A stretch of DNA of 63,286 bases, the filler included, from Folioceros fuciformis (taxonomy: Eukaryota), in assembly GCA_049999805.1 (NCBI GenBank). It is 13 parts of 13 records of this genome, joined end to end, with 100 filler letters (N's around TTAATTAATTAA, not from the genome) between each part and the next. Parts side by side here need not be neighbours in the genome. Positions count along the whole stretch, not along the records: positions 54,745 to 56,024 come from JBNGIO010003501.1; 12 more parts are not named here. One strand, given 5' to 3'. This document shows positions 1 to 63,286 of this stretch, piece by piece. Position numbers and translations under genes: made by a program. The notes beneath the pieces are model-generated. The model was not told the origin of the DNA, searched no databases, and saw nothing but the letters and a program-made list of their open reading frames with translations. The first letter of the stretch is position 1. Every line of letters begins with the position of its first letter.

Positions 1-63
1 AGCGCAGCACAGCACAGCACGGCACGGCACGGCACGGCACGGCCCAGCCCGGCCCGGCCCGGC
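1..63 (+). repeat. Pentanucleotide microsatellite drifting from GCACA to GCACG to GCCCG
   Basis: Read directly. Confidence 0.85.
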
Positions 64-1503
64 GCGGGGATGCTCGGGCTCCGCGCACTCCGTGCCTCTG
101 ATGCTGCTGCTGATGCATGCCGTGCCTGCCGCGGTGCCAGCCGGGCTCTGATTCGTTGGGTGCATGGGGAAGATATGTTGGGGGTTTGGAGCTCCACATG
201 TTGCTGATTCTGGGTGGTTGGTTATGTCCGTCGGGGGAGCTGGGCCAGCATGGCTTCGCCTCTCTGATCCCTGCTCACTGCGGTCTCAGGGGAAGAGAGA
301 GTGATGTCGAGCGCGCCCAGACCGCCACCCGGAACCGTTAGGTCGCGCCTCGCACACATGTATCTACCGCGGTTCCAGCACAGCAGGTTGTTGACTCGAT
401 TTGGACAAGCTGGTTCGGCCATTCCTCTTGTTTCTTTCCTCTGCGACGCCAGTGAAGGCGCCCANNNNNNNNNNNNNNNNNNNNNNNNNNNNNNNNNNNN
501 NNNNNNNNNNNNNNNNNNNNNNNNNNNNNNNNNNNNNNNNNNNNNNNNNNNNNNNNNNNNNNNNGCCCAACCCTCTTTCCGGTTGTTGACTGGATCGCGA
601 CAAGTGTGCCTTGCCAATGCGCGGATGCCAGCTCCCTCTCCAACCCCCCAACACGTCCATCTTCCTTCCTTCCCTCCTTTCTTCCTCGCTCCTGCATCAC
701 ACGAATCCCATCGCTCAGATCTCAACCAGGCCAGCAAGGAAGGAAGGAAGGAAGGAAGGCCGGGACGAGGACCGTCACCGTCACCGTCACCGTGACATTG
801 CCCATCACCATGACCGTGACCCTCACCTCCTCACCTCCATGCCTTAACCAGATGAATCTTGCATGCGCCCCAGGCCGGCCAGGTGGACTACCCATCATCG
901 CTCGCTCGCCTGTCATCGATCAACCCACTGCCAACATTTGTGAAGCCCCGCTCACCGGCTTACCCGCTCACCCGCACCGCGCTGCTTCTTCTCCCAACCC
1001 CACCAATGGAATCAACCAGACAAGCAACCGCCCGAAAACCCTTCCTTCCTTCGCTTTGTTCCCTAACTCCCCACATTCCCTTCCCTGCCCTGCCCTTCCG
1101 TAACTGTCCCGCTGTCTCCACCCTCCTCAACCTCAGGTTATGTTGTGAACTTCTACACACGTCTACACACTTACGTACAAGCACACTCCTCTCTCCATGC
1201 CCACACAAACTCACTCATTCCAATGGAGTGAAGTGAAGTGAAGGAAAGTGAATCAATCAATCAATCATCCAGCTACCAAAAAGAGAACCAACCCATCTCA
1301 CCCAGGACGACATACTCCTTGTCTGTCAAGTGGTGTCCATCCATGCATTCCTCAAAACCGTTGCAAATATTTGACTTCTCAAGTTTATCTTAATCAAGAT
1401 AACAAGAGGTGAAAAAGCTACTTTAAACTATGTTATTTAACTTATCTTTAAGAGTAATATATTCATACACATGCACCAATACGAATACAAGTAAAGTAAA
1501 CTC

Positions 1504-1612
1504 GAGAAGGATTCCAAGTCCCATCTCCATATGACAACAACGTTACAAGGAGAAGGATTCCAAGTCCCATCTCGATGTGACAACAACGTTACATGGAGAA
1601 GGATTCCAAGTC
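1504..1612 (+). repeat. Tandem repeat, 46-bp unit, about 2.4 copies
   Basis: GAGAAGGATTCCAAGTCC recurs three times at 46-bp spacing. Confidence 0.85.
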
Positions 1613-4028
1613 CGCTTCAGAATCTTGCCTAACATGACATTGGAATTATTGGAATCAAAACACTATAAGTTGAGGTAATCCCAACTCCCAACATCATTTT
1701 TGCACACAACTCTGTCAAATTAACACAAACGTGTGGACTCCACGTGTGACAGTTGGAGAGGGACCACATGTTTCAGCATCTTGTTTGATAACAAAATGGC
1801 CATACTTACACTTCCCTAGGATATGTGGAATATGGAATATGGAATCGACATTAAAGAGTGGTGAAGAGAGCTTGTGTCACAGCCATTTGTCTCTTGGTGC
1901 AAGCAAACAAGACAAAATAATCTAAACCAATAGGATGGGCTCCAAGAAATAATCCCACAACTATTTGTCATCCACCTTGCACTTAGCTGTCGTGCTCACA
2001 TCACACTCAAGGTCACTCCTGATGTGAGACAGGAATAACTTTGGCCACACTTAAGAATGGGTGGTGATTAGAGCGCCGTAACTCCTGAAAACCATGACCC
2101 ATCTTACCTCAACAACACCCAAGCATCAATACATCTAAGTCTGCTTCAAGTTACCTAAAACCAGGGATCCCTTTTCGGCTTGGCTTGCACATAACGTGTT
2201 TTACCGCATGCTTACATCTGCATGTGGTACCATTGCATGGTACCGTGAGTCTTATGTGCTACATGTAGAGACAAATACCAAGAAGCAACAGCAGTAGATA
2301 TTGTCGTATACCATTTCTTGGAAAGAATCTTCAAAAGGTATCAGATCTATTGCTCCCATAGAATCAAATGGATGAATGAATTAAATAATAATGACTGGAA
2401 ATAAGAGATTCTTTTCCTTTTTCTGGAATCCTATTCAATATACCATGAGATGCAACAAGCCAAAATCATGAGTCTCTATTGCTTCGAGATTCAATTTGTG
2501 AGGTATGAGAAACACCCTCTTCTGATGGTTGGCAAAAGGAGACATCTTTTAAGCTCTAAAACAACATGACTTGGAACTACATATTGTCATGAAACAATTA
2601 CCTACTTGTTGTTCAAAAATGAGATGTATGTTCCCATGCATTGTTTGTTTCAAACCCACTGGAGTGACGAAATGTGAGCATTGACAAGTTGTGATGAAAT
2701 GTGAGCATTGACAAGTTGTGATTATGTCGTTGTGATTGTGTGAATACTTTATTATGAAGGAAGAGATTAGAAGAACTTGTCTTGCTACATTGTTGTGTTT
2801 ATGATATTATGATTTGAAAGGTGTTATATGAGGATGGATTTAAATTATGAAATTTTATACCAGAAAAATATATAATATAATATTAATATAAAGTTTCTCT
2901 ATCCATTAATAAAGTCCTTTCAAAGTCAATGCTGAGGATGGAGAATAAAGAACGATAAAGCAAAGCATGGCTTTTCTTGCTTTTCTATCCATCCACTTGT
3001 GTTCAAAAGCACATCAAAGTGTGAACGAGTTGACAGTTGTTGTTGAAGTTTCTCCGTATCCTATGCAATACTCTACACCTAGTGGCAGGAGTGGACAAAA
3101 AGGGCGTCTTCACATAAAGTGGTGAGAAGGAGGAGCGTGCATGAGGAACCCGATCTGGTCAAGAATCGGAGCAGTTTGAAAAAAACACACACGCACATCA
3201 CCCCATTCGAGGAGGGACGGATTGTCGTAAAATGGGGGAACTGAAAGTCAAAAAGAAATTCCTTGGCCTTGGGGTTGAGCACAAGCCAAGGAAAGCCAAG
3301 CGATTGCTTAGAGCGCACAATAGGTAGCGGAGAACACCATGCGAGCATGGGGTGGATATGCCCATGGAGATGTGGGAGACGATAAAATGCCATTGGGTGA
3401 TTCAAAGGTTTGACACGAGATGGCGGGATGTTGGAGGATGCGAAAGTGGGAGGACAAAGATCGGGGCGGAGCGGGCCTTGGCATTGGAGGCTGGAGTGAG
3501 TCCCCGAATCAGGAACGAGCACCACATGGTGTTGGTGTGATTGTCAGTAGTGGGAGTGGCTGGGGGGCCGGGCACTGGGCTCTGGACACTGCCTCTGGAC
3601 TCTGGGCACTGGCAGCCAGTTGGATTGCACTGTCCTGTCCAGTAGCAGTCCCATTTGTTGGCCAGCGCCTGCGACTCCACAGTGCAATGCAATGCAATGT
3701 AGGGCAGCGCAGTGCCGTGGTGTGGACAGTGGGCAGAGAGTGGTGCGACAGCGCCTCCCAATAGCATGGCGCCTGGGCCCATGTTAGGAAAATGGCTCTG
3801 GCCCTGGCTCTGCACTGTCTGCCTTGCACTGCACTGCCGCGTCTGCTTCGCCTCGCCAAGCGGCCACCGTAGATTCCAAGGCCACTTGCGGGCTCTCTTT
3901 GCGGCTAACTTGGCCGTTTGTGGGCAGAATAAGCGGTGGTAGCCTCTTCCTGGGAAAGGGCGAGGTGGGGGAAAAAAAAAAAAAAAGTGGAGGCGAGGCG
4001 AGCCATGCAGCGCCAGCCTAGGGCATTT

Positions 4029-4086
4029 CTCGGCTCGGCTCGGCTCGGCTCGTCTCGTCTCGTCTCGTCTCGTCTCGTCTCGTCTC
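4029..4086 (+). repeat. Compound (CTCGG)n/(CTCGT)n microsatellite
   Basis: Read directly. It explains the spurious RRDET/LVSSR ORFs. Confidence 0.9.
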
Positions 4087-5070
4087 AACTCGGCTCTGCG
4101 TGGGCTCTGGCTCGGCTGGGCATAGGAATCCATGGGATGCAGTTTCCGATACTCTCCGAGAATGTATGGAATTGGGTTGCAGAATCTGCGATGTTTGCTT
4201 GTGATTCTGCTGTTGCTGCCTCTGCACCTGCCCCTGCCCCTGCCTCACAGCCTCCTGCTCCTGCCATTGGTGGTTATAACTTAATGCCGAATCTCTCTCA
4301 TAACGGCAACAAACAAAGGACGGCCGTTTTGGCCTTGCTCCAGCAAGGAGAATGGACACGCCGTAACTTCCTTACTTGGCTTGAGCACCCAAGGGCACCA
4401 AGGGCCCCCGAAACCCTCGGAGACTGTCCTGTCGAAGTGGCCATGTGCCCTGGGAGGCTGCGAGGGCTGGGAGGCCCGAGGCGGGGAGCCGGGCCAGGCC
4501 GCCACGGTTTTGTTTTACTCTTTGACTCCTTGCTGTCCGGTATGGCTAGAGCGGTGTCCCCATGGCTCCTGGGGAGCCCAGGGACCTCATGGTGAAGATG
4601 CTTCTAGTGTATTGTATGTGCGTTTGTAGAAGCAAAAGGCGCCCAGCCGCTGTTGCTTGCTGTTGGGATACAGTGAGATTACCTCCCCGCCTGGCTCCTG
4701 GCTCTTGGCTCCTGGCTCCTGCCCGACGGCTGAGCCGCTTCTGCTAGGTGGGTGGTGGCCAGGTTCGTAATCATAGGGCATATTCCATTTCTTGTTCCCA
4801 TTTCCTAGGACGTGTTAGGGGACAAAGTGCAAATTCATGGGCATGGCATGGGCATTAGCACGCACCATCCTGCTTTCGTACTTACCTATGGAATACACCA
4901 GGTGGCCTTGTGCACGGAATGCGGCAGCCAGGCCACAGGCAGGGCCCAGCTACCAGCCTGCCTGCGAAACCAAGGCTAAGGCCACAACTGGGCACAGCAC
5001 GCTCTCCACATTTGGCTGACTCTACTGTGCAAAGGCTGTGTCACCTGTATGTACTGGTAAGCATGGAAAG

Positions 5071-5170
5071 NNNNNNNNNNNNNNNNNNNNNNNNNNNNNN
5101 NNNNNNNNNNNNNNTTAATTAATTAANNNNNNNNNNNNNNNNNNNNNNNNNNNNNNNNNNNNNNNNNNNN
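5071..5170. other. Artificial scaffold-joining linker N44-TTAATTAATTAA-N44. The 12-mer is at 5115 here and recurs at 8962, 10560, 17510, 24105, 30101, 39736, 48398, 52739, 54689, 56069 and 60899.
   Basis: An identical 12-mer giving stops in all six frames is embedded in Ns 12 times, always in a 100-bp block. Confidence 0.97.
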
Positions 5171-5287
5171 CCTGCAGTGTGTTGCCGGCTGTGCAACGTC
5201 TGGTAGGATCGCAAGCCACGTGTTGCCGGCTGTACAGTGTCTAGTAGGATCGCAAGCTGCGTGTTGCCAGCTGTACAGTGTCTGGTA
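5171..5287 (+). repeat. Fragment of LTR family 1 containing ~41-bp tandem subrepeats
   Basis: Near-identical to 10922-11040 (GTGTTGCCGGCTGTACAGTGTCTGGTAGGATCGCA units). Confidence 0.8.
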
Positions 5288-6281
5288 ATGTGGTGGGGCC
5301 TACGTGCTTCGAAAGCCGTGCCTCGTAACTTTGTCCGGAGGTTTAGCATGAGCCAGTTTCTATAGCACGGATGTCACATTATAAAGGTCGCCAAGCTACA
5401 CAGCATGCTGTTGCCCGAAAATGTATTCTTTGCGGCAACGAAAAGCCGCAAATGGTACACCTGTCAGCCATAAAGCTACAATCGTGCAAACCAACATGAG
5501 GATCGAGCTGGAGGAATTTGGAAACTTCATAGGAATAATGAGATGGCCCGAGAAAGAGTCCATGCGAGGCTAGCCCTGCGAAAAAAAAAAGTCCACAACC
5601 ACGTGGAGTGTCCTACTTGTTAGGCTTGGCATCATGGCTTGTAATGTCAGATAACACTACCAGCTCTCCTTCAAACCAATAGCTTATTCTCCTCCGCGAA
5701 CGCGGCGAATGAAGACGCGCTNNNNNNNNNNNNNNNNNNNNNNNNNNNNNNNNNNNNNNNNNNNNNNNNNNNNNNNNNNNNNNNNNNNNNNNNNNNNNNN
5801 NNNNNNNNNNNNNNNNNNNNNACCATGGGGTCTGTCCACAAACACCGCCTCGTTTCATTACTCCTCCTAGTGTTTCGTGTCAACTCGTTGCCAGGTCGTC
5901 TGAAAAGCAAGAAGCTGGAATCTGTGGCAGGAATCTGTGGGCAACTAAAAAATGTTTATGACTTATTACTGTAGTCACCTATCGCATGCCTAAGGGGATA
6001 ATATCTCACTCTAACTATTTGAATCGTTTCTCCTGGGTATCTTAGTGAATATTTTCTTTCGATGTCTAATTTTTTCAATTCCCCTCCAAACCTACCAAAC
6101 TGGTCTTTCTACCAAAGGGGACCCAGACAAAACACTACACACCTACTGATTTCAAGGTTTAGGGGCTTGCCTCGTAGGCCCATTTCACAAGCCTGGTATA
6201 AATCCTGACACGCCTCATGTAATTGGAGGGTCGATTTGTACCCGATTCACAAGGACTAAATAACCCATACCCTAGCTCTTA

Positions 6282-7205
6282 GGCCCGTTTCACAAGCCTA
6301 GTACATTTTTAGCGCATGTCAGTGACATGTGGCGGGGGTAGCGCCACGGTGGGCAAAGTATACCACCCTTGGCATGGCCACGGTGGGGGGTTTTCCTCGT
6401 TCCTTGTTTCACAAGACCAGTATATTTTTTCACATGTGATCCCACGCTCTTTCACATGGACCCACCATTTTACTCATAGAGGTGTATATAAGGCTCTACC
6501 TTATGCGGGCCAAGGCGTTTCATTTGCTTCTTTTTCTCATAGGTGTGCAGCTTGGAGCTTGGAGGACTTTGAGTGCAGGGCTTCACTTAGGGTTTATCAT
6601 GGATCCCCATGAATAGAACTTGTGGTGTGTTTTTTTGATGGGCATCATGTTGTATATGGCGTTAGAAGCTACTCCACATTCTTTGCTTTTGAATTTACAA
6701 GCTAGTATTTCTACTACCGTTCATATGTTGCAATACAATGAGGCAGGCACTAGCAGGGGTTCACATGCACATAGGTGTAGTCGGCGTCATTGGGTCATTC
6801 AACGTTCTCAAACGTTCATCCACAGCAGCCTTATGGGGACATACATTGCAGAGTTATTCAAGAACAGGATGCGTACAAGTAGACCTAACTTTGCCTTCAT
6901 TTGTACGAAGTTGGCACCTATACTTCAAAAACAAGATAGAATTACTAGAGATGCAGTCCCAGTGGATGCTCGAGCATCCATTAGTTTAATGTGCTTGGCT
7001 GGTGGGGATAGGTTGTCCACTATTGCTGACCTATATGGGTATGGTACATCTACTGTTCAAGGTATTGTATTACAATTTTGCAATGCTCTTAGGGCTATCT
7101 TGCATGATGTGTATATCCAATGGCAGTCTAGAAGTAAGATGGAGATATATGCAACTGAGTTTGAGGCATTGAGAGGAATTCCTTATGTTATAGGACCAGT
7201 AGATA
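6282..7205 (+). mobile_element. PIF/Harbinger element, 5' part, with a DDE transposase fragment truncated by an LTR insertion
   Basis: ORF 6620-7228 has HARBI1-type motifs (FKNRMRTSRPNF, LAGGDRLSTIADLYGYGTSTV, GIPYVIGPVD) and breaks right after the first catalytic Asp. The putative terminus GGCCCGTTT at 6282 is preceded by TTA. Confidence 0.8.
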
Positions 7206-8917
7206 TGTGGACTCCACATGCTGAATAGGTCCTTGGAAAATGGTAGGATTTCTCTTTTTGGGAATCTCAAAGTGAACCCTGTAGTGAAATGGTTAAAAGA
7301 TTAGGTTAAATTAGTAGCTAGATTAATGGTGAGGTGAGACGTATCTTTGAAGGGTTGCTAGAATAATCTGAGAGAAGGGATGGAATGATTTGAGAGGAGG
7401 GAGAGGGTTGAGAGGCACTGACCATTTTGGTAGTCTTGAGAGGTTGGTAAATTTTTGTAAGGGCACCCAGTGGTGTCCATGGGACACAACCCCTATTAGG
7501 TCAGAACTAGGTTTGGGTCAAAGTTAGGGTTAGGTCAGAGTTAGGTTTAGGTCAGAATTAGGGGCGCCTTAGGTCAGAGAGAGATTGCTGGGTGGTTGAC
7601 TGAGGCTAACCCTAATAGATAGAGATGGAGGTTTGGGCCAAGGTAGTATAAGAGGCTAGACCTGCCATTGAGGAGGGGGCTGTCTACGGTGTGATTTCCT
7701 TGGACCTTGGGTGCAGAACTCCTGGGTTAGGGCGCTGAGCTGGTTGAGACTAAACCAAGGTCTTGATTTCCCTTGCCACTAGGGGAACGTGGAGGATCCC
7801 AAGACTGCCAAGATTCGTGTGACCGGATCCACAATGGCTGACCACCTTGCATGTTGGTTGAGGTGAGGTTGCAGGGCCGTGAGCCTAGGAGGCTACCCAG
7901 CCCTAGGCCTCACCTCTGCCTTGAAGGGAAGGCTGTAAGAGGGAAGGCTGTTGTGTTCCAAATTGCAGGAGAGAAGGGTCAACTTGAATTGCAGATTTTG
8001 GAAGTGGAAGCGTTGAAGTGAGGAGTTGAGCTAAAGTGAGGGGCTGGAGGGTGAAGTGAAGTCCTGAAGTCAAGGACTGAAGTGCTGAAGTGGTGGAATG
8101 AAGTGTTGAAGCTAGAGTGAGGGGCTAGCTGAAGTTGAGGTTCTCGTTCAGCTGCGGAGATAGCTAGCACTAGGTGCTAAGAGTTGGAGGCCAGACTTGG
8201 GGCTGGAGCCTCCTCTCAGCACTGAAGTGATTGATACTTGGAGTTGGAAACGAGGGCTGAAGACAATGCTGGAGTTCTCATTTTGTTGAGGCTAGGGTTG
8301 GTGTTGTGGTAGGAGCCGAAGACAGGACCGAGAATTCAGACCTATTGCTGTAGCACTTAGTATATGCTGATAGATAGGGTGAGATTAGGGAGATGTAGGT
8401 AACCTTGACATTAGTTCACTCCCTTGGGAGCGAATCATAAGACTGCAACGATAATAAGGGGAAGTGTGGCCCCTTGGTGGTTCTTGGGTGTGCAAGAAAT
8501 CACTCCACATTTTGGAGCCGCTGCCGAGGAGTGACATTGCTGTCAAGGTTTGGAGAGGTCTGACCTAGATAGGGGACTGTACAAGGGAATGTGCAGGGTT
8601 GATGGATGCCCCGCATACGAGCTGAAGATTTCAACTCTAGCTTTGAAGGGGGAGCTCAAGCTCAAGTAAGGAGGCAGCAGCAAGTACTGGAGCGTGAGCA
8701 AAGAGCAGTGGAGAGGGAGCTAAGGAGGGCACAGCCAGGGCATACACTAGAGAGGAGGAGGAGAGGGGCAAGCAATCAGCAGATCTTGGGAGAATCAATC
8801 ACGTTGGAACAAGACCCTCAACTTTCAGCTATTGGGGGAAGGCCTAATCCAGGGCAACCTAATCCAAGTATGCTCCTTGGTCTTCATCCTAGACTGGTGC
8901 AGGTGATTAGGAGTGCA
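7206..8917 (+). mobile_element. LTR retrotransposon family 3 (Gypsy-like): 5' LTR 7206-8509, tRNA-Asp-type PBS 8513-8530, start of gag at 8606
   Basis: Termini are TGTGGACT...ACTCCACA. The PBS TGGAGCCGCTGCCGAGGA resembles TGGCGCCGTTGCCGGGGA. Homologous copies lie at ~56700-57737 (+) and 57740-59420 (-). Confidence 0.85.
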
Positions 8918-9017
8918 NNNNNNNNNNNNNNNNNNNNNNNNNNNNNNNNNNNNNNNNNNNNTTAATTAATTAANNNNNNNNNNNNNNNNNNNNNNNNNNN
9001 NNNNNNNNNNNNNNNNN

Positions 9018-10465
9018 CACTTGCCTGGTTTTCGCACATGGGCACAACCCACGACAATACTCAACCACCACAACTTTTGAGACGGTTTCTCACAGCGTCT
9101 CTTACCACCAACTCGGCAACATCCACATACACATGCATACAGACTCTTCATCACCCTCTTCACACATTCATCGCCATCCTGACTCTTCCACACAATACTC
9201 ACAAAACTTCCACTCACGATCAACAGGTTAGAAGGTAAGGGAAGGGCAGAAGCTCCCTCCACCCCGCAATCAGCTGGTTCGCCTTCCTCTTGCCGACACC
9301 ACAGTCTCGATTCTTCTCATTCCAACTCACATGCTCGTTTTTCCTTCTATCTCCTTCCCACCCACTCAGTCCTCAGCCTCTCATTCTTCCCGTCACCAGT
9401 CCCGAGTGCAACCCACAGTCAGGAAATAAGGGAGGGATAGGATTTCCCTCCTCTCCGTGATCGGCGGATTTGTCTCCTTCCCGTGACTTCCACCCACAGA
9501 CCGTCTCCACTCGACTTCCTTCTCAGCTCACTTCCTCTCAACGCTCCTTTTCTCAACTCTCCTCCTCTCCATGCTCCTCTTCTCAACTCTCGTCCCCTCT
9601 TAGTAGTTAAAGCGTGATCAAGGAGTCAGGGAATAAGGGAAGCGAATGCCACTTCCACTCCACCGTTGGTGGATTCGTCCCCTCTCGCCCTCACCGCGAC
9701 ACACAACGAGATGGTGGATAGCAGGGAAGTCATCTTCCACTTGGCAAGGGTTCTCCTCTCGATTTGTCCCTAGAGCCTTCTTGTTGTGGAGCAACAAAAC
9801 CTCCACACCACCACCCATGAACACTGCGCGCACTCGCCTGCCCAGACCTCCCTATCTGACAATGGTCGCCACCAAGCTTCCTCAAGTTTGGAATGTCGAT
9901 TTTTTGCTACATTGTGAGGCGCCAATAGGCCTCTTGTACACATTAGTGGAGGGTCCGTAGCTGCCATTAAGTCTGGTCCACGGACAGGGGGCGCTCTTAA
10001 TTACGAGCGGCATTAGGTCCAAGAAAAAGCATCTCCTAAAGATTCTAAAGAAGTCTATTCTAGGATGCATTTACTCTCGCCTCTCTCATCGCCGCGTTCG
10101 CCTCTTGCCCGGCCATTGTGCTCCTCCTCTCACTCCCCAACCTCTGGCTCTCCTCCCTCGCCATTGGTTGGGCAAATCATCCCAGAGGATTTCTACCTCA
10201 CTACTGCTGCTGGACGCTTTCGTTGGCGGTGCAGGTGGGTCCCNNNNNNNNNNNNNNNNNNNNNNNNNNNNNNNNNNNNNNNNNNNNNNNNNNNNNNNNN
10301 NNNNNNNNNNNNNNNNNNNNNNNNNNNNNNNNNNNNNNNNNNNCCCGTCACGGGGAACTCCTTCTCTCCTCCCGTCGCCTATCACTGAGGACTAACACTA
10401 GCTCCCGTTCAACCCACGCCTATGCCTCCTCGTCCATCAGCTCCACCAAGACTACCTTTGAGTAG
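9018..10465 (-). mobile_element. Family 2 retroelement segment, non-coding
   Basis: Colinear similarity to 48718-49965, which continues into the reverse complement of 17121-17400. Confidence 0.75.
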
Positions 10466-10615
10466 TAAGGAGTGTTAAATAATACGATATATATTATGTA
10501 ACATTAGGTTATACCNNNNNNNNNNNNNNNNNNNNNNNNNNNNNNNNNNNNNNNNNNNNTTAATTAATTAANNNNNNNNNNNNNNNNNNNNNNNNNNNNN
10601 NNNNNNNNNNNNNNN

Positions 10616-11459
10616 GAAGTCTCAGGATAGTCTAAGAGGTGGTAGATCCTTGTGGTGGTAGGGCCAGGATCTCATTGGTGGCAGGATGTGCTAGAAGTCC
10701 AAATAAGTGGCTGGAGATAGCTGGCTAGGCTACTGGTTCTATTAAAATAATATTTCTCAAGTTAGAGAGAGGTGAAGTCATAGAGAGAGAGGCTCCTTTA
10801 AGATCAGGTGAGCCTGTAGGAGGAGGGAGTCATTCACTTTGGGAGTTAGTATGTCACCTCGTGAGCTCTTGGAGGTCCTCTCTTCACGAGCTCTTGTGGT
10901 TCGTCCCTGCTTGGTTTAGGACCTGCAGTGTGTTGCCAGCTGTGCAACGTCTGGTAGGATCGCAAGCCGCGTGTTGCCGGCTGTACAGTGTCTGGTAGGA
11001 TCGCAGGCAGCGTGTTGCCGGCTGTACAGTGTCTGGTAGGATCACAAGTTGTAATGACTAGGGTGAAGGGGCTTGCCCCTAGCTCTTGATTGTAAAGGAT
11101 GTGTCTTTCTCTCAACCTGTCCACTCTTGTTCCCTGTTTGGACAAGTGCTGTAGGCCGGCCATGTTTCATGGCGTCTGGTAAGGTTGTGGGGAGGAGATA
11201 CCCGAGAGGGGAGTGTGTTCCCTTCTTTCTTCTCTTTGGGGTTAGTCTAGTGACTCTTGCCGGGTAGGAGTCAGTAGGGNNNNNNNNNNNNNNNNNNNNN
11301 NNNNNNNNNNNNNNNNNNNNNNNNNNNNNNNNNNNNNNNNNNNNNNNNNNNNNNNNNNNNNNNNNNNNNNNNNNNNNNNATGTCTCAACGACAGTGGGAT
11401 AAGTGTGGCCACTAAAGGTGGAACCCATTGGCAATCAGTGCCCGGGGTTTGCCTCCACA
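10616..11459 (+). mobile_element. LTR family 1, middle and 3' part, abutting a Copia gag
   Basis: 11081-11459 matches 61719-62323 and ends ...GCCTCCACA. Copia sequence follows directly. Confidence 0.85.
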
Positions 11460-14400
11460 CAAATCCACCAGGAACAGCTGATAAGATTTAGAAGTGGAAG
11501 AAAGGGAATAGAGTCGCATTTGCTATCTTACTGTCTGGACTTGATGAAGTCACAATAAATGAAGTGGACTTTCTTGAGACAGCTTTTGAAGTTTGGGATC
11601 AGCTCACAAAGACTTACCAAGTCAATAATATTAGTTTCTACTCAAAATGAATTCTATGGTTTGAGGATGAAAGAAAGGGACTCTGTTGGAGCACACGTCA
11701 CTCAGATGCGCACTCTACGGGCACAATTGGCCGCGCTAGGAAGCAAGATGTCTGATTCGGATGCCATTGCCCAACTATTGTCCAGCTTGCCTTCATCCTA
11801 CCAGAATTTTGTTTCTAGTTAGAATTCAGCTCTTCGTGACTCCTACAAAGCTATAGCTGCTGGCCAACCTTTCCCCTTGAACATCAATGAGGTTATTGGG
11901 GCACTCCTGCAAGAGGAGCAAAGCCAAAGCCGGAGCAAGTCAAGGACTCGTTTCAAAGGCGACAAGGTCCTATATGCTCAAGCCAAAGGACCTTGGAAGG
12001 GGAAAGATAATAAAGGAGGCAAGAAGCAATCCAGCGATTCCAACTCACCTCCATCCTCTTTGACTAAAAGGCAAGGCAACTGCAATTGGTGCCAGATCCT
12101 AGGGCACTGGGAACGTGATTGCCTCAAAAAGAAGGATGGTGAGCCTAAGCGTGAAGCCAAGCAGGAGGTTCATACCACTTCTAAAGAGAAGAAGTTTGCT
12201 GGTTCTCAACACAGCTCACAACAGAAGAGCGGCAAATCAACTACAGCCTTGACATTGTCCAAATGGAATTCCTCACAATGGTTTGTCAACTCAGGAGCCA
12301 CGATGCACATCGGCAACAAACATGGTCTCTTCTTGACCTTTCACAAGCAGACATCACCACAGTCGGTATTTGTAGGCGACTCACGAGGTGTTCAAGTTAA
12401 GGGATCCGGTTCTGTGGACATACATCTTCTTGATGGGTCTTCCTTGTTGCTGGAGGATGTGCTATTGGTTCCAAACATTAGTAAAAACCTTCTGTCCATT
12501 AGGGCCATAGCTCGTAGTCACAAGTATGGGTTTAGGTTTGAGGACAAAACCTACTATGTCTATCATCTCACAGATCCAAAGAGTCATGTTGCTAGAGCAG
12601 TTCTAGTAGATGATCTCTACCAACTTATTACATTACATGAGTCAAAGGCTAGAGCTTTTCTTACTGCTTTTCATGCTCAAGCTAATCTGTGGCATGCTAG
12701 GTTGGGCCACGTTAATCGTTCTAAACTAGATTTGATGGTTAACTCTTCTTGCTATCGTGAGTAATTACCTCCTTGTTTCAAGCATCTTGTAGCCTACAGC
12801 TCTTGCATCTTGTCCAATAAAAAAGAACTGCCCTTTAAGAACAAACTAGCAACTCGAGCAAAGCATGTTTTAGAGCCTATACATTCTGACATTGCCGACA
12901 AGTTGCCTGTGAAGTCGCTTAGAGGAGCAGAGTACTACCTTACCTTAACTGACGATTACTCTCGATACACATGGACCTTTCCTCTCAAGTTGAAGAGCGA
13001 TGTGTTTAAGACTATCTCCACATGGATATAATAGGTACAACGACAGGCTGGTCAGCTGGTGAAGTGTTTTCGTACTAATAGCAGAGGAGAGTTTACTGGC
13101 AGATAGTTTTGATGATCTTTTTGCTACACATGGCATAATTAGACAACTCTCAGTCCCCTACACGCAGCAACAGAATGGAGTTGCAGAGCATAAAAATCAG
13201 ACCTTAATGAGCATGGTGAGGAGCATGCTGTCATGGTCTGCTTTTCCCAAGTCACTATGGACAGAAGCAATTGTGTGTGCCACTTACATCTTAAATAGGG
13301 TGGTCACTTCATCTCTTATAAGTAGGACTCCCTATGAGGCATTTTGGGGTAGAAAGCCAAGTCTTCTCTACTTGAAAATCTTTGGTTCCCCTACCTTTGC
13401 CCTTGTCCCTGAACATGAAAGGAAGAAGTTAGATGATAGGTCTAAGCCCCTCCTTTTTGTAGGTTATTATGAAGAGTCAAAGGCTTACAAACTTCTCGAC
13501 CCTATGACATCTAGGATTACCTTGTCCAAAAGTGCTACCTTCACTGAACTCACCTCTCGTCATTCAGATTCCTCTATAGAGCGGCTCTATCCTGTAGATC
13601 CTTCCATTGTTAGTGATGATGTGTTTTTTGGTCTAGACTTAGAGCCTACACAAGTGTTTTATCACTTCCCTGAATCTGACGGTGAGGAACAGCCTCATGT
13701 TGCTGCAACAGCAGAGCTAGATTCTGTTTAGGATGAGGATAATGCAGTAGTTCAAAACGATGCAGCCAATCCAGATTTTGCAGCAGTCCCAAACTTTTTG
13801 AATCTGGATGAAGGGGATGATCAGTTTGTTTAATCAATTGACTCACATGTTTCAGACAAACTTGCTGTGGATGGTGCTGCTTCAGTCGTAGGTGATGATC
13901 CTGTTGTGGATCATAATGATTTTGAGGAGCCTCCTCCACCTCGGTACCCTATGAGAGAATGTAGAGCACGAGAAGATTGGGCAGAGACACCTTATCAGTC
14001 CATTGATTTTAGGAGATAGTCCGCTCATGTTATAGATATGCGTGTACCTAAGGTGAGGCCTAACCCACAGAGTTATGAAGAGGCCCTTAATGGTCCTGAC
14101 AGCAAGCATTGGCGTGTCTTCATTGATGACGAATTCAATTCCCTAATGAAGAACAACACTTTGGAGTTAGCTGACTTACCACCTAGTCGCAAGCCTATCT
14201 CGGGTAAATGGGTTCAAAACCAAATTGAATGCTGATGGCACCATCTCAAGGTATAAGTCCAGGCTGGTTGCGAGGGGGTTTAGCCAGATCCCTGGTATTG
14301 ACTATGGAGATACTTTCTCGCCAGTTATGAAGTCTCCTTCAGTAAGGATCTTGTTAGCTATGGTAGCTAAGTTTGATCTAGAGTTACATCAGATGGATGT

Positions 14401-14721
14401 GCACACTGCGTTTCTTCATGGCGAGCTTGAGGAAGAGCTTTACATGTACTAGCTAGAGGGGTTCATTAGTAAGCAATGGCCTCATAAAGTGTGCAAACTT
14501 CTAAAAACATTGTATGGACTTAAACAATCACCTCAAGCTTGGAATAAACGCATTATGAAGTTTCTGCGCAAGTCTATCTTTGTTCAATCCTTGGCTAACT
14601 CTAATGTCTTTTATCTTGTTGAAGCTGGACTATTCGTGGTGCTTGCTCTCTATGTTGATGATGCAATCCTCCTTAGTAATAACACCTTGCAACTCAACAA
14701 GACCAAGGATATGCTCAGGTT
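11460..14721 (+). mobile_element. Decayed Ty1/Copia gag-protease-integrase-RT
   Basis: Motifs: LLSSLPSSY; zinc knuckle CNWCQILGHWERDC; protease WFVNSGATMH; LWHARLGH; integrase [48 protein letters not shown]. Many stops and frameshifts. Confidence 0.95.
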
Positions 14722-17465
14722 TGTAGAGGAAAAATATTTTCGAGAACCCCTTTTTGTGTGACAGATTGTGTGGACTTTGATTTTTTTTTGTGACAATGTG
14801 AGGAAAACGGCCTAGGTTGAGAATAAGACCAGGGTATTTATACCCAAGGTCTCCTTGGACCATGAAGGTTTGGGGCAAACCGGTAGCCGGACCAGGTGTC
14901 CGGGGTGGCAGGGTAGTCCTTGGCCTTTGGTAGAGGAGGGGTCACTAGGGGGTCTATATATGCACCCCTCCCCCCCTCCCCCCTAAAAAAATTAGAAATA
15001 AGGAATGGTCCTCGGAGTAGGTAGTTTGTGGACTTCGGCTAGAAAACAGGGATGTCGTGACTGAGCAATGGTGGTGGAAGGTGAACCACCATCGCGGAAG
15101 GCCAACCGCCGGTAGTGCTACAGGCGGTAGCAGAACCTGGACCACCTGACCAGTATAAAACCCTAAGTAAGTCAGAGGGGTTAGATGCGATTACGAACAG
15201 GAGCGCAACTGGGAGGTCGGGGAGCGGAAGCGGGAGTAGAGCGGGGAGCGCATCCTCGGCAAGGAGCAAGTAGGCGAAGGTAGTGCGGCGGACAACCATA
15301 CCAGCGTGAGCAGACAGCGTGAGGAGAAGAGACAGGGCAAGATGAGGCGGGAGAAAATCGCGGTGCAGCTAGCGTCGGCAGAGGCGGTCAGGGAGGAAGA
15401 GCAAGCTCCTGTGTCAAGGGTGGAGGTGGCCTTCTGGCCGAATATGGAGCACTAGCGAGTCAGAGCCGGAGGGCTAGTGGAGGAGCTAGGCCTCGGGTTT
15501 ATGGCCCAGCGTTGGAACCACACAGCTCCTAGTCTAGTGCAGGAGTGCACCCAGCGACTGAGGAGCCCAGTCAGGGAGGAAGGATTCTGAGGCAGTCCGC
15601 AGGACTGGAACTTAGACCTGGTGCAGAGGGTGTATGGGCGCAGCTAGGAGGAGGAGGGCAGACTCGTTCTCGAGTCTTTGAAGAAGTGCAGTACTGCAGC
15701 AGCGGCGGCGGCATTGTTCAAGGCCGGAGTCGAAAGGTTAGCCAACTGGTGGTTGGTGAGGGATATGGCGACTGCCCAGCTGATGGGGCTGGCGAGGTGG
15801 CTCCTATGCTTCCTACAGATTCAGAAGCAAGACTACCTCTCCGACCAGATGCTCCTGTTTGTGCACGAGGTAGTTAAGGGCAGTTGGGTAGATTGGGGCA
15901 GGATCCTGTATGACAAGATGAGTGAAGAGAGGTTGAACCTGACCTCAGCCTCTCCCCGACCGTTGATGAGTTCCCCGTTTTTAGTTCACATATATTGCCA
16001 TGCTAACCTTCTACCTAAGGTGGAAGTGATTGCCTCCCTGCATATGTGGAAGCCACTCAGGGAGGTGAAGTGGAAGCCAGTGGAGCAGAAAGAAGTCGAC
16101 TCCAGCAGCTGGGAGTCGGGCAGCACAGAGCTCGGAGGAGGAAACCTTGACCAGCAAGAAGAGGAAGGTGGGGACAGGTCGGAGGACTCTTGCCAAGAGG
16201 AGGAAGGTTGGTGGGCCAGTCACCAAGAAAGTGGGTGAATCAGCACAGCGAGAGGTTGTCCAAGAGCGGGCTGAGAGGGAGCTAGAGGCACCTCAGGAGA
16301 GGGTGCCAAAAGTAGAAACGGCCCCAACTGAGGTGGTGGCCGAATTAGGGCACGTTTTGGAAAAGGAACCCTTCCCGGGATGAGAAGAGATTTTTAGAAG
16401 GGTTCCTCTGGTGACCAAGCTGCAGACGGAGGATCTAGATAGAGTTCGGGCGCTGCTGGGGAGACAGATTCTAGATAAGAGAATGGCTCTTGGGGGTGAG
16501 TCGCAATAGGTGGACCTGTCAGGCTTGACCGCGACGATGGTTGAGGCCTAGGCAGATATGTTGGACTAGGCTGCCAGGGCACTGACCTGGTTGAGCATGT
16601 AGGGGAAGAAGGAAGCTAAGGCCCAGGAGAAGTTGGCTGAGGCTGAAGCGAGTCGGCAGCACCTGGAAGAAATTTGACAGCCCTTGAGCGCCGCCAAGGA
16701 ACAAGCAAAGGAGGAAGCCCACCAAGCGAGGGAAGAAGTGCAGATGCTGAAGGAGCAGCAGGAGTTGCTCCTAGCTCAGTGAGAGAGGCCCATAGGACTA
16801 ATTAAGAGATGCAACAGGAATTATTAAGGGCCTAGGAACAGGAAGCGGCTGTAGTGGAGCAATTGCAGAAGTTGGCGGATAGGTACAAGCGGGAGGAGGA
16901 AGAAGCCCAGAGCAAAGTGAAGGGGAAGGGCAGAGCCAGGCGAGGTAGTCAAGCTGCAATGGAGGTAGCTGAAGCAGCTACCAGTCGGGGAGAGGCAACG
17001 CCGGTAGGGGAGAGCCCGACCTCGGTAGTGGAAGAGGCGACCGTCAAGGAACCTACAACCCGCAAGTCTGGAAGAGAAACTCGCACCAAGAGGACAGAGC
17101 AAGGAGGAGCAGCAGCTAGGGGAATGGAAGATCCTCCAGTTCCACTGCAGAGTAGAGGGCATACAATCCAAAGTAGCCCACGGGAGGAGGGGGTAAGCAC
17201 TTCCTTTGCAACAGAGGGTCAGGTTGTGTTGCACTATGAGGAGGAGGACACTTATGTGCCTGGCCTCTACGTGGATGGAGCCCGTGTGGTGAAGTTAATT
17301 GTATATGTGCGTGTGGGCTTAGGAGGGACAAGGGGCTATGGCCTGCAGCTAAGGACCCGCAGGGGGTCCTTCTACTACTGTTGCCGAGTGTGGGGGCTGC
17401 CTCCCTGTAAAGTAATGTAGAGCTCGCGATGCACACACAAAGCATAGTTTTTATTAAGCAAGTAA
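14722..17465 (+). mobile_element. Family 2 element inserted in the Copia RT, carrying a decayed accessory ORF (15342-16238) followed by a coiled-coil-like region
   Basis: The RT frame breaks at TGTAGAGG (14722). A frame with internal stops runs 15342-16238, followed by E/K/R/Q-rich frames. 17121-17400 matches 49965-50251 on the reverse strand. Confidence 0.7.
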
Positions 17466-17612
17466 NNNNNNNNNNNNNNNNNNNNNNNNNNNNNNNNNNN
17501 NNNNNNNNNTTAATTAATTAANNNNNNNNNNNNNNNNNNNNNNNNNNNNNNNNNNNNNNNNNNNNCCCCCAGCCCTGCCTACCAGATCATCTGAGCCTGT
17601 AGTCCAAGTTGT

Positions 17613-19944
17613 ATGGTCGAAATGGGATCGGAAGCTTGTCCACCGACGAGGAGAGTGGACCGGAGATGGCTTTCGATGCTGGAGATGGCGTTCCTGCTGG
17701 CACTTCTAGGCTGCGGCCGCTTCACCCCTGCTGTGGCACACGACGGGTACGTCTACAGTCCCTTCATGCCAAGCTGGACCGAACACACCGAGAAAATGGA
17801 CATCAAGGACGACGACCCCATCCCCGACTCGACGCAGCAAGAGGCTGTTGCAAGCTTGGAGAAGGCCCAGCAGTTTCTGCAGCGGGCCGGTGCTGTCCGG
17901 GTCACGGTCGGAAGCTGCAAATCCCAAATCAACGGGGCTGTCGGGTCCCTCACGTGGGTGGAGACGTACCTGCTGGAGAATGACCTCAAGAACGCCTTGG
18001 GGCAGCTTGATGGAGCCAAGAAGATCCTGGCAGACTGCAACTCCGCTCTTGGTCTCAGCACTGTAAGGCAGCCTGCATAGGTTTTGTGTGGCATGCATGC
18101 ATGGCGGGGGACTTGAGAGCAAGCATCCTGCCGCAGGCAACATTATCATCCCTTCAGCCCATTCCTTCCACACGAATACTACAGATGCACCAGTCTTTCA
18201 AGAATCAGAAAGAGCTGCTTGCTGCAGGAGAGGCAAATGTGGGGACAGGGCAACAAGCCAGCAGAATCACCAAGCACAAAGCATGCGCAGAAATAGTTGT
18301 CTTTGAAATCCAGATTGATGACTTGTGGTTTTTGCGTGCACCGGAGCTCTAGGTCAAATTAGGAAAGGCACAGCTGTTCCTGACCAAGAAAGCCATGGGC
18401 CACATCGAAGATGCAGTGGCAACCCTGAGCCCCCTGCTTGAAGGCAATCCCAACACCGGCAACAGTGGCGCAGGCCGCGGAGGAGGCAGTTCTCCAGACA
18501 AGCGTAAGATTCAATTCAGCAGCAGAAATGCTGCAACAAGAGCAGAATACAGCACAGGCCACAGGCCAGCATCAAGCACGACATCCATCCATGCCATGAC
18601 GCAATGCCCCTCCCTGCATGCAAGAGTGCACCCCATGAAGCTAGCAAAGCAGTCATGACACGTGCACGGACCTGACCTCCTCCTGCCCCTGCTGCCTGCT
18701 GTCCCGATCCCAGCTGTGGAAACCTGGGGAGACAACGGGGACAGCAACAGCAACATCTGCTCGGCCGACGGCACCAAATGCCAATTCTCCAGTTGCGGGG
18801 CCGGGAAGGCTCTCGGGACCTGCTCCTTCGGCTTCGCAGCGGGCGTGTCAGGGGGAGCTGGCGGGCAGAGCTACGTGGTCACCAGTCCCAGCGACGACCC
18901 AAAGAACCCGGCTCCCGGCACCCTGCGCTACGGTGTGAACCAGGGCGGGCACAGCAACGGGGGCGTGTGGATCACCTTCTCCAGGGACATGGTGATCGTG
19001 CTGCAGGACATGCTGTGGCTCCGCAGCGCCACCACCATCGACGGGCGCGGCCACAACATCACCATCACCGGCCGCAATATAGTGCTGGGCGGCGTCTCCA
19101 ACGTCATTCTGCACAACCTGCAGGTGAACTCGGTGGGCGAGAGCGACACCGTGCACATCTTCTCGGGCTCCTCCAGAATCTGGGTAGACCACATCACCTC
19201 CTTCGATGCCAAGCTCGGGCTCGTCACCGTCTTACAAGGCTCCACCGACGTCACCATCTCCAACTGCTGGCTCTCCAATCCCAATTTCAACATGCTGTTG
19301 GGGGCATCTGACGCCGACACCGAGGACCAGAACTTGCGCGTTACCGTCTTCCGAAACTGGTTCAAGGACTCCATGCAACGCATGCCCCACTGCAGGTACA
19401 TCTTCCTCCCTTCTTCCCTTCGTCCATCAACTCAACCAACCCATGTAATCAGAGCAGCGCAATTCCACCCAACATCCCTGCAGCAATGTTCTCCCTTGCA
19501 TCCAGTCGCTCCCCTCCAATGCATTGGATTACCCAAAGGCAGCCTAAACAAAAAGTTCTCCTCTCCAGGTGGGGATACTGCCATGTTGTCAACAATCTCT
19601 ACACCAACTGGGGATACTATGCCTTAGGAGCTCGAGTGCACGCCAAAATATTGTCAGAAAGTAATGTGTTCATTGCAGCTCGGCGAGCAGAAGTGACGCC
19701 ATGGTTTGCTGGTGACTCCACTCTGGACGAGACCGCCACAATCCAATCAGTCCGGGACCTGTTCCTCAATGGCACCACGTTCCACCAATTCCTCACTTTT
19801 GGCACGGCTGCCCAACCATCCTACGTAATCACTTCACACTATCCACCCATCAATCCTCCTAGTACACTCACACCTCTGGTACAACGTTGTGCGGGAGCTT
19901 TGTTTGGGCCCAAGCTCCAGCAATGTTTGTCTATATCAATCTAG
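17613..19944 (+). CDS. Secreted PMEI-like domain plus pectate lyase (PL1) fusion protein, 552 aa; join(17613..18062,18353..18503,18714..19395,19569..19944)
   Basis: Three GT-AG introns have consistent phases (0, 1, 2) and the CDS totals 1659 nt. There is a hydrophobic signal segment. PL1 motifs: GTLRYG, TIDGRG, WVDH, QRMPHCRWGYCHVVNN. The N-terminal helical domain has a C..C pair spaced as in PMEI; that assignment is less certain than PL1. Confidence 0.88.
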
Positions 19945-20477
19945 CAACTTGAATGCAAAATGTGAAGATATATTAAAAAGTATTAAAAACATAAAGTAAG
20001 TAATTCGTTGCATGGCAAGAAATAATCAATTTGAGACTTTATGTTTCTTTTTCCAAACTAAAAATCTTCAAGTTCCCTATCTTATCTTATGCACCGTTTC
20101 AATGCTTTTTAACATCCTATTGAGATTATATGTTTATGTTTTTAATAAAGTTATATTTTATAATTAGATCGAGTTGTTTGAGAGTGATAACTAGAAAAGT
20201 GTTAATCCTAGTTCATTTTGTACACTCCTGCTTTGCTCGCATGAAAGCTCTTTTGGTTCCTACAAAGGCAAATGTTGCTTTATAGCGTGAAGCTTCAAAT
20301 CCACACGGTTTGTCTTTGTTTCAATGAAGTAAAATATAATAAACACTTTATTATGAAAGAAATGGGATGAACCCATCTACCTCAAGATAGAGGAAAAACC
20401 TCTAAGAAGATGTCTAAATCAATGACCATCCTTGTTGCTTATTATGTAATCACTTCTTGTATCAAGGATATCAATAA

Positions 20478-20508
20478 TAGGGTTTAGGGTTTAGGGTTTA
20501 GGGTTTAG
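20478..20508 (+). repeat. Interstitial plant-type telomeric repeat (TTTAGGG), about 4 copies
   Basis: TAGGGTTTAGGGTTTAGGGTTTAGGGTTTAG read directly. Confidence 0.85.
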
Positions 20509-20699
20509 ACATCTCCAGAATCTCCAAAATAGGAGAGAACCCACCTACCACAACTACTCGAAGATGTTCAGTATGTTGCATTAAATATTGCCCTATGCAC
20601 TATATTGACCAATGCCCGCTAGATAGCGATGGAGACACTTTTGCCTGTAAAAAGCTACGATGCTTGAAAGAGGGAAGACATGTTTTAAAGCGAATCAAA

Positions 20700-20940
20700 A
20701 GATGTGTTTCCAAACAAACAAAATAATTGTAGAAGACCTGTTTTTGAACGAACAAAATAATTGTTGAAGACACGTCTTTAAATGAACAAAATAATTGTTG
20801 AAGCCATGTCTTCAAATAAACAAAATAATTGTTGAAGACATGTCTTCAAATGAACAAAATAATTGTTGAAGATTGTTTTCGAATGAACAAAGTAATTATT
20901 GAGGATGTGTTTTCGAATGAATAGAATAATTGTTGAAGCA
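20700..20940 (+). repeat. 34-bp minisatellite, about 7 copies, with a palindromic core
   Basis: AATGAACAAAATAATTGTTGAAGACATGTCTTCA-like units start at 20781, 20815, 20849 and onward. Confidence 0.9.
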
Positions 20941-21659
20941 ACTAAATATACAACAAGTGGCTTTTTGTATGCAACGATGCATATTGTTGACCCTTACAAG
21001 GGTGCTTGATAGGAGACAAAGGCCTAGCATAAAGTGCCCATATCACCCTCCTGACCAGGTCCGTATAGTAGTTACTCACGATTAGAGATATAACCTTATT
21101 TTATAATAAGGTATTTTATAATAAGGTTATACCCCTGTAACAAAATAATAAAATAAAATGTAAAAGATAATAAAGTTAAAGTCGACCCTCTCTAAATGTG
21201 ACCTCCATAAATATTATACCTCTACAAATGTTAAAAGAAAGGTTAAATATTATTTTTCAATAAATATCATATGTTACCTATTTTCCTAATTACTGCAATC
21301 TAACTCTATAAACGGTATTTGCATCAAAAATATTGTAATAAAATATCAGAAGATCATATTGAATTATTTATGAGGTTAATTTGAACTTATTTGAAGTAAA
21401 ACTTATTTTTAATTATATATTTAAAATATATAAATAGATTATGGTACATTTGTATACTTAAATATTTTATTCTCTAAATAAGCCTAAATTTTCTAAGTGT
21501 TACACCTTGGTAAATGTTACCCAATTGTCATAGTAGTAACCAACCCGAACCCTTTGCTGGCACAGACACATGGGCCGAAAGCCATGGCCGTAAATAGGGG
21601 GCCAGCTATGGCGCCTAGCAAGGACCGACTAGGGCACCCCCTCTTTATTTCGCATCCGA

Positions 21660-22500
21660 GTTGACACAAGGAAGATCAAAGGCATCTCTGACGGGCCGCT
21701 GCCACGGGTGCTCACTCAGTTAAGGGGTTTCCTTAGTATGGCTGGATTTTACAAAAGATTCATGAAAGACTTCAGTAAAAACACTCTTCCTATGACCGAT
21801 GCCCTCTGTCAGTCTGCAAGCAAGGAATTGCGATTGGGTCAAGATGTAGAACNNNNNNNNNNNNNNNNNNNNNNNNNNNNNNNNNNNNNNNNNNNNNNNN
21901 NNNNNNNNNNNNNNNNNNNNNNNNNNNNNNNNNNNNNNNNNNNNNNNNNNNNTGCACACCAACACGAGTGATTACGCCATTGCTGCTATACTCTCCCAGG
22001 ACGGCCAGGTGATTGCCTACGAGTTGAAGAAGCTACAGGGGCCGCAAGTGAACTATGCGGTGCATGACAAGGAGATGTTTACGATAGTCCATGCTTTGAA
22101 AATCTGGAGACACTATTTATTAGGCCAGCAATTCACCTGCCACACCGACCATCACTCACAGCAACATTTCTGCAGCTAACCAAACTTGAATGCACGCCAA
22201 AGACACTGGGCAAAGTACCTGGAGGACTTCAACTTTGACATTTGCTATGTCACAAGTCCTTCAAATGTGGTTGCAAACGCACTTAGCCACATGGCCTGCT
22301 CCCTCATGACCACACAACTGGACACCATCCGTCGGGTGCGTGAGGCTCTCCCACATGACAGCACCTTGTGGCAGATATATCAGCAGTTACTCACGGATGC
22401 ACATAATGGATAGCCCACATAGTTTATGCAGAAGTATACCATAAAGCATGCTTGCTTGTATCAGAAGGGTCGCTTGGTGATTCCCACACATCTCATAGAG
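21660..22500 (+). mobile_element. Decayed Ty3/Gypsy RT thumb and RNase H
   Basis: Motifs: LRGFLSMAGFYKRFMKDFS; SDYAIAAILSQ; NYAVHDKEM..IVHALKIWRHYLLG; TDH; LNARQRHW. Confidence 0.9.
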
Positions 22501-23293
22501 CTAATGGGCCACGTAATAAACCCTAAACCCTAATAACCCTAACGTCGTTCTATCACAGGGCACGTATATGTTTTTTTCTCAATCATATTCAGATAGATAA
22601 TTAGGTCCAAAATAGTCTAGCTTAGTTTAGTTTCGAACCATATTAGTTACAAGGTGTTTCTTGGCACGCGACCGGGCACCCTATATGTAGGCAGGATCAT
22701 AGCAATGAAGTTAGCCCATTTTGAGGCTCACTTGCATCTAAGGTTACCTATTCTGATCGAGGATCGCAACACCAATGCTCTACTCCTAATAGGTAACATT
22801 TAGGGAGGGCCAACTATATAACATCATATCTTCTCTATTATAAATGACCTACTATTCTAGAAGCTAATAGTTAAGGAACTTTGAGTGCTTATGCTATCAC
22901 CGAGAGGACTTGCTTGGTGGAGATAGGACCCCGCTGTCTTTCTTTGTGATTGTACTTGTACATGTGTTTGGGACTAGCCAAGAAATAGGCGTCCCTGCCC
23001 AACAACTAGGGTTGTTGGGCCGTTAGAAGTTTGTTAGAATTAGTTATTCCTAAGTAAAATGCTTAATGTTTGTTTAGGGGTAGTTTCTCTAGGGTTAATT
23101 ACTTATTTGATTTAAAGGCTACACGAAGTCACCTTAGTCTAAACTTGTCTTCAACCTAGTTGTCTGTCCCGTTTAGGAGAGTCTCGTTAGACACCTTTTG
23201 GGTCGGTTCCTGCTGCCCCGTCCGGCTATGGCTGGAGGCGGCTTCGTTCCCGTTAGCTACACACGCAGATTGGCCATGGCGGTGCGTGTGTCA

Positions 23294-24060
23294 TGCTCCC
23301 CCACTTAAGCTGGCCAGGTCCTCCTGGCCGATCTATCTCTGAGCTTGGGAAGCTTGCATCTGAGCCCGCAAGTGAGGGAAGTGATGGCAAAAGGCTGCGG
23401 GTTCCCAGGTTGCAGCACTGTCGGGTTCACATGTCCATGCCACGAGGAAGTTTGTTACACAACGAGAACGGAGCTGGCGATCGCGGCGCTAGAGGATACG
23501 ATGGGGCTAGTGAGGGCCAAAACTTGGCGGCTGGGCCAGGGTTTCCGAACCAGAGCAGTTTGGAACGGCGGGAGTTGCCAGGGGGGGGCACCTGAGCGAA
23601 GGAGCTTCCTGGGGCTGGCCTGGGCGGGGAAGAAGGGTGTGATGCTGGTTGCTGGTCGGCAGAGGGATCTGGTGGATGTGCAGGTAGGGTTGTGGTGGCA
23701 GGTGGTGGGCAGGAGATCACCGGTTTGAGCATGGAGACGTGAAACGCCTGCAGAGACGCCAATCAACGGGAAGGTCAAGCTGGTATGCGATTGGGTTGAT
23801 CTGCCTGGACACTGTGAAGGGTCCGGCGTACCAGTAGGATAGCTTATCCCGTGACTGGATCAGAGCTGGGTAGTGGTGAGGCTTCACACGAAGCCACACT
23901 TGTTGGCCGACGCTGTAGCAGACTGCCTGGCGATGCTTGTTAGCTATTTTACAGGATCTGTCCCGGGCAGCGAGGAGTTTCTCCTTCGCCAACTTGACCT
24001 CATGCCAGATATCTGATGAAGGAGGTTTAGGGTTAAACAACAAGCCGAAACGTAGTTAGA
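23294..24060 (-). mobile_element. Chromovirus Gypsy 3' end: integrase C-terminus, chromodomain and PPT. The 3' LTR starts at 23293 and runs toward lower coordinates.
   Basis: YAGPFTV...AYQLDLP...FHVSMLKP. A chromodomain reads PHRIL*RRDRQLRSRCVTNFLVAW..EPDSAATWEP...HHFPHL at ~23370-23510. The PPT AAGTGGGGGAGCA is followed by TG. Confidence 0.88.
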
Positions 24061-24306
24061 NNNNNNNNNNNNNNNNNNNNNNNNNNNNNNNNNNNNNNNN
24101 NNNNTTAATTAATTAANNNNNNNNNNNNNNNNNNNNNNNNNNNNNNNNNNNNNNNNNNNNGTATATGAAATTATATAAGATTAAAAAGAATTATATTATA
24201 CATATACATATACGTAAATTTTAACAAGAGAGATTAAAACTATATGATTTGCTATGAGATTAAAACTATGTGAATAAAACTATGCAAATACTATATATTT
24301 CTGTTA

Positions 24307-25080
24307 CTAATGATGCATTCTTGTACGACGCATTTCTTCAAATTCATGAATATACATCCACAACTCAGTATACCAAAATTCCCTTGCTGACTGATCATGG
24401 TACTGTTGAATAACATGTATTCCATGTTGTTGTATCATATGGATAATCCTTTCGTAATTGCGATCATTTATGCTTCATATTTCCGTAATAATATCCAGTA
24501 CAAGTTGAGCGTCACCCTGGGACAAAGGATCCATTTGTACTTGACTTTGTTGATCTTGAGATGTTGATCTATGGTTTGCGTGATCTCTAAGAGTAGATAT
24601 AAAAGTAGATGTAAGACGCGTTTCTTCAAAATCTTCAATATACCTTTGCAACTCATTAAACCACAATTCCCTATCTAATTCATCATTATAGTGTTGAATA
24701 ACACGTATTCCATGTTGTTGTATCATATGGTTAATCCTTTCGTAATCACGATCGTTTATTCTTCGTCTTTCTGTGATAATCTCGAATACAAGTTGAACGT
24801 CCTCGGGGGACAAAGAATCAATTTGTACCTCACCTCGTTGATCTTGAGACGTCGATGCATTCGAAACGTTGTATGCTATTTGTCGTCTGCATAGTGGACA
24901 TGTTGGTTGGTTACAATGAGCCAACCATTGCCTTAAACATGTTGTATGATATGTATGGGCGCAAACATTGAGTATTGTTATATCTTGGCCATGGTTAAGA
25001 GGGTTAAGACATATGGCACAAGTCTCGTCTCTTTGAAGAACAACATATCGAGATGTATCATAAAGCAAGCAAATATCCAT
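24307..25080 (-). pseudogene. Intronless RING-H2 finger ORF with two 96-aa tandem repeats and a premature TGA at 24475-24477
   Basis: C3H2C3 motif CAIC...CAHTYHTTC...W...CPLC. ATG at 25080. A 288-bp duplication is present. The frame continues past the stop to 24307. Confidence 0.8.
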
Positions 25081-25675
25081 TCCTCTAGAGGGAAAAACCC
25101 ACCACCCAAGAAATTGAATGTTAAGCAACTTTTGTATGTTGTTGTGCCTTGCCCTGGTCGAACTCTCTCTTGTGGTCTTCAACCAAGTATGCTCCCTACT
25201 CAAATGAAATCGAGGCCAAAAGAATCGGGATGGCTTAAGATAGATTGACACCTATCTTAAACAATGAAGTAGCTTGTGCTAAGCTAGTAGGATTTCTTGA
25301 GAAATTCTAATGGCTTAGAACAAGTGGATACATAACTTTAAGAATCAAGCACCATGTGTCAAGATCTCTAGTTATGTGATGCTTGGATCTCTTGTTGCAT
25401 GTTTTCATCTCTACTTATATGCTTCAAGCCCTATGCTTACCTATTCCCGAAATAGGTAAGTACACCATGGTAGAGGAGTTGTTAAGTACTAAATTGGTTC
25501 GGTTGCTAAAACAAACTATTCATAGACTGTTAGGTCATGATCAAAGTTATTAAATTATAAATTGATAATTAGGTGGATGGCCATTGTACAAGCCTAATTC
25601 AGCTTCATCTATCCTAAGGCCTTGCTTATCCCGTTGTCACCCACAATGAATTGCATTGCAGACTACTACCCATCC

Positions 25676-25790
25676 CAAACCCTAATACCCTAAACGATAA
25701 ACCCTAACCTTACAACCCTAATATCCTATACCCTATACTCTACAACCCTACAACCCTTACCTATACCCATAACCCAAAACCCTAAACCCA
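25676..25790 (+). repeat. Degenerate telomere-like (CCCTAAA)-type tract
   Basis: Many ACCCTA variants. Confidence 0.7.
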
Positions 25791-26085
25791 TTTGGAGTAG
25801 ATGAGTTTTAAATCGAGTTCCTGAAGCCCATGAAATCGAGTTCCCAGAGCCATGGACAACGTGCACATTTCACGGTCTTCCACGATCCGACAAGGAAGGT
25901 GGGAGGAAAGGTAAGGTGCACGCAGCCCACGCAGCCGGGGTATGTACATATGTATGTATGTATGGAGGTGGGTGGTGTGGCGTGTGCGATTGATGAGGTG
26001 CCGGCAGGGAAGGGGAGGGAAGGGAAGGGAAGGGAAGGGAGTGACGTGCAGCGGGTCGTGAATGAGGCATGCACGAGACGGCGGC

Positions 26086-26124
26086 CACGTGGGTGCGCCA
26101 CACCCCGCCCGGCACTACCACGTG
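26086..26124 (+). promoter_or_regulatory. Two G-box (CACGTG) motifs about 1.1 kb upstream of the RSH start codon
   Basis: CACGTG at 26086 and 26119. Function is not shown. Confidence 0.25.
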
Positions 26125-27223
26125 CCGTCTGCCGGACACGGCATGCACATTCCCCGCTCTAACAGTTTTCGGTCTAAAACCCCACCTTCTTCCTTCGGCG
26201 ACGAACCAGCAGCCGGATACAGACCTGCATACGCCACTTCACTCCTGGACCTCAGACAAACAAGAAAAAAAATATCAGTCAAGACCCACGTAAGGTGTAT
26301 ATACTACCCTACCCACCTACACTGCTGCCATCTGTGTACCTACCCAGTACTGTACAAATCGAGGGCAGGGCAGAGCAGGGCAGGGCAGGGCGGGGCGGCC
26401 CACATTCCCCTCCATCACAGATTCTGGCTGCGCATCTTGCCCTGCCCTGCCCTGGGCTGGGCTGGGCCCACCACCGGTTCCTTTTACCGGCATCTAATCT
26501 CGGTTCAGTATATTTGTATAACTTTCAAGGCGCAGTCGCCGTCTATATATGTAATCGGCGTTCTGGTCGTAGGCTGCGCGGAGTCCCAGTTGCCAGCAAC
26601 TTGGCCACCGATTCTCACGTTGGCACGCCAGATGGGCCCGCGCTCAGCTGCCGCGTAGCCCACTAGCTCCCACGTCCCCCGCCCACGGGACCAGGCCCCC
26701 GCCCGGGATCCCCCTGGTCCGTCCATACCCGCCTCCGCCTTCTCTCTTCCTCCTCCTCCCCTCAGGGCCCTTTCTCTCTCTCTCTCTTTCTGTCTCCCGC
26801 GTCCGGACGCGTTACTGTGTTGTTGCCCTGCCGAAGGCGCGGGCGGGGCTCTGCCGGAGGCGGCAAGGCGGAGTCGGGGCTGAGCGGACTTGCTTCCCGT
26901 GTGGTGCACGCTCTGAGTTGTTGTTCTTACTCTTGCTCCTGCCTGCCCCGCGGCCTCTTAAACCCGCCTCCTGCCCGGCCTTTTTCCTTCTCCTTCTCAT
27001 TTGCATTCTTGCTCGAGCGAACGCGGGGCGGGCCACAGGNNNNNNNNNNNNNNNNNNNNNNNNNNNNNNNNNNNNNNNNNNNNNNNNNNNNNNNNNNNNN
27101 NNNNNNNNNNNNNNNNNNNNNNNNNNNNNNNNNNNNNNNTGAGCTCGGGTGGAGTTCTGAGTGGATCTGAGCTGGGGAACGGCATCCGGCGGCGGACGGA
27201 GGAGAGGGTTTCCCGGCTGTGGC

Positions 27224-30056
27224 ATGGTGATTGCCCTGGCCGGGGCCATGGCTCTCTACTCCAGCTCGCCGCCCGCAGGAGTTTGGTCTTCGCAATGTGC
27301 GGTCGGGGGTAATGTCGCCGCAGGGATGGAAGTGGAGGTGCTGTCGCGGAGCACGGCGCATAATTCGGCGTCCAAGACTGGGGTGTTGGTTGGAGGGTTG
27401 TCGTCGATGTTTGCCAGCTCCGGGGCGCGCCATTCGGTGTGTGCCGGCGGGGAGGTGTCAGAGGCGCCGTGTTTGTCCATGGGGATGGTGCGGAGCGGGT
27501 CGCAGACAGACCTGGCGTCCTTCAGCGGGGGCTCCGAGAGCCGGAGCATTCCCAAGCTCAAGGAACGTAGTCCTGTGTCCGTGCTGTACGGACCTGGGGG
27601 ACCTGTTTCTGTGTCTGCCTCGAGTTCTGCTTCGCACTGCGGCTCGCATGGCTCGGCGATCTTGTCGCTGGCGTGCGAGTGGGAGATAGGGAGCGGGAGT
27701 GCCAGTACCAGTGGGGCGGATCACGTCTGGGAGCGAAGACGGTGGCCGTTGGACTATCGGAGGGGCGTGAGGGCCGACGGGTTTGATGGCAGGGGGGAAA
27801 GGTTGGCAGCTGCCTTTCGGTCCAGAGTCTTGGATCTGCGCAGGCCCGAGGCGGACCTGGGGTCCAGTGACTCGGAGGCGTCTGATTTTGGGGATGACTT
27901 GGAGCTCGAGGGTTTGCACACCGATGAGTCGGCTTGTACCGATGCCCTGCGTGGCCCGGCTTGGGATGTGACAGATTCTCGTGAGAGGCTTTTGGGCCTG
28001 GCGGGGAGGGCTGCTGGTCTTTCTGCGTCTCTGACTCAGGACGTGTCGGTGGCTGAGAATGTGGTCAAGCCCAAATCCCCTGATGAGATGCTTAGTGACG
28101 CCCAGAGGCAGCACCCAGTTTTCAAAAACTCGTCCGTTGTAAAAGCTTTCCGCACTGCACAAGATGCTCACAATGGTCAGGTACGTGTGGCAGAAATACT
28201 GCTGTTATTTCGCTCTTTGGCTGCGAGACTCTTGTTTTCATGTCTGGTGTTTGCTCGGTGTGATGCAGTTCCGCCGTAATGGAGATCTGTACCTGGCGCA
28301 TTGTGTGGAGACTGCCCAAATCCTGGCAGCTTCCGGGGCGGACAGTACGGTTGTTGCCGCCGGCCTGCTTCACGATACCCTGGATGACGCATCCCTCGAT
28401 GAATCACAGCTTCGTCTTGAATTTGGAGACGAAGTGGCTGGCCTCGTTCGCGGGGTATGTCTACTGCCTCTACTTTCTGTTTCACTGGTCATTGGAGTCG
28501 ATGACGCGGCTCCACGAGCTTGTGTGTTTGTCATGGGTTGTTTGCTTACAGCTCTGTTCTGCACTACAGGTCTCCAAACTGAGCAAATTCAGCCAGCTAG
28601 CTCGTGACAACAAAACTGTGTGCAACTCTGTGGAGGCAGATCGGCTACGTACCATGTTTCTTTCTATGGTGGATGCTCGTGTGGTTCTTATTAAACTGGC
28701 AGACCGGCTGCATAATATGAGAACGCTTGGTGCCTTGTCGCCTGCGAAGCAAAATCGCATTGCTGATGAAACTCTTCACATCTTTGCCCCTCTGGCAAGT
28801 CGACTGGGTATCTGGAGCTGGAAAGCTGAACTGGAGGATCACTGCTTCAGATATTTGAGGCCTGAAGAATATAACGAGTTGTCTCTGAGAACGGCTGAGG
28901 GAAGGGGTGAAGACGAGTTGCTGTCCTCTATCAAAGAACTGGACCAGGCTCTACGAGAGCAAGGTGTAGAGTTCACAGATCTCTCTGGCCGGCCCAAGAA
29001 TCTGTACAGTGTGTACTCGAAAATGATCAGGTAAGTAATCAAGCAGGAGCCTTTCCGGTACCCGTACGACCGTTTTTTTTCCCTTGTCCCTGCGCCTGTG
29101 CCTCATGAAGAATTTCTTCGCGTGTTGCAGGAAGGGCCGGCATATGGATGAAATATTTGACTATCATGGCCTACGTTTAATCCTTGAAGATGAGGCAAGC
29201 TGTTATGCTGCTCTGGAGGTGGTACACAGGCTGTGGTCACATGTGCCAGAGAAACTGAAGGACTACATAAAATCACCCAAAGAAAATGGGTAAGCTTCTT
29301 GGCCTTTTGTTTTTTCGCCTGATGTTGGTGACAGGAACTACTTCGAGTGCGACTTCTCCTAATTCGGTTACTACTGAATTACTGCAGATATCAGTCTCTG
29401 CATACTGTTGTTCGTGGTCGTGAAGGTCATTTTTTGGAGGTTCAAATCAGGACTGTCAAGATGCATCATCAGGCTGAATTTGGTCTAGCTGCACACTGGC
29501 GATACAAGGAGGGAAACCATAAGTATTCGTCTTTTATACTTCAGAAAGTGGAATGGGCTCGCTGGGTTCTGACCTGGCAAAGTGAGATTATGGATACCAA
29601 AGTCAGGCTGTCACCTGCTCAACCAGATCTCAGGCCACCTTGCCCTTTCCCTCTCCACAAAGATGACTGCCGGCATTCCTCTGTTTGCTATCTTCCTCCA
29701 CAACATGATGACGATCCTCTGTTTGTGATATTGTTGGAAAATGACAAGGTACTTGACTTTTCTTTATCTCACTTTTCAGTTTCACGTTGCTGTTTCGTCC
29801 CTCTTACGGCTACAGCTTTCTGTAAGAATTTTGCCTCTGATATGGGCAGTTCGCCTTCTGTCCGACACACGTGTTAACCTGAAACAGTGCTCGTGATGCA
29901 GATGGTTGTCCAAGAATTGGTACCAGGGTGTACAGCAGCAGATGTGATGGTGGAAAGACGAAAGACGTATCCAGACTGGGACTCCATATGTGCAACCGGA
30001 AGCTTTAGCAGGGAGATGAAGGCAAAAGTTAATTGCAAGTTTGTAGACGATGTTCA
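27224..30056 (+). CDS. RSH2/RSH3: RelA/SpoT homolog, RSH2/RSH3 class (ppGpp synthase/hydrolase, probably plastid-targeted), 3' truncated; exons 27224-28180, 28269-28454, 28570-29030, 29131-29289, 29388-29748, 29902->30056
   Basis: The N-terminus [16 protein letters not shown] resembles plant RSH2/3. HD-domain motifs [33 protein letters not shown]. Synthetase motifs [35 protein letters not shown]. Intron phases are consistent. Confidence 0.95.
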
Positions 30057-31379
30057 NNNNNNNNNNNNNNNNNNNNNNNNNNNNNNNNNNNNNNNNNNNN
30101 TTAATTAATTAANNNNNNNNNNNNNNNNNNNNNNNNNNNNNNNNNNNNNNNNNNNNGGTTAGAGACGAGGCCGGCGGGGCCAGCAGGCCCGGCGCCGCAC
30201 TCGCTGCAGCGGGGGGCGGCACAGGGCAGAGGGCACCCAGAGAGAGAGAGGAGAGAGAAGAGAGAGAGGGAGAGAGACAGAGAAAAGCCAGGGAAGGAAG
30301 AGGCAACAAGCAAAGGGCCACAGGGCTAGAGGAGAAGGAGGAGGATGAGGGAGGAGAGGAAGGAGGAGGAGGAGGAAGAAGAGGAAGAGAGGAGGAGGAG
30401 GAGCAGCAAGGGAGGAGGAGACATGGCGAGGCGAGGCAGCCAACGCTCATCTCTTAAAGGCAGCCCTGGCCTGCGCGGCCCGGTGGGCCTGCCCGCCGTC
30501 GATGCGTCATCGCACGGCGCGCGGCTGTCGCGGCCTCCAAGCCGTCGATCTTGCCACGTCGTCGATTAGGGCACCCGGGCGCCAGCGTGTGGTCCGTGAG
30601 TGGCGCTGGGTTTCGCCGTGCTCCTGGCTTGCGCCGCAAGTCAGTCCCGGGGCTTCCCATCAGGCGAAACCCTCCCTCCGTCGGCTGCGCCGGATTTAGC
30701 CATTTTCCGCGCCTTTGCTTTGATGCCCTCCACGAGGTTTCGCACTTGCCACATTCCATCTCAGATATTTTGAGCTCCCGCTCTTTTCATGCTGCCTGCC
30801 TGCCTGCCTCGGGCTCTCGGACCCTCGACCCCAGCCCNNNNNNNNNNNNNNNNNNNNNNNNNNNNNNNNNNNNNNNNNNNNNNNNNNNNNNNNNNNNNNN
30901 NNNNNNNNNNNNNNNNNNNNNNNNNNNNNNNNNNNNNCCCTCACCCCTCGCCAACCACATCTCTCTCTCTACGTCTCTTCGTGTATGAACGCTCATACGA
31001 AAATCTCCAACTGCCACTAGCTGTTTTCACACTTAGAATTTCTCCATCTATACTTTGTGGGCTTTTTCTTCTTCACATCAATTCAACACACACACACACA
31101 CTTGGAGAGGAGATCAACCAAGAACAACCAAAGCAAGAAGAAGTTGAACAAAACCAAATTGTGAAAGCAGCTAGAAGACGAAGAACACAAACCAACTTAC
31201 AATCAAATGACTGATTACGTTTCACAAAGACGTTGATCCATGCTTAAGTGGGTGTATTGGAACTTGAATCCGTAGAGGCGTGTAGATCGTGATTCGTAAG
31301 GTAAGGCCAGGGTGAAGCGGATGCCGATATCGAAGCGAGTGGATGAGACTAGTACCTTTTCCAGGTGGGGAAATTATAG

Positions 31380-31446
31380 CTATGTATGTATGTATGTATG
31401 TATGTATGTATGTATGTATGTATGTATGTATGTATGTATGTATGTA
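31380..31446 (+). repeat. (TATG)n microsatellite, about 16 copies
   Basis: Read directly. Confidence 0.95.
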
Positions 31447-33248
31447 CAGTACGTTATGTACATAGCTAGCTTGGTAGCCGCAGACACAGAAAGTGGTTGG
31501 ATGTGATGGAACCTTCGGAGCTGGGTGAGATTCAAACTAGGATGCACGTAGGAGCGCGAATCACGTGACGCCAGCTGTACGGGGACGTCCGTCCGTTTTT
31601 CTCCTGTTCACGGGTCACGTTCGGGTCTGGGAAAGCGCGTTAACGGAAGCGCGTCGGGTTAGAGACTGGCTGGTTCCCTGAATGGTCACGATCGGGCCAC
31701 GCCACGCTGATTGAGACGGCCGTCGGCTGGGCTGTCGGCCTCGTTACTCATGGTCAATTCGGACGAATGCATGCATGTATGTATGTACATACAGGATGTT
31801 GCATTAAGTGTAACCTGCATCCTAGCCCGTGGGGTGGTTCGAACCTTGATCCGACCGGGATCTGCCTGCCGGGCTGCCGTGTCGTGAGCCAAGAGCTACG
31901 CCGACCTGCTTTGTGGAGGCCTAGGTCCCACTTGCGGCGGCTTCGACAGGCTCGAGGCCCGGTTGCGTGCGGGTTCGGAGACGTCTCGAGGGAGCCTAGC
32001 GTGTTGGGAAGGATCTTGGTGGCTAGCCAGAGGCAGCGGCCTGGGATGGGATGGGGCTGAGTGCGAGAAGGATCTGCGGCGGAGCGCATGGGGATGCAGC
32101 AGGGCCGGCCGGGGGCTTGCCGGGGGAGGGCACGGTACCGGATGGAGGTTGGAAGGGTTGGAGACTGGAGTCCAAGGAGTTCGCTCTTGAAGCACCATTT
32201 GTGTGTGTGGTTATTATGGTGCTTGACGGAGGCGGTGTGAAGTCAAGACGCCGGTGGCCGGTGGCCGGTGGGAAGGAGAAGTCATCCATCGGTTTCTTGA
32301 GGAATTATGCGACGACAGGACTGCCAAGGGATTTCTCCAGGCCTACCTCCCGCTTGGTGACAGTTTTGGACGCACAGCTTTGTGTAGGCTTACAGTGAGG
32401 AGCGCGTTGAAGCCAGATTTATCGTCGTGTGGACGTCACGCTTTTCGAGCCCTGTTGCGAATGGTATGTGCGAGTTTTAAAATCTTCGGGGAGTCTTTGT
32501 TAAACCCTAGCATGAATTGAGGATGCTGGAAGGCCCATCCTGTGCTAGATTGGAGATGAGAAACACCTGTGTGTGGACTGGCTTCTGACGTAGGAAGCTG
32601 GTTTTGGGACGTGGGGAAGAGTTGAAGCATGGCACACTGGGATAAAGCAGTAACTGGGGCGGATGCGCCAGCTAAACACATGGGGAAGAAGCTTGAATTG
32701 AAATCCTTGACCACGTTTCGTAAGTCCACGCTCCCCGTGGAGTACATCACTTGTCGTGTATCAATATGGCCATGTGACTGTTCAAGTTGGAGGTTTCAGC
32801 GTGATAAAATGCAATGAACCAAAAATCAAACCTTTGCGAACGCGAACACAACTATGGTTGTAAGTACCGATATGTATGGTACCCATATTTTTTTTCTCCT
32901 CACAATCGAGTGAAGAAGATGATATCAACATAAAATGGAGCACCAAAGGAATGCCTAGTCCATAAGTCAATGTTTATACTTACGTACCTTGTAGTTCTGC
33001 GTGCTCCATATATACCCTATCATATTATGCTTTGTAGTGTTTGTACTACACAAGTTGAAGCTAGCGTACCAAGCTCTAATGTCTTTATTCTCAATTTTAC
33101 TTGATAGCAATTCAACCATCAATCTCTCGGTTTATATCATCCCTACTTTTGCTACATGTGTTAGGCTCTTGTAGCAATCTTGTAACTTGCTCACATTGTA
33201 ATGTTTCTAGAGTAGATTTAAAGGTGTCTAGCAAGAGGGGAGTTGGGC

Positions 33249-33613
33249 GCTAAGTAGCTTCAACATAGATAGAGTACTCCGCTAAGTAGCTTCAACATAG
33301 ATAGAGTACTCCACAGATAGCGTTCCATAGTGGGTTGACGTGTTTAGGTGGGGTTGGTTGGGTTGGATTGCTTAAGCATCTAGAGGTTACTGCTCAATTA
33401 GTACTCATGAGCTTCTTCTCACTTAGCCTCCATCTTATTAAGAGATTTCTCCAGAACATGCAATTGATGGTCCTTTGAGTACAACAATTGTGTCACCTCC
33501 TCACAAGCTTTTTCCGATTTTCTTGGTTCTTCTCCAGAACATGCAATTGATGGTCCTTTGAGTACAACAATTGTATCACCTCCTCACAAGCTTTTTCCAA
33601 TTTTCTTGGTTCT
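33249..33613 (+). repeat. Two local tandem duplications: 32 bp x2 at ~33249-33312 and ~84 bp x2 at ~33447-33613
   Basis: GCTAAGTAGCTTCAACATAGATAGAGTACTCC occurs twice. TTCTCCAGAACATGCAATTGATGG... occurs twice. Confidence 0.85.
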
Positions 33614-34069
33614 TCTTTCCAATAGCAACGAGTAAACCTAGGGTTACAACTTTGTGTCGATGGATCTTGTAACAAGTAAACCTAGTTATATCATGTGTCA
33701 ATGAATCTTCTTTCACGCCATGTTTAAACTCGTCCCCACCATCTCCTAAGCTATCATAGAATGCTCATTGTTAACGGCATTGTGTGAAGGGTTTGCCATT
33801 GTAGTTGTCTTTTCCTTCCTACTTCCTTCCTTCACTCCCCAATGTAATGTTTGTCACGGTTTCAAATGCCCTCGTAATTATTTGCAATATCTATTTTTTC
33901 CTAAACAAAGAGCACCATTCCACTACTTCTTCACCAATTCTTGACCCCATCTCGCTACCTCTTCGCCAATTCCTATATATTAACAAGCAACAAATCTCTT
34001 CTTGAAAATACTTTTGCGATATATGTTTTCTCTAAACAACTTGAAACATCTGATAGTTGACGTATAAAT

Positions 34070-37000
34070 TGTTAGGAAGAACATAAGCTAGCCTAAACTC
34101 AATTGTCAACCGAACCGTCACGACGTTTCACGAACCGCTCTCATAAGTCTGAGCCCCTTGTACACTTATTACAATCAACATCTTCCTTTCCTTTCATGGT
34201 ATCAGAGGCCAACGAGCTTGAATGATCCTGTCTACTTCCTCTTAGAAGCTACCATCATGGATAGCAGAAGATCCCATCTTTCTCGAAATTGTCCTGGTGC
34301 TTCTAGAGGTGCAAAACATAAAATTCACAAGGCACCTCAAGTAGGTATGTCTCAATTCCAAGTGAGTCTGTCTCACCAAAAAACTACTCATACACTTTTG
34401 AGGCAATTATTCAGCCATCATCAAGCAAGGTCCCATGACCATGCTTCTCAATTAAATAGTCTTTTTAAGTTACTTTTATTTCTACTCAAACGAGTACTTC
34501 TAAGGCTCTATCCCTGACCTCCCTTATTGCTCTTATCATGCATGAAGCCATGATGAAGCAGTATTCCCCCTCTATGTCTCCTTCTCCACAGGGCCATGCT
34601 GCTCCTTACAGTAGTGGTAGGAAACCTTGGAAGCCTCTTTTTGGCGCTAATAAAACACCTTAGTTTTCTCCACCTAATCCTGCACATAAAGACAAAGTCT
34701 GCCATTATTGTGCTGCTGCTCCTTACAGTAGTGGTAGGAAACCTTGGAAGCCTCGTTTTGGCGCTAATAAAACACCTTAGTTTTCTCCACCTAATCCTGC
34801 ACATAAAGACAAAGTCTACCATTATTGTGCCACACGAGGACATATAGCCCCTGACTGTAGGAAGCGTAAAAGGGATAGGGCTAATGGTGTTGACATACCT
34901 TCTTCGAGTTCCACACCTAAGCCCTCTGCTCATACTACTAAGTCCGCTTTTCTCTTCATGGCCCGTACTTTGCCTTTTCCCCAAGCCAATGATGAATGGC
35001 TCATGGATTCTAGCGCTACGAAGCACATGACCTCTCGTCGTGAGTGGTTTCTCACTCTTGACGAATTATCAGCACCTTTTCTTGTTCAAGTTGGAAGTGC
35101 TGTCACTGTGAATGCCACCGGCAAGGGCGTTGTCCAAGTTCAACTTCCTACTAATCAAGTGGTTATGATCAGGGACGTTCTTCATGTCCCTGGCTTGGTC
35201 ATCAATCTGCTTTCTGTATTCAAGTGCCTCTCACATGATCAAAGAAGGATTTCTTTCACTCAACAAGGTTGTACCATCCATACCTTTTCACGAGAGGGTG
35301 ACATTGTGACTTTCACGTGCCCTCCTTGTAGCAGATTGTATCTGATAGCTCGAGGCATATTTTCTAGCCAATCGGCTCCTGTTCTTAGTTTTAGCACTAC
35401 CTACTTGCCTGTGGAATTAGAATCAAAGCTCTAGCATTTACGGTTAGCCCATCATCACCTTCACAGCATCAAAAGAATGCCTAACGAGGACATGGTTCTT
35501 GGCCTTCCTAAGTTCATTAGAGATATACCTCTTTGTAGTGGTTGCGTTCTTGGAAAACATAAGGTTCACCCTTATTCTCACTCTTCCATTCGCACCTCCA
35601 AGGTTCTCGAACTTATCCATGCCAATCTTAGTGGTCCGATGCAAACTGTCTCCCTAGGTGGCCATTCGTATCTCTTCTTGCTCCTGGATGATTTCAGGCA
35701 TTACAGACCCCTCTACTTTCTTCGTCATAAGCACGAAGCCCTAACTGCCTTTCGCAAGTACAAGGCTCTTGTTGACAATCTCACAGGCCACACCATCAAA
35801 GTCTTGCGCACAGACGGTGGTGGCAAGTTTATCACCTTCAAACCCTTTCTCCTTGCGGCGGGTATTCAACATCAAATGGCCACTCCTTATTCCCAATAGC
35901 AGAACAGTAAAGCTGAGAATCGCATAAAAGGAGTAATTACGGGTGGCCACACTAACCTGCTTGCTGCAAGTTTGCCTAACTTTCTCTGGGCAGATGCCAC
36001 TACTACTGCTTGTTATGTTCAAAATCGCTGCAGTACTGCCTCACTCCCAACTCAAACACCGTTTGAGTGTTGGACTGGGAGGAAGCCCTCCCTCACGCAC
36101 TTACGAATCTTCGGCTGTGATGGCTATCAACAAATTCCTTCCAAGCTACGTAAGAAATTAGACCCTAAATCGAAGAAGCTGACTTTCATTGGATATGGTG
36201 AAGATGAGGGTATCCAAGGATACAGATTGCTTGACACGGCTACCAGATGCGTTACTGTCAGCCATAATGTGATATTTGATGAAACACCTTTTCTGCATGC
36301 TTCCGCTCCGCGGGGCGTCCCTCCATTTGACAAATTCTCTTCAGATTCTGGTGTCATCTCTTATGATGAGGACTCTCTTATTCCGATGCCTTCCCCTCCA
36401 TCTATCCCTTACCTGTTCCTGCAATTCCTAACCCTGTTGCTGTTCCTCCACCGGTTTCTCTTTTAACTCCACCTACCAACTTGGCTCTTACTCCAAACCC
36501 TAATAATTCTCTTGAGGTTCCTGCTGTTGAGCTTGCTTTACCGACGTCTCCCCCTCAAACAATTGGCTCTAAGGATGATTGGGGCTAGAGTGTAGGTCTC
36601 TTCCCCGATTCTTCTCCTTCCTCTCCTCGTAGTGCAACACTTGAGGGCCCTCCTTTATTTGGTGACTCTCTTCCTTCTCTTGGCTCTTCTGATTTAGCTG
36701 CTTCACCTCCTCGCCCTCTCTCTCCCGGCATTCTAGGCCCTCTTCCTAGTCCTCTTTTACGTCGTTCTTCTCGTTCCACCCAAAGGGTGCCGACCACCAA
36801 GTTTGCAGACTTGGACTTTTCTCATGGCTATGGTGCTTGGACCCGTCCTCCTCAAGGGGACGAACCAACATCTATCTCTGAGGCTCAATCCGGGCCCGAA
36901 GCTGCTCAGTGGAAGAAAGCCACTGATCAAGAATATGCTTCACTCATCTCTAATAAAACATGGATACTCACAAATCTTCCTCCAGGTAAGAATCTCATCA

Positions 37001-38596
37001 CCTGGAAATGGGTGTACAAGAAAAAATACCGAGTGAATGGTACTCTTGCTCGTTACAAGGCCCGGCTTGTGGCCCATGGTTTTACTCAACGTGAGGGTAT
37101 TGATTACTCTGATGAGGGTGTATTCAGCCCTATTGTCAAGCTTACCTCTTTGCGTGTGCTACTAGCTTTGGCAACAATCCATCGATTGCATGTCCATCAA
37201 ATGGATGTGCAGACTGCCTTTCTTAATGGAGTCCTTAAGGAAGAAGCCTTCATGTCTCAACCTCAAGGTTATATCACTCCTGAACAGGAAAAGAAGGTTT
37301 GTAAATTGCAATGCACCATCTATGGGCTGAAACAATTGCCTTGAGCGTGGTATGACCGTTTTGATCAGTACATGACTAAGGTCAGGTATCATAAGACTAC
37401 AACTGATACTAATGTCTATGTCAGACGCTTAGTTTTAAGTCTAGTGATCATAGTATTGTATGTCGATGATCTAGCCATCTTTTCTGACAGTCTTAAGGTT
37501 CTCAAGCATGCTAAGTCATAGCTGAGCCCATAATTCAAAATGACTGATAATGGCATTCTAGAGTATTGTCTTCGTGTGCAAGTTAAATATGATGCTGAAA
37601 ATCAGACCATCACCATCCATCAAGCAAAGTGCGTCGATGATGTTCTCACCAGGTTCCACATGAAGAATTGCCATCCAATTGATACTCCTTTACAAGCTAG
37701 TGTAAAGTTGACCAAGGCTATGTCACCTCAAGACGATGCTGCAAGGGTTGCAATGAAAGCTCAACCTTATTGTCAAGCAATAGGCTCTGTTTAGCACCTT
37801 GTGCAGAACTCTCACCCCGATATTGCTTTCTCGGCTTCTCACACGTGTCAGTTTATGTCTGACCCTGGTCCTACTCATTGGTCCTCTGTGAAAAGGATAT
37901 TAAGATATCTTCAAGCTACTTGAAGCCAAGGCATCTAATACCATGGAAAGCATTCAAATTCTAACCTTTGTGGCTAGACTAATGCAGATTGGGCCGGAGA
38001 TCCTGATTCTCGAAAATCGTATACGGGTTTTGTTTTTACATTGGCTGGCGGAGCTGTTAGTTGGCAGTCCAGGAAGCATACCATAGTTGCTCTGAGTTTG
38101 ATTGAATCTGAGTACATAGCTGCTGCTACCGCTGCCAAGGAAGCTATGTGGCTCTGTCGACTTCTTCGTGAGCTTGGTTTCCCTCATGATGGCCCCATTC
38201 GTTTGATGTGTGACAAATAGTCCAAAATTGCGCTTTCTCAAAACTCAAGGTTTCACAATCGATCGAAACACATTGAGATGTGTTTTTACTTCCTTCGTGA
38301 GAAGGTGGAGAGTGGTGAACTATCACTAGCTTACACTCCTACGAGCGATTAGTGGGCTGATGTTCTACTATAGCCTTGCTGAACCCCAAGCACAAAATCT
38401 GCTGTAGTGGATTTGGGATGACATTAGCTGATGGCTCATAGCTCATCTCTAGTCTAGCTTAAGGGGGCGTGTTAGGAATAACATAAGCTAGCCTAAACTC
38501 AATTGTCAACCGAACCATCACGACGTTTCACGAACCGCTCTCATAAGCCTGAGCCACTTGTACACTGATTACAATCAATATCTTCCTTTCCTTTCA
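34070..38596 (+). mobile_element. Full-length decayed Ty1/Copia element: LTRs 34070-34196 and 38470-38596 (127 bp), PBS-Met at 34197, PPT ~38461-38469, TSD TAAAT
   Basis: TG...CA LTRs with 6 mismatches in 127 bp. PBS TGGTATCAGAG. TAAAT at 34065-34069 and 38597-38601. Motifs WLMDSSATKHM, LRTDGGG, YKARLVAHGF, QMDVQTAFLNG, LYVDD, ADWAGDPDSRKS. Confidence 0.97.
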
Positions 38597-40484
38597 TAAA
38601 TAAGTAAAGTGGGATTGACTACTCTTGCAATTTTGCCAAAAATTTTCAAATACAAACTTCTGAGCCAAACTTTGGTACCTCATTGCATGTGATATAAGCA
38701 TTGTCTAGACAAGATGAAACACCATCTTGTAAAGATTAACAAATTCTGGAGCGTATTGCAAAATAGTTGGTATAAAGTTGCATAAAATGAGACTAAATGG
38801 CCTTGCAAGTTTGCTAACAGTTTCCAAATTTAAATTTATGACCCAAACTTTAGCGTTTCATGTTATTTGATGCACAAGATTTTTAGCAAAGGCAAAAGCA
38901 CCATAATGTCTAGCTTGAAGGGTTCTTCATGATGATACAAAAAACTAACCATAATTATGAGTGACATAGGATAGAGTGCTTTTGCAAGTTTACAAGGATT
39001 ATCTAAGGAAGATAAAACTACCATCTTGTAGAGCTTGATGATCTTTACAAGATGATTGAATAATATTTTTAATGATGCACAAAAAGAGACCAAATGCTTA
39101 TACAAGTTTGCCAACAATTTTCAAAATCAGACTTTTGATCAAGCTTTGGAGTTTCATTGCAAGCGATACAAGCACTATTTAGAAAAGATGAAAACAATAT
39201 CTTATAGAGGTTGAAAGCTCTAAAGGAGTCAATGAAAGAATGGCTATAATGATAAACAAAGGTGGACTAAATAGTCATCTGGGAAAACAAACCCCAAATC
39301 TAGATGTACTCATCTTCATGGCTAGATCTCTTCTTGACTTCTAGATCTTCCCGGAGCTATCCCAGTCAGAATATCGCAGTACAAGCTAAATTGAAAGCAT
39401 CCTATGAAGGTGAAGGAGCAGCTGGAACTCTACCTACGAGCCGATATCATCTACCCCATTGTTGCTAATATATGCGGAAGCGTGCTCACAAAAAGAAAGA
39501 GAGCTATTAATTAGTTAAGGACCGTGTGTCCTTCAATACAAAAATGTTTGAGTGTCTTTTGAGTTAACTCCTTAACTGTAGTATAAGTCATGTTACGGTT
39601 TCCATCCCTAACACTCCCACTAAACCTAAATGGCTTATACGACCATAGGTTTAAAAAGGGATGCCATTATCCAACGATGCTTCTAACAGCTNNNNNNNNN
39701 NNNNNNNNNNNNNNNNNNNNNNNNNNNNNNNNNNNTTAATTAATTAANNNNNNNNNNNNNNNNNNNNNNNNNNNNNNNNNNNNNNNNNNNNGGAGGGAAA
39801 AGCAGAGCGCGGCGAACAACGGCCTTACTAAGGAAGGAAGCAAGGCTAGGGTAGTGGTGACGGGACCCGGTCGGCGCGCGACGGGAACCTGTCACCGCGG
39901 GACCGTCCACGGGAGACGACGGGCGCCCGTCACAGCGGTTAGCTTTATCCGGCGGGATATGTTCTCCCGCTCTCGCACCAGGCTAACCGCCGGGACAGAA
40001 AGGCAGGGCAGGCGGCGGGAGACGGGGCACAAATTTTTTCTCACCCGCCTGCCTACCTGCCTGCTTGCCTTCCTTCCTTTTCAAAATTGGGGACACGAAA
40101 GGCGTGGTACGGCTGGCGGGCTCGTGCTCGCTAATTAAGCTTCATGAATCGGACTAAAAAAAGGCCTCACCAGCTGTGTCCCCAGGTGGCCTTGCCGGAC
40201 ATGACGGCGGGTCAACAGTGACGGGCCTGCCACTCCCTGACCTGACGCCCTGTCGCCTTTTCGCCGTTTCTCAGATATTTTTTTAACCGCACACAAACAC
40301 CACGTCTGCGGCGATTGTAGCTATGTATGTAGGATGATCCACCCACACGCTGCCCCTCCTCTCCCTGTCTATATATATTCTGAATCTCCACTCACGATAT
40401 AGACAAGGAAGAGGAGAGGGGAAGTTAATTACGGTGCTCTTAAATGCCCATTGTGAGGTTTAAGAGAAGTGGTTGATGAGGAAT

Positions 40485-40955
40485 CAACTACATGCAGAAT
40501 CAAGCCTTTGAGAACTCAACTATGGCCACAAACAAGACCATGCAGAATCATATCTTTGATGAATGAACGGTGGCCACAAATGGGATCATGCATATTCAAA
40601 CCTTTGAGGAATCCACTATGGCTAGATTTGTGGGATCATGTAGAATCAAACCTTTGAGGAATCCACTATGGCTAGAGACTGGACCATGCAGCCTTGAGCA
40701 TCAAGGCATGAAGTTTGTGGAATTCTTTGAGCAACAACTTGCCTCTTTGAGATGAATGAATGATATCTCCTACTGAATGAAATCTCTCTACCATGTTGTG
40801 GAAAGCATTTCTATCCACAGCCTTGCACCTTTCATTAGCACATTCCAAGCTTGAATGTCATTGTCCTTGCCTTTCGCGCACAATAGTTTGGCACCTTTCA
40901 TTGGCACATTCCAAGCTTGAATGTCAAGGTCTTTGCCTTTTGCCCACAATAGTTT
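40485..40955 (+). repeat. Degenerate ~49-bp tandem array (40485-40760) plus a 68-bp duplication (~40825-40955)
   Basis: CATGCAGAATCAAACCTTTGAGGAATCCACTATGGC-like units; GCACCTTTCATT.GCACATTCCAAGCTTGAATGTCA occurs twice. Confidence 0.8.
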
Positions 40956-42199
40956 CTCAATGGGTGTTTCCGCTACACGTGTATGTGGTACAAAGTGTTG
41001 CACTATCTAGCTCATATGTATGACATGCATGCTAGAAGAATGCAACAACCTACTCTTGCATTCTAGTTGAAATCTATTCCTCCAAAGTTGATTGGCCTCT
41101 CATTATGGTTTTTCTTCCTCTTTGCCTTTCTTTTTTTGTGCTTGTTGGTTGCTAGGGAATGGTGCTAGACTTAATTCGTGACATTCTCATGCACCTGCGC
41201 AGTGTAATACCAACTATAGTCTACCTATATGATTTAAAGTAGATGAAGCGTCTCACTCTATCTTAGGCCCCATCTCCTAGCAAAGAAAAATGTTGAAACA
41301 TTTTGTACCTTCTCCATGGGCCCAAAGTGGTTTCACAACACCCCAAGAGTCTCTCCCTCAAACAAAGAGACCAACTAACCTCCAATCTTTTCTCTTGAAC
41401 TTGTGCGGAGGGTGACCACCCTTGCTCTTTTTGCAACAATTAGAAGGTGATTGTTCCCAAATACCCCACGGCAAAGTCTTAGTAAGTTGCCTAGTCCTCA
41501 CCTCATTCACTTTTGCTGACTCGTTCAGTCATAGACCGAAGAGACAAGAGCTCCACAACAAGCTCGACCACTGCTATTGAATTAGCGGTTTATCTAAAAG
41601 CTTCATCTAAGCCAAAGAGTGTCTTTTGTTCTGTAATCACAACATTACTTGCTGGGAAGAGGTGTTGTAGCTACTTGCCAATCTCCCTCCATACCACTTA
41701 AGCATAATCACATCGAAAGAATAAATGCTGACTTTTGTTGGGTTGCTAGATTAGCTTATTTTGCAATGTTAGCATCAACAGTCCAACTTATTTTGCAATG
41801 TTAGGATCAATATATGGTTTGGCGGATTTTGCAACATTAGACCCAATGGTCTAATAGCTAGTAACTTAAATTTTTTGGGACACTTGATTTTAAGAGAATG
41901 GACTATAATAGTGCTTACTTCAGCCACGAGGCCCTCCACAATACAAGAACTATGTCAACTGATGCTGCAACCCAAAACATTGTAGAAAGAAATCTTAGAA
42001 CTCATCCCCCCTATTCAAGCTTCTACAAAAAGGTGTTACAACTAAAAGAAAGCTAGCAAGATGTTAGCAAGCAAGATCAAGCCACTAAACCCTAAACCCA
42101 AACGTACATAGAGATAGAACGATATACCAAACATTTCTTAATGATGCATGGCCATATAGCAGAGTCATAATGGGATGAATGGAAGAAGCTACAATTAGT

Positions 42200-43400
42200 A
42201 CCTTGCATATCCTAGATGGTTATTGAAACAACTTTTTAAGACTATGGAGTTATCTCATATATGGTATTGGGATAGTCATTGAAAGGGTTCTAGATGATGA
42301 TGAAGATACGGTATCCACAAGGATGCTACAATTAATACCTTGCATGGGATGGTCATTGAAAGAGCCTTGTAGGACTACAAAGATACATTATATATGATAT
42401 TGGGACCTCATTGAAAGGGTCCTAAAGGATGATGGACATATGGTATCAAGTCACCTCATTGAAAGGGTCCTAAAGGATGATGGACATATAGTATCAAGTC
42501 AGGATTGCTGATGAAAGGCCCCTCGAGGACGATGAAGATCCAGTATAGGACCCCTAATAAAAGTGCCCTAGAGACAATGAAGATATGGTTAGGGCAATGG
42601 TTGTTAAAAGAGCGGACTCTCAAGGACAATGGAGATACAGTAAGGACAATGGTTGTTGAAAGGGCCTTGGAACACGATGGAGATGTGCTAACAAGACTTT
42701 GGCCGAAAGGGCCTAGGGAACAATGAAGACATGGAGTTAGAGCCATAGAGGATGATGGAGACATATGGTGTCGGAGCCCTAGAGAGCACCTAGAGAACAA
42801 TGGAGACTAGTGAACAATGGAAACATGGTGTCAAAGCCCTAGGGATCGATGAAGACATATAGTGTTGGAGCCCTAGAGGACGATGGAGGCATATGGTGTC
42901 AGAGCCCTAGAGGATCGTGGAGACATAAGGTGTCAGAGCTCTAAAAGCGGATCGAGACATAAGGTGTCAGAGGTGTNNNNNNNNNNNNNNNNNNNNNNNN
43001 NNNNNNNNNNNNNNNNNNNNNNNNNNNNNNNNNNNNNNNNNNNNNNNNNNNNNNNNNNNNNNNNNNNNNNNNNNNNAGCTCTAAAAGCGGATCGAGACAT
43101 AAGGTGTCAGAGGTGTCAGAGCTCTAAAAGCGGATCGAGACATATGGTGTAAGAGCTTTAGAGAACGATGGAGAGCTATGGAGGAGGTGTTAGAGCTCTA
43201 GAGAACGATAGAGTCATATCTAGAGAACGATAGAGTCATATCTAGAGAACGATAGAGTCATATAGTGTCAGAAACAAGCTATGAAATAAGAAAATAAATA
43301 AATAACCATGAAATAAGAAAAGGACTAGTCATATCTAGAGAACGATAGAGTCATACAGTGTCAGAAACAAGCTATGAAATAAGAAAATAAATAAATAACC
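42200..43400 (+). repeat. Minisatellite array (34-bp core GAGCCCTAGAGGACGATGGAGACATATGGTGTCA) with higher-order duplications
   Basis: Units at 42868 and 42902 are 34 bp apart. Older, degenerate units lie to the left. Exact 21-bp and ~90-bp duplications occur at 43200-43400. Confidence 0.85.
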
Positions 43401-44125
43401 ATGAAATAAGAAAAGGACTGCTCTGCACCGCAGTATAGGATTCTGTCCTCAGCAAGTTGAACTTTGCTATGGAGCTTCCTGTCCTGAACACTAGTAAGAC
43501 ATACATTTCCACACCGAGGTGAAAAGATGAGGAATATTTCACACGTAGGTGAAACGATTGGGAAATATGACGGGAGGCGGATGCACCAGCGGCATCGATG
43601 TGACTGTCCTTTCGAGGTATGTGGACGCAGCACCGACCGACGTAGACCCCTCGAATGGGATCCTTTTGGAAAGGTGACTCAGAGGGTGGAAGAAATCGGT
43701 TCGGGACTGCGAGGAGACGTGAAAACCATGCGAGTCCGCTTCTCTTACAAGATACCCAAAAACTGGTGGAACATTTTTTTTGACCGGAGATGACAAAAAT
43801 ATTTTCACACCTGACGCAAATTAATCCTGATCTAGTTTAGGATCAGACTCACACCGAGGCTCTGTGAAGAAAGCTAGCAAGATGTCGATTTGGCCTGGCA
43901 CCCAAACCATCGTCTCACGGAGCTTTGGGCCCAACAACATTGTTTAGCAGAATTATACAAAATCAGATGGTTAGGCGGCAGGAGGACCTTCCACTGCGTG
44001 ATGGGCTTTGGGGAGCACAGTGCACAGTCTCCGAGTTATCTGGTGAGACCTGTACAGGACAACCGACAGAACTTCGCACAAAGCCAGCAAATGAACTAGT
44101 AGACCGCCCCAAAAAATGTGGTTAG

Positions 44126-46657
44126 TTATTTCCACAGCTTCACACATTTGTCATGGCTGGCAGAAGCAACCATGCCAGTTGCCTGAGACTGCGCAAGAGC
44201 TGCGATGAGACCTTCGTGTGCTGCCACAGTCATACTCTTGTTCTCTAGCATATTCCACAACTCCAAAGACTGCACACAGACACCACCGTTAGAAGAGACG
44301 GGTGTTGCACATCTGACTGTGTAGATTGGAGCACGAGTGCGTCACCAGATGCGTGCGTACCTGATAACATCCGATGACGAGAAGCGAAGGGTAGTTTGGA
44401 TGGAAGACGCAAGAGTGGAACTTGTTCCCGTTGCTGCACAGCTCATGGATGCAGTCTCCATCGCTGCCATTTATAGACCAGACTCGAACGGAGTCTTCAC
44501 TGACAGAGGCCACGTAGTCGCCCGTGGCGTCCCAACACACGGAGTGCACAGGCTTGGTATGTCTCTGCATTGCAATGAAAATATCAGCGTCACTGCATAT
44601 GGCTACTCCGAGCATGGTTGTATAAGGCACTGTGAACAAAAAGCGGCCGGCACCTGGAGGCTGTGCACCACGGTTTCTGATTCCACGTCGAAGATCGAGA
44701 CCTTGTTTTCAGCTGCTGCTGCCAAATACCTACCCACCCGGGGCTGGAACCTCATCTGCGACATCCCGCCCTGCAGTGCGAAAAATGTTAGGGACAGACG
44801 TCTGATAAGGTCCAGGTTACGAGGCTGCCAGTCTGACAACCGACCGACCACAACCGAGCTAACATAAACCTTCGCCATTGATTTGAGAAGCGGATGCAAC
44901 CAAGGTGAAATTGACGTGAACAAACCGTGCGATGTAAGGTCACCTTGAAAACTCTACTGCACACACCCTGGCTCACACTCCAGTAGCGGATCTCACTGTC
45001 ACCATCACAGGAGCATAGGAGATCATCGTTCTTAGGATGGAAATCGAGTGATGTAACCGATGTTTGATGACCCGAGAAAGTTCGCAATGAGAATGTTGGC
45101 TGCAAGGTGTTCCACGAGTCAGTCATAGTTGTTGAGGAAGGAAAAAATAAGGACATCGACTAACGTTCAGACCAGCGAAATTCAAACATTCCAATCTACA
45201 GCTTTCCGGCACACATGCAGTGACACCAATCTCAACATGGGTGGGAGGCATCAGCCTCAGGGGACCAGGTCACTAACATTGTCTGCATCCCAGACCCTCA
45301 CGGTCTTGTCGAAGGATGAAGTTGCCAGACGTGTAGAACCAGGACTAAACCTCACATCTGTGATCAAGGAAGAGTGCTCCACCAGGGTACTCTTGAGGCT
45401 TAACGTATCCATGTTCCACAACACAGCCTGCAGCCAGAAACAAAGGTGTACAACTGATGTTCAGTGCGGGCACCCAGCATATAAGCCAAAGCAAGAAGGA
45501 AGCGATTAAAAATAAATTGAGGTTAGGTCCACCAACTTCAAGCAATTAGACTATAAAACATGCCAGCATAAAAGCAGCACAACCTTCTTGTCATGTCCAG
45601 CACTGGCCAGCAACTTTCCGTCCGCAGAGAAATGACAACAAACAACCTTGCTGTTACTAGCCCGAAGGCAGCCAACTTCATTGAAAGAAAAGCCTGGTGA
45701 TCATAACAAAAACACTTTCAAGACATCCTCCATAGACCAAGAGCGTATGCAATATGACATGTAATGAGAGTCATAATTTCACAGCACCAAACCTGGCTTC
45801 TTGCAGACAACAAGGAAGAAGCAGGCTGAGAAAAATTAAAGTACATCACCTAATTCCATCCAAGAGATTAACCCAGCAATATTAGACTACAGAAGGTCTG
45901 GACCATTATCATGACCTTTCGTAACATCTACACTGTGACCGGCCGGACTCCGCTTGCTGCTACCAAAGAGTGACTCCCGAGCATCTGTCTCTTCATGGGA
46001 GAGGAATGACTCCACATTATCATCTAACGATCCATCCTCAAAACGGTCCATGTCCACCTGAGATTCAAAACGGTTGTGTCGATTAGAGAGTGCAGTGCAG
46101 CCGGGAAAGGAGAAGGGATCTGCAACAGTTCCACATGACGGCAAGGCCTTACCAGCTGATTTGGTGAAGCCAGAGTGCCTGTTCCATCAGAACCATACAT
46201 GATCAAAGGCTTGGATATGCTACCACTATGTTGCAAACCAGCCATTGACATCACATCCCCAGGTGTATGAGTAGAGGGTGTTGAAGGGGCAGAATTAGGA
46301 GAAGGACCAGCTGTGTTCGCAGTTCCGGTGCTGTTTGCCGGTCCAGAGGATGATGCAGGCTGCTTTCTTTTCCTTCCTCCTGGTTGGTTTTTACTGGCAG
46401 CCTACAACACATAATACAACAGGCCCATATCAGGTGACCGGCGCTTCCAACTATTCTGCCCTACACCAGACCTGTCTCAGGGTTTACCTTTCCAGTGCCA
46501 GTACTGTTAGTGCTGGGACTTGGCTCCAGTGAGGCATAAAGCTGATCATTCGGCCGGAATGAGTTTGACATATTACCATCAACAGTCACTCCACCAACTG
46601 CTCCAAGCCTATCCTGCTGCTGCTGCTGAGGGGTGACAGGCTGTTGCTGCTGTTGAG

Positions 46658-46689
<32 letters not shown>

Positions 46690-48353
46690 CTCCCAGGTTG
46701 GTGCTGTTGTGCCTGCTGCTGCTGTTGTTGCATTTGAAGTTTCATCTGTCATCAAACACAGGGCAGGCCACAGGGTGAAGTGCATGCTAAACGCATTTCC
46801 ACCAATGCTCCTCATCGCTCATGACTTGGATTAACTCATCAGCAATAAATTCATCCAAGTGAAGGATGGGCGGATGAAAGTTGACTCAGCTGTCTCAGTG
46901 AGCTGTTCTTGGAAGTTCACCTTCATGAGGAGCTCAGTATCTTGTGAACTCCCACGTGCTAGAGGAGAATTAGCTTGTAAAGGAGAGCCAACACCTTGAG
47001 ACAAGTCACTGCCAGTTGACTGAACATCTCTGCCAAGATTTCGGCCTAGAGTTACTCTGCATCTTCGAGGATCCATCGCATCAACGGCAGAGCCAGACAA
47101 TGCGATGTTCCCAGCTTGAGCCTGTTGTAGAACTATTTGCTGCTGCAGAGGCGACATGTTCTGAAACTGCTGGTAAGACTGCATGTTGTGGGATTTCTGT
47201 TGAACCAAACCTGATCCCAAACTTGGCCTAAATTGATCAAGGGCCTACAATCCATCCCATCCCATCCCAAATAGCATCAAAACTCTACAATCCTCAATTA
47301 TGCTCAATCCAAAGATGCCAGGGTCAACAGGATAGAAAGAACAGACAAAGCACACACGACTGAGGACCTTAAACCAAGCACATATCCTGCCAACATGACA
47401 ATCCGGGAATGACGTTCCTCCACATGAAAACTAAATTGAGAAAAGATGACTCCAACAAAGTTCTCTGTGTTTTTGCTTCCAGGTCAAGGAGACATACATT
47501 GAGTGGCCATCCTTTCAAAGGTGCATTCACGCCTGTTGAAACAGAAATGGTACGAGGGTCATACTTCACGGCAACCTTAACCTAAAGAAGGAAAACTGGG
47601 AACTAACCAAGGAGCTAGTAAACACCTGGGCTCAATAGGCTAGCTTTAGTATGCCCAACTCCACCCACAGCAAACAGGGTTGGATCAGGAGCCGGAGACC
47701 TTTGGTTCAACAGATTCACATCACCCTTTGAGTCCTGTCCACACAGAAACAATCCAGCTCAGCCACAGACCAGGAGGTTTGACTCTGAGGAAGCACAAGA
47801 GCACTACGGTAAATCACCTGAGACGCTCCAGATAGCTGATGTGAACGGGCTTGGACCTGCTGTAGCGCTGCTGTGGCATTGCCAGCACCTCCTGGTAGGG
47901 GCCTGAAAATTCAAAGTCCAAGATCAAGAGGGCACCAGCATCCAGACGATGACAGCACACATGCAGATGGTCGATATTACACATGACACTTAGGCACTCT
48001 GTCCAGTTGTACGTAAGGAACAACTGAAGCACTCCTCTTACAGATACTGGGCCACAAGGGCGGGTGATATGATGCGATCATACCTCTGCATTGAACAGTA
48101 ACAACAACACAGTCATCAATCAAAACTTCAAGGCACGGGCAGCTGAAACCAGCACCACATAAAGCCTAGTGCTACCAAGTGCCGAACTACAAGATTTTGT
48201 CATTCACCTTCATGGCTGGATCATCAAGAGAGTCCCTTGGATGCTTCAGACGCTCTTCATAAATCTTGGTAGCCAGGGCATTCGCCGTGGGTTGCGGGAG
48301 TCGCATGGCGTCAGCATTCAGGCCGTTTGCAGAGCCATTGAGGCCAAGGTGAG
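44126..48353 (-). CDS. LUG: LEUNIG-family (Groucho/Tup1-like) corepressor with a Q-rich region and C-terminal WD40 repeats, 5' truncated; 3' exons 47244-46921, 46745-46488, 46401-46153, 46057-45916, 45693-45584, 45427-45278, 45099-44944, 44770-44654, 44564-44361, 44269-44126
   Basis: Motifs [100 protein letters not shown]. The listed GT-AG junctions are in frame. Confidence 0.95.
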
Positions 48354-48453
48354 NNNNNNNNNNNNNNNNNNNNNNNNNNNNNNNNNNNNNNNNNNNNTTA
48401 ATTAATTAANNNNNNNNNNNNNNNNNNNNNNNNNNNNNNNNNNNNNNNNNNNN

Positions 48454-48717
48454 TAATATTAAACTAATCACCCAACCCTATGGCCCGGTACCGAACCTAA
48501 ACCTTCCCAGGTCTGGGACCAAACCTATACCCGCTCTTATAACCAAACCAACTATTTTCTGGTCAATTAACTTAATTAGCACAAAGAAAAATAGGAAAAA
48601 TGACCAGAAAATCAAGGAAAATTAGGGAAAATAAGTTGAAAAAGAAAACCAAACCATACCACTATTAACCCTTTTTCAACCAAAACAAACTACTACCCCA
48701 AACTTTGGAGGTTCACA
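48454..48717 (-). mobile_element. LTR family 1, 5' end, abutting a family 2 element
   Basis: Reverse complement of TGTGAACCTCCAAAGTTTGGGG... seen at 54249, 60080 and 61288. Confidence 0.9.
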
Positions 48718-50251
48718 TTCCACGATCCTTAGCCATCACCACTCTTCAGGTAGTTTCTCACAGCCTTTCTTCCAATAGACCCAACAACATTCACCAATAC
48801 GTATATTCTCCAACACCTCTCTACAACTCCGACGTCATCCCTCGACTCTGCTACACACTCAAAGTATCCTCACTCATAGTCAACAGGTCAGGAGGTAAGG
48901 GAGGGAGGGTCACTTCCTCCACTCCGCGGTCGGCAAATTCGCCTTCCTCCCCGCAGACACCGCGTCCTTGTTTCTTCACATTCGTCCTCCGCTTGCACTT
49001 GTTCTCTCAACTTCGTTACTCACTCATCTCCCGCTCTCTGCGCTCCTCTTCCCTCAACACTATTCTCCTCTCGGCACCCTCCTCCACTCATCGTCCTCCT
49101 CTCCTTCTCATCACACTTCTCCTCTCAGTAGTTAAAAAGGCAGTTGGAACGCTAGGGAATAAGGGAAGCAGATGACCACTTCCACTCCGCAGTCGGCGGA
49201 TTCATCCCCTCTTGCCTCTGCCACACACAACGGAAAATAATAGAGGTAGTAGGGAAGTTGCCTTCCACTCAGTGAGGTTTCTCCTCTCGATTCGTCCCTG
49301 GAACCTCTGTCGCGGAGCAACGTNNNNNNNNNNNNNNNNNNNNNNNNNNNNNNNNNNNNNNNNNNNNNNNNNNNNNNNNNNNNNNNNNNNNNNNNNNNNN
49401 NNNNNNNNNNNNNNNNNNNNNNNAAACACTGCACGCGCTCGCCTGCCTGGATCTCCCTATCCAGCAGCGGCCATCACCAAGCTTCCTCAAGTTCGGAATG
49501 TCGGTTTTTGCTATGTTGTGAGGCGCCAACATGCCTCTTGTACATGTTGGTGGCAGGTTCGCTTCCGCCATTAAGTCTGGTCCGCGGACAGGAGGCGCCC
49601 TTAATTATGAGTGGCACTTGGTCCAAGAAAAAGCATCGCCTAAGATCCTACATGATTCTATCCTAGGATGCATTACTCTTGTCTATTTTTATCGCCGCGC
49701 TTGCCTCCTATCTGGCCGTCGCGCTCTCCTCTCGCTCTCCCGCCTCTGGCTCTTCTCCCTTGCCGTTGGTTGGGCAAATCCTCCCAGAGGATTTCTACCT
49801 CACTACTGCTGCTACTGGACGCTTTCGGCGGCGGCGCAGGTGGGTCCCGTCGCGGAGGACTCCTTCTCTCCTCCCGTCCCCTATTGCTAGGGACGAGCAC
49901 CGGCTCCCATTGGACCCACACCTACGCCTCCTCCTTCGTCATCTCCTCCATGATTGCCTCTGAGTAGAAATGAGGCAATCCCCACACTTGGCAGCAGTAG
50001 TATAAGGACCCCTTGCGGGTCCTTAGTTGCAAGCCGTAGCCCCTCGTCCCTCCTAAGCCCACACTCACATATACAATCAACTTCAGCACACGGGCTCCTT
50101 CCACATAGAGCCTAGGCACATAAGTGGCCTCCTCCTCATAGTGCAACACAATCCGACCCTCTGTTGCAAAGGAAGCGCTTACCCACTCCTCCCGTGGGCT
50201 ACTTCGGACTGTCTGCCCTCTGCTCTCCAATGGCACTGGAGGATCTTCCAT
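48718..50251 (-). mobile_element. Family 2 retroelement segment
   Basis: Matches 9018-10465 (same strand) and 17121-17400 (opposite strand). Confidence 0.8.
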
Positions 50252-51680
50252 TCAAATTTATCTTGGTAGGTAGAGGGTATTGGGAACTTTGTACAAGTGA
50301 TGAGACAGAACTTGAAATAAGTACAATTCCTTCATAAGGGCAATGAAGAGTTCACAGGCAATGGATAGAGCGAGCATGTGAAGTGTTACATTGGTTCTCA
50401 TTGAGCATTTCAAATGTTATGGTCATCCAAATCAAGGAATGTAAGTCGCCGAAAGGATGAGATATAGTCATGAAGAACTATGGGAATTTTACACATGCAA
50501 GGAACATTCAATTGAAGCAGTACTTCAACAATTTGTCACAAGGTAGCAGAAGCATACTTGTGTACACAATTGAGGCAAAGACGTTAGCAGATTAACTTGC
50601 TACGATAGATTCAGAAGTGACGGAGGATGACATGATTGATTTGACATTGAATGGACTTGATAAAGAATATAGGTCCTTTGATACATTAATTTTTGTGAGA
50701 GCTGAAGTTTTGCACCTGAGAAGCAAAATGATAAGAGAAAGTATATTGATTCAAGAGCGTTTAATCACATGACTCTGCATGGTGAGTGCTTTGACGAAAT
50801 GAATGTAGGTCGCCAAGGTAATGTGTGCATAGGAGATGGTACACAATATGACATAAGGCATAGAGGAATTGTTCCTCTTATGGTGGCAAATGGTCAGAAG
50901 AAAAGTTTGAAAGATGTGTTACATGTTCCAACTATCAAGTATGTTGATCTTGGACATGTGTGTCCCTCATGTCAGTTTGGAAAGCAAATGAGATTTCCAT
51001 TTATGCATCGTGTGCAGAATAGCACAAGACCATTGCAGCTAATACATTTAGATATATAGGATCCATCCCACAATGCATCATTTAGTGGAGTGCATTATTT
51101 GTGTCATTTGTGGACGATTTTAGAAGGTATACTTGGTTGTATATACTCAAGCATAAGAATGAAGTATTCGATGCATTTAGAAACTTCAAGTACCATACTG
51201 AAAATGAATTCAGCTACTCTATTTCTTGTATTTGATCACATGGAGGTGGGAAATATGTCCCAAATGAATTTGATAGGTGTCTTGCGAAACATGAGATACA
51301 AAGACAACTGACTTGTTGATATACACCACAACATAAGTTATGTTGTGGTGTATATCAACAAGAATATATATATATTTTTTTGTATATATTTTTCCTCTCT
51401 ACAACACAGTGTTGCAGAGAGGAAAAATAAGGTGCTAACGGAATCAACAAGGGCAATGCTGCATGAAAAATGCTTACCTAATACGTATTGGACCAAAGCA
51501 TTATGACTGTAGTATATGTGCTGCATCTAACTCCCATAGCTGGGATTCATCATGCTACATCATATGAGAGGTTGTATAGATATAAACCTAACATTTGAAA
51601 CTTGAAAGGTTTTGGTTGCATTGCATATGTGCATGTACCTGATGAGAAGCGTAAGAAGCTAGATCCTAAAGCGATCAAGT
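50252..51680 (+). mobile_element. Highly decayed Copia gag/protease/integrase relic
   Basis: Motifs LTLNGLDKEY, YIDS..FNHMT, DVLHVP, CPSCQFGKQ, VAERKNK, FGCIAYVHVPDEKRKKLDPK. Confidence 0.88.
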
Positions 51681-52064
51681 GGCAAGCGGCATGGGCTGCA
51701 TGATAGTCGAGTGGCAGGAGGCAAAAAGGCAGAAATTGGGCACTGTCATTCAAGTAGAAGCTGTCATTTATGTACTCTTGAGGCATTGGCATGCAGATTG
51801 GGGGAGGAGGGGAGCGTAGCAACAGTGGTGGCAACTCTAGCCCGACCTTCGGTGATTGGGAAGGATGGTGTTGATGGTAATCCACTAGAAGAAAGCCATC
51901 ATAGTGATGGGGCTACCCTTCCAGATAGTACTCTCTCTACTTCAATTCAAACCTACGAGGGCCATAGGACGAAGGCAGTGGAGGCCACTACAGTGGGAGT
52001 GGGGCATGCTTCTATTCTCTCACCACGACCCAATACATGGTTAGAGACCGTGGGACTTGCAAGA

Positions 52065-52694
52065 TGTGGTGGCAAAACCCCGAGCACTATTTGCCAACGG
52101 GTTCGACCTTTAGTGGCCACACTTATCCCACTGACGTTGAGACATTGGGTTTCATTCCTATAGAATTATTAAAGCCCAATGTGCTTAGACTAATGTGTTT
52201 AGTCTAAGATTAGTGTCTAGTTAAGTATCATTTGTTTAGATTAGCTTAAGCTAATCTTTAGGAAGCTTCTCGCGCAGCTTCCTGTGCTCTTCTTATGAAG
52301 CTTCCTTGGGATCTCTTCTAGAGGGTATAAACACCCTCTTGAGCTCTGTGGAGGCAAAACCTCGGGCACTGATTGCCGACGGGTTCCACCTTTTGTGGCC
52401 ACACTTATCCCACTGTCGTTGAGACATTGGGTTCCGTTCCCATGAAGGAGCGATGGGAATCCTTGCTGCTGTGGATGGAGGGTCGGACTCAATCGACTCC
52501 GTGATGGATTCGAGGGCTCCCCTCCAGCTCCGATTAGGCGTAGGAGAGGCCTCGCTGTCCAGCGGTCAGCTGCACCTCTCTCGGTGCCCACAAACTCACT
52601 CCAGTCACTACAACGACCCTAACCTTTCAGATTTGCGACTTCCCTCACTCACTTCACTCGCTCTCTCACTCCAGCACCAACACCAGCAACTAAC
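52065..52694 (-). mobile_element. Two nested LTR 3' ends: a divergent copy ending at 52065 and a family 1 copy at 52347-52694
   Basis: Both start TGTGG.GGCAAAACC on the + strand. The 52347 copy matches the reverse complement of ~61975-62323. Confidence 0.85.
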
Positions 52695-52794
52695 NNNNNN
52701 NNNNNNNNNNNNNNNNNNNNNNNNNNNNNNNNNNNNNNTTAATTAATTAANNNNNNNNNNNNNNNNNNNNNNNNNNNNNNNNNNNNNNNNNNNN

Positions 52795-54644
52795 GGGAGA
52801 AATGGTCGCCTAGCCAAGTCTCGGCAGATGGCCCGGCCGACGACCGGCAACAAGGAAGCGAGCCCAAAATTGGGATTGTGGGGGATATCCTTGATGGTTG
52901 GCAAGTATCCCCCGCCGGAGGACTGCTAGACCAGGGATGTCTGGAGGACGGACCCTGGCTGGTGTGCATAGAACGGCCTGGTTGACAGGATAGGCAGCCA
53001 TGGACAGCAGCCGAGACAGGCTGCAGGAGTATCCAGCAGGCGGCGACCTAGCAGCTAGGGGCCTCTCGCCAGCTGGTTGGACAAGCGGGACAAAGTGGAT
53101 CTGAGGGGGGTCGGGCTAGGGGCCTAGCTAGATGTCTTAGCCAGGCGAATGCCCGGCCGCGAGCAACTGAGATGAGCCGTGATGGCTGGCCGAACAAGGG
53201 GGTTGCTGGCTAGAGATGGTGGTGAGGAGTCTGGTCAACAACCCAGCCCGCTCCAATTGCAAGCGGGTAGTAGGCGGCCTACGGGCTGGCCGCCTGGCCA
53301 GATCTTGGCAAAGCCAGGCTGACCAGCTAGCTGAATCAGGAAACAACAGGCGACTCGGCAACCAGGCGAGCTGACTGGATCCAGTCCCGATCAGCCGGAG
53401 ACCGAGTAGTTGGGACAGTCGCAGTTTGGCTGGAAGCAGAGCTAGGGGAGTCACAGCGTGCTGGTCGAATCCAGGCACTGGCTGAGGATAAGCGGTTGAA
53501 TCCGAGAGCACCCAGGCACGGACGGACTTGCACTTAGTGCACTGCAAACCAAGGAGAGCGGCTTGTTCCAAATCCCGGTCAAACCAGGTGCAGTGCAGAT
53601 CAACTGACCCCATCGGCGGTTCTGTATGGGCGTTCCTTCGGGCTGGACAGAGTGGTCTCGACCGGATCTAGCAGCCGAAGACTAGCCAGATGGCTGGTTG
53701 GATAGCCAGTAGGCCTAACAGCCGAGTAGGCGTCTTCCCCCTATAACAGCCGAGTAGGCGGCTGCCCAAGGGGAAGACAGGGGAGTGTCCCGAGGGACAC
53801 TCCAAGGATGATAGCTTGACACTGAAACACTGGTTGTAGGCTACTGCCAGGCTATCTTAGGGCGTGGGGATGGCGTTGGGAGGGGGGGGGGGGGGNNNNN
53901 NNNNNNNNNNNNNNNNNNNNNNNNNNNNNNNNNNNNNNNNNNNNNNNNNNNNNNNNNNNNNNNNNNNNNNNNNNNNNNNNNNNNNNNNNNNNNNNACTGC
54001 CCCACCCAAGCATCCAAGGCAAGGGTAGTACATCCCCTGTACCATGGCAGCTAGTGGCCGTAATTAGCATACGGCTTGCCATCCGCGGTTAGTGGGTTGG
54101 AACTAACTCGCTACCGCAGGCGGAGGGCCGGATGCTAAGTGCGGCGATGATGGATGGTGTGTGCCATGCCAGAACGCGACGCCCTGGGGTTATCCGCTCA
54201 AGGGCATCAGTCCAATAGACCAGTCCAATAGCTTGGAGGGTGGGGGCATGTGAACCTCCAAAGTTTGGGGTAGTAGTTTGTTTTGGTTGAAAAAGGGTTA
54301 ATAGTGGTATGGTTTGATTTTCTTTTTTTACTTCTTTTTCTTAATTTTTCTTTATTTTCTGGTCATTTTTCCTATTTTTCTTTGTGCTAATTAAGTTAAT
54401 TGACTAGGAAATAGTTGGTTTGGTTATTAGAGTGGGTAGAAGTCTGGTTCCAGACCTGGGAAAGTTTAGGTCCGGTACCGGGCCATAGGGTTGGGAAAGT
54501 TTGAGTCTAGGTCTGGTGATTAGTTTAATATTAATTAAAGATATATAATATTGAATGATTAATAATAATAAAATAATGGTTTGAACATAGGAACGGGAAT
54601 ATGTGGGGTATGTCAGGGTCTGACGTCAGGCTGGCTGATTGCCT
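52795..54644 (+). mobile_element. LTR family 1: 3' internal region, PPT (54235-54248) and start of the 3' LTR (54249)
   Basis: GGAGGGTGGGGGCA lies immediately before TGTGAACCTCC. Confidence 0.75.
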
Positions 54645-54744
54645 NNNNNNNNNNNNNNNNNNNNNNNNNNNNNNNNNNNNNNNNNNNNTTAATTAATTAA
54701 NNNNNNNNNNNNNNNNNNNNNNNNNNNNNNNNNNNNNNNNNNNN

Positions 54745-55481
54745 CAATCAAGAAGGGGCTAAGGAAACTGTGCTTATGGATGCCCAAGACATAGTGGGAT
54801 TTGGCCCCACCATACATTGCCATGGGGTACAGGCTCAGCAAACATGCCTCCTTAGCTCACTTCAGACCCTACTTTTTGCTGTTTGGGAGGGAGCCCATAC
54901 CGCCCAGCGCTAATGCCAAGCAAATGGCAGGAGTTTTGGATCTGGATGACCCTGCTGCTTGGGCGCGTACTATTGGTGAGAAGGCTGCATTGTTCAGGCA
55001 AGTGATGCCCATGGCAATGGCCAATCTTTGCATTGCACAGCACCGGGACACATTGCGGTATGCCTACACTCGCAGTGGTAGTTTCAAACCCAAACTGAAG
55101 AAATTTCAAGTGGGGGATTTTGTATACTTGCAATGCCAAACAGGGGACACTTTGGACACTATCAGCAGCCATCATGTGCTGCGAATCAAGGAGGTCCGAC
55201 CAAATGGGGTCTTGCTACTGTAAGGGTTAGATGGGCGCACCATCATAGACCATATGAAGAATTGCGCGCCCTGCCACCTTCCTAACTTGGACCCAACCAT
55301 TGTCACCGCCGATTGGATTCCTCCTCGAGATTACCCATGCCAGGTATGTTGAAGGATTGATGACGCTGAGTTGGTGCTACTTTGTGACCATTGCAATGGT
55401 GGTTACCATCTATTCTGTCTCAATCCACCTCTCTCAGAGGTTCCTGAGCAGCTTTGGTACTGCCCTTGTTGTGCTGCACTG
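54745..55481 (+). mobile_element. Gypsy-type integrase C-terminus fused in frame to a PHD finger, decayed
   Basis: AMGYR...PYFLLFGREP...FQVGDFVYL is followed in the same frame by [42 protein letters not shown] (C4HC3). Two stops intervene (55221, 55350). Confidence 0.88.
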
Positions 55482-56124
55482 NNNNNNNNNNNNNNNNNNN
55501 NNNNNNNNNNNNNNNNNNNNNNNNNNNNNNNNNNNNNNNNNNNNNNNNNNNNNNNNNNNNNNNNNNNNNNNNNNNNNNNNNGTACAAATGCTGAATGTGC
55601 AAGCCTGGAACCCCAAGCTTCAAGTGGGTGCTGGCCAGACTCAGGACTCACTCATCACAACATTGCCCTAGCACGACAGCTGTCATGAAGGTGACCGCTG
55701 ATTAGGTGAGAAACCCTCAGCCAATGTTGTTTAGAATAGGATAGCAAATATATGTTTTAAATGCTAGGATAAATGAACTTAGCTTAGGTAGATATTTCGC
55801 AAACTAGCTTAGAAATAGCTAGATGTTTCTAGGCAAGTTGAGTCTGAACACACGTTGGGTATTTCCCAACTTGTTGGTGGTGTAACCTTGTTGCCCAACA
55901 TGGCAACGTGGGGAAACAACAGAACTTAGGGTACGCTAGCAAGGCATCATGGAAGGAGCAGTGTTGATGCAAGGGCATGAAGCCAACTCAGCTGGACGTT
56001 GGATCATGAAGATGGCTGGCGTTANNNNNNNNNNNNNNNNNNNNNNNNNNNNNNNNNNNNNNNNNNNNTTAATTAATTAANNNNNNNNNNNNNNNNNNNN
56101 NNNNNNNNNNNNNNNNNNNNNNNN

Positions 56125-57737
56125 AGTGGGATAAGTGTGGCCACTAAAGGTGGAACCCGTCGGCAATCAGTGCCCGGGGTTTTGCCTCCACACCAAGCCA
56201 GAATTGGAACCCAGTCGTGCTAAGCACTGGCAAGTGAAGGTGGCTCCAATAGAGGAACTAGCTAAGAGAAGTCCAAGAGGCTGTGGGAGGCTTGATGGTG
56301 GTGGAGCGGGTTGCCAGGATAGTAGCTTGTTGTCAGGGGGAAGCCAATGGGGGTGTTCTGAGTGACACTCCACGGATGANNNNNNNNNNNNNNNNNNNNN
56401 NNNNNNNNNNNNNNNNNNNNNNNNNNNNNNNNNNNNNNNNNNNNNNNNNNNNNNNNNNNNNNNNNNNNNNNNNNNNNNNCAATTTTGAAGAGGTGACCAC
56501 AGTACTGGAAGAAGGGGAGGAAGAGTTGTCAATTTTGAAGAGGTGACCACAGTACTGGAAGAAGGGGAGGAAGAGTGGTCAATTTTGAAGAGGTGACCAC
56601 AGTACTGGAAGAAGGGGAGGTCCGAGGGGTTTGAGAGAGTTAAGGGCAGTTTTGAGAGGCACTGGTGATTGTTGGTAGGGGCAACTAAGTGTCCGAGAGG
56701 TAATGGGCAATTAGGTGCAGGGGTAGGTTAGAGTTAGGCTTTGGTTAGGCTGCGATCAGAATTAGGTCTAGGTGAGACCTGGATCAAGTCTAGGTCAGGC
56801 TTAGATTAGGTTTAGGTCAGAATTAGGGATGGGCTAGGTCAGAGAGAGACTGTCGGCAGTGGACTGAGGCTAACCTAGTAGATAGAGGTAGGGTCTTGGG
56901 CCGGGGTAGTATAAGAGGCCAGACCTGCCATTGAGGAGGGGGCGGTCTATGGTGTGAGGTCCCCGGATTTTGTGGGTGGAACTCCTGGCTTAGGGTGCTG
57001 AGCCGGTTGAGGTCGACCCAAAGTCCTGATTCCCCTTGCCACTAGGGGAACGTGGGGATCCCGGGGCTGTCAAGATCCGTGTGGCCGGATCCGCAAGGGC
57101 TACATGATTCGCAGGTTGGCTGAAGTGAAGGAACAGGACCGTGAGCTGAAGGGCTATCCAGTCCTAGATCCACACTATGCTTGAAGGCTGCAAGAAGTGA
57201 AGCCATTGTGCCTAATTCCCAGGGGGGAGAGCTGAAGAAAAGAGAGGAAGAGTTGGAGTGGGATGCATAGAAGTGAAGGGTGAGCTACTGAAGAGTAGGA
57301 GTGTGTGTTGAAGTGGAGGGTGGAGGACTGAAGTGAAAAGGAAGGGACTGAAGTGGGAATCTTGGAGGGCTGAAATGAAGAGGAAGGGACTGAAGTGGGG
57401 ATCTTGGAGGACTGAAGTGAAGAGGAAGGGACTGAAGTGGGAATCTTGAAACGCTGAGGTCAAGGAGAAAGTGGCTGAAGTGGGAATCAAGAAGAGCTGG
57501 AGGACTGAAGAACAGGAGTGTGAGTTGGGTGAGCTGACTTAGGGGGTAGGCTAGGCTTCTAGCCCTTTTGTTGTGAGTGTATGGACAGACCTATAGACCG
57601 GCTGATAGGTAGAAGTGCGATAGGTAGTGTTCCTTGGCACTAGTTCACTCCCTTGGGAGCGAACCATAGGACTGCAACGACAATAGGGAAATGTGTGGCC
57701 CCTTGGGTGGTTCTTGGGTGCAAGAAATCACTCCACA
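56125..57737 (+). mobile_element. Family 1 LTR end (56125-56192) followed by a family 3 LTR ending at 57737 with no PBS
   Basis: GCCTCCACA ends at 56192. ~56700-57737 matches ~7480-8509. A 50-bp tandem repeat lies at 56480-56620. Confidence 0.85.
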
Positions 57738-60079
57738 CCCCCCACGCAGCACACCATAGAACAATTAGATGCGCTGTGCATCCGCTGATTCCTAGTTAGC
57801 AAGGGTCAGCTGCTCAAACCTCTCCACAAATTCATCCGGGGCCTCATACCCCTTCTTCTCCCCATGCAAGGGGTACGGCTGTTTGGTGGACATTGCAACA
57901 ACTGGTGTCGCCATGGTGCTTGCACTCACTCCGGCCGTTGCAGATCCAGCAGCTCTAGGCCCTGGAATTTGGCTGATGCTGCTGAATCCCTCAGCTCTTG
58001 CACTCTTAAGCACCTGCACAAGCCCAGGTTGAAGACCAAAGGGCAGACTTGGGTAAGGTTGGCCTAAATTAGGTCCCTCCCCCATAGCAGAAAGTTGGGG
58101 GTCTTGCTCCAACATGACTGATTCCCCCACGGCCTGCTGGTTGCTTGCCCCTCTCCTCCTCCTTGCTGGTGTATACCCTGATTGTGCCCACCTCAACTCC
58201 CTCTCCACTGCTCTTTGCTCACGCTCCAATACTTACTGCTGCCTCCTTGCTTGAGCTTGAGCTCCCCCTTCAAAGCTAAGTTGAAATCTTCAGCTCCTAT
58301 GCGGGGCATCCATCAACCCTGCCACATTCCCTTGTACAGTCCCCTATCCAGGTGAGTCCTCTCCAAACCTTGACAGCAATGTTCACTCCCCAGCAACAGC
58401 ACCAAAATGTGGAGTGGTTTCTTGCACCCAAGAACCACCAAAGGGCCACACTTTCCCTTATTGTCGTTGTAGTCCTATGATTTGCTCCCAAACGAGTGAA
58501 CTAGTATCAAGAAACACCTACAGCTATCTACTCATACTTCTACCTATCAGCCGGTCTATAGACCTTACCACACACACACAACAAAGAGGCCAGAAGCCTA
58601 CCCTATCTTCAAATCAGCTCACCCAACTCACATCCCAGATCTTCAGCCCTATAGCTCTTCATGATTCCCACTTCAGTCCTTCCTCCTTCACTTTAGCTCT
58701 TCATCCTTCACTTCAGCACACACTCTTGCACCTCAACAACTCACTCTTCACTTCTATGCACTTCACTCCAACTCTTCCTCTCTTTGCTTCAGCTACCCCC
58801 TGGAAAATGGGACACAACAGCTTCACTCCTTGTAGCCTTCAAGCGTAGTGTGGATACTAGGACTGGATAGCCCTCCTGGCTCACGGTCCTGTCACTTCAC
58901 TTTAGCCAACCTGCGAATCATTCAGCCCTTGCGGATCCGGCCACACGGATCTTGGCAGTCTTGGGATCCTCCACATTCCCCTGGTGGCAAGGGAAATCAG
59001 GACCTTGGTTCAATCTCAACCGACTTAGCGCCCTAAGCCAGGAGTTCTGCACACAAGGTCCAGGGAAATTGCACCGTAGACAGCCCCCTTCTCAATGACA
59101 GGTCTGGCCTCTTATACTACCTTGGCCCAAACCTCCATCTCTGTCTACTAGGGTTAGCCTCAACCTCCATCTCTGTCTACTAGGGTTAGCCTCAGCCTCC
59201 ATCTTTGTCTACTAGGGTTAGCCTCAGCCTCCATCTCTATCTACTAGGGTTAGCCTCAGTCAACCACTTAACAGTCTCTCTCTAACCTAAGCTGCCCCTA
59301 AGTTTGACCTAAACCTAATTATGACCTAATCCTAACCCTAACTCTGACCTAACCTTAATTTGACCTAATCCTAACCCCAATTCCGACCTAACCTAACCCC
59401 GACCTAAGAGGGGTTGTGACCCCTTGAAACCGCTGGTTGCTCCCTACCAAAAATCACCAGCCTCTCACACTCTCCTCTCCTCTCTCGGATCATCCCTTTC
59501 CCTCAAATCATCCTGCAACCCTTCAGAGCCTCCACCTTCCTCCAGTTGTCTACTCCCCATCCTGCTAGCCAAGGAGGCCCCATGGTCCAGCCCAGCTACC
59601 CATCTGATGCTCTTGAGGAGCAGCCTTGTAAACCTGGCACCTGAAAGTGACATCCCACCATGTGGCTCCCTACTTGCAAGCAAAATGCCGATTATGTCAT
59701 TCGGCTACTCGGGCTCCAATCTAGTTGCAGAAATGGCAATGCCTGGCTCATGAACGCATTCAGTGCTGTCCAGGTTGACCACTCCAAAGGCCTTTAGTAG
59801 CATTATTCCCTCTTTCTCTGGAGTCACGAACCTCCTCCCAACTGCCCCGCTTCGCTCAACCCGTTGAGAAACGGCCGCCTGCTAGCCGCTTGGATCCAGC
59901 TCCTGCATGCCATCCATCATTCTGGTCTAGAGCTGGCCCGCCATAATCCTACCACGAATCCTGAGGGGGGTGCCGGTTCCTACCGTGCTGATCTGTCTCT
60001 ATCCCGCCACCCACTTGACTACACTACCTAGCCCGGATTTAACTGCCAACCCCTTGCTCGGCCTACCGATCAATCTCCT
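57738..60079 (-). mobile_element. Family 3 element: 5' LTR ending at 58408, PBS 58387-58404, gag ~58309-57740
   Basis: PBS TGGTGCTGTTGCTGGGGA. The gag matches ORF 8606 and extends to PDEFVERFEQLTLAN. A 32-bp x4 tandem lies at 59132-59259. Confidence 0.87.
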
Positions 60080-60854
60080 TGTGAACCTCCAAAGTTTGGG
60101 GTAGTAGTTTGTTTTGGTTGAAAAAGGGTTAATAGTGGTATGGTTTGGTTTTCTTTTTCAACTTATTTTCCCTAATTTTCCTTGATTTTCTGGTCATTTT
60201 TCCTATTTTTCTTTGTGCTAATTGGGTTAATTGACCAGGAAATAGTGGGTTTGGTTGTAAGAGTGGGTATAGGTTTGGTCCCAGAGCTGGGAAGGATTAG
60301 GTTCGGTACCATGCCATAGGGTTGGGTGATTAGTTTAATATTAATTAAAGATATATGATATTAAATGATTAATAATAATAAAATAATATAAAATAATAAA
60401 AATAATATAATAATGATTTGGACATAGGAAGGGGTATCTGGGTGTGTCAGTGTCAGGGGTCAGGGTCGGACGATAGGCTGGCTGATTGCTTGGCTGGCAT
60501 GAACGGCTGTGGAGGCCATGCCCTAGCTAGAGCTAGAGGCAGGGGTTGCAGCCGCCCCATCCCTTTTCCTCCCTTTCTCCCTTCCTCCTCCATTGCCTCC
60601 TTGCCCCCTTCCTCTTCTTCCTCCCTTCCTTCTCAATCTTCCCTTCCTGTTTCTTCCTTGGATCTAGATTGCAGGCAAGAGGAGGGATCGACGGGTGATG
60701 GGAGCGAATGTGTGCAGGAGAGGAGGCTGAGGCGAGCAGCAGGATCTGGCTGGGAATTTTCTTCTTCTTTCCGTTGATTTCCTGTCCCGATTTCGTCCTC
60801 AATCTACAACCCCGTTGCTCTCCCGCTGCTGGTGCTGCCATTTCCCCTTCCCCC
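60080..60854 (+). mobile_element. LTR family 1, 5' part
   Basis: Starts TGTGAACCTCC and matches 54249-54644 and 61288-61718. Confidence 0.9.
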
Positions 60855-60954
60855 NNNNNNNNNNNNNNNNNNNNNNNNNNNNNNNNNNNNNNNNNNNNTT
60901 AATTAATTAANNNNNNNNNNNNNNNNNNNNNNNNNNNNNNNNNNNNNNNNNNNN

Positions 60955-63286
60955 GCAAGCCCAAGCCAGCTGAATGCTCATAGTGTTTTACTCGCCCTAG
61001 GGCCTTGGTCAGAATATCGGCCATCATGGCCTTTGTTGGGCAATACACCACCTGAATGATCCCAGCTGTGGCCAGCTCTCGAACATATTGGTGCTGGATT
61101 CCAATGTGCTTCGTCTTGGCGTGATACCTCGGGTTCATAGTGAGCGCGATTGCGCTTTGATTGTCGCAATACAGTTGGATTGGCAGCTATTGTTTGAAAC
61201 CCAGCTCTCAAAGAGCTCCAACTGTCCACACTATCTCCTTGCTGGCCTCGGTAAGGCTTTTAAATTCAGCCTCTGTGCTTGACAATGTGTGAACCTCCAA
61301 AGTTTGGGGTAGTAGTTTGTTTTGGTTGANNNNNNNNNNNNNNNNNNNNNNNNNNNNNNNNNNNNNNNNNNNNNNNNNNNNNNNNNNNNNNNNNNNNNNN
61401 NNNNNNNNNNNNNNNNNNNNNNNNNNNNNTATTTTTCCTAATTTTCCTTGATTTTCTGGTCATTTTTCCTATTTTTCTTTGTGCTAATTAAGTTAATTGA
61501 CCAGGAAATAGTTGGTTTGGTTATAAGAGTGGGTATAGGTTTGGTCCCAGAGCTGGGAAGGTTTAGGTTCAGTACCGGGCCATAGGGTTGGGTGATTAGT
61601 TTAATATTATTTAAAGATATAATATTAAATAATAATATAATAATATAAAATAAATATAATAATGGTTTGAACATAGGAAGGGGTATCTGGGTGTGTCAGT
61701 GTCAGGGGTCAGGGGTCAGGGTGAAGGGGCTTGCCCCTAGCTCTTGATTGTAAAGGGTGTGTCTTTCTCTCAACCTGTCCACTCTTGTTCCTTGCTTGGT
61801 CAAGTGCTGTAGGCCGGCCATGTCTCATGGCGTCTGGTAAGGTTGTGGGGAGGAGATACCCAAGAGGGGAGTGTGTTCCCTTCTTCCTTTTGTTTGGGGT
61901 TAGTCTAGTGACTCTTGCCGGGTAGGAGGAGTCTGTAGGGAAGTGTAGAAGGTAGTGGTGTCGTTGCTGGTTGCTGGTAGTTGTTGGTGTTGGTGCTGGA
62001 ACGAGAGAGTGAGTGAAGTGAGTGAAGGAAGTCGCAGATCTGAGAGGTTAGAGTCGTTGTAGTGGCTGGAGTGAGTTTGTGGGCACCGAGAGAGGTGCAG
62101 CTGACCGTCGGACAGCGAGGCCTGTCCTACGCCTGATCGGAGCTGGAGGGGAGCCCTCGAATCCATCATCGAGTTGATCAAGTCCGACCCTCCATCCACA
62201 GCAGCAAGGAACCCCATCGCTCCTTCGTGGGAACGAAACCCAATGTCTCAACGACAGTGGGATAAGTGTGGCCACTAAAGGTGGAACCCGTCGGCAATCA
62301 GTGCCCGGGGTTTTGCCTCCACACAATGCTATTGTTGGCTATTTCTTGCTGCTCCATCCAACTGCAGCTCTAGCTAGGAGGGTGACATAGCTCGACACAC
62401 TGCGTCGATCATCAGGGTCTCCTGCCCAATCTGCATCATTGTATGCAACCAAGGTAAGCGGCTTGTCTGCTTTTGCATTGTATAGTAACCCCCAATCTAC
62501 TGTTCCTGCCAGGTATTGGTACTGCCTGGTCATCAGGTCATTGTGCTTGGCATTGGGGTTTGATACAAACCTAGACGTCAGCCCAGAAGAGAAGCTGATG
62601 TCAGGCCTGGAACCGATCATCATATGCATGACACTACCATTTCTGGATGCATAATCCTCGACTGCAGGGATCTCTTCTTTAGGTATGTCCCCAACCTGTG
62701 CAGAATACTTGACATTCTGCTCTGCTAGGGTTGCCACTGACTTGCAGTTCTCCATACCATATCTTGCCAGAATTTCTCTAGTGTATTTTGCCTGATGCAA
62801 GAATATAGTCCCAGCTTTGCGATCTCTCACCAAATGCATGCCCAAGCAGAAGTGAAGAGGTCCAGAATCAGTCATCTTAAATTCTGAACCTAGTTGTTGT
62901 TTTACAATTCTGATCATCTTCCAGGAATTGCTCATGACAATAATGTCATCCACGTAAATGGCAAGTGCAAGCAAATTCTTTCCTTCTCGCTTGACATTCA
63001 CTTTGCTGTTAGCATGGATACTGACATAGGAGAGTGCATTCAGGAAGGCGTCTATGCGTACATACCAAAGCTCTTGGACTTTGTTTAAGTCCGTATATGG
63101 TTTTCTTCAATTTGCACACAGGTCGAGGAAGGTTGGACGTGACTGGAACCCCTTCAAGTACGTCCATAAAGATCTCCTCGTCTAGCTTGCCATAGAGGAA
63201 TGCGGTTTTGACATCTAACTGCTCCAACTCCAGGTCCTCGACAGCTGCTAGTGCAACAAACAGCCTCAGGGTCGTGAGCTTGACCA
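60955..63286 (-). mobile_element. Decayed Copia RT-RNase H interrupted by a solo LTR
   Basis: Motifs QLDVKTAFLYG, YGLKQSPR, IYVDD, DADWAGDPDDRRS, SKK*PTIAL|SSTEAEF, HAKTKHI, MMADILTKAL. Confidence 0.95.
61288..62323 (+). mobile_element. Family 1 solo LTR, internally deleted, with 5-bp TSD CAATG
   Basis: TGTG...CACA termini. CAATG at 61283-61287 and 62324-62328. Removing the LTR and one TSD copy restores IALSSTEAEF. Confidence 0.93.

Follow-up and report, generated by a model that had tools for sequence, protein, structure and literature searches.

We report that a gene of Folioceros fuciformis encodes a two-domain member of polysaccharide lyase family 1 (PL1) that has lost both DGLxD aspartates of the Ca site and keeps the catalytic Arg, a pattern that holds throughout the land-plant clade to which it belongs. 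This clade is apparently an undescribed, deep subfamily of PL1 in which the active site has been rebuilt and a cryptic PMEI-like domain is attached. Judged from the sequence, the protein may be a Ca-independent lyase for partly methyl-esterified homogalacturonan, a reading to which we assign a probability of roughly one half.

A four-exon PL1 gene

The gene occupies positions 17676-19944 (plus strand) of the window, by which we mean the whole 63,286-nucleotide stretch of F. fuciformis DNA that was analysed, and its open frame encodes 531 aa across four exons separated by three GT-AG introns. Assignment to PL1 rests on the Pfam match of exons 3 and 4 to PF00544, on the WxDH and RxPxxR motifs, and on the parallel beta-helix in the AlphaFold model of homolog P0003, which consists of four helices, a low-confidence linker and the beta-helix (mean pLDDT 87, pTM 0.69). 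Exons 1 and 2 have no Pfam match. The gene is organized as follows.

17676-18062, plus strand: exon 1, encoding a hydrophobic N-terminus, an acidic spacer and the first three helices of the PMEI-like bundle; GT donor at 18063, and joint 18062>18353 in a contig of a relative
18063-18352, plus strand: intron 1, 290 nt, GT-AG, phase 0
18353-18503, plus strand: exon 2, encoding helix 4 of the bundle, then a Gly/Ser/Asn-rich linker
18504-18713, plus strand: intron 2, 210 nt, GT-AG, phase 1; a loose contig end past 18503 runs into the start of exon 3
18714-19395, plus strand: exon 3, encoding a Cys-rich cap and the larger part of the PL1 beta-helix; PF00544, E 4e-15
19396-19568, plus strand: intron 3, 173 nt, GT-AG, phase 2, splitting the R407 codon (19395/19569)
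19569-19944, plus strand: exon 4, encoding the end of the beta-helix, R429, W452 and a C-terminal Cys pair, with a TAG stop

The joints of introns 1 and 3 are visible in contigs of a related organism and intron 2 is bridged by the loose end; the contigs come from four runs of uncertain type (RNA is a guess), three of them from relatives. One low-depth public contig is identical to the window over 19012-19223, with zero differences. By eye, the hydrophobic N-terminus is a probable signal peptide, and the nearest named homologs are from lycophytes.

Relatives' contigs from runs X2, X6 and X8 also join 18130 to 18682 at ends that are not splice sites, dropping 18131-18681, which takes in exon 2 and with it helix 4. 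The depth of this form exceeds that of the exon-2 form in X2 and X8, and splicing at the sites used in the window would put it out of frame. Helix 4 is also absent from homologs P0001 and P0007.

Inspection by eye revealed short telomere-type TTTAGGG tracts in opposite orientations at 20482-20508 and 22519-22543, a degenerate tandem repeat with a unit of about 37 nt at about 20715-20940, and, 3' of the lyase gene at about 21600-24055, what looks like a decayed gypsy-type pol. Pfam identifies Copia-type retrotransposon remnants at 11823-13731, 34781-37344 and 62339-63106, and neighbouring genes for a RING-H2 protein (24475-25251, minus strand) and a RelA/SpoT homolog (28264-29877, plus strand), for which no link to the lyase was seen.

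Loss of the Ca site and retention of the catalytic Arg

Residue equivalences were obtained by aligning a profile of 40 homologs to VdPelB (7BBV), with numbering as in bioRxiv 2022.11.09.515409. Translation of the window places ESDTV at 19139-19153, WVDH at 19181-19192, LGLVT at 19214-19228, PNFNMLLG at 19280-19303 and RMPHCR from 19379, and every motif that an earlier note on this DNA had read here (LGLVT, PNFNMLLG, ESD, WVDH and RMPxCR) is found in its place. The active-site features are these.

19145-19156, plus strand: D324 (VdPelB D122, a kept Ca ligand) to H327 (VdPelB G125, invariant in the clade)
19214-19228, plus strand: LGLVT, with L347 at VdPelB D151 and T351 at D155, both Ca-binding Asp replaced
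19286-19291, plus strand: F371 at the carboxyl-binding Lys (VdPelB K175; Trp212 in pectin lyases), then the clade-conserved N372
19379-19395, plus strand: RMPHCR, with the base R402 (VdPelB R208), the clade-invariant H405, and R407 (VdPelB R213)
19633-19635, plus strand: R429 (VdPelB R235), in exon 4, placed by the profile alignment

Ca is bound in VdPelB by D122, D151 and D155 (bioRxiv 2022.11.09.515409). The first of these pectate-lyase ligands is present in the window protein (D324), and the second and third are replaced (L347 and T351). Pectin lyases have an Arg at the position of VdPelB D151 and W212 at that of K175 (bioRxiv 2022.11.09.515409), and Arg176 of the fungal enzymes stands at the first Asp of DGxxD (PMC10992409, PMC3271051). 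The window protein has Leu in place of Arg176 and does have an aromatic residue at the W212 position, the equivalence being drawn through VdPelB. The likeness to pectin lyases proposed in the earlier note is thus a partial one, since the change from Lys to an aromatic parallels W212 but Leu rather than the pectin-lyase Arg replaces the first Asp. Three residues essential in the PL1 lyase VexL, namely R172, K195 and R235, are replaced in the window protein by Gly348, Phe371 and His405.

Conservation across an old clade

From 199 homologs and the window model we obtained 203 domains, removed 20 for low coverage, and built a midpoint-rooted FastTree phylogeny of the remaining 183. The window protein falls within a clade of 63 (SH 0.997) composed of 45 land-plant-type domains (0.987) and 18 algal-side domains (0.766), the latter from Closterium, Mesotaenium and Spirogloea, plus unnamed or protist-transcriptome records. 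VexL-like proteins lie on a separate branch outside the clade, which rules out kinship with VexL.

The 45 land-plant members are 57-87% identical to the window protein, and Asp is found in none of them at position 347 or at position 351 (0/45 each). Position 347 is Leu in 37, as in the window, and Arg in four, and position 371 is Phe in 39 and Tyr in five (44/45 together) and Lys in none. The catalytic R402 and the adjacent P404 are invariant (45/45), and R407 (44/45), R429 (44/45, with one gap), WxDH (44/45) and D324 (43/45) are almost so. Newly fixed in the clade are H327, H405 and R393 (45/45 each), W452 (44/45) and N372 (43/45), while neighbouring surface positions vary (K346 in 18/45, P369 in 6/45). 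K346 can be ruled out as a substitute cation because it is present in only those 18. The earlier note's description of an active site without the DGLxD aspartates but with the catalytic Arg therefore extends to the whole land-plant clade; it had asked whether orthologs retain DGLxD, which would mean a local mutation or error, and such an origin is refuted by the clade-wide absence of both aspartates. Among canonical plant lyases the two DGLxD positions are Asp in 49/52 and 52/52, and Glu occupies the carboxyl-binding Lys position in 16/52; in the short-loop group the two are Asp in 65/65 and 55/65.

The algal-side domains carry Arg at position 347 in 11/18 and still have Asp at 351 in 12/18, which suggests that loss of the Ca site went stepwise through a pectin-lyase-like Arg state. 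As the tree is midpoint-rooted, this order of events rests on species relationships rather than on the root. The base Arg is replaced by Met in 5/18 of these domains, and H327 is absent in 9/18. Closterium proteins P0038, P0062, P0064 and P0267 are tandem two-domain lyase-like proteins with Pro-rich N-termini and the change from the catalytic Arg to Met, and are likely to be true pseudo-enzymes. Cryptomeria has a tandem expansion of the clade (P0063, P0221, P0223, P0035, P0037, P0083, P0222, P0227, P0234 and P0110), mostly without the N-terminal bundle, and in three of the copies D324 is lost as well and the former Ca site contains an insertion.

A profile search in which the best 8000 candidates were scored yielded 80 clusters, 73 of them with a source name. 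The named members come from mosses, liverworts, lycophytes, ferns, gymnosperms, Amborella, Nymphaeales, magnoliids, Acorus, Ranunculales, Proteales, Tetracentron and zygnematophyte algae. Among these 73 the monocots are represented by Acorus alone and the core eudicots not at all, and our other homolog searches agree; loss of the clade in core eudicots and most monocots is likely. The F. fuciformis genome has one match of the Ca-site-less type among 11, and five canonical loci in the same genome keep DGLID and HDKV. Marchantia has one cluster (MARPO_0005s0015), Physcomitrium two, and Selaginella moellendorffii has four loci of the clade type.

The N-terminal PMEI-like bundle

Two features of the N-terminal domain can be placed on the window.

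17829-18433, plus strand: PMEI-like four-helix bundle, about aa 52-156, split by intron 1; placed from models of homologs P0003 and P0008
17916-17918 and 18036-18038, plus strand: Cys81 and Cys121, spacing 40, read from the sequence; the spacing is the same in kiwi PMEI

The helix 2-3 Cys pair of the PMEI family is thus present and is predicted to form a disulfide. Folded alone, the bundle of P0008 gives an AlphaFold pLDDT of 89, and AtPMEI1 (1X8Z) ranks first in both fold searches (TM 0.85, E 7e-3; Z 15.7, rmsd 2.5, 108 residues aligned, PMEI residues 29-149). Kiwi PMEI and tobacco invertase inhibitor take ranks 5 and 7, and unrelated bundles are nearly tied with the best (Z 15.6 and 15.2). 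For the P0003 bundle the ten best named Atlas hits all belong to the PMEI family (score 0.77, a lead only), and the three-helix piece encoded by exon 1 of the window returned generic Atlas hits only, with no PMEI among them. The Pfam PMEI model (PF04043) matched one of 40 homologs, at E 0.078, and neither exon 1 nor exon 2 of the window, and a search of PDB sequences with the clade profile, taken to E 10, brought up no PMEI. Comparing the clade alignment, profile against profile, with six PMEI fragments from the F. fuciformis genome was uninformative (probability 1.4%, E 0.038). Prediction of a complex between the P0003 bundle and its own lyase domain, run without an alignment, scored 0.00 and speaks neither for nor against an interaction.

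The N-terminal anchor region of PMEIs, which carries a second disulfide, contacts PME (PMC6213510). This region is absent here: the window protein has no Cys between residues 14 and 80, and the fold match starts at PMEI residue 29-32. Fewer than 140 residues precede the lyase domain in 12 of 49 members checked (one more was unparsed, and some may be short gene models), and the Cys pair is mostly missing from the angiosperm members checked.

The bundle is also found on algal lyases. The bundle profile scores 22.7 bits against Chara P0084 (best of 100 shuffles 6.8), 17.5 bits against the unnamed P0161 (shuffles 4.5) and 11.9 against Spirogloea P0079 (shuffles -1.6); P0157 is marginal (7.6 bits, shuffles 4.8) and Mesotaenium P0088 not significant. 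All five carry the Cys pair with spacing 40, and the DGLxD and HDK motifs are complete in P0084 and P0088. At E < 0.01 the profile matches two of 24 algal-side clade proteins. Because the bundle occurs on algal lyases with intact Ca ligands, the fusion predates the loss of the Ca site and is independent of it. The connection that the earlier note had drawn between the two is thereby weakened. Its PMEI-like domain is upheld by fold and Cys spacing, and its suggestion that this domain keeps the substrate methylated is weakened by the missing anchor region, by the absence of the bundle from the records of several members and by its presence on Ca-intact lyases.

The group of algal PL1 lyases with a Cys-x39-Cys helical domain comprises P0084, P0088, P0157, P0161, P0079 and P0207, several with intact Ca ligands, and in three of them an RRxL-type dibasic motif lies upstream of the helical domain. 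Of the PMEI loci, the one that the bundle profile matches best (E 0.009) is L020 (G000:C6317:734072-734434, minus strand), a weak PMEI-family match that is not beside a PME hit.

That the domain is a working PME inhibitor, keeping local pectin methylated for the lyase, is in our view unlikely. The first rank of 1X8Z, the kiwi-like Cys spacing and the uniform Atlas hits of P0003 speak for it, but it must be set against the lost PME-contacting anchor, the near-absence of Pfam matches, the equally high scores of unrelated helical bundles and the failure of the window's own three helices to recover a PMEI in the Atlas, as well as against the short N-termini of a quarter of the members checked, the lack of the Cys pair in most angiosperm members checked and the occurrence of the same domain on algal lyases, Chara P0084 among them, whose Ca ligands are intact or nearly so. 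We take the bundle to be an older, separately inherited appendage, which would most likely act as a pro- or targeting domain rather than as a PME inhibitor.

Proposed activity and its alternatives

We propose that the protein, a two-domain member of an old streptophyte PL1 clade, is a secreted lyase that would cleave homogalacturonan by beta-elimination without enzyme-bound Ca2+. By its equivalence to VdPelB R208, R402 would abstract the C5 proton. The carboxylate-neutralising set of the +1 subsite (two Asp and one Lys) is gone, and the subsite would now be hydrophobic (L347 and F371). Such a subsite would fit a methyl-esterified residue, in which the C5 proton is already more acidic. The ester carbonyl of that residue might, more speculatively, be hydrogen-bonded by N372 and H405, which like H327 are placed relative to the substrate from the strand register. 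R407 and R429 would grip neighbouring residues, probably including free carboxylates, and their retention makes a partly methylated substrate more likely than a fully methylated one; R429 stands at VdPelB R235, one of the groove residues described as typical of pectate lyases (bioRxiv 2022.11.09.515409). The preference for methylated pectin advanced in the earlier note would thus be favoured by loss of the Ca site but limited to partial methylation by the kept R429. The site is envisaged to have arisen stepwise, with the algal Arg at the first Asp giving way to Leu, the second Asp being lost, and Lys changing to Phe in land plants.

Strict conservation of the base and groove arginines and the hydrophobic turn of the +1 subsite favour such a lyase, as do the aromatic change and the algal Arg, both as in pectin lyases (for the features compared: PMC10992409, PMC3271051, PMC7406575). 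Against a Ca-free lyase, all known neutralisers (Ca, Arg176 and Lys) are missing at once from the land-plant form, and the residues corresponding to VexL K195 and R235 (the H405 position), both essential in VexL, are replaced. The D151R mutant of VdPelB is inactive (bioRxiv 2022.11.09.515409), so an Arg at this position does not by itself give a Ca-free enzyme.

In losing Ca, the pectin-lyase Arg and the Lys together, the land-plant clade appears to have gone further than either pectin lyases or VexL, and this keeps alive the idea of a catalytically dead or nearly dead pectin binder, perhaps a wall scaffold, a sensor or a carrier that brings the PMEI-like domain to pectin. Retention of the arginines would be expected just as much of a protein that only binds, each of the lost groups (both Ca ligands, the Lys and the Arg at the H405 position) is essential in a tested relative, and the base replaced by Met in algal-side domains indicates that dead versions do arise in this lineage. 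We nonetheless think a dead binder, though a real rival, improbable, since the base and the Pro that follows remain invariant while surface neighbours are free to vary, and since it is on the catalytic face that the newly invariant polar residues are grouped. Of similar but slightly greater weight, and still unlikely, is an active lyase with another neutraliser or substrate. A metal site (Mn, Ni or Zn) might have been rebuilt from D324, H327 and S/T351, or Ca might be carried by the substrate; the substrate might instead be acetylated homogalacturonan or rhamnogalacturonan. D324 and the invariant H327 share a strand next to the position of the lost second Asp, and His-based Mn/Ni sites are known in PL2 (PMC10992409), but only one acidic ligand is left, Leu and Phe occupy the former site, and half of the algal domains lack H327. 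The kept R429 and the dependence of VexL on an O-acetylated substrate (PMC6003464) also count in favour of this reading.

That this is simply a conventional Ca-dependent pectate lyase of unusual sequence seems very improbable. PF00544, database names such as 'putative pectate lyase 21' and a plant PL1 as the best fold match all point that way, but the names are automatic, all 45 members are without the Lys and without two of the three residues through which the protein would bind the primary Ca, and altering the first of the lost ligands kills VdPelB. A sequencing error, local mutation or pseudogene might be suspected from the position of the gene among retrotransposon remnants and assembly gaps, and can be practically dismissed in view of the open four-exon frame with its GT-AG introns, the identical pattern in 44 homologs and the spliced contigs in a relative.

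The Ca-independent lyase acting on partly methyl-esterified homogalacturonan can be set in a wider and more tentative scheme, which taken as a whole we regard as doubtful. Plants would have their own Ca-free pectin lyase, evolved stepwise and independently of the fungal one, with an Asn/His site that dispenses with Ca, Arg176 and Lys; it would have persisted from the algae up to the basal eudicots, with losses in core eudicots and in most monocots. The bundle, present on PL1 proteins in Chara and Zygnematophyceae, would be the older home of the PMEI fold and the later source of the PME pro-region and of free PMEIs.

Relation to published work and implications

In the full-text literature searched, drawn mostly from outside subscription journals, neither the clade nor its active site nor the PMEI-lyase fusion is described, no member appears to have been assayed, and MARPO_0005s0015 is not mentioned. 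The alignment of pectate lyase-like (PLL) proteins of McCarthy 2014 (PMC4108027) includes three Selaginella and seven moss ids; compared by row name, none of the three Selaginella ids is one of the clade's. The published count for S. moellendorffii is three PLLs (PMC6482432), to which the four loci of the clade type are additional; in their relevant passages that paper and a Penium preprint give family counts only. An 18-residue deletion is described for clade 5 of Zhang et al., in which one Selaginella gene encodes a signal peptide (bioRxiv 2024.12.04.626843), and the gene list of that study may bear on the identity of our clade.

The seeming absence of the clade from core eudicots and grasses explains why it has been missed. 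To our knowledge, plant pectin-cutting enzymes are generally taken to require de-methylated pectin, and Arabidopsis-centred work would have missed a pectin-cutting route of the kind predicted here. If the prediction is true, Ca-free cutting of esterified pectin would permit wall loosening without prior PME action and would represent new PL1 chemistry. The single Marchantia cluster and the two of Physcomitrium make knock-outs straightforward, and the PMEI-like bundle on algal lyases is a testable candidate for the origin of the PME pro/PMEI domain.

Comparison with known systems

The bundle shares with PF04043 and the type I PME pro-region a four-helix fold, the helix 2-3 Cys pair and a position N-terminal to a pectin-acting beta-helix, but differs from PF04043 in lacking the anchor hairpin and second disulfide, in lying below Pfam detection and in being fused to a lyase. 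The window protein also lacks the dibasic processing motif of the type I PME pro-region. Wang 2013 places proPME after the algae and leaves the origin of the pro domain open (PMC3741192), whereas the PMEI-like bundle is already present in charophyte algae.

The best structural and sequence match of the lyase is the plant PL1 protein Jun a 1 (1PXZ; E 9e-69; Z 41.1, rmsd 2.3, 315 residues aligned, using the P0003 model for the fold). WxDH, RxPxxR and the first Asp are common to both; unlike plant PL1 proteins the clade is without DGLxD and has an aromatic in place of Lys/Glu, a His where the middle Arg would be, the additional PMEI-like bundle, and a loop 19 residues shorter than that of canonical plant lyases (23 versus 42). 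Ca sites are reported as conserved in all published PLL clades 1-5 (Zhang et al., bioRxiv 2024.12.04.626843) and are absent here.

VexL (6FI2) of Achromobacter is second-best (E 5e-54; Z 37.6, rmsd 2.8, 308 aligned, again with the P0003 model for the fold), and has the short loop in common with the clade. It is an EDTA-insensitive, metal-independent PL1 lyase acting on O-acetylated Vi antigen, an esterified polyuronate, and thus establishes that PL1 folds can work without metal; it requires O-acetylation of its substrate, and K195A and R235A mutants show both residues to be essential (PMC6003464). VexL keeps D171, R172, K195 and R235, which are replaced here by Leu, Gly, Phe and His, respectively.

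Fungal pectin lyases are more distant (pectin lyase A Z 31.8; 1QCX E 7e-9; Foldseek rank 21), which rules out descent from PL1_4 when set against Jun a 1, and makes the likeness to these enzymes convergent. Like A. niger PnlA and PnlB (1IDJ, 1QCX), the window protein has the first Asp, the Arg base, an aromatic at the Lys position and no Ca site, and algal members of the clade share with fungal pectin lyases the Arg at the first DGLxD Asp. The window protein differs from PL1_4 in having Leu for Arg176 and in keeping R407 and R429. The clade is pectin-lyase-like in part, and stands outside PL1_4.

Follow-up and report, generated by a model that had tools for sequence, protein, structure and literature searches.

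The closest described counterpart of the retroelement family reported here is KnitGypsy-Dnmt3 of Klebsormidium nitens, in which a Dnmt3-type methyltransferase is encoded within the Gypsy Pol (de Mendoza et al. 2018, PMC5890265), and which a 2026 preprint lists as a streptophyte Gypsy-DNMT3 (10.64898/2026.05.21.726589). According to the legend of Fig. 4c in the former paper, it has DIRS-like A-coding-B-A-B repeats, as has the family from the hornwort Folioceros fuciformis. A PHD finger is not mentioned for KnitGypsy-Dnmt3 in the searchable text and three supplements, figures aside, and the text consulted gives no priming, junction or integration model; the methyltransferase was inactive in yeast, an outcome that the authors call inconclusive (PMC5890265). 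PHD or chromo fusions to transposon domains are common across eukaryotes (bioRxiv 2021.11.30.470311), and in Chlamydomonas reinhardtii the elements Gypsy-7a_cRei and REM1 carry a PHD accessory domain that was proposed to lessen harmful insertions, Gypsy-7a insertions being 2.6 times more intergenic than expected (PMC9940879, PMC8557442). Gypsy-7a differs from the hornwort family by two near-complete LTRs and by the absence of a listed methyltransferase (PMC9940879, PMC8557442). Chromoviruses such as MAGGY, Tcn1 and Tf1/Sushi also have a histone reader at the integrase C-terminus (PMC6317226, PMC3350952, bioRxiv 2021.11.30.470311), and the self-priming layout of Tcn1 and Tf1/Sushi is that of the hornwort family (PMC6317226); the main text of the REXdb paper and of the chromodomain survey does not mention a PHD.

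The hornwort family differs from these chromoviruses by a PHD without chromodomain, the lack of a Tf2-type SH3, a separate reverse transcriptase (RT) branch and split repeats. In REM1, the PHD is reportedly encoded in a separate antisense frame with a chromodomain. DIRS, Ngaro and PAT elements share the A-coding-B-A-B layout and pass through a circular intermediate, but use a tyrosine recombinase, whereas the hornwort family encodes a DDE integrase, and its copies show TG...CA ends and target duplications of 4 bp. The integrases of foamy virus and HIV-1 can cut palindromic LTR-LTR junctions of circles to yield processed ends (PMC1180852, PMC4372172), so that the chemistry of an internal cut has a precedent. 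In those viruses the palindrome is the join of two cDNA ends and its cleavage a side path (PMC1180852, PMC4372172), whereas in the hornwort family the palindrome is part of the LTR itself and distinct from the junction formed by end joining, and integration would normally take this route.

Here, the family is described from a window of 63,286 nucleotides, which consists of 13 joined parts of assembly GCA_049999805.1, and from its other copies in the genome. An exon of the RelA/SpoT gene in this window is most similar to its counterparts in Sphagnum (71%), Riccia (70%) and Marchantia (69%), and less so to those of Selaginella (61%) and flowering plants (57-62%), which indicates a land plant of bryophyte grade; its equal distance to mosses and liverworts would suit a hornwort. 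It has the tested features of Gypsy-DNMT3 elements, i.e., a DNMT3-like domain in Pol and DIRS-like repeats, the Klebsormidium element being compared by its description; the latter was reported from one alga, whereas the present family occurs in a land plant, in several subfamilies, and has chlorophyte relatives with a shifted methyltransferase. The reading proposed below, to which we give an even chance, is that in an old and little-described green Gypsy clade, present in chlorophytes as well as in land plants, the integrase site has shifted away from the cDNA ends and into an LTR-internal palindrome; two-LTR circles with joined ends would be its regular substrate for integration, and its polyprotein would combine a reader of H3K4me0 with a de novo DNA methyltransferase. 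Neither a land-plant Gypsy with PHD and DNMT3 nor an LTR-internal integrase site was found in the literature consulted (mostly open-access text, figures and bioRxiv supplements aside).

The element in the window begins in a 737-bp contig flanked by N runs (54745-55481). As the original prediction stated, a single frame (54747 to 55481, 245 codons) runs from integrase C-terminal sequence through KNCAPCHLP into a complete C4HC3 PHD finger; it had counted two stops in this frame, where three are present (Table 1). The PHD was matched by PF00628 over the full model length (residues 198-242, E 1.8e-9, 37.9 bits, cut-off 24). The fragment starts directly after the catalytic Glu of the integrase, and Pfam gave no integrase match in it alone; its assignment as retroelement integrase, as had been predicted, follows from its 78% identity to the end of a 2386-aa frame at another locus (L031), which has H2C2 and rve domains and in which the D-D-E residues are visible. 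The L031 equivalent of the small C-terminal domain forms four strands in the predicted model (mean pLDDT 90). The content of the gap behind the PHD was read from copies C1847, C6131 and C5561, and loose contig ends at 55479 continue likewise. The window copy is dead; compared with the five copies closest to it, its identity is about 91%, and the differences comprise 45-53 transitions versus 11-14 transversions. The Cys of the Pro-Cys-His motif ahead of the PHD, conserved in 140 of 140 relatives, possibly belongs to an extra metal site.

Table 1. Parts of the element in the window; positions count along the whole stretch.
Feature	Position	Strand	Remarks
Integrase core end and long helical linker, Ty3/Gypsy pol	54747..55100	+	stop 54792; 78% identity to L031 frame end
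Small beta-strand integrase C-terminal domain, ending KNCAPCHLP (55257-55283)	55101..55283	+	stop 55221
C4HC3 PHD finger, last polyprotein domain	55338..55472	+	PF00628; stop 55350
Assembly gap	55482..55581	.	in close copies: short frame tail, G-run polypurine tract, first half of repeat B
Repeat B first copy, 3' half	55582..55678	+	91% to B of C1847
Palindromic B/A junction, core CA-GC-TG, proposed integrase cutting site	55672..55688	+	pattern matches; same core in subfamily B
Repeat A second copy, 5' part, ended by scaffold end	55681..56024	+	88% to A of C1847

The window fragment was matched at least 152 times in the genome, in groups of roughly 65-88% and 42-52% identity. Uninterrupted copies encode gag, protease, a DNMT3-like methyltransferase, RT, RNase H, integrase and PHD, without chromodomain. 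In the L031 frame these are a protease (744-840), a C5 methyltransferase (about 985-1310), RT (1476-1638), RNase H (1701-1830), integrase (1952-2119) and PHD (2330-2374), with the stop 12 residues on, and the Ty3/Gypsy domain order PR-RT-RH-INT is thus present. This frame carries rve and contains no tyrosine recombinase, and L031 has no other frame of at least 300 aa. The window's own subfamily, A1, likewise has the methyltransferase (C5926, C5561). Since the 737-bp contig is bounded by N runs, the window alone cannot rule out a chromodomain behind the PHD; other copies exclude it, as the frame ends about 5-45 residues on in intact-looking copies, checked among the 20 of the 30 top loci in which the motif was found, and the polypurine tract follows about 40-60 nt behind the last PHD Cys. 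The PHD is also kept between subfamilies, and hence is a family trait, as had been proposed, and no one-off capture.

Several copies showed further peculiarities. Three of subfamily B (L035, L036, L050) are near-identical to each other with differing internal deletions (RT-RH, or RT alone), retain methyltransferase and PHD in long open frames, and are possibly non-autonomous derivatives. A complete copy lies inside a tandem-repeat array (G000:C6246 around 202000-204000 and 213500). The PHD of copy C5926 is interrupted by a 580-bp insertion of another abundant LTR, the ends of which also occur at 56125-56207, 11393-11475 and 62256-62338 of the window and in L047.

The methyltransferase, which the original prediction passed over together with the split repeats, has DNMT3A as its best solved match (E 1.5e-9). 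Its catalytic Cys is kept in 137 of 139 relatives, and so is the Glu-Asn motif (137/139); the residue before the Cys is mostly Glu in place of Pro. The domain is under purifying selection (pN 0.26 and 0.47 versus pS 0.76-0.78), and neither ADD nor PWWP was matched in the DNMT region of the element. Between subfamilies the PHD has a pN of 0.18-0.20 at a pS of 0.79-0.90, similar to RT and integrase; given this low pN at saturated synonymous sites, selection kept the PHD during the activity of the element. As to CpG depletion, the family (0.34-0.61) does not exceed the other Gypsy elements of the genome (0.31-1.0).

Relatives were collected by a methyltransferase search (60 proteins) and an INT-PHD search (244 proteins, best 120), and 157 distinct proteins were analysed; a profile-free search gave 264 cluster representatives at E 1e-30 or better. 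The named hosts are Haematococcus, Chlamydomonas eustigma, Tetrabaena, Monoraphidium, Hariotina and Closterium, in agreement with the predicted occurrence of PHD-bearing retroelements in green algae; no relative named Klebsormidium was among the listed DNMT and INT-PHD matches. The same integrase tail with PHD ends 140 of the 157 relatives, a count that the INT-PHD search favours by design; among matches of the methyltransferase search alone, PF00628 was found in 44 of 60, and five of the 60, including a Closterium protein, reach the integrase tail without PHD. PF00385 was absent from the domain lists of all 157. The methyltransferase has two placements, PR-DNMT-RT in the hornwort and Closterium, and RH-DNMT-INT in the named chlorophytes; five relatives without it retain INT-PHD and nest among the chlorophyte type. 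Because the same tail is common in green-algal proteins, the tail of the family is old. The top matches of an atlas search were PHD clusters of Chlorophyta (scores 0.94 and 0.93).

Two side observations concern the wider range of these proteins. At rank 5 of the atlas search stood an 80-member cluster with H2C2, rve and PHD whose commonest phylum is Mollusca (score 0.82), and integrase-PHD fusions may thus also occur in animals. P0135 and other chlorophyte relatives have tails of 300-500 aa behind the PHD, with a stretch that looks Tudor-like by eye and a weak match to an N6-adenine methyltransferase (PF02086, E 0.003, below cut-off); such Gypsy elements would unite a PHD with methyltransferases of both types, and could be compared with the 'EpiLTRs' described in a preprint (10.64898/2026.05.21.726589).

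Sequence comparison places the PHD closest to the solved fingers of Lid and KDM5 PHD1, UHRF1, WSTF, CHD4 and BAZ2, and a fold search with a predicted model of pLDDT 90 agrees. Unmodified K4 is the ligand of KDM5 PHD1 and of BAZ2A/B, and PHD fingers hardly ever combine an acidic residue ahead of strand 1 with a cage tryptophan (PMC5415848). In the window and in L031 the PHD carries this acidic residue, aligned to that of KDM5 PHD1, and thereby combines the features of an unmodified-H3K4 reader: a C4HC3 core, an acidic residue before strand 1 and no cage tryptophan. Among the 140 relatives the zinc ligands are nearly invariant, and 129 have Gly two positions ahead of the PHD His, which we take to be the position of the cage tryptophan; an acidic residue (D or E) before strand 1 is present in just 44. 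The PHD thus looks like a reader of unmodified H3K4, and binding to the unmodified H3 tail is likely. When the PHD was modelled, without alignment, together with residues 1-33 of the H3 encoded in this genome, the score was 0.25 against a mark of 0.34. Retroelement coding sequence was present at 8 of 35 insertion flanks versus 4 of 42 arbitrary tiles (p 0.13, tiles non-independent; 8 of 17 control stretches were N).

We propose that the PHD binds H3 tails with unmethylated K4, which we hold to be likely, and, with even chances, that it tethers the integration complex to K4-unmethylated nucleosomes away from H3K4me3 promoters, much as the chromodomain does in chromoviruses; PHD-based integration targeting is plausible. 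For the methyltransferase, methylation of the cDNA or of the new insertion would be its probable task, although we put this no higher than an even bet.

The family could be viewed as a chromovirus that swapped its chromodomain for a PHD in land plants, which the original prediction came close to in naming the PHD as standing instead of a chromodomain. The PHD does occupy the same polyprotein position, and self-priming is common to the Tcn1 and Tf1/Sushi chromoviruses (PMC6317226). Such an origin is nevertheless very improbable: SH3_Tf2-1, the GPY/F tail, was matched neither in the window fragment nor in the L031 frame, although it was found in two other Gypsy frames of the genome and at 23294-24060; the RT is only about 31-39% identical to those of the genome's other Gypsy elements; and in an RT-RH tree the 40 family rows stood apart from 6 chromovirus-like and 4 other Gypsy rows with an SH-aLRT of 99, in a quick, unrooted tree of 50 rows in which all non-family rows are from this genome, without named references. 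The tail common in chlorophytes argues the same way. Because the family groups apart from the chromoviruses of this genome, 'instead of a chromodomain' holds as an analogy: no chromodomain follows the PHD, but a reader swap inside a chromovirus found no support. Chromovirus-type elements do coexist with the family, as predicted, at 23294-24060 and in other Gypsy frames; in the former, on the minus strand, a Tf2-type SH3 was matched at E 1.6e-10, and a chromodomain only weakly (E 0.0009, 19.6 bits, below the cut-off of 25.1). The element works like a chromovirus by its reader on the integrase, yet without chromodomain and Tf2-type SH3, and it is reasonably probable that it belongs to a Gypsy-DNMT3 type of Ty3/Gypsy family that is old in the green lineage. 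The PHD may, alternatively, serve the methyltransferase in the manner of the ADD domain, which belongs to host DNMT3, by recruiting or stimulating the enzyme at H3K4-unmethylated chromatin, without a say in the insertion site. The joint occurrence of both modules in most relatives (the 44 of 60 given above), the assignment of the PHD to the unmodified-H3K4 class and the lack of an ADD or PWWP match would all suit this; on the other hand, the PHD stays with the integrase while the methyltransferase occurs in two different places, five relatives have INT-PHD without it, and in the hornwort RT and RNase H lie between the two modules, which the protease presumably separates. We therefore regard this as unlikely, and keep to a PHD that acts with the integrase.

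The ends of the family were defined in the copy on C6246, which lies between ATCT flanks, begins with TGTCGTG and ends with CACGACA. Repeat A (470 bp, 97%) opens the element and recurs near its end, and a 111-bp repeat B (96%) stands on either side of the second A, giving the layout A-coding-PPT-B-(GC)-A-B, a permuted form in which two complete terminal direct LTRs are absent. A G-run, the polypurine tract, immediately precedes the first B, and the inner B/A junction is a palindrome with the core CA-GC-TG. A pattern for this junction, admitting GC, AC, GT and AT spacers only, matched 20 times in the genome versus 0 times for the reversed control (GC 12, AC 4, GT 3, AT 1). Downstream of these 20 junctions a second B was detected at 12 by script and at 2 more otherwise; three others end with the contig, two are unclassified, and the one on C4012 reads B-A-primer site beside a gap. 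Target duplications of 4 bp flank all eight solo A-B units with both flanks (four exact, four with one transition) and all three whole copies with both ends, one of which has an internal 5-kb gap. The NCGN preference of Phygy-type elements (PMC6317226) is absent, with CG in the middle of 0 of 11 duplications.

In each of the subfamilies A1, A2 and B, the first A is followed by a primer site of which 10-14 nt can pair with a stretch midway along A, and changes in one are compensated in the other. Subfamily B, at about 50% protein identity, also keeps the tract, the palindrome and the 4-bp duplication. All 42 collected A ends share one boundary, followed by either the primer site (19) or B (23). 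At the 23 A/B joins mostly 0, 1 or 2 G of the tract are kept, with about three irregular joins; this variation is as imprecise tract cleavage would give. The type of join follows lineage in part in A2, where 3 of 3 copies of the youngest clade are alike, and differs between A1 sister copies. Letters shared by just two B copies were found within the same element in 9 of 13 cases in A2, 8 of them from one divergent copy, and in 3 of 23 in A1 after removal of truncation-caused columns, against 3% expected; the closest match of the second B was the first B of its own element in only 2 of 9 elements, a test of low power because the copies form a star. The mirror product, A-B-A-coding-B, would be expected if both sites were cut, but was not encountered intact; the A subfamilies contained a single B-A-primer-site case and subfamily B a single tandem. 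This product could have been masked if the longer A repeat collapsed in the short-read assembly. Ends of the form coding-B-flank are present in C5615, C2911 and C2822.

An ordinary element with A+B as its LTR was rejected on account of the primer site lying behind A and the polypurine tract ahead of B, and so was an assembly chimera, given the many independent copies. At L134 (G000:C4012), a reversed B end lies within pol of the same family, adjoining the B-A-primer-site stretch; it may have arisen by autointegration or through an error of assembly.

A replication route that would account for this anatomy starts with a transcript whose 5' end, very probably, lies within A and which serves as its own primer at the site following the first A, while the plus strand starts, with the same high probability, from the G-run before B. 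As the primer site and the tract fix its ends, the linear cDNA would be B-A-coding-B-A, with ends other than TG/CA; with a reverse-transcribed LTR of the form B-A lacking these ends, the integrase would have to cut inside the LTR, and we consider it highly likely that it does so at the palindrome. If the two strands of CA-GC-TG were each cut behind CA, and hence in a staggered fashion, recessed CA ends with 2-nt overhangs would result, which is the normal product of integrase processing. That before this cut the cDNA is closed into a circle, by joining of its right end (A) with its left end (B), is favoured by a narrow balance; the A/B join seen in integrated copies consists of precisely these two ends, and if this joining comes first, a cut at the palindrome by the primer end would yield A-coding-B-A-B. 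As a whole, the mechanism of end joining and internal cutting, in which circle, cDNA and transcript are all predicted, appears moderately probable.

The same A-coding-B-A-B product with variable joins would also arise without a closed circle, if RT, on reaching the right end of a linear cDNA, jumped to a left end and recopied B, with the integrase cutting the outer two palindromes. This would account for the rare mirror product as well; the coding-B-flank ends mentioned above rather fit a cut one-LTR circle, although B-B recombination would produce them too, and we judge the jump possible but doubtful. It is far less probable that the family replicates like DIRS or Ngaro elements, with a full-length transcript copied into a single-stranded circle, the inner B/A copy acting as template for the circle junction and the A/B join being inherited. 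The repeat order is that of DIRS-type elements (PMC5890265, legends), and the join types that partly follow lineage in A2 are what inheritance would leave; against it stand the frame without tyrosine recombinase, the 4-bp duplications, the A1 sister copies that differ in join type, and the coincidence of the A and B boundaries with primer site and polypurine tract in three subfamilies whose synonymous sites are saturated. End joining as a circle followed by cleavage at the internal palindrome thus remains the preferred route.

The PHD alone is a modest addition, PHD accessories being already known in algal transposons. The surprising part would be the end structure, as inferred from sequence anatomy in three subfamilies: if the integrase cuts inside the LTR after end joining, this would be a DDE-integrase retroelement with the circle as its ordinary substrate, a route long set aside for retroviruses. 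Moreover, as a reader of unmethylated H3K4 would here be paired with a DNMT3-like writer, the family could be used to ask if a transposon silences, or disguises, new copies of itself. The elements in REXdb were derived from LTR-FINDER with TG and CA demanded on both LTRs (PMC6317226), which, as the first A ends without CA, suggests why the clade is missing from REXdb as far as consulted.

Besides the element, the window contains 12 gaps (e.g., 54689-54700) with a 12-base all-frame stop linker between N runs, which marks joined separate scaffolds, so that sequences across it need not be true neighbours. An intronless RING-H2 frame (24478-25251, minus strand, PF13639, E 5e-11) lies beside a 288-bp duplicated unit, and host genes at 18659-19941, 27161-29874 and 44292-47244 encode a pectate lyase, a RelA/SpoT homolog and a Gln-rich WD40 protein, the last of which, judged by eye, presumably resembles LEUNIG.
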